DNA from: the human T2T-CHM13v2.0 reference genome, Homo sapiens
Assembly: GCF_009914755.1 (NCBI RefSeq)
Contig: NC_060936.1
Strand: one strand, 5' to 3'
Length of the DNA stretch: 64,000 nucleotides
The notes beneath the pieces are model-generated. The model was not told where the DNA came from, ran no database searches, and worked only from the letters and a program-made list of their open reading frames with translations. This document shows positions 1 through 64,000 of the stretch, in pieces (positions within the stretch are counted from its first letter, which is position 1; each line of letters starts with the position of its first letter). The translations under genes and the position numbers were made by a program.

Positions 1-263
1 TTGAGAATTCTCCTCTAGAAACGTGCTTTTTTATTAAGATAAATTTCTCTCAAATAAGGTTAAATAAACAAAAAATCATGGGTCAAAGCCTCATTGTCTG
101 CTGAGCAATCATGTATATTGCTTTAATTATTCTTCCTCAATTTCCTTGAAAATTCTCTATTTAACTTTATTGAGATTATAATTAAGATCCTATAAAATTA
201 GGCCAGGCGCGGTGGCTCATGCCTGTAATCCCAGCACTTTGGGAGGCCAAGGCGGGTGGATCA

Positions 264-692
<429 letters not shown>

Positions 693-695
693 TTA

Positions 696-806
<111 letters not shown>

Positions 807-3278
807 CTAGATTGTAATCCAGCCTGGGCAACAGAGTGAGACCCTGTCTCAAAATAAATAAAATAAAATAAACTCATTATAGGTGAACAGTGCCACTATA
901 TGTGCATGCCATTTGTGTGCTTTCTTTGCTGAAAAGTCTTCTTCAAACCCTCTGCCCACTTTTTAAATTTGGTTAACCTTCAACAACCTGGCATCTACTC
1001 CTGCTTCTATTAAAACTAACGTCTGAAATAATGAAATGCAGTGGATATAGTGAATCCTAACTAACAAGTCCAGTAGTATATTTTGGTTTATCTTCTCCTT
1101 GACCCTCCTGCAGTATTGGATGTCTTCAATAATCTTTTCTTGAAATGTTGTCTTACTTTGGTGTCCAGGACAGAATACGTTTCTGATTTTTCTGGAAGAT
1201 CTTTGATGACTTCCTTTTCTGGGTTGTAGTCTACCTCCTGCCGTTTCTAGGTGGTGGTTCAGTTCACATAGACTAGACCTCTGCCCTCTGCTTTACTTCT
1301 ACATTTTATTTCATGGCAACTATAATGTCTTCAAGAAAATTTCTAGATTAGCCAGGTGTGGTGGTGGGTGCTTGTAGTCCCAGCTACTCAGGAGGCTGAG
1401 GCATGAGAATCTACTGAACCTGGGAGGCACAGGCTGGAGTGAGCCAAGATTGCGCCACTGCACTCCAGCCTGGGGGACACAGTGAGACTCCATCTCTAAA
1501 AAAAAAAAAAAGAAGGAGGGAAAAAAAGAAATTTTATAGAAGGCAGTGAGATATCTGATGATGTCATCAAGAAACTGGTGTTATGTAAGCATGGTGAGAG
1601 CTGGAGCCGTGGGAAGGAAACTAAATGACAGGCCCTACCATAGTGGAGGGATGCAGCACTGTGAGAAGGGATGCAGCTAGGCAGGAGAGAAACACCCCTT
1701 TGATCTCTTCCTGGTGCCTCCCATTGGTTGAAACCAGAGGTTAGGAGAGTCTGTGTAAAACCGTCCATGTGGTCAGCAAAGGGTATGGGAATGAATCTGG
1801 GAGCAAATGAAAACTAGCCAATACATTCGGGGTCTAAAGCAAACATCTCACCATCTCACCGTGTTTTTTTTTTTTTTGAGTCAGAGTCTTTCTCTGTCAT
1901 CCAGGCTGGAGTTCAGTGGTGTGATCTCGGCTCACTGCAGCCTCCTGCCTCCCAGGTTGAAGCAATTCTCCTGCCTCAGCAACCCGAGTAGCTGGGATTA
2001 CAGGCACACACCACCACACCCGACTAATTTTTGTATTTTTAGTAGAGATGGGGTTTCATCATGTTGGCTAGGCTGGTCTTGAACTCCTGACTGCAAGTGA
2101 TCTGCCTGCCTCGGCCTCCCAGTGTTGGGATTATAGGCGTGAGCCACCACGTCCGGCCCTCACCATCTTTTGTGCCTAAATCATCTCCCTGTTTTAACTT
2201 CTGTGCCTCCATCAATGGCACCATTACTCTCCCAGCCTCTTAAGCTGGAACCTCAGAAATCACTCCAACTCCCTTCATGGATTTTTTTTTTTCCTGTTAG
2301 TAAATTCTTATCCCTTATTTGGCATTACCCATCTCATAGGATTGGACTGTTGAATCCTCTATAAATGTGAGACTTCACAATTTCATGGTACTTAACATCA
2401 CGGTTTAATTAAAATCCTCATGTGTGTACTTATCTCTTGAATGAGCATTTTCAGGGCAGGGTCTGTGCTTCATACTTCAAATCCTCATTGTGCCCCTCAG
2501 CATTCTGTCAGGGTAGGGACTCAGCAACGCTTGTAAAATAAATAAATGAATGATCTGTTCACGGTGGACATGGGCCTACAACTTGCCTGAATTCCTTGTC
2601 CAAATGACAGAATATGGCAACAGAGTCAACACATTTCACTAGTAAGTGGCAGCATCCACAATGATAACTTCCAAAGATGTTCAACACCAGCAAGCACATC
2701 ACTGCGACTTCAGTAACCATAGTAACAAGACTACAATAAGATCATAACCAGCTAGTCAGACTAATCTCTTTCTAGTGGAAATGACCAGTGAATTACTTTC
2801 TGTGTGGACTGGGTTACTCTAAAGAAGATTCTTTCTTTCTTGCTTGCTTTCTCTCTCTCTCTCTCTTTCTTTCTTTTCAGGATCTCACTCTGTCACTCGG
2901 GCTGGAGTGCAGTGGTGTAATCATAGCTCACTGCAGCCTTGAGGTCTGGGCTCAAGTGATCCTCCCACCTCAGCCTCCTGAGTAGCTGGGATGACAGGCA
3001 AGCACAACCATGCCCAGCTAATTAAATTTATTTATTTTTTTTGAGAGATGGGATCTCAGTATGTTGCCCAGGCTGGTCTCAAATCCTGGCCTCAAGTGAT
3101 CCCCCATCTCAGCTTCCCAAAGTGCTGGGAATACAGGTGTGAGCCACTGCACTTAATAATTTCTTTTTTTTTTTTAATTTTAGGGTAAATAGAGATGGGG
3201 TTTTGCTGTGTTGCCCAGGTTGGTCTCAAACCCCTGAGTTCACCTCAGCCTCCCAAAACACTGGGATTACAAGTGTGA

Positions 3279-3410
<132 letters not shown>

Positions 3411-3820
3411 TAGCTGGGATTACAGGCACATGCCACCATGCCCAGCTAATTTTTGTATTTTTAGTAGAGACAGGGTTTCATCATGCTGGTCAGGTTGGTC
3501 TTGAACTCCTGACCTCAAGTGATCCACCTGCCTCGGACTCCCAAAGTGTTGAGATTACAGGCGTGAGCCGCAGAACCTGGCTAAAAATTTTACATAAATA
3601 TAGTTGAGAATCAAAAAAACCTACTGCTAATAGTAAATATTTGCTTTCATGTATGATTGAAATGCATTTTAATATTCTTTTTGTTTTTAAAGTTTAGTTT
3701 TATTTTCTTAAACTATTATATTCTTAGTACAAAACATGTAAAAGAAGACAAAATCTCCTATAGCTCTCCCTGCTGCTTGTTTTCTCTGTAAATGTTTCAC
3801 CTTTGTTTTGTCTTTTGTAA

Positions 3821-3964
<144 letters not shown>

Positions 3965-3981
3965 TGAGACCATCCTGGCTA

Positions 3982-4281
<300 letters not shown>

Positions 4282-4597
4282 CTAGAAAAAAAAATTATAT
4301 TATTCTAAAACAATTCATACTCATAAAAATAAAAGCAATTAAAAGTGCATAGAGTAAAAAGTTAAAGACTTCCTTCTCTCCAAGGCCTTGTTCTCCCTCC
4401 TAAGGAGTTAGCTATTGTATTGTTCCAGACAATTATTTTCTGTAATGTAGTTGCTTTTTTAAAAAAAGTGTAAGCATTTGTTTTATTACAAGTACAACAC
4501 GAGTAATATTCTCTTTTTCTACTTCCTTCCCTTACCCCTAGATCCCTCAAATGAAACTGCATAGAAGTAATCATAGTCACCAGTTTCATGTGGATTA

Positions 4598-4789
4598 TGG
4601 TTCTTAACACTTGGGCATTTGGAAATGTGGAAGAGCATTTTTGGTTGTCACAGTGAGTAGCTCTACTACTCGTTGAGGGCATAGTGCTCAGGGATGTTAA
4701 CAACTGTGGTATGTCCAGTAGGCTCCCAAGCAACAGAGCAATGTTCCAGAACGTGGAATGCTGCTAGCACCCCCTGCTGAGAAACCCTG
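4598..4789 (+). mobile_element. MER20-like hAT remnant
   Basis: GGTTCTTAAC...GGGCATTTGGAAATGT...TTTTTGGTTGTCAC...GCTGAGAAACCCTG. Confidence 0.55.
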
Positions 4790-5435
4790 TACGATCAATC
4801 TCTTCCATGCTAACTAAACGTATGCACGTGCAGGTGAACACACACACACACACATACACATACCACACACACACACAGTCTCATACACAAAAGTTGAAAG
4901 CCTTGTACACTGAAACTCTCATGTACCCACCACTTAGATTCTACTATTAACATTTTGCCTTATTTGCTTTATCACATATCTATCCAGCCATCTATGCGAA
5001 TTCCCATTCATCAATAATTCATCTTTTGAAAAATGTATTTCGGAGTAAGTTGCAGAGGTGAATATACTTCATCTCTAAACACTTTAGCATTAAATTACTC
5101 TTTTTCGGCTGGGCGCAGTGGCTCACGCCTGTACTCCCAGCACTTTGGGAGGCCAAGGTGGGTGGATCACCTGAGGTCAGGAGTTTGAGACCAGCCTGAC
5201 TAACACGGAGAAACCCCACTTCTACTAAAAATACAAAATTAGCTGGGTGTGGTGGTGCATGCCTGTAATCCCAGCTACTCAGGAAGGCTGAGGCAGAAGA
5301 ATCACTTGAACCCGGCGGAGGGGTTGAAGCGGAGGAGTTGAGGCGGAGGTTGGAGGTTGTGGTGAGCCGAGATCACACCATTGCCCTCCAGCCTGGGCAA
5401 CAAGAGTGAAACTCTGTCTCAAAAAATAAAAATAA

Positions 5436-5702
<267 letters not shown>

Positions 5703-5804
5703 TGATGGAATTACAGGCGTGAGCCACTGTACCCTGCCAAATTACCTTTTAAAGGGCATATTATACATATTGTTCTACAGCTTGTGGTATAAATATATTA
5801 TCAT

Positions 5805-6260
5805 TCAATAAGTCAATATTTATTAACGGTTTACTATGTGCCAAATACTTGGCTAGGCTCTGGGGTTACAATGACAAGCAAAACAAACACACTTCGTAAC
5901 TCATCCTAGAAAAGCTTACTCTAATGCAGCGTTTGAAACTATTTCTATAATAGTAGTAATAATAACAATTAGTAGTAAAACATATAAAAATTATTATTAT
6001 AACAGCATAATAATAAAGTTATTTATTGTGTGCCTACCATATTCCTGACACTGTTCTAAGTACTTTCAATTATTAATAAATTTAACTCTATAAGGTGAGA
6101 ACAACTGCAGTCCTTGTGTGGCAGAAGATGAGACTGAGACACAGAGAAATTAAGTAACTTGCCCAAGAACACAGTGCTAGTAAATGGCAAAGCTGGGGTA
6201 TAAACCCAGACAGCTCAGCTCCAGAGCCCAAAAACTGCACTATTACTCTGTACGGTCCTC
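5805..6260 (-). mobile_element. L2 tail plus MIR
   Basis: CATTCAATAAG...TTTATT...TACTATGTGCCA; ACTGAGACACAGAGAAATTAAGTAACTTGCCCAAG (MIR core). Confidence 0.7.
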
Positions 6261-6334
6261 TAGTGCATTGTCTCCGTGTTAATAACATGTAATCTACCCT
6301 ATTCTTTCTTTACAGGTGCAAAATATTCCACTGA

Positions 6335-6682
<348 letters not shown>

Positions 6683-7289
6683 TAACTAATTCTTCACTGT
6701 TACATTTAATGATACAGTGAAGATCCTTGTTTGTATATCTCTGTACATATTTCTAAATATTTCTGTCAAATAGACTCTAGAAATAGACTTACTGAATCAA
6801 AAAAGTACACACATTTTAATGTTGATAGATATCGGTTAACTGCCCTCCAAAAACACTGTGCCAGTCTCCGTTCCTCTATGGAATATAATAGTACTAAATT
6901 TCTGGCAAGGCATGATGGCTCAGGCACATAATCCCAGCACTTTGGGAGGCCAATGGGGGCAGATCGCTTGAGCTCAGGAGTTCAAGACCAGCCTGGACAA
7001 TGTGGTGAAATTCCATCTCTACAAAAAATGCAAAAATTAGCTGGGCCTGGTGACATGCGTCTGTAGTCTCAGCTACTCAAGAGGCTGAGATGGAAGGATT
7101 GCTTGAACCCCAGAGGCTGAGACCGCAGTGAGCTGTGATCTCATCACTGTAGTCCAGGCTGGGTAACAGAATGAGACCATGTCCCAAAAAAAAAAAAAAA
7201 AAAAAAAAGGACCCAATTTTTTGTATCTCCCAGAACATTCTAAGTTTTACACATCCAGTGAAAGAAAACTACCTACATAAAATCATTTC

Positions 7290-7710
7290 TCATTCATACA
7301 TTTATTCATTTAATTATTTAACAAATATTCATTGAGTACCAATTATGTTACAAGCATTGTGCTAGGCCAAAGACACAATTGATGAACAATAAAAAAAATT
7401 CCTTCCCCTGTAGATATTGTATACAATCTGCTAAGTGTATAATCTACTAAGGATAGACAGTCAATAAAGAAATCGGTAAATTACTATACAATATAGTGTT
7501 AGGTGATGATGAGTGTGATGAAGAAAAATAAAGCAGAATAAGGAAGTAGAGAGTGATGAAATGAAGGGTTAGATAGTGTCATCAGGAAGGGTCTCAGAGG
7601 AAGTGACTTTTTAGCACATGTGAATGAAGTGAGGGAGAGCCATGTGAAACTCTGGGGAATGATCATTTCAGGCAGGATATGCAAAGGCCCTGAGATGGAG
7701 ACTTGATGAA
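7290..7710 (-). mobile_element. L2 fragment
   Basis: CATTCAT...ACAAATATTCATTGAGTACC...TGCAAAGGCCCTGAG. Confidence 0.65.
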
Positions 7711-7934
7711 ACTGAGAAACCTCCATTTGTGTTCTAAGTTGTCTTTCCCTAATTACTACTGAGATGAAACAGCTTTTTTTTCCCTCCACCTTTTCATCTA
7801 TTAAATGTATGAGCATAGCAGTTTCATAGACTTCCAACCCCTTCCATCACTAAATGTTAATCAGTCTGTGATTTCAATACATTTAATGATTTTGAGTTAG
7901 GCCAATAGTAAGGATATATTTTCATACTTGTTTA

Positions 7935-8311
7935 AAAGTCAGATTTATTGAGGTATTATTTACATGCAGTAAAATTCATCCTTTTAAAATGCAATGACTT
8001 CTGACAAAGGTGTACAGTTGTGTAACCACCCCCACAATCAAGATAAGAAAACTATTCTACCAGCAACCTCCCCCAAAAAACATCACTTGTGCCCTTTGAG
8101 ATCAATCTCCTTTTTTCACTCTGAGTCTCTGGAAATCGATTTCTTGTACCTGTAGTCTTATATTCTCTAGAATGTCACATAAATGGAATCATACAGTGAA
8201 TAGCGTTTGTGCCTGGCTTAGCGTAATGCTTTTATGATACATCCATGTTGTTTCATGTATCGGTAGTTATTTAATCTTTACTGCTGAGTAGTTTCCAGGG
8301 TCTGTTTGTAC
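7935..8311 (-). mobile_element. Old L1M 3' fragment
   Basis: TTTATTGAGGTA...AAATGGAATCATACAG...CATCCATGTTGTT. Confidence 0.6.
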
Positions 8312-8582
8312 TGATGCAGGGCAGGCGAGCCCAAAAATTGGGTCATAGCCTGGGAGGATTCTTGGCCTCACCCAGGAAAGAATTCAAGGGTGAGCTGGTG
8401 GTGTTAAATAGCAACTTTTCTTGAACTGGCAGTGTACAGCAGCAGCAAAGGGACTGCTTGCCGTAGAGCAGGGCCACCCCATAGGCAGTGTGCCCAGAGT
8501 AGCAGCTCAGAGGCAGTTCCACAGTCATATTTATATCCACCTTTAATTACTTGCAAATTAAGGGGCAGATTACACAGAAACT
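8312..8582 (-). mobile_element. ERV1 LTR 3' part (MER66-like), truncated at an inverted Alu junction
   Basis: The - strand ends GGGCTCGCCTGCCCTGCATCA; family assignment is from recall. Confidence 0.55.
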
Positions 8583-8666
8583 TCTCTTTTTTTTCTTCCT
8601 CGAGACTGAGTCTAGCTCTGTTGCCCAGGCTGAAGTGCAGTGGCGCTGGCTGGTCCCAGCTACTCA

Positions 8667-8792
<126 letters not shown>

Positions 8793-8911
8793 TTATTCTG
8801 AACTTTGGATTGATCTTTTATACATTTCTGAAAATGCAAACAAATAATTAGTTATGTGAAAAAAATTTCCAATTAAGATGTCAGTATTTTATGAAAAACC
8901 AGAAGTTATTA

Positions 8912-9482
<571 letters not shown>

Positions 9483-10595
9483 TCACTGGAACCTCCGCCT
9501 CATAAGCTCCAGTGATCCTCCCATCTCAGCCTCCTAAATAGCTCCTAAATAGCCGTGCTTGGCTAATTTCTTGGTTTGTGTGTGTGTGTGTGTGTGTGTG
9601 TGTTTGTTTGTTTGTTTTTCTAGAGATGGGGTCTCACCATGTCACCCAGGCTGGTCTGGAACTCTTGGGCTCAAGTGATCTGCCCATCTGGACTTCCCAA
9701 AGTGCTGGGTTTATAGGCATGAGCCACCACACCCAGCCCTGAAAAAATGTTTGAAACTCATATATGTTAAGTGTGTGATGTACCTATTATTAACTTAAAC
9801 ACTAAAAGACAAAGACAAACAACACATGATAATGCTTCAGGACTCCAAATCTCAGTGTCAGCTCAGTCCGTGTTGAATAGTCCTTGAATGCCTCTGGGTA
9901 TTCCTCTTTCCCCAGTGCACAGCTACCTCAGTAAATGACCACTGGTCTTTTTGATAAAGGACTGAAAATCATTACAGAATATACTCAAGATGATGTTTCA
10001 GGGTTCTTTATTCTGGGGACCTGGCCACCTCTTCAGTCCACCAGTACCAGGTCTGAAAACTGACTTAGGTTCAACATCAGGGCAAGAGATCCTGATTTCC
10101 TTTTGGGTGACCACCCCGATTTTGTCAAATGCAGTTTATTAACCATTATACACCTATTGCTAAGCCCAGGGACTGACACATAGTAAGTACTCAAAAATAT
10201 TTGTTGAATGAATGAATGACACTTGGAATTTCAGAGACATAAAAGTTTAGGGTGGTATATAAAACCTCAATCAATCAGTGATGATTGAAGTGTTTATTCT
10301 TTCATTAAGTATCCTACTTGACCTACAGGGAAAACATAGAGACCTACAGGGAAACATCAAAAACATAGCCTCTGGAATCAATCAGTGTGACTTGATACCA
10401 GGTCTCCTCTTATCATTTCTAAGTCTCAGTTTCCTCATGTGTAAAATGGGTATAATAATAACTTACAAGGCTGCTGTGTGGATCAAATGAGATAATGCAC
10501 ATAAAGATCTCAGCATGGTGCCTGATACATAGCAAGTGTTATAAGGTTAAAATTTTATTTATTCATTTTGTTATTTTATTATTATTAGTTTTTGA

Positions 10596-10697
<102 letters not shown>

Positions 10698-10763
10698 TGA
10701 GTAGCTGGGATCACAGGCCTGCACCCCTACGCCCAGCTCATTTTTTTTTTTTTTTTTGTTTAG

Positions 10764-10982
<219 letters not shown>

Positions 10983-11027
10983 TGATCCGCCCGCCTTGGC
11001 CTCCCAAAGTGCTAGGATTACAGGTAG

Positions 11028-11252
<225 letters not shown>

Positions 11253-11665
11253 TGATCTAAACATTCTCAGTAAACTCCATTTGGTTTGAGGGAGGAGGAA
11301 GGCAGAGAAGTAGGATGCCGCAGGAGTTAAACTTGTCAAATAAAGGTCCGTTAGTCTCTGCAAGATGGTTAAGATTATCTCTTGCTGAGTAAATATTAAA
11401 TAATCTAATATTTAACTCCACATCAGAGCCATTTCATCCTTCTTTCTCTTACTTTTCAAGGTGTCAGGGTTCCATGGGCAAGCCATGTGCACTCTTGGCA
11501 CATTTACCCATAAATGAGTCTCTCCATAGGCTTTGGAATCCTTGTAGGCTTCAAGGTTTTTGCTCAACTTAGTATTGATACCCTGGTTATGCTCAGCCAC
11601 TGGGACACTGGGGACATTTGCTGCTAGAGTGTGCAGTATGACTATTGGTCTGTCCTCTTGGTTGG

Positions 11666-12019
11666 CGTATATTAGTCTGTTCTCGCACTGCTAGTAAAGA
11701 CATACCTGAGACTGGGTAATTTATAAAGAAAAGAGGTTTAGTTGACTCAGTTCCGCATGGCTGGGAGGCCTCACTATCATGGCGGTAGACGAGTGAGGAG
11801 CAAAGGCATGTCTTTCACAGTGGCAGGCAAGAGAGCTTGTGCAGGGAAACTGCCCTTTATAAAACCATCAGATCTTGAGAGACTTATTCACTACCACAGG
11901 AATAGTATGGGTGAAAATGCCCTATGATTCAATTATCTCCACCTGTCCCTGCCCTTGACACCTGGGGATTATTACAATTCAAGGTGAGATTTGGGTGAGG
12001 ACACAGCCAAACCATATCA
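11666..12019 (-). mobile_element. MaLR solo LTR (THE1-type)
   Basis: The - strand begins TGATATGGTTTGGCTGTGT; ~350 bp; near-TSD GTTGG/GTTGT. Confidence 0.85.
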
Positions 12020-12415
12020 GTTGTGGTAGGGCCCATTGATCTACAAATGTGACTTGACCTCACTTTTGCATCCCTTCAAGGCTCAGCCACTGCCTCCCTC
12101 AGACATGTGGTAGAGGTTATCAGGTCCCTGTCTACCCACTTCCTCATGGTGACCCAATGGCAGGTCACACTCAATTACCTTTCACTTCCCCAAAAAGGAT
12201 GCTGAAAAGGGGTCTTTTGACTCTCTTCCAAGTCATCAAGGGAGGTCTGCACTGTTGAATTAGGCTAATTAGGCTACCATTACATCACCGTAGGCCTAGG
12301 TGCACTCTGCAGTGGTGTTCTCTCCATTTCAAAACAAGAAGTCAGGTTAAATCTGTCTTTACATATATTTTCTCTCTTCAACATAAACTGGGTTTTCACT
12401 TTTCTAATCAGCTAC

Positions 12416-12875
12416 TGATGCAGGATTTTTTATTCCTTACCACCACTAGGTCTGGGTTCTCATCTCACAACCAGGAAGAATTAGGCATGCAGACACTTGA
12501 AGAGTGAGTGGAGCAGAATTTATTAAGTGAAAGGAAAGCTCTCAGCAAAAAGAGGGGACCTGAAAGCAGTTTACTGGTTGCCCCCTTCACAGTTGAATAC
12601 CAGGGCTTAAGGCATGAATTTCTGGTGGCTCCACCCTGTCCTTCCAGTGCTGATGCAGGCCCTTGGACTGAGCAGCTCCATATTGATTTATTTCCCTTAC
12701 TGTGTATGTGTTAAGGAATGGAATTTTCCACTGCAGGCATGTTTAGGCAAGCTCCCCGTGCAAGTTCCCTTATCTGCACAAAACATCTGGTGTAAGCACT
12801 TGTAGGGTGGGTGGGAGGTTCTCCGGGGACCCTTCCCTTACTGTCTGCCTAAAGCAAGCTGGCTAACACTTATCA
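12416..12875 (-). mobile_element. ERV1 solo LTR, MER61-like
   Basis: TG...CA termini, 460 bp, 4-bp TSD CTAC (12412-12415 and 12876-12879). The - strand resembles recalled MER61 and carries the family's characteristic p53 site. Confidence 0.8.
12735..12754. promoter_or_regulatory. Perfect p53 response element AGGCATGTTT AGGCAAGCTC inside a MER61-like LTR
   Basis: 20/20 match to RRRCWWGYYY x2 with zero spacer; a third half-site GTGCAAGTTC lies at 12758-12767. Confidence 0.85.
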
Positions 12876-13270
12876 CTACAACCCCTTGAGTTTCAACAGG
12901 GAGAAGGAGCTATGTGTAAAGCAAGGGTCTTGGTGTCTAATCTCTTCCTGCACATCTTCTACACCCTGCACCACTAGACCGGAGGAAGGCTTCCCTCTGG
13001 GTAGACGTCCCTTTTAGAATTTTTGTTTTTCTTCCTTGACCTAAAGCTAGTTCTTCTCTTTCTTTTCCCTGAGGCAATAAACATCTCCTAGTCCCAAAGT
13101 GAGGAATGTTTGCAAGAACGGGAAAAAGTTTATAGAGAAAAAACTATTTGGGGAGGTACAACATTTATATCACCCTTTAACTATCAAATTTGAGTGTCTT
13201 CTGCTCCTCTTCTCTTTTTAGATTAATTATACAAAATCAAGAGTACATGTTTTTACATAGCTAAGATATA

Positions 13271-13646
13271 TGATATGGTCTGGCTGTGTCCCCACTCAAA
13301 TCTCATTTTGAACTAGAGTTCCCATAATCCCCACGTGTCATGGGAGAGACCTAGTAGAAGGTAATTGAATCATGGAGGCAGTTACCCCCATGCTGTTCTC
13401 GTGATAGTGAGTGAGTTTCCCCAGATCTGATGGTTTTAAAGAGCGTCCCCCCTACACCACCTTCACTCTGCACTTCCTGCTGCCACCATGTGAAGAAGGA
13501 CATGTTTACTTCCCCTTCTGCCATGATTATAAGTTTCCTGAGGCCTCCCAAGCCCTGTGGAACTGTGATCCAGTTAAACCTCTTTCCTTTATAAATTACA
13601 CAGGCTCAGATATGTCCTTACAGCAGCATGAGAACAGGCTAACACA
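13271..13646 (+). mobile_element. MaLR solo LTR (THE1-type)
   Basis: TGATATGGTCTGGCTGTGTCCCCACTCAAATCTC...GAGAACAGGCTAACACA. Confidence 0.85.
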
Positions 13647-13912
13647 TAATATTTAAATTTTGATATTGAAACATTGGAGCTCAATACATATTAATGATGA
13701 CATAATAACGACAGAATTGAGCAAAAGCACTGAAAACTGCACTTGATAGGAATTGGAATGCATTCTGCCACAAAGACCTGTTTATAAAAAATAAACATAA
13801 AAAAGTAATCAGAATACTTAATGCTTCAGATTTTGGTCTGCTGATGAGTAATTTGAGCCAATCTTAAATAAGACTTTTCTTATTTTAATTCTTTTTTTTT
13901 TTTTAAAGATGA

Positions 13913-14011
<99 letters not shown>

Positions 14012-15186
14012 TGAAAGCTGGGACTACAGGTGCACAACACCACGCATGGCTAATTTGTGTATTTTTAGTAGAGATGGGGTTTCACCCTGTTGGCCAGGCT
14101 GGTCTCGAACTCCTGACCTCAAGTGATACTGCCTCTTCAGTCTCCCAAAGTGCTGGGATTACAGGTGTGAGCCACTGCCCCCGGCCTCTTATTTTAATTC
14201 TTTAACCAAAGAAATGTGAGGACAAAGGTCCTGGATGAGACCATAAAACCTGGATTATGATCATTATGAAGGAGACTGCCACTAAATAATATGTGAGTAT
14301 GCACACATTACCTCTCTGGTTTTACAGTTTCCTCTTGCACAAATCCAAGGCATTAGACTAGATGACCTCTAAGGAACCTTTCTGTAGATCTATAATTTTT
14401 TCTGAAATGCTCAGATGGCTCATTGTCCATAAATGTGTCAGCAAGCTGAGTTATTCATTGAGTCACATGTTAACCTCTCACTGGAACTGCAATGCATTAC
14501 AGTGCTATTATGTAACTCTCCAGCCCCTTAGGATTTGGGGTCATTATAATTAGCCAGAATGGAAAGAACTCCTGAATGATATATCCGGTCTAAGCACAGG
14601 CACATGAATTACATGGCTGAGATGGGTAAACCTGAAAATTTTCTGAGAAGTAAACACATTTTTGTTACTATTAATTCCTTCCTCCTCCTCCTGCTCTTGC
14701 TTCATCACTTACTTCTGCTATGTCTTCATATTCTCTCTCAGAAAGCATTCTGTTCTAACCCCCAAATGTATCTCTCCATTTTGTCTTCTTGTGCTTCTCC
14801 ACCTATCTTCTTGGAATAGAAGTCTGAACCTACTGCTTTACTTTTCAGTTCCATGCAATCCAGCTTCTATCTGTACCACTCTCCTGAAATTCCTACAAAG
14901 ATTGCCAGTGACTGCTTATCTGCCCAAACCGACCTCTTCTTTTCCCCTTTGTGCTGATTCCACTGCAGCATTTGCTCTTTGGTAATCTCATATATACCAA
15001 CCCCTTTCCACTGATGTTTCCCAAGTCAATTTCCAACTATCTAGCAGTTGTCTTCACCTAGGTGTCCTACAGACATCTCAAACTGTTGGATGTCTAAAAC
15101 CAAATTCATAATCCTCCAGACTTCTTCTATTCCCTGGCTCAATTAATGATTAATATTCACTGATCCTTTTTTTTTTTTTTTTTTGA

Positions 15187-15594
<408 letters not shown>

Positions 15595-16475
15595 TAGCAT
15601 TTCTTAAAACGACCCTCCTGATGTTAATCGCTAATGCTATCTCTAGTCCAATCTATCTAAGGGTTGCCGGAGTTATCACCACAAAAAATAAACTTGGTGA
15701 TGACACCACCCTACTCATGAGCTCTCCTTGTTGCTCTCAGGGCAAAATCCAATCTCCTTAGCATGTTACACAAGGTCCTTTATAATGTCATCACCACCAG
15801 TCTCCCCAGCCTTATCCTCATGTGTTCCAGTCACACTGGACCACTTATCCCCTAGATGAATCAAGTTCATTTGAACACCATGACCTTGAATTCAGGCACT
15901 GAGTGTTTCCTTTCCATATTCTTGATCACAAAGCACAATGACAAATTGTACATCCTCAATCAACTTTTGAATGAATTAATCATGGATCCTGGATAGTGGT
16001 TTCTGAATAAGACATTAATTAATATTATTATTATTACATATTTTTTGAGACAAAGTCTCTTTCTGTCTCCCAGGCTGGAGTGCAGTGGCTTGATCTGGGC
16101 TCACCGCAACCTCTGCCTCCAGGGTTCAAGTGATTCTTTTCCCTCAGCCTCCTGAGTAGCTGGGACTGCAGGTGCATGCCACCACGCCCGACTTATTTTT
16201 GTATTTTTAGTAGAGATGGGGTTTCACCATTTTGGCCAGGCTGGTCTCAAACTCCTAACCTCAAGTGATCCTCCTGCCTTGGTCTCCCAAAGTGCTGGGA
16301 TTACAGGCATGAGCCACTGTGCCCAGCAAGATATTAATTTTTAAGTAAAAGAATTATGAAAGAAACCCCTCTCTCAAAAGAATCCTCCTCTCTTTGTCCT
16401 TGAGCAGGGAAGCAAACAATTACCTTCTGAACTTTTTGTCATTATCATAGCCACTTTCAATTCTTGTCCAATTCA

Positions 16476-16877
<402 letters not shown>

Positions 16878-18734
16878 TCAATGAGATCTTTGTGAATGGG
16901 AGTATCATACTCAGTTTGTCTGCAGATAATGACAACTAAAACATGAACTGCACCTTGTAGGAATACCCTATGTAGAATTGTTGAAGTAAATAGAGATTTA
17001 TGATTAGCTAAACTGAGAAAGTCAGATCATATGAGTTCCTATATTCATGAGGTAATTTAGAAACTATTCATAAGGGGAAGGGAGAAAAAAAACCTGACCT
17101 CTTAAAACTTACAAGAATTTCTCACATTGTCATAATGGAAATTCCCAAATTTCTCAAATGTGCTTTTTTTCTTCATCTCTGGTAGCATGAAAGCATCTGC
17201 CAAAAAATATGAAACTTAAGATGTATTTAATGCCATTGCCCAAACTTGTAATAACTTGTAATAATCAGATTATCCTTAAAACAGTCAAGTGTCATTCCCA
17301 CAAAGGGCACTGGTGCTCTCTCCCTTTGAGTAATGAAAAATTTTAAACCTTTGCTTCTTCCTTCTGATGTCTGTACTCACAGGGTTTACAGTACCTTTTA
17401 TGAGGTGCTACTATGCTGCTGGTATGTACAAATGTATAGCATCAGATTCTATAGGTAATAGTGTCAAACTACTATCAAGCATGCATCTATCTGTACACAT
17501 GTTTTCAATAAACATGTATTAACCACTTATTTTGTGCTGGTGCTTGGCACTGGAAATAGAAATATGTAAGATTCAATTCCTGCTCACAACATTTAGAGTC
17601 TAGAGTCTATCCACTAGGTTGACAAGTTAACATTGTGAAATCTGTAATATAAAGAGCCTGAGGATACAGAGAAGTGACACAGAGGTCACACTTTGGGGCT
17701 GTTAGGAAGGGCTTCCTGAAGAAGGCCATTGCTGAGGAGAATACAATCCACAAGCATTTATTAAGTGCCTATGTCAAGCCCAGCTCCAAGCCTGGGTATA
17801 CAGTAGTGAATAAAGGAGAAAGATATTCCTACCTGCATGAAGCTTACATTCTAGGAGAATAACGTGAAGAAAGAACAGAAGCTTGCCAGATGAATGATCC
17901 ACAAAGAAATGAACAGTGTATCTTTGGAGGTTAGTTATATATAAGTAAGTATAGCTCAGAAAAGTCTCCAGCTCGCTGTGTAATCTCTGTCTTATCCAAA
18001 ACTCACTGAGAACATGTTGAAGTGTCCCCAGTTTCTATAGAGGAGTGCTTCCCTCCACACCAGCGAACAGGGCCTAGAATCCATTCACAGGTGAGGGGCC
18101 TCTGCCATGAAAAAGACATGTGCAGGCGCATATGTGCACTCAATCACAGAGACACACATGCACATGCACACACACAGGGTGAGCCATTCACATGGTGACC
18201 ACTGACACTGCACTGGCTAGTCCCAGTCTTGACATCCCCATTGTAACAATGCTCAATGCCAGAAGCAGGAATAGAAGGAAGAGATTCTACCTGGTCCCTA
18301 CCCACAAGAGCTCGTTTTAAGTTTCTTCCTGATCACAAAAGGGAGAGTAGATGTTGTAATATTCATGGTGCTTTTTAAAGAGAGAGTACACACTAGTATG
18401 TGTGCCCCTTTTGTTCAGAGCAATGGTTATGCACTCTCACTCAAATAAACTTAAGTGTTTCAAAGGACTCTTGGATGGAGGATGTAACATCTACTTGGGT
18501 GTAATGATCCCTATGATCTTGCAATGTAAAAATACAGTATCTTGATTTTTTTCAAAAGATATAAAGATGTGGGCGGGCTGTGGTGGTTCACACCCATAAT
18601 CCCACAAGTTTGAGAGGACAAGGTAAGAGGATTGCTTGAGCTCATAAGGTCAAGACCAGCCTGAGAAACACAGTGAGATGCTGTCTCTATTTAAAAAAAA
18701 ATATATATATATAAAGGTGTGGGTGTGAATGCAT

Positions 18735-18790
18735 TCCCTCCCTCCCTCCCTCCCTCCTTCCCTCCCTCCCCCCCTTTCTTCCTTCCTATT
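18735..18790 (+). repeat. (TCCC)n/(TTCC)n pyrimidine repeat
   Basis: Read directly from sequence. Confidence 0.85.
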
Positions 18791-18995
18791 TCTTTATTGA
18801 ACACATGCTATATATCCAGTGTAAAAAAATTAGGCATACAGATATTTTTATAAATGAAAATAAAAGGAGAATCATATGGTTCCAGATGACATTGCTAATA
18901 ATTTGGTATATCATTTTACAGATTCATTCTTCATGCTTATTTTTCATAAATTAATACACATGCATTTTATTTTACAAAGTAAGAATAATACTATA

Positions 18996-19460
18996 CATTG
19001 GGGTCCCCAACCCCTGAACCATGGACCAGTACCACCTGTGGCCCATTAGGAACCAGGCTGCACAGCAGGAGGTGAGCAGCAGGTGAGCAAGCAAAGCTTC
19101 ATCTGCATTTACAGCCACTCCCCATTGCTCATATTACCACCTGAGCCACGCCTCCTGTCAGATCAGTGGCAGCATTAGATTCTCATAGGAGCATGAACCC
19201 TATTGTGAACTGTGCATACCAGGGATCTAGGTTGTGGGCTCCTTATGAGAATCTAATGTCTGATGATCTGTCACTATCTCCCATCGCCTCCAGATGGGAC
19301 TGTCTAGTTGCAGGTGACCAAGCTCAGGGTTCCCACTGATTTTACATTATGGTGAGTTATATAATCATTTTATTATATATTACAATATAATAATAATAGA
19401 AATAAAGTACACAATAACTAATGTGCTTGTCTCATCCCAAAACTACCCCCCAGCCCCCAG
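18996..19460 (+). mobile_element. MER1A (hAT-Charlie non-autonomous)
   Basis: GGGGTCCCCAACCCC start; GCATTAGATTCTCATAGGAGC and ATGAGAATCTAATG core; 3' end missing. Confidence 0.8.
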
Positions 19461-19464
19461 CCAA

Positions 19465-19920
19465 GTAGGTTTTTAAGAAAAAGAAAAGGTAATTCCTAAC
19501 TTACTTCCCAAGAATTTATATTCAAATAACATAAGCTATTGATTGGCCGTACATTGTTCTTTGCATCACAAATTCCAGGAATTCAATGATAATGGGTAAG
19601 GCAGCTAGTCAGGAACAAAATATCTTTAAACAATTGTCCTCAGGCATGGGCATGGCAGGGCATGGCTGAAGTCCTCTACTCATGTCTTTCTGGCCTGCTG
19701 AATTTTACATACTTCCCATACCACAGGGTGCTCTGAGTTATTTTTCTTTTCTCAGAGGCCTAGGAAATGAAGTCCCTGCCTGAGAAGCCTCTTCCCAGCA
19801 AGAACTACACAGTAGAAAAGTAGCATAAATCTCTTATCCCAGGTGAACATCTCATCATTTCTGCCTCGACATATGTTTTCTGCTTCTACAATACAACTTA
19901 GAAAAGTAGTATGGTTGTCA
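19465..19920 (-). mobile_element. MER34/MER39-like ERV1 LTR fragment
   Basis: The - strand has TTGTTCCTGACTAGCTGCC...CCTGGAATTTGTGATGCAAAGAACAATGT...GCCAATCAATAGCTTATG. Confidence 0.6.
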
Positions 19921-19939
19921 GACCGGGCACAGTGGCTCA

Positions 19940-20866
<927 letters not shown>

Positions 20867-20880
20867 ATAAGGTGACTCAG

Positions 20881-21593
<713 letters not shown>

Positions 21594-22190
21594 ACTAATG
21601 AAGTGTGAAATTATATGAGATTGTATTTTTGGTTTTTGAGACAAGGTCTTACTCTGTTGCCCAGGCTGCAGTGCAGTGGCGAGATCATGGCTAACTGCAG
21701 CTTCATCCCCCTGGGTTCAAGCAATCCTCCTACCTCAGGTCCAGCTATTACACTTGGCTAAATTTTTAAATTTTTTTGTAGATACAGGGGTCTCCCTATG
21801 TTGCCCAGGATGGGCTTGAACTTCTGAGCTCCAGTGATGCTCCCACCTTAGCCTTCCAAATTGTGAGAATTAGCCAGGCGCAGTGGCTCATGTCTGTAAT
21901 CCTAGCACTTTGGGAAGCTGAGGTGGGCAGATGACTTGAGGTTGGGAGTTCGAGAACAGCCTGGCTAACATGGCAAAACCCTGAGGTCAGGAGTTGAAGA
22001 CCAGCCTGACTAGCATGACGAAACCCCATCTCTAATAAAAATACAAAAATTAGCCAGGTGTGGTGGCACATGCCTGTAGCTTCAGCTACTCGAGAGGCTG
22101 AGGATTGCTTAAACCCAGGCAGCAGGGGTTGTTGTTAGCTGAGATCATGCCACTGCACTCCAGCCTGGGTGACAGAGTGAGACCCTGTGT

Positions 22191-22223
<33 letters not shown>

Positions 22224-22224
22224 T

Positions 22225-22780
22225 ATGAGAATTACACCCCGAGACAGGCCTATTGAACTTTCTTCAGGGCTCACCAAATGTCACCGGACAAATAAGAAGG
22301 GTTCTCTGAGTTAGGCATGCTGGACTTCCATCAGCAATTCCTTCTGAGATCCCTTCCACATATACAAACACACACAAAGATATGACAGACAGAAGGCCTT
22401 CCAAATCAGATCCCTAACCAAGAATTCCAAGAGTATCCCTTCCAAACTATCCTATTCTCCATCTGAGAAATCTCCCTGAAATCTTCCTCATCAAGGAGAA
22501 GTCTCCAGAATCAGGAATCTTCCTATTAGTTAGGGAGAGCCAAGTGAGACCTCCCAGGAGCCAAACAAAACAGACAACCTATGATGGAGCTACAAACAGA
22601 CACCCTGCCAAATTCATCTCTTTGGGTCAACCGTGTCCCACCAGTAGAGAGTACCAGAGTCAGCCCCCAGTCCAAGAGAACTAGGTGGCTGCTTGGGCTG
22701 GCCTCTGGATCCATTGCTGGAGGGGGGCTACTGAACCACAGGCAGGTAATTACAGGGCAATCCCAGACGAGCCCCAAATT
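22225..22780 (-). mobile_element. HUERS-P1-like internal leader fragment with tRNA-Pro PBS (22760-22776)
   Basis: TGGGGCTCGTCTGGGAT directly after the LTR end, close to PBS-Pro TGGGGGCTCGTCCGGGAT. Truncated at an Alu tail/(CA)n. Confidence 0.75.
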
Positions 22781-25103
<2,323 letters not shown>

Positions 25104-25373
25104 ATGTTAACTTTAATCAGCTTGTTAAATTGGTGTCTACCATATTTCTCCTGCAAAGATCTTTTTTTCTCTTTCCATACTCAAGTCTTCAGAAGCAAAT
25201 CACTTAGTCCACACTCCTTTTTATTATTTTTTTACATTTTATTTATTTATTTCAGACAGAGTTTCACTCTGTCACTTAGGCTGGAGTGCAGTGGTGTGAG
25301 CACAGCTCATTGCAACCTCTGCCTCTGGGCTCAGGTAATCCTCCCAGCTCAGCCTCCTGAGTAGCTGGAACTA

Positions 25374-26040
<667 letters not shown>

Positions 26041-26083
26041 TTAGATGGGTGTAGTGGTGTGTGCCTGTAATCCCAGCTACTCA

Positions 26084-30312
<4,229 letters not shown>

Positions 30313-30341
30313 TTATTTTAAATATATATGTATACATACTC

Positions 30342-30876
30342 TTTTTTTTACACTCATTTACATATTTTTATTTGGAAATGTTTATATCAGTACAAGGAAA
30401 CAATTTTGGAGACACTGGATGTCATTAGTTTATTATAAAAGAAAAATATGGAAATTATTTACATGATGAAAGATTTCAGAACTTCAGTAGAATGGGCAGC
30501 TTCACGTTGATGCCATTTCAATAGTGACTTATTTCAGTCTACGTACTTTCTAAGAATGTCACCATCTCTAAATAGGAAATAATCCTTGTCATCTAGAACT
30601 ACTTTGGTGCCTCCATATTCTGGGAGAAGAACTTTATCTCCAACTTTCACGCTAACTGGTTGAATCTCTCTACCCTTTCCATAGAACCCCATCCAACAGC
30701 GACTACTCTTGCTTGCAATAATTTTCCTTGAGATTTTTCTGGAAGCATAATGCCTCCTTTGGTTACAGTTTCAGCAGCACGCCTTTCAACCAAAACTCGG
30801 TCAAGGAGTGGAAGAAACTTTCTAAACGCTTGGCTTGCCATGATTCCCTCCACCTCAGACTCGTACTCTGCTCGCG
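30342..30876 (-). pseudogene. HSPE1 (Hsp10/Cpn10) processed pseudogene
   Basis: Intronless. ATG at 30841 gives MASQAFRKFLPLLDRVLVERRAAETVTKGGIMLPEKSQGK...; a 1-bp deletion near 30682 shifts the frame; the other frame continues ...VKVGDKVLLPEYGGTKVVLDDKDYFLFRDGDILRKYVD* (stop 30534-30536). Both UTRs present, AATAAA at 30429-30434 and 30367-30372, residual poly(A) at 30342-30349, 13-bp TSD TGTATACATACTC at 30329-30341 and 30877-30889. Confidence 0.96.
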
Positions 30877-30914
30877 TGTATACATACTCATCTTAAGTGA
30901 CAAATTCTTGTTAG

Positions 30915-31256
<342 letters not shown>

Positions 31257-31851
31257 TGAGACAGAGTCTTGCTCTGTCGTCCAGTCTGGAGTGCAGTTGC
31301 GCGATCTCGGCTCACTGCAAGCTCCGCCTCCCGGGTTCACGCCATTTTCCTGCCTCAGCCTCCTGAGTAGCTGGGACTATATGCGCCCGCCACCACGCCC
31401 GGCCAATTTTGTTTTTGTATTTTTAGTAGAGACGCGGTTTCACCGTGTTAGCCAGGATGGTCTTGATCTCCAGACCTCGTGATCCGCCAGCCTCGGCCTT
31501 CCAAAGTGCTGGGATTAGAGGTGTGAGCCACCGCGCCAGGCCAGACAATTCTTATATCTGTGTTAAAAGTGATTAGCCAATTGAATTGCTTAATTAAGGA
31601 AATTACATAAGCAGCAGAAGGGTAAGATGATCAGGTGAATTCCCTTTGATATTATAATTTCTTTGCTTAGGGAGAGTTTTTTTTTTTAGTCTGATGAATC
31701 AGTAGTAGGGCACGAAAGGAAAAAAGGGAAGGAATAGAGTGATTTTCAGAACACAGAAACCTAGGTAGAGATTACAATGAAACCATGGTTGCTAACTTTT
31801 GTGATTTTTATTTTTTATTTTTAAAATTTATTTATTTATTTAGAGACATAG

Positions 31852-32004
<153 letters not shown>

Positions 32005-33326
32005 TAGCATTGACGGGGTTTCACCATGTTGGCCAGGCTGGTCTTAAACTCCTGACCTCATGGTCCACTGGCCTCCACCTCTCAAAGTGCTGGAATTACA
32101 GGCGTGAGCCACTGTGCCTGGCCATTTTTTTTTTTTAAGACAGGGTCTCGCTCTATTACCCAGGCTGGAGTGCAGTGGCTGCAATCTCAGCTCAACTGCA
32201 ATCTCTGCCTCCCAGGTTCAAGCGATTCTCATGCCTTAGCTTCACGAGTAGCTGGGATTACAGGCGCGCACCACCATGCCCAGCTAATTTTTGTATTTTC
32301 AGTAGAGACAGGGCTTCATCATATTGGCCAGGCTGGTCTCGAACTCCTGACCTCAGGTCATGTGCCTGCCTCAACCTCCTAAAGTGCTGGGATTACATTG
32401 CACCTGACCATTTTTAAATTTTTATTTGTTTTTGAAATAGAGTCTCGATCTGTGATCCAGGCTGGAGTTCAGTGGTGTGATCATAGCTCACTGCAGCCTC
32501 AAACTCCGGGCTCAAGTGAGCCTCCCACGTAAGCCTCTCATGTAGCTGGAACCACAGGTTATGCAACACCACACCCAGCTAATTTTTAAATTTTTTGTAG
32601 ATATGGTTGCGGGTCTCACTATATTGTCCAGGCTTCGGCCTCCCAAAGCGCCGGGATTACAGAACTGTGAGCTACCATGCCTGGCCAGCTTTTGTGGTTT
32701 TTAAAAAGCCTTATTTTAAATTTTCTATTTTGTTTTGTATGGCGGGCACTCACTCCACGGCCACAGTGATCTCTTGAAATACTAGTCTGCCCATGTTCTT
32801 ACTTTCTCCTTAATACCAAAAATAATCCAAGATTCTCAGCAGGACTCTGGTGACTTTGCCTCTTTGTTTCTCTCTCCATTTGCTGCCTCACACTTATTTA
32901 AGTGCTTTCATAGTCCCAGGGAAGCAAGCTCTGTGTATGCATTTCCTCCAGTTGTTTTCTGGGCCTGGAATGCTAATCTTATTTTTCTTTGCCTGGTTAG
33001 TAATTACTTCCTTTTGAAAACTCTGATGTCATCTGTCAGAAAACCTCCGTGGTCCTTCCTCTGAGCCCAGGCCCCTGGCCCTCAGCTCTGGGCATGTCTC
33101 TACTTTTTAAAATCCTCTCCTTTCCATTTAATAAACCACATAACATAATTTTGTTTTTATTTATTTATATTTTTGAGACAGAGTCTCGTTCTCTCACCCA
33201 GGCTGAAATGCAGTGGTGTGATCTCAGCTCACTGAGAAAACCTCCATTTCCCAGGTTCAAGCGATTCTCCTGCCTCAGCCTCCTGAGTAGCTGGGATTAC
33301 AGGCGTGAGCCATGATGCCTGACTAA

Positions 33327-33524
<198 letters not shown>

Positions 33525-34126
33525 TAGCCTAGCATGGCGCCCATGAAATGTGTTTGTGGCTGAAAGGAACCTATCTTTGGTCACCAATGACCCAACAATT
33601 TTGGCCACATATGTTGGGCTCAGACTCCCTAAACTATCAAAATCATGTGCTTATATTATAAGTGCCTCCAGAACACAAATCCCTTTCACAGGGCTTGAAA
33701 TGTATCAAGTCACTATTAATCATCTTAGGCCAAGGCTCCGAGTCTGGGCTACTCCAGAACCTGGAGGGGAGTTTTTTTTGTTTTTTTTTTGTTTGTTTGT
33801 TTTTTGAGACAAGGTCTTGCTCTGTCACCCAGGCCGAGTGAAGTGGTGTGATAAAGGCTCACTGCAGCCTCGACCCCCAAGGCTCAAGTGATCATCCCAA
33901 CTCAGTCTCCCGAGTAACTGGAACCGGCTTTTTTTCTTTTTCATTTTTTTTTTTTTTTTTTTGTAGAAGAGGGGTTTCGCTATGTTACCCAGGCTGATCT
34001 CTAGTTCTTGGGTTCAAGCGATCCTCCCAACTCGGCCTCCCAAAGTGGTGGCATTCCAGGGGTGATGGCTTTTGGATGCCTCCCAAAGTGATGGCTATTC
34101 ACGGCGCCCGGCCTGGGAAATCTTAT

Positions 34127-34135
34127 TTCCAGGAA
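34127..34135. promoter_or_regulatory. STAT GAS motif TTCCAGGAA
   Basis: Exact TTCNNNGAA at the upstream edge of the CpG island. Confidence 0.4.
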
Positions 34136-34471
34136 ATATTCTCCAGTTGCGCTCTCCTGGAAAGCAGCACAATGGGCCTCCCGGCTCCGTGGGCGCGCAG
34201 TCCCACCCGCCTGCCCCGCACCCCACCCGCGTACTCTCCACCCCACCCGTTCCCACCCTATCTGGGTTTTCGGGTGTTCACCATTGAGGTGGGAGCCACA
34301 TCTGCGCCCCGTGACCTGGCGAACCTCATTGAACACTTCTGCCCGACCCCCGCAGCAGCAGCGCGACCGGATGGCATGGGTGTCACCACGCGGTGGCCAC
34401 TCTCACTGCTGCGAAGCGCCGGCGGCGGGACCTCGGAGGGGGCGCCCTCGGGGTGCGAGGCCCGGCACTCC

Positions 34472-34481
34472 GGAAATCCCC
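34472..34481 (-). promoter_or_regulatory. NF-kB consensus site (GGGGATTTCC on - strand)
   Basis: GGAAATCCCC on + strand; exact match to GGGRNWYYCC on - strand. Confidence 0.6.
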
Positions 34482-34523
34482 CGGGAGGGAGGGGTTGGGA
34501 GAAATAAATCCTTTTCTCCAGAG

Positions 34524-34531
34524 TTGCGCAA
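34524..34531. promoter_or_regulatory. C/EBP palindrome TTGCGCAA
   Basis: Perfect palindrome; a second C/EBP-like GTTTCGCAAC lies at 34749-34758. Confidence 0.45.
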
Positions 34532-34976
34532 GAGCCAGCGCGGTAGGGCCAGAGTGGGAAGGCCAGAGCGGGCGTCCCCGCCAGTGACCCCACGCCGCCC
34601 GTCCGCGCCCAACCCGGCCTCCGCCGAGTGTCCAAACCAAAAGCGAAAGGAACCCGACCCCGCGTCCCCTCCGGCGGCTCCGTAGTCGCGTCCGCTTGGA
34701 GCTCGCCGGGCGCCTCCGACCCTGCCGGGCCGCTTTGTGACTTCACTCGTTTCGCAACAAGCCCGGGCAGCCCGCGCCCCACCCACTCTGGCCCGGCAGC
34801 CTCGCCGCCCGCAGCCTCGCTCCGCTCCTCGCGCTTCCCCTCCCTCCGGGGCTGGGCCTGCCCCGGCCGTCGCGGAGCCTCCCCTCCCACCGTCCGTGAG
34901 TGTACGCGCCCGGCCGCCGCCTCCAGGCAGCCCGGAGCAACCCGGCGCCCGGCCCCGCTGGGCGCAGCACTCCGTC

Positions 34977-34991
34977 GGCGGCGGCGGCGGC
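34977..34991 (+). repeat. (GGC)5 immediately upstream of the DRAM1 ATG
   Basis: Read directly from sequence. Confidence 0.9.
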
Positions 34992-34994
34992 GCG

Positions 34995-35125
34995 ATGCTG
35001 TGCTTCCTGAGGGGAATGGCTTTCGTCCCCTTCCTCTTGGTGACCTGGTCGTCAGCCGCCTTCATTATCTCCTACGTGGTCGCCGTGCTCTCCGGGCACG
35101 TCAACCCCTTCCTCCCGTATATCAG
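34995..35125 (+). CDS. DRAM1: DRAM1 coding exon 1 ([44 protein letters not shown]), DNA damage-regulated autophagy modulator 1
   Basis: ATG at 34995 within the CpG island. The translation matches the DRAM1 N-terminus as I recall it. 131 nt ending at donor CAG|GTGAGT, and it joins exon 2 in frame. Confidence 0.97.
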
Positions 35126-36189
35126 GTGAGTGGCAGGGTGGGCGTCAGGGCCCCAGGAGCAGGCACAGGGACCACAGGGAGCGCTGCCGACGGGGAGGGA
35201 AGGCGTCCGGACCCAGCTTGGGGCGTCGTGTGGTCAGGCAGAGGTGGGAGCAGGAGGAGAGGTGCTCCCGATAGCCTGGGATGTTTAGGGAGGCAGCGGG
35301 TGCGGCGCTGAGCACTTCTGCCTGTACCCGGAGCATGGAACAGGGTGGCAGCAAGGAGAGGTTCAGGATAGATGGTAGAGCTTTCATTCTGGGTATGGGA
35401 CAGAATCTCAGCAGGACGTTCTTAGGCGATATTGAAACAAGATGGGTTCTGATAGATGACATATATTATACAAGAGGTAGATCCAGGTATATGCTAAACA
35501 GCCACTATTTTCACTTCTGCATCCCAACATCCCTTGAAGTGGATGTTTGGGCTTATTATTCCCGCAAGCGAGCGGTGGTGTAAAGTTGATGAAATATCAT
35601 CAACGTGACACTGATGTCACACTAGTTAATGGTAGGAGCAGAATTCACACCCGGCCATGCAGAAAGCAACACTGTGCTGCCCCCAGGTCTCTGGGAGTCT
35701 GGCTTAAATTCTCTGGAGCTGCACCAGACACCTCTGGGCACTGTGACCCCAAAGTCCTCAACTTGTCAACAACTTGTGACATCTTTTGTGTTATTTTACC
35801 CATTCACTTTTCCTGTGCTTTGGCCTCTACCTTCCTGAGGGGCACTTCAGTGCCAGGGACAGTGGTCTGATCCTCCTATGTGGGTTCCAGCTCAGTGCCT
35901 TTCTCATAGTGGCAGGATTCTTTAAACGTTAGAACCATCCATCCTTATCTAAGTAGTGTGACCCCTCTGGACAGGCATTGGTTGGTGAACGGATGATAAG
36001 GTTGGTGACACCCAAGGTTTGTTACTGCTATGATAGAAAATGTAGGGCGTCTTCTTCCCTGCAGCCATTCTGTCTGGTGAGCAATGTTCTGTGTTTTTTT
36101 GTTTGTTTGTTTGTTTTTTTCCTTTTTTTGGGGGTGGGGGTGAGGAGTGTGGAGAAAGGGGAAACAAAGATCGAGCAAGAGGGGACTAG

Positions 36190-36537
<348 letters not shown>

Positions 36538-36568
36538 TAGGTAGAATAGTGCAAATTTGCAGTAATGA

Positions 36569-36817
<249 letters not shown>

Positions 36818-36982
36818 TAGGCTTGGTTTCTCATGGCACATCTCAGGCCCAAGTGCCATCATCTTGCTTCTGAAGCAGGATAGATCCTTCTAGACTTGTG
36901 TAAAAGTAAAGACCTGCTCAGCTGGGCACAGTGGCTCACGCCTGTAATCCCAGCACTTTGGGAGGCCGAGGCTGGCGGATCA

Positions 36983-37225
<243 letters not shown>

Positions 37226-38322
37226 CTACCTGCAGTGCTGCTTCTTTTGTTTGTTTGTTTGTTTGTTTTTTCAGACAAAGTCTCGCTCTGTTGCCCAGTC
37301 TGTGGTGTGGTGGTGGGATCACAGCTCACTGCAGCCTCGACCTCCTGGGCTCCATTGATCCTCCCACCTCAGCCTCCTGAATAGCTGGGGACTGTAGATA
37401 GGCATGCACAACCATGCCCAGCTAATTTTTAATTTTTTTTTGTATTTGTAGAGATGGCATCTTGCTGTGTCCTGCAATGCTTCCTTTTTTTTTTTTTTTT
37501 TTTTTTTTTTAAGACAGAGTCTTGCTCTGTCGCCCAGGCTGGAGTGCAGTGGTGCAATCTCGGCTCAGTGCAACCTCCACCTCCTGGTTCAAGCAATTCT
37601 CCTGACTCAGCCTCCCAAGTAGCTGGGATTACAGGCACCTGCCACCACGCCCAGCTAATATTTTTGTATTTTTAGTAGAGACGGGGTTTCACCATGTTGG
37701 CCAGGCTGGTCTCAAGCTCCTGACCTCAGATGATCCACCTGCCTCAGCCTCCTAAAGTGTTGGGATTACAGGCGTGAGCCACCACACCCAGCCTGCAGTG
37801 CTTCTTATTGAGAAAACAGTAGTCATGTTTGTCCCAGATCTGAAGGTTGAGGACAGATAATACGTGATATTCATTGGCCAGGCTGTCAAAGGCAGGTTTT
37901 GAATGTTCATAGAGGTGTCTGATGTAGTTGTGATTAATATCACTCTAAGGTGAACTTGAAATGGGAGACATTCAGAAATGGGAAAATAAGCTGACAAGGT
38001 GAACCACTTATGAGATGCTCAAATCACAGACCCTACAAGGACGGGGTTTAAAATTTAACAAGGAAGCCTTCAGGAAAAGCAGAATTACAGGAGAAAAAGG
38101 CATGCCCCCTTGTTGCCAGGAGTTCTCAGCCAACACACAACAAACATTTGTACTGATTGCCCATGTGTGCCTGGGTCTTTTAGGTTGTTTGCTCTCTGCT
38201 TACCTGAGCAGCCGGAGCACTGGATTGCCCCTGCCCGCTCCTAGAAAACAAGTCCTTGGTGCAGCAACAAGATGTGGATAAGAACCACACATAGAGAAGA
38301 AGGCTGGGTGCAGTCTCTACTA

Positions 38323-38532
<210 letters not shown>

Positions 38533-38699
38533 CTACTGGCCTTGAAATATTCAACCTTATCCCTTTTTTGTTGTGTTTTTTTTGGAGGTGGGGTCTTGCT
38601 ATGTTGCCCAGGCTGGTCTCGAACTCCATGGCTCAAGCAATCCCCTGACCTCAGCCTACTGAGTACTTGAGATTAAAAGTGTGCACCCCCATGCCAGGC

Positions 38700-39140
38700 T
38701 GAAGGTATCTCTTAGCTCATCACCTCCTCCTCTCCTCTACCCCTACTCTTTGTACTTCCCTTCAACCACGCTGGCCTTGTGTCTTAAACACATCAAGCAC
38801 CCGTCCTTCTCAAGACCTTTGCAGTGGCTGTTCCCTCTGCCAGGTGTTCTCCCTGCAGCTATTTTTCACTTACCTCTTTTGTTCAAACGTTACCTTCCTG
38901 CAGAGTTTTTCACTTACCTCCTTTGTTCAAATGTTATCATCTTGATGAGACCTGCCCTGATCACCCTTTTTAAAAATTGCACCTGACCACTACTGGTCTC
39001 CATATCCAGTCTTATTATTCACCACAGCACGTATCACCTTCTAACAAATCATGTGATTTAACTTATTTATTATGTTTATTTTCTGTCTCCCTTCACTGGA
39101 TTGTAAGGTCCATGAAAGCTCTCAATATTTGCTGAATGAA
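38700..39140 (+). mobile_element. L2 3' fragment with an internal tandem duplication
   Basis: GCTGTTCCCTCTGCC...TCTGTCTCCC...CTCAATATTTGCTGAATGAA. Confidence 0.65.
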
Positions 39141-39267
39141 TATTTCTGAATGACTATTTCTTGGGTACTCACTCTTTACCCCAGGACAGGGCAGATCCCT
39201 TAAGGAAAAGCTTGACATGGCCATTCTGTTTGGTGGCTAGTCAGTGATTTGAAAGTCCTTAGGATGA

Positions 39268-39537
<270 letters not shown>

Positions 39538-39734
39538 TGATCCGCCCGCCTCAGCCTCCCAAAGTGCTGGGATTACAGGCGTGAGCCACCGCGCCCGGCC
39601 CCTGATGGTCTAATGTTTTTAGCACAGTTGAACACTTTAAATAAGAGCCACAACCATAAGGAGGACCTCTCCCCAGTATGGCATTTAGAATCAGCTTCCT
39701 TATCAGATACTTTCTCCTTGTAACATTGTTATTC

Positions 39735-40330
39735 TTCAGCATATTGGATAAATTGGCAAATGGCTCTTATACACATGAAAAGATACTCAACTTTATGAAT
39801 AGGAATAAATATTCAAATTAAAACTCACTGATGCCAGTTGTGATCTACTGGGTTAGCAGAAACCCAAATGTTTGATACTAGTACTGGTGAGAATATGGGG
39901 AAACAGTCTCTCTCATACATTGCTTACAGGAACGTGAATTGATTTCAGTCTCCATGGTGGGACTTGGGCAATATCTATGGAAATGACAGATACACACACA
40001 CCCCCCCATCATTTGATGCAACAGCCTTTTTTTTTTTTTTTTTTTGAAATTTATCCTATAGGTGTACATGCCCATGTGAAGAATGGCATTTCTGCAGAGT
40101 TACTCAGGGCATTGCTTTGAATAACAAAAGATTGGAAACTACAAATGACTATCAGTAGAGAATTGCCTAAATAAATATGGTTTATTTATTAAAGGATACT
40201 TCAAGTGAAAGCTCTCTGTACCTAGCAGATTTTTACGTCAATACACTTATATGGAAAAATCTCCAAGATACATTGTTACATGGGAAAAAGCAAGATGCAG
40301 AACAACCTATGCTCTCGTTAGTTAAGAAAA
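39735..40330 (+). mobile_element. Old L1M fragment
   Basis: CATGAAAAGATACTCAAC...GGTGAGAATATGGGGAAACAG...CAAAAGATTGGAAAC. Confidence 0.6.
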
Positions 40331-40506
40331 AAGAGGAGAAAAATAATATATATTTGCATTAGCTTGCATAAAGAAACTAATGAAAGTGGTTTATCTGTGT
40401 GTGATGGAGGGAGGAGTAGGTCAAGGTCAGTGAGACATTGGCAGATGGGGAAAAAGGATGATTATAAGGCATACTTTTTTGTTTTATTTTTTACCCAAAT
40501 GAATAG

Positions 40507-40743
<237 letters not shown>

Positions 40744-42149
40744 TGATCCACCCACCTCGGCCTCCCAAAGTGCTGGGATTACAGGCGTGAGCCACTGCGC
40801 CCCGCATGAATGTTTCCTATCAGAAAATTAAATTAAAAACATGAGGCCGGGCGCAGTGGCTCACTCACGCCTGTAATCCCAGCACTTTGGGAGGCCAAAG
40901 CAGGCGGATCACGAGGTCAAGAGATCGCAACCATTCTGGCCAACATTGTGAAACCCTATCTCTACTAAAAATACAAAAATTAGCTGGGCATGGTGGCATG
41001 TGCCTGTAGTCCCAGCTACTCAGGAGGCTGAGGCAGAAGAATCGCTTGAACCCGGAGGTGGAGGTTGCAGTGGACCGAGATTGTGCCACTGCACTCCAGC
41101 CTGGTGATAGAGCGAGACTCTTTCTCAAAAAAAAAATAAATAAATAAATACAAAATAAAAACATGGGACCAACCACCGTGAGATATAACAAGTTAGGATA
41201 GCATAAAGTGATATTTCTTATTCTGAAACCATTAACAAAAGCATATCAAAAGGAAGGACAAATAAAAGCTAATCTCAAAAAATTAGTTTAGATTTGCACT
41301 CGGGTGTGGTGCCTTATGCCTGTAATCCCAGCACTTTGGGAGGCTGAAGTGGGCTGATCACTTGAGTCCGGGTGTTTGAGACCAGCCATGGGCAATATGG
41401 TGCAACCCTGTCTCTACAATACATACAAAAAATTAGCTGAGCGTGGTAGGATGCACCTACAGTCCCACTTACTCAGGAGCCTGAGGTGGGAGGATCACTT
41501 GAGCCTGCAGTCTGAGGCTGCAGTGATCACTCCAGCTTGGGTGACAGAGTGATACCCTGTCTCAAAAAAAAAAAAAAAAAAAAAAAAAGATTTGCACACG
41601 GCCACACCCACATTCTCAAGCCAAATCATGCTTAACTTGTTATAGTTTCTTATCAAATTATTAACTTTTTCCAGCTGATAGATCACTGTCTTCCATCTTC
41701 TTTTTGGCATGTGTCTCCTGCCATGATATCTTGCTCATGATATTCTGTGATCCTTTACTCTTCAGTGTTGCCGATTCTAGATCCTGGCTTTTCTCTTTAT
41801 TAGCACGTCTCACTTTCCATGTGAATACAGTTTTGTGGGATAGATTGTGGCCTTTGGCCACCCATATTGTCCTACCTCATGACCCCATAATCTCTGCTCA
41901 GTAGTTGATGACAGAAAACTGGGTCACCTAGAATCAAGCCACTTTAAAAGGAGGAACAAAATTGCAGAGTAAATGAAGTAAAAGAAGTTTGGTCAGGTCT
42001 TTAACTTCAAAAATGATACTAAAAATTAGGAAAATAACGATTTTAACTTGCATTTATGTAACAATCACAAATTTTGGGTTATGACAAGTGTGTGTTAAAT
42101 CTTCAGATGCTGATCTTTATAGAGAAAATGTTTTTTTTTTTTTTTTTGA

Positions 42150-42308
<159 letters not shown>

Positions 42309-42514
42309 TAGTAGACACGGGGTTTCTCTATGTTGGTCAGGCTGGTCTTGAACTCCCGCCTTGGCCTCCCAAAGTGCTGGGATAACAGGCGTGAGCCACC
42401 ACACCCAGCCTTGCATTCTTTTTCCAATACAATTTTATGATTATATTATAGTAAGTCTTTCATTTCACATTTAACTTTAAAGAAAGTTTCCTTCTTCTCT
42501 TTTTGTTTGTTTTT

Positions 42515-42643
42515 GATAAACCCTTGTGTCAAGCGCTGACTTTCAGTAGCTCAAATCGAGGGAGGGAGCTGCTCTGCTACTACGAAACCCTGCCCCAGAA
42601 GCAGGTTGTCTATGAATGGTTTAACACCAGGTTTCCCATGAAC
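42515..42643 (-). pseudogene. 28S (LSU) rRNA 3'-terminal retrocopy (SINE28-like)
   Basis: Reverse complement matches the last ~130 nt of human 28S rRNA as recalled (...CTGCTTCTGGG...GTAGCAGAGCAGCTCCCTC...GAAAGTCAGC...GACACAAGGGTTT). T-rich tract (tail) at ~42490-42514 and an imperfect TSD. Confidence 0.9.
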
Positions 42644-44004
42644 CACATTAAGCTTTTGAAGGGGGATAGGAAGAGGTTCATTTTTGCAAAAATGTCTGAA
42701 GACTCCAATTTTCCCACTGGACTTTTTTTTTTTTTTTTTTTTTGACAGAGTTTTGCTCTGTCGCCCAGGCTGGAGAGCAGTGGCATGATCTCAGCTCACT
42801 GCAGCCTCTGCCTCCCAGTTCAAGTGATTCTCCTGTCTCAGCCTCCTGAGTAGCCAGGACTACAGGTGCCCGCCACCATGCCCAGCTAATTTTTTTTATT
42901 TTTAGTAGAGACAGGGTTTCACTATGTTGGCCAGGCTGGTCTCGAACTCCTGGCCTCAAGTGATCTGCCCACCTCGGCCTCAAAAAGTGCTGGGATTACA
43001 GGTGTGAGCCACCGCGTCCGGCCTCCCAGTGGCCATTCTTAATCTATATGTAAGGATATTGATCTTGTTTATTACCTGTCTCACACAAAATATATGCTCC
43101 ATGAGGATAGAGATTTGGGGTTTGTCCACAGCATTTGTGATAGAGCCTGACACATTGCAGGCACTTGGTAAATATTGGTTGAATGTTGAACAAGATAATT
43201 TGTGTCATATGGTCCTGTTTCATTAACCTTGTTAGTTTCCTCCTCTTTAATTGTTAACTGATTCTGCCAGCACCTCATTGTTCATTGACTTTGGTTGCAG
43301 TTCTGTTTTCCAGCACAGTTAGAGATGAAATCCTTGTGTTTCAGAAGATTTGCGGTCCCAGTTTGTGGTCGATTTGACTTGCATTGTTGACTATTTACAA
43401 TATTTAATAATAATACTGAGAGGGAACATAGCATGATTAAGAGCAACAGCTTTGGAACAGACAGCCTGGATTAGGGTATGGCTCCATTATGTGTTCCAGC
43501 TGTAGAACTTTGGACAGGTTACTTGACTTCTCTCTGCTTCTCTATTGGTTAATAATTGCACGTACTTCATTATTAACATGAACTCACAGAAAACTCATTA
43601 ACACCCTGGTGGAGGAACATAGTATGTAGAAGCACTTGCTATTAGTATTATCAAGGGGCCAGTCCACATTGGTCTGGATAGGAAAGGATGTTTGGTTGGG
43701 AGCTAATTTTAGAAGTGATCGCTTTATATGTGAATGTAATATCAGAAGCTCTTTTATTCAGTAGCCTCAACTTAATCAACTTGCTGGGTTAACTGATGAA
43801 TTTGTTCTTTGAAAAATGCACTGACTGAAGCCAATGGCCTCTGAAAACTCCCTCCTGTGAGGGCCACTCTGTAGGTACTTGCTTCTCTTACCCATGTCTT
43901 TGTATTCTCATCAAATGCCAATTGTGTTTATTCCCAAATTGTATTTATGTTCATGCCAGTTGTATTTTGTATTGTAACTGTGTGACTTAATGCAATACAT
44001 ATTA

Positions 44005-44339
<335 letters not shown>

Positions 44340-44920
44340 TCAAAAAAAAAAAAAAAAAATTGGTTAAATGCTTTGGAAAGATTAAAAAGAGACAAATTGT
44401 CCGAAAAAAATTTGTAGCCTTTTTGGTAATTATCTGACAGCTGTAAAGATTTAGGAAACTGGTATAAGGAAAACTGGAAGGAGTCTGAATTCAAATTGCT
44501 TCAAAAGTGTTTTTAAGACTTCCCTCCACTTTAAAGAAACCAAAATTGGAAATGAGATGATTCAGAGTAGATGCGATTTATATGCCAAGAAGACATAGTG
44601 GACCCATACTCTTGTAACGGCTTTGGTCTACATCCACAGGTGGGCAAATGAATACACATTGATACACTTTAAGTTAAAATAAAATGTTTGTGGTATGTAT
44701 TCATTCATACAAGTTCTGAAGACTTTTTTCTTTTTTTTTTTTTTTTGAGACGAAGTCTCACTCTGTCACCCAGGCTGGAGTGCAGTGTTGCAATCTCGGT
44801 TCGCTGCAACCTCTGCCTCCTGGGCTCAAGTGATTCTCTGGCCTCAACCCCCTGAGTAGCTGGGACTACAGGCACGTGCCACCATGCACAGCTAATTTTT
44901 TGTTTTTGTTTTTTTAGTAG

Positions 44921-45037
<117 letters not shown>

Positions 45038-45346
45038 TAATTTTTGATGACTTTTGCTTAAACCAACTTTTTTGATTACTGAGACTACACAGAATTTCAG
45101 GCAGTGGTGATGTTGGCTTTCCTGTTCAGCCGTAACAATGAGTACCAGGATAAAAAATACTCAGTTAATGAGGGCTGTGTGCATAAAATCACGTATTCTG
45201 ACATGATGTTAATGACATATCAGTTTTTACAGTGCAGTGATTATAACCTCGTAGTATTTCTAATCTACAGTGTCACAAAGATGAAAAGGTAGGCATGCCA
45301 TTTAAAACCTTTAGCTAGAAAAGTATTATTATTATTATTGTTTTGA

Positions 45347-45595
<249 letters not shown>

Positions 45596-45968
45596 TAGGA
45601 TTACAGGCATGAGCCACTGTGCCTGGCCGAAAAGTATTATTTTTGAGATGATCATTTATAATTGAATATTGATTTCACAAACACATGAAATTAGTTAATT
45701 CTAAGAAAAGCATAGTAAGAAAAGTGAAGATCCCAAACTTTTGCAGCCCCAAAATTAACTGAGGGTGATGGATGGAGTGTTGTTCAGCCTGAGTCTACTG
45801 TAAATATATAATTTCTCCTCTGATTTGAATTTTCCCTGTCATTTGGTTACAACAAATTCTTTTGTTCTCAGTGAATTAAGTAAAATTATGAATATTTTTC
45901 TTCTATTTTTCCTTTTAAAAGGGCATTAGAGTATTGCTCAAAAGTCTTGACTGATGCAGGGCTGATGA

Positions 45969-46329
<361 letters not shown>

Positions 46330-46542
46330 TAATTGCCTTTCATTCCATCAAGAACATGCATTGAAGAGTTGTTGTGAGCCAAGGACACCATAGCTGGCTC
46401 CAGAAGAAATAGCTGATATACCCCTGATTGAAATGTACAACATGTAAACTCACATGAAAATGATAACAACTTTAAAGAAATGTAATATAGCACAGCAGAG
46501 AAGAGTTCCTAAATTGTTTCCATTGAAATTAGAGAGTTCTAG

Positions 46543-46737
46543 GGTTCTTTCCTCTTGGAAGTCCCCTCTCGTGAGAGAGCTGTTTTCCTTTCTCTTTCTT
46601 TTCCCTATTAAACCTCCACTCAGACAAGAAAAGAGACGAGATGAGACGAGATGAGAAGAGAAGAAGGAAGGAAGGAAGGAAGGAAAGGAAGGAAGGAAGG
46701 AAAGGAAGGAAGGAAGGAAAAGAAGGCAGGAAAAAAG
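46543..46737 (+). mobile_element. TSD-flanked retroposed LTR-like 3' end (ATTAAA at 46607-46612) with a purine microsatellite tail
   Basis: 18-bp direct repeat GAAATT(A/G)GAGAGTTCTAG at 46525-46542 and 46738-46755. Confidence 0.65.
46626..46737 (+). repeat. (GAGAC/GAGAT)n-(GGAA)n polypurine microsatellite
   Basis: Read directly from sequence. Confidence 0.92.
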
Positions 46738-46804
46738 GAAATTGGAGAGTTCTAGATGCACAGCTTGGCTTCCTTGTTTACTCTGTGATCAAGTTAGTTT
46801 TCTA

Positions 46805-47107
<303 letters not shown>

Positions 47108-47284
47108 TTAGACTCTGTCTCAAAAAAAAAAAAAAAAAAAAAAGATGCCAGTAATGAGTACTTTCTAATGTTGTGAAGATCAAGTAAGATGTGCCTGGCG
47201 GAATGTAGTTGCCAAGGAAGTGTTCATTTCTAATTTTTTCTTTTTCTTTTTTCTTTTTTGATTTTTATTTATTTTTTGAGATGA

Positions 47285-47497
<213 letters not shown>

Positions 47498-47962
47498 TGA
47501 TCTGCCTGCCTTGGCCTCCCAAAGTGCTGGGATTACAGGTGAGAACCACCGAGCCCGGCCCTATTTTTTTGGTCCTTGTAGCCACTGGAGTCCATGTGGG
47601 GATGGTTTCTAGAGATTCCCCTCAAATAACTTTCCAAATCAAACCACGTTCATCTCCCTCTTTATCACCATACTGGGCTAAGCCACTGTCATAAAGAGGG
47701 TGATAAAGCCCTCTTTATCACCATACTGGGCTAAGCACTCTGGACAAACTGCTAAAATAGCTTCCTTACGGTCTCCCTGGTCCACAATTGCCTCTCTACA
47801 GTCTTTTCAAAACATCCTTTAAAAACGTGTTGTATGTGTGAACAAGAGGGAACTCTGATGGAGAGAGGGCAAAATTGCTTGTGGGTAGTGAGAAAAGAGC
47901 AAGGTATTTGTATTTGTCAGTAGGAAATTCTTTTTAAGTTTCAGAATAGTTGATATAGCTGA

Positions 47963-48258
<296 letters not shown>

Positions 48259-49416
48259 TGAGCCACCGCGCCCGGCCTGCCCCCCACATTCTAAAACAGT
48301 CATCACCAAGTGAAGCTGCCAGAAAGTTAGCTCTCGTAACTAAAAGTAGCTAATAAAATGTAGTATGACTTTTTATTCCGTACTTATCCCTTTTAAATAA
48401 TATATTTAAACATTATAAAGATAAAGGAAATGTTCTCTTTATACTGGGGAATTATGTTTTTTTTAGATTCTAAGTCCCTATCAATCATCCAAGCAATTAG
48501 TGTATGAGTTTGGAACAATCTAATAAATTTCAGGCTGGAGACACACATGATGTTGCATTTTGTTAGCATCTAAGTTCCTCCAATAAACCATAATTCTAGG
48601 CTTTGGAATATTTAAATCCTGTATATCCAGTAACTTAAAGAACAAAGTTTGACCAAGCTTCAGAAAGTCTTCTATTATCCAGCATGTTTTCTTTGTATCG
48701 TTTTCATTCCTTTCAGTATCAAGTGATTATTCACTAGCTTAACATCATAAATTAGTTTGAAGTAGGATGTTACACAAACGACTTGGAATTTTCCACAGTC
48801 TGCTTAACTTGCAGAAATGTAAATACAGGAAATGTGGACATAAACGGATTTCCTAGGCACAACCTACCCCTAAAATAACTGTGTACACATAACAGCCTCA
48901 ACAGCTTCTGAACCACAGGCAAATGAACAATTTGCTGGCCTTGTCCTCTTTACAGTTTCCAGAAAGTGCCTTATTAGCAAGGAGGCAAATCAGGTGGTGG
49001 GTGGAGCTGGGCAGGGCCCACTGCACTGCAGAAACTGTGTGGTGCAGAATGATGTGGTAGAAGCTGGGTAGAGAGACTACTGCTGCCAGGCTGGGAAGCA
49101 ACTGGTTTTGCCTCTCACTCATTCTCCAGTTTACTGAATCAGGCACCCAGGCACAGTTAGGCCAACCAAATACTACTACCTCTGCCCTTGCATGATGGAA
49201 TCATTTAGCTTGAGCTTAAAAAAAATAAATAAATAAAAAGAGGTTACCCACAGGGTCTCTTGGTTACCTCTTAGTGTTTACTTATCTGGATTCCAGTATC
49301 ACCAGAATATGCGACTTAATATTTACTTATGTATGCTGTCCAAAAAAGCAAAAAACAAACCAACAAAAGTAAAAAATATTTACTTAATATATAAGATCAG
49401 ACATGGAAAGACATAA

Positions 49417-49713
<297 letters not shown>

Positions 49714-50749
49714 TGATCCACCTGCCTCGGCCTCTCAGAGTGCTGGGATTACTACAGGTGTGAGCTAATGTGCGCCCAGCCTTCTTTCATCTTTAAAATG
49801 GTAATGGGCAAACACTATTGTTCTTAAAAGTTTTGAAACGTTCACATTTTCATTTGCCTCTTGGAAAGTTTTCATGAACTATTCTTGAGCAAAATTTCAG
49901 CTAATGTAAATTGGTACTGCTTTGTCACTTAGTGGAATTTTTTTAAAATTATTTTTATGTATTTTTTATTTCCTCACCTCTTTGAATTCTACACTTAGTG
50001 TAAATAAATCACAAATTGATAATTGTTATCTGATAGATTTGGGAATTTGTGACTCAGATTGTATCTAACAAATATTTTGCTGATGAATGAGTAAATTCTA
50101 TAGCTATCTGTGGAGTTAAAAGAAAAAAACTTTGAAAAGATGGGTGTTTAATCAAACAACTGGTTATGAATTTTTGTTGTGTCAGCACTGTTGTATTGTA
50201 CTGTTGCAGTGCAAAGGTGTAGGAATGTGGGCCATTGATATTCAGGCATTGATGGTGGGTGTTATAGCCTCAGTCATCCTGAAAAATAATCAGATTTACC
50301 ATGGCAGTATTTGGCAGAAAGGTTTTACAATTATAGCATTTGAGGAGTTTCTAAGATCTTGCCTAGTTTACATCTTTCTGGTCTACAACAAAGGCATAAT
50401 GATGTCTTCTCATCACCATGCTGGTTCATTCCCGTGGTGTGCTGGAGCTTGCTGGTGTCTGCTCCTGAGCAGGGACTGTGTGCTTCTCTTCCAACTCCAC
50501 GTTCAATGACCTGCCGTTTGGTAGCCCAAATTTTGTTTTTATTTATTTATTTCGTTTTTTTGTTTTGGTTCTTTTGGTAGCCTGAATTTTAACGTGTTGA
50601 GAGTATTTTCACCATGGAAGTTGGCAAATGCCACAAACCAGGCACCCTCCAGAGCTGGCTGTTAAACACTGACCAGCATCTATATTAGTGTTTGCTCCCC
50701 GCCCCCAACCATTCTCCTAATGGCTTAGTTCCTTGTCTGCTGTTAAAGC

Positions 50750-50980
50750 AGAGGAGAGGCTGGGAAGTCAGGGAGTTAAACATCTGTATTGGGATAGGGA
50801 ATCCTCTGTGTAGCCCTGTGATCTTGAACAAGTTATATAGCCTCTCTAATACCCAATTTCCTACTTTGTAAAATGGGGTTGATATAGACCCCCCTCAGGG
50901 TTGTAAAGATGAAATGAACTGATATATGGTAAGCACCTAATGGTGCCTGGTGGGTACATAGTCAATGCTCAGTAAGTGGT
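50750..50980 (+). mobile_element. MIR
   Basis: TGTGATCTTGAACAAGTTA...TTTCC...TGTAAAATGGGG...GGTTGT...AAATGA. Confidence 0.65.
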
Positions 50981-51353
50981 GTTGATTAGGTCAATTTTTT
51001 TTTTTTTTTGGCCAGTACTGATATTCATTCAATGGCTATTTGCAAAGTGCTTTTGGTTCCACCTGTATAGTTTTATTTATTTACTTATTTATTTTAATCT
51101 TAGTCCCAAATATTCTGAGCTTCCCTTCACCTGTATGTTTTTTTTTTTAATTAATTAATTAATTTATTTTTGAGACAAGGTCTCACTCTGTCACCCATGC
51201 TGGAGGGCAGTGGCATGATCTTGGCTCACTGCAACCTCTGCCTACTGGGCTCAAGTGATCTTTCCACCTTAGCCTCCCAAGTAGCTGGGACTACAGGTAG
51301 GTGCCGCCATGCCTGGCTTTTTGTATTTATTTTATTTTTTATTTATTTTTTAA

Positions 51354-51464
<111 letters not shown>

Positions 51465-52392
51465 TGAGTAGCTGGGATTATAGGCATGCACCACTATGCC
51501 TGGCTAATTTTTATATTTTAGTAGAGATGGGGTTTCACCATGTTGGCCAGGCTGGTCTTGAACTCCTAACCCGAAGTGATCCACCCGTCTCAGCCTCCCA
51601 AAGTGCTGGGATTACAGGCATGAGCTACCGCACCCGGCCAATTTTTGTATTTTTTGTAGAGACAGGGTTTCACCATGTTGCCCAGGCTGGTTTCAAACTC
51701 CTGAGCTCAAGTGATCCATCCTCCTCGGCCTCCCAAAATGCTGGGATTACAGGTGTGAGCTACCGTGCCTGGCCTCCACCTGTATGGTTTTAAATGTACA
51801 GATAAGCAAGAATAAAACACGACCCTGGAATTCCAAGTTTTCAGATCACGTGTTTGATGTCATGTGGGCTCCACACCTGGGCCTTTGACATAGTCTCAAT
51901 TTGCCATCAATAGACAGAGTCCCCAAGTCTGGTCTTCTCTTCAGTCAGAGCACCTAGAGCACCTTCATATCCCCACCTCCCTATCTTCCTAAATATCCTC
52001 CTCATTCTTTCATTGCCTTCCCTTTCTCCACAGACAGGCAAACAACCTTCTTCCCAGTGCTTCTCCTCTGTGTTTGCTCCCATGCCTGGCATGTGGCTGT
52101 CTGAGGTTCAGAATTATTCTCAGACCTGTGTAACAAGAACTCTAGGATGAGTCACCTGGTGCCTGCTTTTTTATACCCTCAGGCCAAGGCAGGGAGGCCT
52201 GATTTCCCTGGCAGAGTTAATTGTGTGGCAAAAGTGCTGCCCAAGGTTATGAGCTGTCTCTGCTTTTTTCCCCATTACTGGTTCCCATTCCTGTCTCTCT
52301 GCCCATTCAGCGTTGTGCTCAGAAGGGCATCCTCCACCTCAACATTCCTGTAGTGTGAAAAATGGTTATTGTAGGAAAAGTGGTAATGCTAA

Positions 52393-52705
<313 letters not shown>

Positions 52706-52778
52706 TAAACCCTTCAGGTTCTTGCAATACCAGTGACATTGAAATTGAATTAATTTGGAATAAAGGCATTTGCTGTAA

Positions 52779-52979
<201 letters not shown>

Positions 52980-53062
52980 TAGTAGAGACGGGGTTTCACC
53001 ATGTTGGCCAGGCTGGTCTTGAACTCCTGACCTCGTGATCCACCTGCCTCGGGCTCCCGTAG

Positions 53063-53295
<233 letters not shown>

Positions 53296-54479
53296 TAGTA
53301 GAGATGGGATTTCATCATGTTGGTCAGGCTGGTCTCGAACTCCTGACCACAGGTGATCCACCTGCCTCGACCTCCGAAAGTGCTGGGATTACAGGCGTGG
53401 GCCACTGCGCCCGGCCCTATTAACTTCTTTATACTCCAGTTTAAATACTAAGTGTTCGCAAAACTTAAAAAATTCCTGTTTTCTGCACACACAGGCTCCT
53501 TGTGGAATTCTTCAAACACTTACAAGTGCATCATTTTCAACGTGATCGGTTTTTTAATACTTAAATTTCAGAGCTGTTTACAAATGTAGAAACACTCAAA
53601 ATGAATTCAAGTTGTTTCATGTTGGGAGCTCTTTTGCCATCAGTTTTAAAGTGAGCAGCCTGAAAATGAAAAAAATTAAAGCTTGGCTCTAATAGAAAAT
53701 AGAACATGTTGGCCAGACATGGTGGCTTACACCTGTAATCCCAGCACTTTCGGAGGTTGAGGCAAGAGGATTGCTTGAGCTCAGGACTTCAAAACCAGCC
53801 TGGGTAACATAGCAAAACCCTGTCTCTAAAAAATAAAAAAAAAGAACATGTCAAACAGTATTTTCCAACTCATTTAATTAATTGAAAGACTGTACCTGAA
53901 AAATGTTTTACAGAAACCCTTTTTTGTTAAAATAATTTACCACAATTAATATACCCTAGATACCCTATTATTTCCATAAAGTATTCCTAGAGATCAATAA
54001 TATTGTTCAGTTTTCTTTTTCTTTTTTTTTTTTGAGACAGAGTTTCACTGTTGTTGCTTAGGCTGGAGTGCAATGGTGTGATCTCGGCTCACCGCAACCT
54101 CCGCCTCCTGGGTTCAAGTGATTCTCCTGCCTCAGCCTCCTGAGTAGCTGGGGTTACAGGCATGTGCCACCATGGCCGGCTAATTTTGTATTTTTAGTAG
54201 AGATGAGGCTTCTCCATGTTGGTCAGGCTGGTCTCGAATTTCTGACCTCAGGTGATCCGCCCGCCTCAGCCTCCCAAAGTGCTGGGATTACAGGCGTGAG
54301 CCACCGTGACCGGCCTCAGATTTTTATCATAATATTTTCAGCAGATAATAAAATCTCAATTATTAGAAAATAAAGTGATGTGTTTATGTGTATTTAACAT
54401 GCCAATATTAGAATTTTCAAACGCGATTTATTTTTATTTTTTTTTGAGACCGAGTCTTGCTCTGTTGCCCAGGCTCTAA

Positions 54480-54735
<256 letters not shown>

Positions 54736-55089
54736 TGATTTTAGATCTTTTTTTTTTGTTTTTTTTTTCTTTTTCAAAGTAGTCATTCTTCACTGAGAAG
54801 GAACACATACCAAGGTTAGTGGGTTTGATCATTTGAAAAATGGCAGCACCATTCATTTTAAACATTTTCTGGCTTTTTACTATGGAATCTCTCATGGTAT
54901 AAAAATAAATTTTAGATTTTTCAGAGCCAAAATGAAAATACTTTAGAACAAAATCAGGCCAAATCTTTGGAATTCAAAGTGGCTGAACACCTAAAAGAAA
55001 CAGAATATAAAACTCGCCAATTACGTGTCTTCCCAGAGGTCTGGACAGAATTTCTTTCTAATAATTTGGACATTTCTTCCCTTTGCCAG

Positions 55090-55157
55090 TGATACGGGAA
55101 CAACACCTCCAGAGAGTGGTATTTTTGGATTTATGATAAACTTCTCTGCATTTCTTG
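55090..55157 (+). CDS. DRAM1: DRAM1 coding exon 2 ([24 protein letters not shown])
   Basis: Polypyrimidine tract plus CAG acceptor ending at 55089; donor TTG|GTAAGT; 68 nt. Splicing gives the YISDTG..PPES motif typical of the DRAM/TMEM150 family. Too short to appear in the ORF track. Confidence 0.96.
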
Positions 55158-55230
55158 GTAAGTACACAATAATTATTATAAATAATTGAAAAGCTCACAA
55201 TTCCAAGTGAAGTTGATGTGTCATTTGTAG

Positions 55231-55431
<201 letters not shown>

Positions 55432-55804
55432 TAGAGATGGGGTTTCACCATGTTGCCAGGCTGGCCTTGAGCTCCCGGGCTTCAGTGATCCACCTGCCTT
55501 GGCCTCTCAAAGTGCTGAACTTATAGGTGTGAGCCACTGCACACGGCCTTGTGTATAATTTTTTTAAAAGCACAATCTTTGCAGCTAGATTTTTGTCCTA
55601 TTTTGAGAAACTGAAGTTAAAAGATATAAAAAATTATGGCTTTATTAGAGAACTATACTTTAATTAGTAATTTGTAACAGGATTTGCTGTAGGTGGTTTT
55701 AAATACCAAACTTCTGGAACGGATTTTAAGTGCAATTTAGTTTTTAAAAGTGTTGATTTATGGTCAAGACACTTATGTAAGCCAAAGACACCCAATGCGT
55801 AAGC

Positions 55805-55985
55805 TAAGTTTCTCAAAGTGTATTCTGAAGGCAAGCTGATGAAAAGTCACCTGGAGTTCTCGTAAAATGCAGGTTCCTGGGCCATGCTACTCAACCAGAA
55901 CCTTTGGGAGTGTGGGTTCCTGAAGATGTGTTGTAAACAAGCACTCTAGGGGACTTGGTTTCTCACTAAAGTTTGAGGACCATTG
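55805..55985 (+). mobile_element. MER5A-like hAT remnant
   Basis: TTTCTCAAAGTG...TCACCTGG...TAAAATGCAGGTTCCTGGGCC...CTAAAGTTTGAGGACCATTG. Confidence 0.6.
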
Positions 55986-56527
55986 ACAAAGGCATTATCT
56001 TACCTGTTAGAGAAAGGGGACAGGTGGAGCAAGGAATAGTATGATTTTTCTTTTCAGTTCCTCAGATGTACCTAAGATGCAGATGATAGGGTGCAACCTT
56101 GTCATAAGCCAATTAATGTAATGCATATTAATTACAACTATTGTATAATTAATGTAAAGCTCAGTCTTCTATAAGGTGATTCAAGTATATAGATATCAGA
56201 TGTGGGGCATTTTCTCTTAGTCCTTTTATAATCTCCCCCCAAACAATCAAGTGTTTGCCAAGGGCCTATCTTGTAACCAACGCTTTCTGTTCCTCTCTAC
56301 TGGTACAGTGTGAGAAGGGACAGTGATGCTGACCCTACTTAGTGACTTGGCATTTTGGAATTTGTTCATCCTACTTGGTAGCAGGAAAGTTTCACCGCAT
56401 CACCATTTGTAGTCCTCCTAAAGTTTTGGAGGTGAGCAAGGGGAAGTAGCAATATGGAGTCAGTCAATCCCAGTGCCCTCTTACACCATCCTTGCCAAGA
56501 ATCCAGACTTGGAAAACAGAGAGATTA

Positions 56528-56725
<198 letters not shown>

Positions 56726-57379
56726 TTAAAAAAGAAGGAAAGAAAGAAAAAAGAAGTTAGCTGGGTGTGGTGATGTGTGCCTGTAGTTCCAGCTACTTGG
56801 AAGGATAAAGTGGAAGAATTGCCTGAGCCCAGGAGGTCAAGGCTGCAGTGAACCATGACTGTGCCGCTGCACTCCCACCCAGGTGACAGAGCAAGTCCCT
56901 GTCTCCACAAAAAAAAAAAAAAAAAAGATTTGTGATAAGTTATTAGTTTTTAGCCTGCTTTTTAAAAATTCAGGAATAGATTATGGCCGTCATACTATGT
57001 AAATATATACACATCTACTTTATCCTTTCCACACATGCATGATATCTTTCACAAGGATGTATTATCATTTATTTAATCAGTTCCCTATTGTCCAACATTT
57101 AGGCTATTTCTGGTATTTTGTAATTCTAATGTTGAAGTGAACATCTTTTAAATATATCTTTGCATATTTGTGTGAGTTTTTCTATAAGATAAATTTGCTG
57201 AGTTAAAGGGAATATGTATCTAAAATTATGGTAGCTATTTATTTATTCAACATTTACTAAGTATGTACTATATGATAGGGTTTGTGCTTGTTTATGACTT
57301 AGTGTTGAGGTTACAACAGCCAACAAAACAGACAAGAGCCCTGCTCTCATGGAGGCTACATTTTATTGCCAAATTACAA

Positions 57380-58280
57380 CAAATGGTATTTGGTTAATTG
57401 ACTAGCTATTTGGAAAAACATACCTTTACTATCCTCCTCACATCATACACAAAAACCAATTGCAATTTAATAGACATGAAAAGCAAAACTATGCAATAAT
57501 TAAATTACAGGAGAATATTTTTTAAACCTTGGAATAGAAACACAAAACGCAGAAGAATTGATAGATATGAGTAGATTAAAAATTAAAACTTTCAAATGAT
57601 GTAAGATACAAGATACAATGTTAAAAGACAAATAGCAGAGCAGAAGAAAATTTGTAATATTTATAGCAGATAATAGACTAATGGACATAATGTGTAAAAA
57701 GTAACTACAAATTAGATATCGACAAGCCCAAGAGAAGAATAAAAAGAAAATTGTAAACATGCATTTCTCAGAAGAAGAAATGCAAATGACCAGTAGATAT
57801 ACTGAAAGTTGCTAAATCTTGCTAATGATCAGAGAAATGCAAACTAACCCAACAGGTTGAATTTTCATTTATTAGACTGACAGAATTAAAAAGGCAAGGG
57901 CATACACAATTGCTCGCAAATTCTGCTGGTGGGAGTCTAAAACGTCAATGGGCTGGAGCAATTTGGAGGTGTTTCTAATTGTGCATGGTTTTTTGACCCA
58001 GTAATATTACTTCTAGGAACTGGTCTTTCAGAAACCCAAAGATTTATATACAAGGATATTCATGGAGTGTTGTTTGTAGCAGGAAAAACATGGAAACAAT
58101 GTGGAAATTCATTCTTAGGAGAATGAGGAATAAATATAGTATCTCATACCACAGACCATGATAAGATCCCTGAAAACAATGAAGTAGATCTGTTTGTACT
58201 TGCTTGAAAAGATCTCCATGGTACACTGTTAAATGGAAAAAGCAAGTCACAGAGTAATACATGTACTATAATAGCATTTA
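57380..58280 (+). mobile_element. Old L1M fragments
   Basis: Degenerate L1 ORF2 3' motifs (ATCAGAGAAATGCAAA, TGCTGGTGGGAGT, TTTGACCCAG...TTCTAGGAA). Confidence 0.65.
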
Positions 58281-58302
58281 CATGAAAAGGACAACAGCCA
58301 AG

Positions 58303-58304
<2 letters not shown>

Positions 58305-58340
<36 letters not shown>
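58305..58340 (+). repeat. (GT)18 microsatellite in intron 2
   Basis: Read directly. Other CA/GT repeats lie at about 501-530, 4839-4877, 9577-9603, 22192-22222 and 61130-61177. Confidence 0.95.
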
Positions 58341-58341
<1 letters not shown>

Positions 58342-58506
58342 TGTACATGCTGGGGAGAGAGTAAGATGGAGTCAGGAGGGACAGGGGTGGGAAAGTGGGG
58401 AGACTTGCAATCAGTACATTTTTAAAAAGTGATACAAAGCTGCTCCTGTTTTTCATCCTAAAGACATCAAATTATGAACATTCATCAAAGTTCTCTTCTT
58501 TTTCAG

Positions 58507-58649
58507 GTGCAGCCACGATGTATACAAGATACAAAATAGTACAGAAGCAAAATCAAACCTGCTATTTCAGCACTCCTGTTTTTAACTTGGTGTCTTTAGT
58601 GCTTGGATTGGTGGGATGTTTCGGAATGGGCATTGTCGCCAATTTTCAG
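58507..58649 (+). CDS. DRAM1: DRAM1 coding exon 3 ([48 protein letters not shown])
   Basis: Acceptor ttctcttctttttcag|GT; donor CAG|GTATAA; 143 nt. Cumulative CDS is 342 nt (114 codons) and in frame. Overlaps ORF 58395..58655. Confidence 0.96.
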
Positions 58650-58988
58650 GTATAACTTGGAGCTTTTTCAGTTATGAGGAGTGGTGGAGTGTATGTGTCT
58701 GAAGAGAGCAGCAGAAATGCAAGAGGCACACTTATGCCATTATAGCCATTAAATGCTTGATGAGTTTACAATAAGTGGGTTAGTTTGCTTTTTAGAAACC
58801 TTTAACATTTGGAAATCAGGGCCAGGTGTGGTGGCTCACACCTGTAATCCCAGCACTTTGGGAAACTGAGGTGGATCATGAGACCAGGAGTTCAAGACCA
58901 GTCTGGCCAACATGGTGAAGCCTCATTTCTACTAAAAATACAAAATTAGCCAGGTGTGGCGTCACATGCCTGTAATCCCAGCTACTCA

Positions 58989-59174
<186 letters not shown>

Positions 59175-59459
59175 TCAGAGGAGGCCTTGGGCTTTGCATT
59201 GCTCCATGTTGTCATTGATGTGGTTTGATGTGTTGGGAGAGCTACTTCAGCTACTGTGATGATTTTGTTAAGAGTGTGAAAATATTTGTATGTGTTTACC
59301 AATTCTACCATTTAAACCTCTGGTATTCAAAGAGGAGGCTCCTGGTGACATTTCTTTATATTTTTATGACAGTATGCATTTTGTTTTTCATAACAACAAA
59401 CATTTATTGAAATTTTCCTGTGACACATGTTTAAGAAAATATTCCATATTTTAACCATA

Positions 59460-59620
59460 CAATTATAATAAAAGCCTTGTAAGATAGGCACTATTATTTT
59501 CCCCATTTATCAATGGTAAAATGGAGGCCTAGAGAGGTTAATACTTGCCTAAGATCAGTTGAATAATGCATGGCAGAGGCGAGCTTTGAATTGAAGTCAT
59601 CTTCCAAGAGCCTGTGAGAG
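59460..59620 (-). mobile_element. MIR
   Basis: CCCCATTT...GAGGCCTAGAGAGGTTAA.ACTTGCCTAAGATCA. Confidence 0.6.
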
Positions 59621-60579
59621 CTATCCTCAATGCTAACATGAAGATATATCTGTGACAAAAAAACCAAGTACACGATGCATAGTTCTACCATCAGGATGCA
59701 CACACACACAAAATTTAAAAAGGAAGACCTAGAGTGGTATAATTTGTCTAGTACAGTGTGGTTATGGTTTAATGGGGGCTAGTATAGATATATCACTTTA
59801 TCCTCTGACTAACCACATCATGAGAGATACAGATGTCAGTTTTTAAACCATTTAAGGGCTGACTTTAAGAAGAAAACTTAGATGGTTAAATAATTTCAAC
59901 TTTTGGTTCCCCTTAAGTCTTCAATGATGTGATTAAATCCACAAAAACCAGAAATAGAATCTTAACTTCCCAAGGAGCAAAGTGTTTGACTTGTCATTGT
60001 TCCGATAACTGTATCTTTACAACTTCCTTGTTTGGTATCCTGTAATTCATTTTCGTCATATCAGGAGCAAACCAACTTGAGCTAACTCAAGATGATTTTG
60101 AGATGTGTGGGCAAGAGAGAGTGTGACTGCCTCTTTTTTTTTTTCTTTTTTTGTAGAGACAGAGTCTTGCTCTGTCGCCCAGGCTAGAGTGTAGTGGCGC
60201 GATCTCGGTTCACTGCAACCTCCGCCCCGGGTTCAAGTGATTCTCATGCCTCAGCCTCCCGAGTAGCTGGGATTACAAGCACCCACCACCATGTCCAGCT
60301 AATTTTTGTATTTTTAGTAGAGATAGGGTTTCCCCATGTTGGCCAGGCTGGTCTTGAACTCAAGTGATCTGCCTGCCTTGGCCTCCCAAAGTGCTGGGAT
60401 TACAGGCATGAGCCACCGTGCCCAGCCATGGTGATTTTTCTTGAGTTGCAATAAATCACATTTTTGAGAATTTCACAGATAATCTTTTTCCCAAATGGGT
60501 GGGTGAGATGGCTACTTTTTGGTGTGTCCTCACTAACTTCTGTCAATACTTTATTTTCCCTCAGAAAGTTTTCTTTTTG

Positions 60580-61136
60580 AAATTCTGTCATTTGTGGCAA
60601 CATGGATGAACCTGGAGGACCTTATGCTAAGTGAAATAAGCCAGTCACAGAGGGACAAATACCGAATGCTGTCACTTATATGTGGAATCTAAGAAAATCA
60701 AACTTACAGGAGAGAGTAGAATGGTGTTACAGGAGTGAAGAGGAAGATGAGGAGCGGGGAGGTATTGGTCAAAGGGTACCAAGTTTCAGTTAGACTGAAT
60801 TAATAATTCTGGAGATCTATTACTGCACAGTATGGTGACTATAGTTAATAATAGTGTATTGTATATTTCAAAATTGCTAAAACAGTAGATTTTAAATGTT
60901 CTCATCACAAAAAAAATGAATAAGTATGTGAGGTGATTGATATGTTAATTACCTTGATTTAATCATTCCACAGTGTAAACATACATCAAAACATCTACAG
61001 CCAGGTGTGGTGGCTCATACCTGTAATCCCAGCACTTAGGGAAGCCAAGGCAGGAGGAATGCTTTAGCCCAGGAGTTTGAGACTAGTCTGGGCAACATAG
61101 GGCAACACAGGGAGACCGTGCCTCTGGAAACACACA

Positions 61137-61179
<43 letters not shown>

Positions 61180-61537
61180 CTATAAGCCTCATAAATATGA
61201 ACAATTATTATTATTTTTTGAGACAGAGTCTCTCTCTGTTGCCCAGGCTGCAGTGCAGTGGCGCGATCTTGGCTCACTGCAACCTCCGCCTCTCAGGTTC
61301 AAGCAATTATCCCTGCTTCAGCCTCCCGAGCAGATGGTATTACAGGCACCTGGCACCATGCCCAGCTGATTTTTGTATTTTTTTTTAGTAGAGATGGCGT
61401 TTCGCCATGTTGGCCAGGCATGTCTTGAACTCCTGACCTCAGGTGATCCTCCCACCTCGGCCTCCTGAAGTGCTGAGAGGTGTGAGCCATCGTGCCCAGC
61501 CTATAAACAATTATTATTTGTCAATTAAAAATAAAAA
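60580..61537 (+). mobile_element. L1MA-type LINE-1 3' end interrupted by two Alu pieces
   Basis: GCAACATGGATGAACCTGGAGGAC...AAGTGAAATAAGCCAG...GTGACTATAGTTAATAA...; ends TCAATTAAAAATAAAA. Confidence 0.8.
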
Positions 61538-61544
61538 CTTTTAA

Positions 61545-61863
<319 letters not shown>

Positions 61864-62768
61864 TAGCCAGGATGGTCTTGATCTCCTGACCTCGTGATCC
61901 ACCTGCCTCGGCCTCCCAAAGTGCTGGGATTACAGGCGTGAGCCACCGCGCCTGGCTGATAGAGCTTTATTAAACTATTCTCTCTCTCTCTCCCTCTCTG
62001 TTGTTATTACCTTTTAAATTACCAAGAGAGTTTCTAAAAAGCAATCCAGAAAGAGTGCCAGGTTTTAACTTTATCGAAAATTCATGTCTGATCTAAACAT
62101 CATTTCCCTGCTTTTTTGATTGATTGGTTGAGAAAGGGTCTCGCTCCTTCACCTAAGCTGGAATGCAATAGCACAATCATAGCTCACTGTAACCTTGAAT
62201 GCTTAGACTAAGCCTTGAACTCCTCCTGTCTCAGTCTCTTGAGTAGCTGAGACTATGGGTGCATCACCATGCCCAGCTAATTCTTATTTTCACTTTTGTA
62301 GAGATGGGGTCTTGCTATGTTTCTGAGGCTGTTCTTCAACTCCTGGCCTCATGTGATCCTCCCATCTCCACCTCCCAAAATGTTGGGATTACAAACACAA
62401 GCCACCATACCCTGTCGTATTTTATTTTTCATATATAACTTCCCTGAATCTATATGCCTATGTTAGGAATCTTATTTATTTATTTATTTGTATTTGTATT
62501 TTTACCTTTATTTTTTGAGACAGGGTCTTGATCTGTTGCTCAGGCTGGAGTGCAGTGGTGTGATCATGGCTCACTGCAATCTCTGCCTTGTGAGCTCAAG
62601 CAGTCCTCCCACCTCAGCCTCCTGAGTAGCTAAAACTACAGGTTCATGCCATCATGCCCAGCAAATTTTTGTAGTTTTTGCAGAGACAGTGTTTCACCAC
62701 ATTGCCCAGGTTGGTCTTGAACTCCTGAGCTCAAGTGATACACCTGCCTTGGCCTCCCAAAGTGATGA

Positions 62769-63023
<255 letters not shown>

Positions 63024-64000
63024 TGAGATGGAGTCTCGCTCTGTCTCCCAGACTGTATGTAGTTCAGTGGCACAATCTCGGCTTACTGCAGTCTCCACCT
63101 CCTGGGGTCCAGTAATTCTCCTGCCTCAGTCTCCCTGGTAGCTGGGATTACAGGCACGCGCCACCACGCCTGGCTAGTTTTTGTATTTTTAGTAGATACG
63201 CGGTTTCACCACGTTGGCGAGGCTGGTCTCAAAGTCCTGACCTTGTAATCCACCTGCCTCAGCCTCCCAAAGTGCTGGGATTACAGGCGTGAGCCACAGT
63301 ACCTGGCCCATGCAAGGTATCTTAGGTATACAGAAACTATATGATGTATTGCAGAGTCAGTGCAGTCATATTTGAATATAACACCAATCATGTAATCAAT
63401 TTCTCCCCTTATTTCTAGGTTTGATACTAGGAAATACATTTCCTTAGAAATAAGTTAAAAGGTCTTTTTTTTTTTCTGCACCTCCCTTTCTTATGTGGTG
63501 AATGAAAATTTAATATCAATTCATTTGTGCTCCAGCTTGAGGTTGAACTGTCTGGATGGCAAATATTGTGGTGCTGGGGAAGCCCAGGTCAGAGGGAAGC
63601 TGGGGGAAGAGTGTGTTCACCGTGAGCTGAGGCCAAGGGGTGGCCTGTGGCCAAAACCAGGCTCTCCTGGACAACACTTTAACTTGCCCTTTGCAAAGCT
63701 TGCATGTTCAAGCTTAAGTCAAGACCCAGTGGTTCCATCTAAATGTTCCTCGACTGGAAGGTTGTGCCCAGTGCACATTTGAAAGGAGCTGAGGCTGGGT
63801 GTGGTGGCTCATGCCTATAATCTGAGCACTTTGGAAGGCTGAGGTGGGTGGATCACCTGAGGTCATAAGTTCGAGACCAGCCTGGCCAACATGGAGAAAC
63901 CCCCGTCTCTACTGAAAACAGAAAAATTAGCTCAGCATGGTGGTGCATGCCTGTAATCCCAACTACTCGGGAGGCTGGGGCATGAGAATCGCTTGAACCC

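What the first reader, a model, noticed from the sequence alone, without database searches (positions are those of the whole stretch)
12416..12875. MER61-like solo LTR with a perfect p53 element beside a kB-like site: candidate ERV-derived DRAM1 enhancer
Seen: AGGCATGTTT-AGGCAAGCTC (12735-12754) is a mismatch-free, zero-spacer p53 element, the best I found in the window. A third half-site follows (12758-12767), GGAATTTTCC (kB-like, 12720-12729) sits 5 bp upstream, and a GATA motif (CTTATCT, ~12769) sits downstream. All lie in an intact TSD-flanked LTR. Established: MER61 and LTR10 families supply many primate p53 sites; DRAM1 is a p53 target and is also reported to be NF-kB-inducible. Inference: this LTR, ~22 kb upstream of the ATG, may be a primate-specific p53/NF-kB enhancer of DRAM1, while the promoter itself shows only degenerate p53 sites.
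Basis: partly seen in the sequence, partly recalled or inferred. Interest (0 to 1): 0.72.

Follow-up and report, generated by a model that had tools for sequence, protein, structure and literature searches.

The report
Old retroviral LTR carrying p53 site
A 460-base leftover end (solo LTR) of a retrovirus that entered primate DNA roughly 40-70 million years ago lies 22 kb upstream of DRAM1, still carries the perfect p53 docking site typical of its family, and sits inside a stretch already catalogued as a candidate DRAM1 enhancer.

Summary
Window 12416-12875 is a real solo LTR. It has TG..CA ends and a CTAC duplication on both sides. At least 39 other genomic places match it, 15 of them over its full length. 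AGGCATGTTTAGGCAAGCTC (12735-12754) is the only mismatch-free p53 20-mer in the window.

The site is inherited, not chance. It is perfect at the same columns in 12 of 30 copies. It aligns with the validated p53 element of the PURPL MER61C LTR.

The LTR belongs to the MER61 group, but it is neither MER61C nor the printed MER61E type. The subfamily letter is unresolved. Its sense strand is the window's minus strand. Its age is about 42-47 Myr at 2.2e-9 per site per year, or 62-69 Myr at 1.5e-9.

RefSeq lists a CRISPRi-targeted candidate enhancer over 12496-13172. A published reanalysis reports that repressing a site mapping here lowers DRAM1 in K562 cells. That supports an enhancer region, but not p53 or NF-kB dependence.

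Verdict: a well-founded new instance of a known kind, of moderate interest.

The parts
12412..12415 (.). Left copy of the 4-base target-site duplication (CTAC)
   Evidence: 10 of 16 full-length family copies show a perfect 4-base duplication.
12416..12875 (-). Solo LTR, 460 bases, MER61 group (ERV1). Its sense strand is the window's minus strand.
   Evidence: Searches show the family copies share these ends. Searches show an antisense, end-to-end alignment with the PURPL and PINCR MER61C LTRs. One search shows a purine run beside the LTR end of a proviral copy.
12876..12879 (.). Right copy of the target-site duplication (CTAC)
12626..12875 (-). U3 part of the LTR. The bound is approximate and inferred.
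   Evidence: The annotated PURPL and PINCR starts of transcription align to window 12625 and 12598.
12416..12625 (-). R-U5 part of the LTR. The bound is approximate and inferred. It holds AATAAA on the minus strand at 12519-12524.
12735..12754 (.). Perfect zero-spacer p53 response element, at LTR sense positions 122-141
   Evidence: It is perfect at the same columns in 12 of 30 copies. It aligns with the perfect element of the PURPL MER61C LTR, comparator position 120 to window position 120.
12758..12767 (.). Third p53 half-site with one mismatch, 3 bases after the full site
   Evidence: It has one mismatch in 19 of 30 copies and is perfect in none.
12720..12729 (.). kB-like decamer GGAATTTTCC, fitting the loose consensus only
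   Evidence: The loose pattern is kept in 14 of 30 copies.
12769..12775 (-). GATA motif (AGATAAG on the minus strand)
   Evidence: It is kept in 18 of 30 copies.
12784..12789 (-). E-box (CAGATG on the minus strand), 8 bases from the GATA motif
   Evidence: The exact E-box is in 15 of 30 copies. The whole pair with its spacing is kept in 8 of 30.
12496..13172 (.). RefSeq functional element 'candidate enhancer chr12.3153 targeted for multiplex CRISPR interference'. It covers 380 bases of the LTR and 297 bases of flank.
   Evidence: It is one of only 29 such features on chr12.
12026..12243 (.). Neighbouring RefSeq element 'candidate enhancer chr12.3152', which is non-LTR DNA
12017..12516 (.). RefSeq 'H3K27ac-H3K4me1 hESC enhancer'. 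It overlaps the last 101 bases (U5 side) of the LTR.
34785..35125 (+). DRAM1 exon 1 (start of transcription at 34785, ATG at 34995), the presumed target
   Evidence: The gene table given with the finding.

Best explanation
Window 12416-12875 is a solo LTR. It was left when the two LTRs of a gamma-like (ERV1) provirus of the MER61 group recombined. The insertion dates to roughly 40-70 million years ago. It lies antisense to DRAM1, 22 kb upstream.

The perfect p53 element, the extra half-site, the kB-like decamer and the GATA/E-box pair all sit in its U3 region. All were brought in by the virus as family features. This copy has kept the p53 element intact.

The LTR now makes up more than half of an accessible, acetylated stretch catalogued as a candidate enhancer. 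Published CRISPR interference in K562 cells links that stretch to DRAM1 expression. In K562 the activity must run on factors other than p53, and the GATA/E-box pair is the best sequence candidate (inferred).

In p53-competent cells the element very probably binds p53, as many MER61 copies do. It may add to DRAM1 induction (inferred, not shown).
For: Real LTR:
- 39 other places match it, from 761 first-look candidates. 15 others match over positions 1-460.
- It has TG..CA ends. A 4-base duplication is present in 10 of 16 full-length copies.
- Two same-strand pairs lie 6-7 kb apart, as expected of proviruses.

MER61 group:
- It aligns end to end with the LTRs at the PURPL and PINCR promoters, which PMC5732690 names MER61C. 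Identity is 255/436 and 266/371.
- The interior of the X-chromosome pair is 76% identical over 1367 nt to the DNA downstream of the PURPL LTR.
- The same p53/half-site/GATA module occurs in the chr13 copy named MER61E in PMC3308033.

Inherited p53 element:
- At the same columns, 12 of 30 copies are perfect and 6 more have one mismatch.
- It is positionally homologous to the perfect element of the PURPL LTR. That element is p53-responsive in reporter assays.

Age:
- Mean pairwise K2P distance is 0.207 over 406 pairs, or 0.187 without CpG sites.
- LTR-pair distances are 0.177 and 0.208.
- The LTR has 2 CpG where 25.8 are expected.
- Print gives 40-63 Myr for these families.

Enhancer:
- RefSeq elements overlap it.
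- PMC6979386 reports reduced DRAM1 on repression of the site.
- Candidates in that screen were K562 DNase-hypersensitive sites with H3K27ac, p300, GATA1 or Pol II.
- PMC4033189 reports a p53 element near DRAM1 with p53-dependent bidirectional enhancer RNAs. Its place is not given in the text.
Against: - No occupancy, contact or expression data could be read here.
- KRAB spreads over 1-2 kb. The published effect therefore cannot be pinned on the LTR rather than on its flanks or on chr12.3152.
- K562 lacks functional p53 (recalled).
- I placed the hg19 gRNA site in the window using gene coordinates recalled from memory. Two anchors give 12696-12719 and 12509-12532. Both are inside the LTR, but the mapping is not verified.
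- The subfamily letter is unresolved.
- 11 open pieces of the gag/pol side of one proviral copy gave no retroviral Pfam family.
- No primer-binding site could be read in the family's own proviruses.
- The RefSeq repeat-mask table does not mask the LTR. It masks none of the 3 chr12 copies and only 23% of chr12, so this counts for little.
Confidence: 0.7

Rival explanations
1. The LTR is a passenger. The DRAM1 enhancer activity lies in the adjacent non-LTR DNA (12026-12243, or 12876-13172), and the LTR merely falls inside the repressed zone.
For: - KRAB-based interference acts over 1-2 kb.
- RefSeq lists a second targeted candidate, chr12.3152, 173 bases from the LTR. Element chr12.3153 includes 297 non-LTR bases.
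- The hESC enhancer element overlaps only 101 LTR bases.
- GATA motifs are not enriched in the LTR. It has 2 in 460 bases against 1.89 per kb in the window.
Against: - The LTR makes up 380 of the 677 bases of chr12.3153.
- Both of my (recalled) mappings of the published gRNA site fall inside it.
- MER61-group LTRs are repeatedly reported as accessible, STARR-active elements.
Confidence: 0.25
2. The p53 element is bound by p53 but contributes nothing to DRAM1 induction. Induction would run through promoter-proximal or intron-1 sites, and the LTR site is one of many bound but idle MER61 sites.
For: [quoted passage not shown]
- Candidate two-mismatch sites exist in intron 1, at 36892-36919 and 37400-37419.
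- The original DRAM paper placed a p53 site within the gene. This is recalled; the paper is not held.
Against: - PMC4033189 describes a p53 element near DRAM1 that makes p53-dependent bidirectional enhancer RNAs. This could be the LTR site.
- The region affects DRAM1 in K562.
- The LTR site is the only perfect element in 64 kb.
Confidence: 0.35
3. The LTR works mainly as an NF-kB-responsive enhancer of DRAM1 through GGAATTTTCC.
For: - The decamer fits GGRRNNYYCC and is kept in 14 of 30 copies.
- DRAM1 induction through MYD88 and NF-kB is reported (recalled; no call).
Against: - The stricter GGGRNWYYCC consensus is not met.
- The loose pattern occurs 9 times in the window.
- No occupancy data were available.
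Confidence: 0.1
4. There is no repeat here. The TG..CA ends, the CTAC repeat and the p53 20-mer are chance features of unique DNA, as the absence of repeat masking might suggest.
For: The RefSeq mask table has no masked stretch between 12026 and 13268.
Against: - 39 other matching places exist, 15 of them full length.
- Copies share their ends and the 4-base duplication.
- The mask table misses all 3 chr12 copies and covers only 23% of chr12.
Confidence: 0.01

Closest known systems
MER61C LTR that forms the p53-responsive promoter of PURPL/LINC01021, and the similar one at PINCR (PMC5732690)
   Same: - The LTRs are homologous end to end.
- A perfect p53 element sits at the same LTR position (120 against 120-122 of about 440-460).
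- Both are of ERV1 origin.
- Proviral relatives have homologous interiors.
   Different: - The subfamily differs. K2P distance is 0.48-0.62 to the window's family, against 0.31 between the two MER61C copies and about 0.2 within the window's family.
- Those LTRs act as promoters in sense.
- This one is a distal element, antisense to DRAM1, with no annotated transcript.
MER61E copy at hg19 chr13:52641535-52641585, one of the original p53-binding clones (PMC3308033, Table 1)
   Same: It has the same module of p53 element, mismatched half-site and GATA motif. Identity is 82-89% over about 47 bases to family copies.
   Different: - That copy has a 1-base spacer in the element and is split by about 600 bases of other DNA.
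- K2P distance to the window's family is about 0.59.
- Its own 39 relatives (76-83% identity) lie at other places than the window family's 39.
- I located it through recalled hg19 gene offsets.
LTR10/MER61 p53 network of primates (Wang et al. 2007, seen only as cited in PMC5732690, PMC10474299 and PMC12129084)
   Same: A primate ERV1 LTR family whose ancestral sequence carried a p53 element and spread it through the genome. Print gives 53.4% of MER61C and 35.4% of MER61E copies with an element. Here 13 of the 30 best copies are perfect.
   Different: This particular copy and its link to DRAM1 appear in none of the papers searched. One search found 0 papers holding both DRAM1 and MER61. One search found 2, both irrelevant.
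K562 CRISPRi-mapped distal enhancers (Gasperini et al.; preprint 10.1101/314344; reanalysis PMC6979386)
   Same: The region is one of the targeted candidates and is reported to lower DRAM1 when repressed.
   Different: The passages I read from those papers do not mention the LTR origin or the p53 element. The pairing tables are in supplements that I could not open.

Membership tests
Retroviral solo LTR (class I / ERV1) | TG...CA termini shared by dispersed copies that have the same two ends | tested here: met
   All 16 full-length copies start with TG and end with CA. 15 others match query positions 1-460.
Retroviral solo LTR (class I / ERV1) | 4-base target-site duplication directly flanking the LTR. 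That ERV1 makes 4 bases is recalled knowledge. | tested here: met
   CTAC lies on both sides here. The duplication is perfect in 10 of 16 copies and matches at 3 of 4 bases in 4 more.
Retroviral solo LTR (class I / ERV1) | Copies occur as same-strand pairs around an interior, with a purine tract beside the 3' LTR | tested here: met
   There are two such pairs, on C5 and on C23. Their interiors are homologous to each other and to the PURPL interior. A purine run lies next to one LTR.
Retroviral solo LTR (class I / ERV1) | The interior encodes recognisable gag or pol domains | tested here: inconclusive
   5 plus 6 open pieces, searched apart, gave no retroviral Pfam family at E <= 0.01. The pieces are short and decayed.
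Retroviral solo LTR (class I / ERV1) | Primer-binding site after the 5' LTR | tested here: inconclusive
   Both proviral 5' LTRs of the family are truncated or interrupted at that end.
MER61 group of LTRs | Sequence homology over the whole LTR to copies that print names MER61 | tested here: met
   Query 1-457 aligns to the PURPL LTR and query 1-431 to the PINCR LTR. Global identity is 255/436 and 266/371. There are partial matches to the chr13 MER61E copy.
MER61 group of LTRs | Assignment by the Dfam/RepeatMasker library | not testable with these tools
   No repeat library is on hand. The mask table carries no family names.
MER61C subfamily | Distance to named MER61C copies no larger than the distance among them | tested here: not met
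   K2P distance is 0.48-0.62 to the family, against 0.31 between PURPL and PINCR.
MER61E subfamily (as represented by the chr13 copy) | Shares its nearest genomic relatives with the named copy | tested here: not met
   0 of the 39 relatives of the chr13 copy coincide with the 39 of the window LTR. K2P distance is about 0.59. This rests on one degraded comparator.
p53 response element | Two RRRCWWGYYY decamers with a spacer of 0-13 bases | tested here: met
   No mismatch and no spacer.
p53 response element | Occupancy by p53 in cells | not testable with these tools
   No ChIP-seq data are on hand. The text of the papers read gives no peak coordinates for this site.
NF-kB site | Match to GGGRNWYYCC | tested here: not met
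   GGAATTTTCC has A at the third base. Only GGRRNNYYCC is met.
Distal enhancer of DRAM1 | Lies in a catalogued regulatory element, and perturbing it changes DRAM1 | tested here: inconclusive
   RefSeq element chr12.3153 overlaps it. DRAM1 falls on repression of the site in K562. However, the resolution is 1-2 kb, my coordinate mapping uses recalled numbers, and the supplements are closed.

The most novel reading that the evidence does not exclude
This MER61-group LTR is itself the p53 element near DRAM1 that makes p53-dependent enhancer RNAs. It would therefore be a primate-only route by which a core autophagy target is wired to p53. The same U3 would be used in erythroid-type cells through its GATA/E-box pair. 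One viral promoter-enhancer would then serve one host gene under two unrelated signals.
Probability: 0.3. Interest if true: 0.6.

Novelty: new member of a known kind. Interest (0 to 1): 0.42.

Why it matters
DRAM1 is a textbook p53 target. PMC5511239 lists it in its table of p53 target genes with a score of 9. If part of its control comes from a primate-specific LTR, then p53-driven autophagy is wired differently in primates and in rodent models. The locus would also be a clean, single-copy example of a viral U3 reused as a distal enhancer. None of the papers I could search links DRAM1 to a MER61 element. The kind itself, MER61/LTR10 LTRs supplying p53 sites, is well established.

Tried and rejected
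Things tried that led nowhere or were rejected:

1. Subfamily letter. MER61C and the printed MER61E type were both tested and rejected. Print names C, D and E as the p53-rich subfamilies, which makes D a candidate by elimination.

2. Core gene. Open pieces from the gag/pol side of one proviral copy gave no retroviral Pfam family. A below-cutoff GCSF match is taken as chance.

3. Primer-binding site. It is not readable in the family's own proviruses.

4. Short and long forms (453-460 against 497-516 bases) as two subfamilies. Rejected, because within-group and between-group distances are equal.

5. The repeat-mask table as evidence against a repeat. Rejected.

6. A printed p53 peak at this place. 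None was found in the main texts. The supplements that may hold it were closed. These are the p53 peak tables of PMC4287438 and PMC4033189 and the pair tables of the K562 screen.

7. PAM check of my gRNA mapping. NGG or CCN lies 2-3 bases off the predicted interval, which decides nothing.

Full report
THE OBSERVATION

- AGGCATGTTT-AGGCAAGCTC lies at 12735-12754.
- GTGCAAGTTC lies at 12758-12767 and has one mismatch to RRRCWWGYYY.
- GGAATTTTCC lies at 12720-12729.
- CTTATCT lies at 12769-12775.
- The LTR starts with TG at 12416 and ends with CA at 12875, with CTAC on both sides.

The 20-mer is the only mismatch-free zero-spacer p53 element on either strand of the window. Shuffles give 0.01 expected, and 1 of 100 shuffles reached one match. 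With up to two mismatches there are 4 matches against 3.47 expected. With spacers 0-13 and up to two mismatches there are 11 half-site pairs, and only this one is perfect.

IS IT A REPEAT?

The RefSeq mask table has no masked stretch between 12026 and 13268. Taken alone, that would argue against an LTR. A search of the whole reference with the 460 bases settles the question.
- There were 761 first-look candidates, of which 40 were scored.
- 39 places besides the window itself match at 75-85% identity.
- 15 of them match over query positions 1-460.

Among the 16 full-length copies:
- All start with TG and end with CA.
- 14 share the window copy's first six bases.
- 15 share one six-base end, from which the window copy differs at two positions.
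- 10 have a perfect 4-base duplication. That is 9 of 15 independent insertions, because L018 and L021 are one duplicated insertion.
- 4 more match at 3 of 4 bases, and 2 do not match.

The mask table fails for the whole family. 0 of 3 chr12 copies are masked, and only 23% of chr12 is masked in stretches of 100 bases or more. The duplication touches the LTR on both sides, so this is a solo LTR.

ORIENTATION AND FAMILY

PMC5732690 (passages) states that the LINC01021 (now PURPL) promoter and its p53 site lie in a MER61C LTR, and that PINCR has a similar one.

I fetched both promoters using the RefSeq gene starts. The window LTR aligns with them end to end, but on the opposite strand.
- Query 1-457 aligns to L031 996-563.
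- Query 1-431 aligns to L032 980-571.
- Global identity is 255/436 and 266/371.

The LTR's sense strand is therefore the window's minus strand, antisense to DRAM1. A purine run next to the LTR end of a proviral copy agrees with this.

The annotated PURPL and PINCR starts align to about window 12625 and 12598. AATAAA on the minus strand lies at 12519-12524. The approximate layout is U3 at 12875 down to about 12626 and R-U5 down to 12416 (inferred).

The PURPL LTR has a perfect p53 20-mer at sense position 120, which aligns to window sense position 120. The window element starts at 122.

Two same-strand LTR pairs look like proviruses.
- The 5' interior of the X-chromosome pair is 76% identical over 1367 nt, plus 78% over 120 nt, to the DNA just downstream of the PURPL LTR.
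- Print calls that DNA MER61 internal sequence.
- The C5 pair shares 709 nt (78%) with the X pair and 119 nt (81%) with PURPL.

This supports membership of the MER61 group.

WHICH SUBFAMILY?

It is not MER61C. K2P distance to the family is 0.48-0.62, against 0.31 between the two MER61C copies and about 0.2 within the family.

PMC3308033 (whole text) names a MER61E copy at hg19 chr13:52641535-52641585.
- I placed it in T2T using recalled hg19 gene offsets. An LTR with a p53-like site lay exactly at the predicted spot.
- It has the same p53/half-site/GATA module, at 82-89% identity over about 47 bases. Its element has a one-base spacer.
- The LTR is in two pieces around about 600 bases of other DNA. 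I compared the pieces apart.
- K2P distance to the window's family is about 0.59.
- Its own relatives are 39 other places at 76-83% identity. None coincides with the 39 places.

The window's family is therefore a third MER61-group subfamily.

PMC5753468 (passages) ties MER61C to MER61I, MER61D to MER51I/HERV4_I, and MER61A, B, E and F to HUERS-P3. PMC12129084 and PMC10474299 (passages) name C, D and E as the p53-linked subfamilies. I cannot give the letter.

Copies of 497-516 bases (7 of 30) differ from the 406-464-base ones by 8+31 extra columns after LTR position 192. The two forms are not separated by distance: 0.205 and 0.214 within, 0.210 between.

AGE

- Over 406 pairs of 29 copies (duplicate dropped), mean K2P distance is 0.207, or 0.187 without CpG sites.
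- The window copy against 28 others averages 0.191.
- The LTR pairs give 0.177 (256 nt) and 0.208 (406 nt).
- The window LTR has 2 CpG where 25.8 are expected.

Half the pairwise distance gives 42-47 Myr at 2.2e-9 per site per year and 62-69 Myr at 1.5e-9. The rates are recalled. Print gives 40-63 Myr for these families (citing Wang 2007, which is not held). Orthology in other primates could not be tested here.

ARE THE MOTIFS FAMILY FEATURES?

At the homologous columns of 30 copies:
- p53 20-mer: 0 mismatches in 12, 1 in 6, 2 in 6, 3 in 2, and changed length in 4.
- Anywhere in the LTR, 13 of 30 copies have a perfect site. That is 11 of 28 without the window copy and the duplicate.
- Third half-site: one mismatch in 19 copies, perfect in none.
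- Loose kB pattern: kept in 14 copies.
- GATA motif: kept in 18 copies.

The E-box 8 bases from the GATA motif is exact in 15 of 30 copies. The pair with its spacing is kept in 8 of 30. The 30 copies are the best-scoring ones, so these shares are biased towards close relatives. The module came in with the virus.

ENHANCER EVIDENCE

RefSeq lists three overlapping or neighbouring elements:
- 'candidate enhancer chr12.3153 targeted for multiplex CRISPR interference' at 12496-13172.
- chr12.3152 at 12026-12243.
- An 'H3K27ac-H3K4me1 hESC enhancer' at 12017-12516.

Only 29 such CRISPRi features exist on chr12, and these two are the only ones between 100 and 104 Mb. From this I infer that RefSeq holds a selected subset.

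PMC6979386 (passages) reanalysed the K562 screen. It reports that 'chr12:102249040-102249063' is intergenic between GNPTAB and DRAM1 and has strong H3K27ac. It is among the top hits lowering DRAM1, but not GNPTAB.

The preprint of the screen (10.1101/314344, passages) shows three things.
- Coordinates are hg19.
- Candidates are K562 DNase sites with H3K27ac, p300, GATA1 or Pol II.
- KRAB acts over 1-2 kb.

With recalled hg19 anchors, the site maps to window 12696-12719 (DRAM1 start) or 12509-12532 (GNPTAB end). Both intervals are inside the LTR.

PMC4033189 (passages) reports a p53 element near DRAM1 with p53-dependent bidirectional enhancer RNAs. The text gives no place.

EVIDENCE AGAINST A p53 ROLE

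- K562 lacks working p53 (recalled).
- PMC4287438 (passages) says that binding at MER61, LTR10B and MLT1H elements is generally not tied to transactivation of neighbouring genes.
- The strict kB consensus fails.

NOVELTY

No paper in the library holds both DRAM1 and MER61. The search for DRAM1 with p53, LTR and enhancer gave 2 irrelevant papers. The kind is well known, and this instance appears undescribed. It is a new member of a known kind, of moderate interest.

Noticed in passing
window 12769-12789 (minus strand): An E-box (CAGATG) lies 8 bases from AGATAAG inside the LTR's U3. This spacing recalls the GATA1/TAL1 composite sites of erythroid enhancers (recalled). The pair is kept in 8 of 30 family copies. 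It could explain activity in K562.
   Followed up: partly
window 2996-3015 and 37400-37419: Two nearly identical two-mismatch p53-like 20-mers. The first lies in a masked stretch (2824-3574). The second lies in DRAM1 intron 1. They look like copies of one common repeat, probably Alu-derived (recalled, not tested).
   Followed up: partly
window 17477-17519: Three CATG-core half-sites, each with one mismatch, with spacers of 8 and 5 bases. They lie about 250 bases from RefSeq 'active region_6867' (17064-17233).
   Followed up: no
chr12 mask table; window 12026-13268: The RefSeq soft-mask table misses this LTR family entirely (0 of 3 chr12 copies) and covers only 23% of chr12. Absence from it is therefore no evidence of unique DNA.
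   Followed up: yes
L018 and L021 (G000 C6:57330830-57331326 and C6:61556229-61556725); also C21, C14, C13, C9 and C4 places: One family copy is duplicated with its flanks on chr6 (K2P 0.023, identical flanks). Eight partial copies (query 100-452) lie at places on C21, C14, C13, C9 and C4. Three of them have identical scores, which suggests segmental duplications.
   Followed up: partly
L031 997-1020 and L032 981-1003: The stretches that follow the two MER61C LTRs, where a primer-binding site is expected, differ from each other at many positions. No tRNA was assigned.
   Followed up: no
G000 C7:88572470-88572720 and C7:88580397-88580642: Two same-strand relatives of the chr13 MER61E copy lie 7.9 kb apart, as for a provirus of that subfamily. 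They were not fetched.
   Followed up: no
L020 (G000 C5:165510492-165511897), left flank: The 5' LTR of the C5 proviral copy lacks its last 30 bases and abuts unrelated repeat-like DNA. Its interior is about 1.7 kb longer than that of the X copy before the shared segment.
   Followed up: partly
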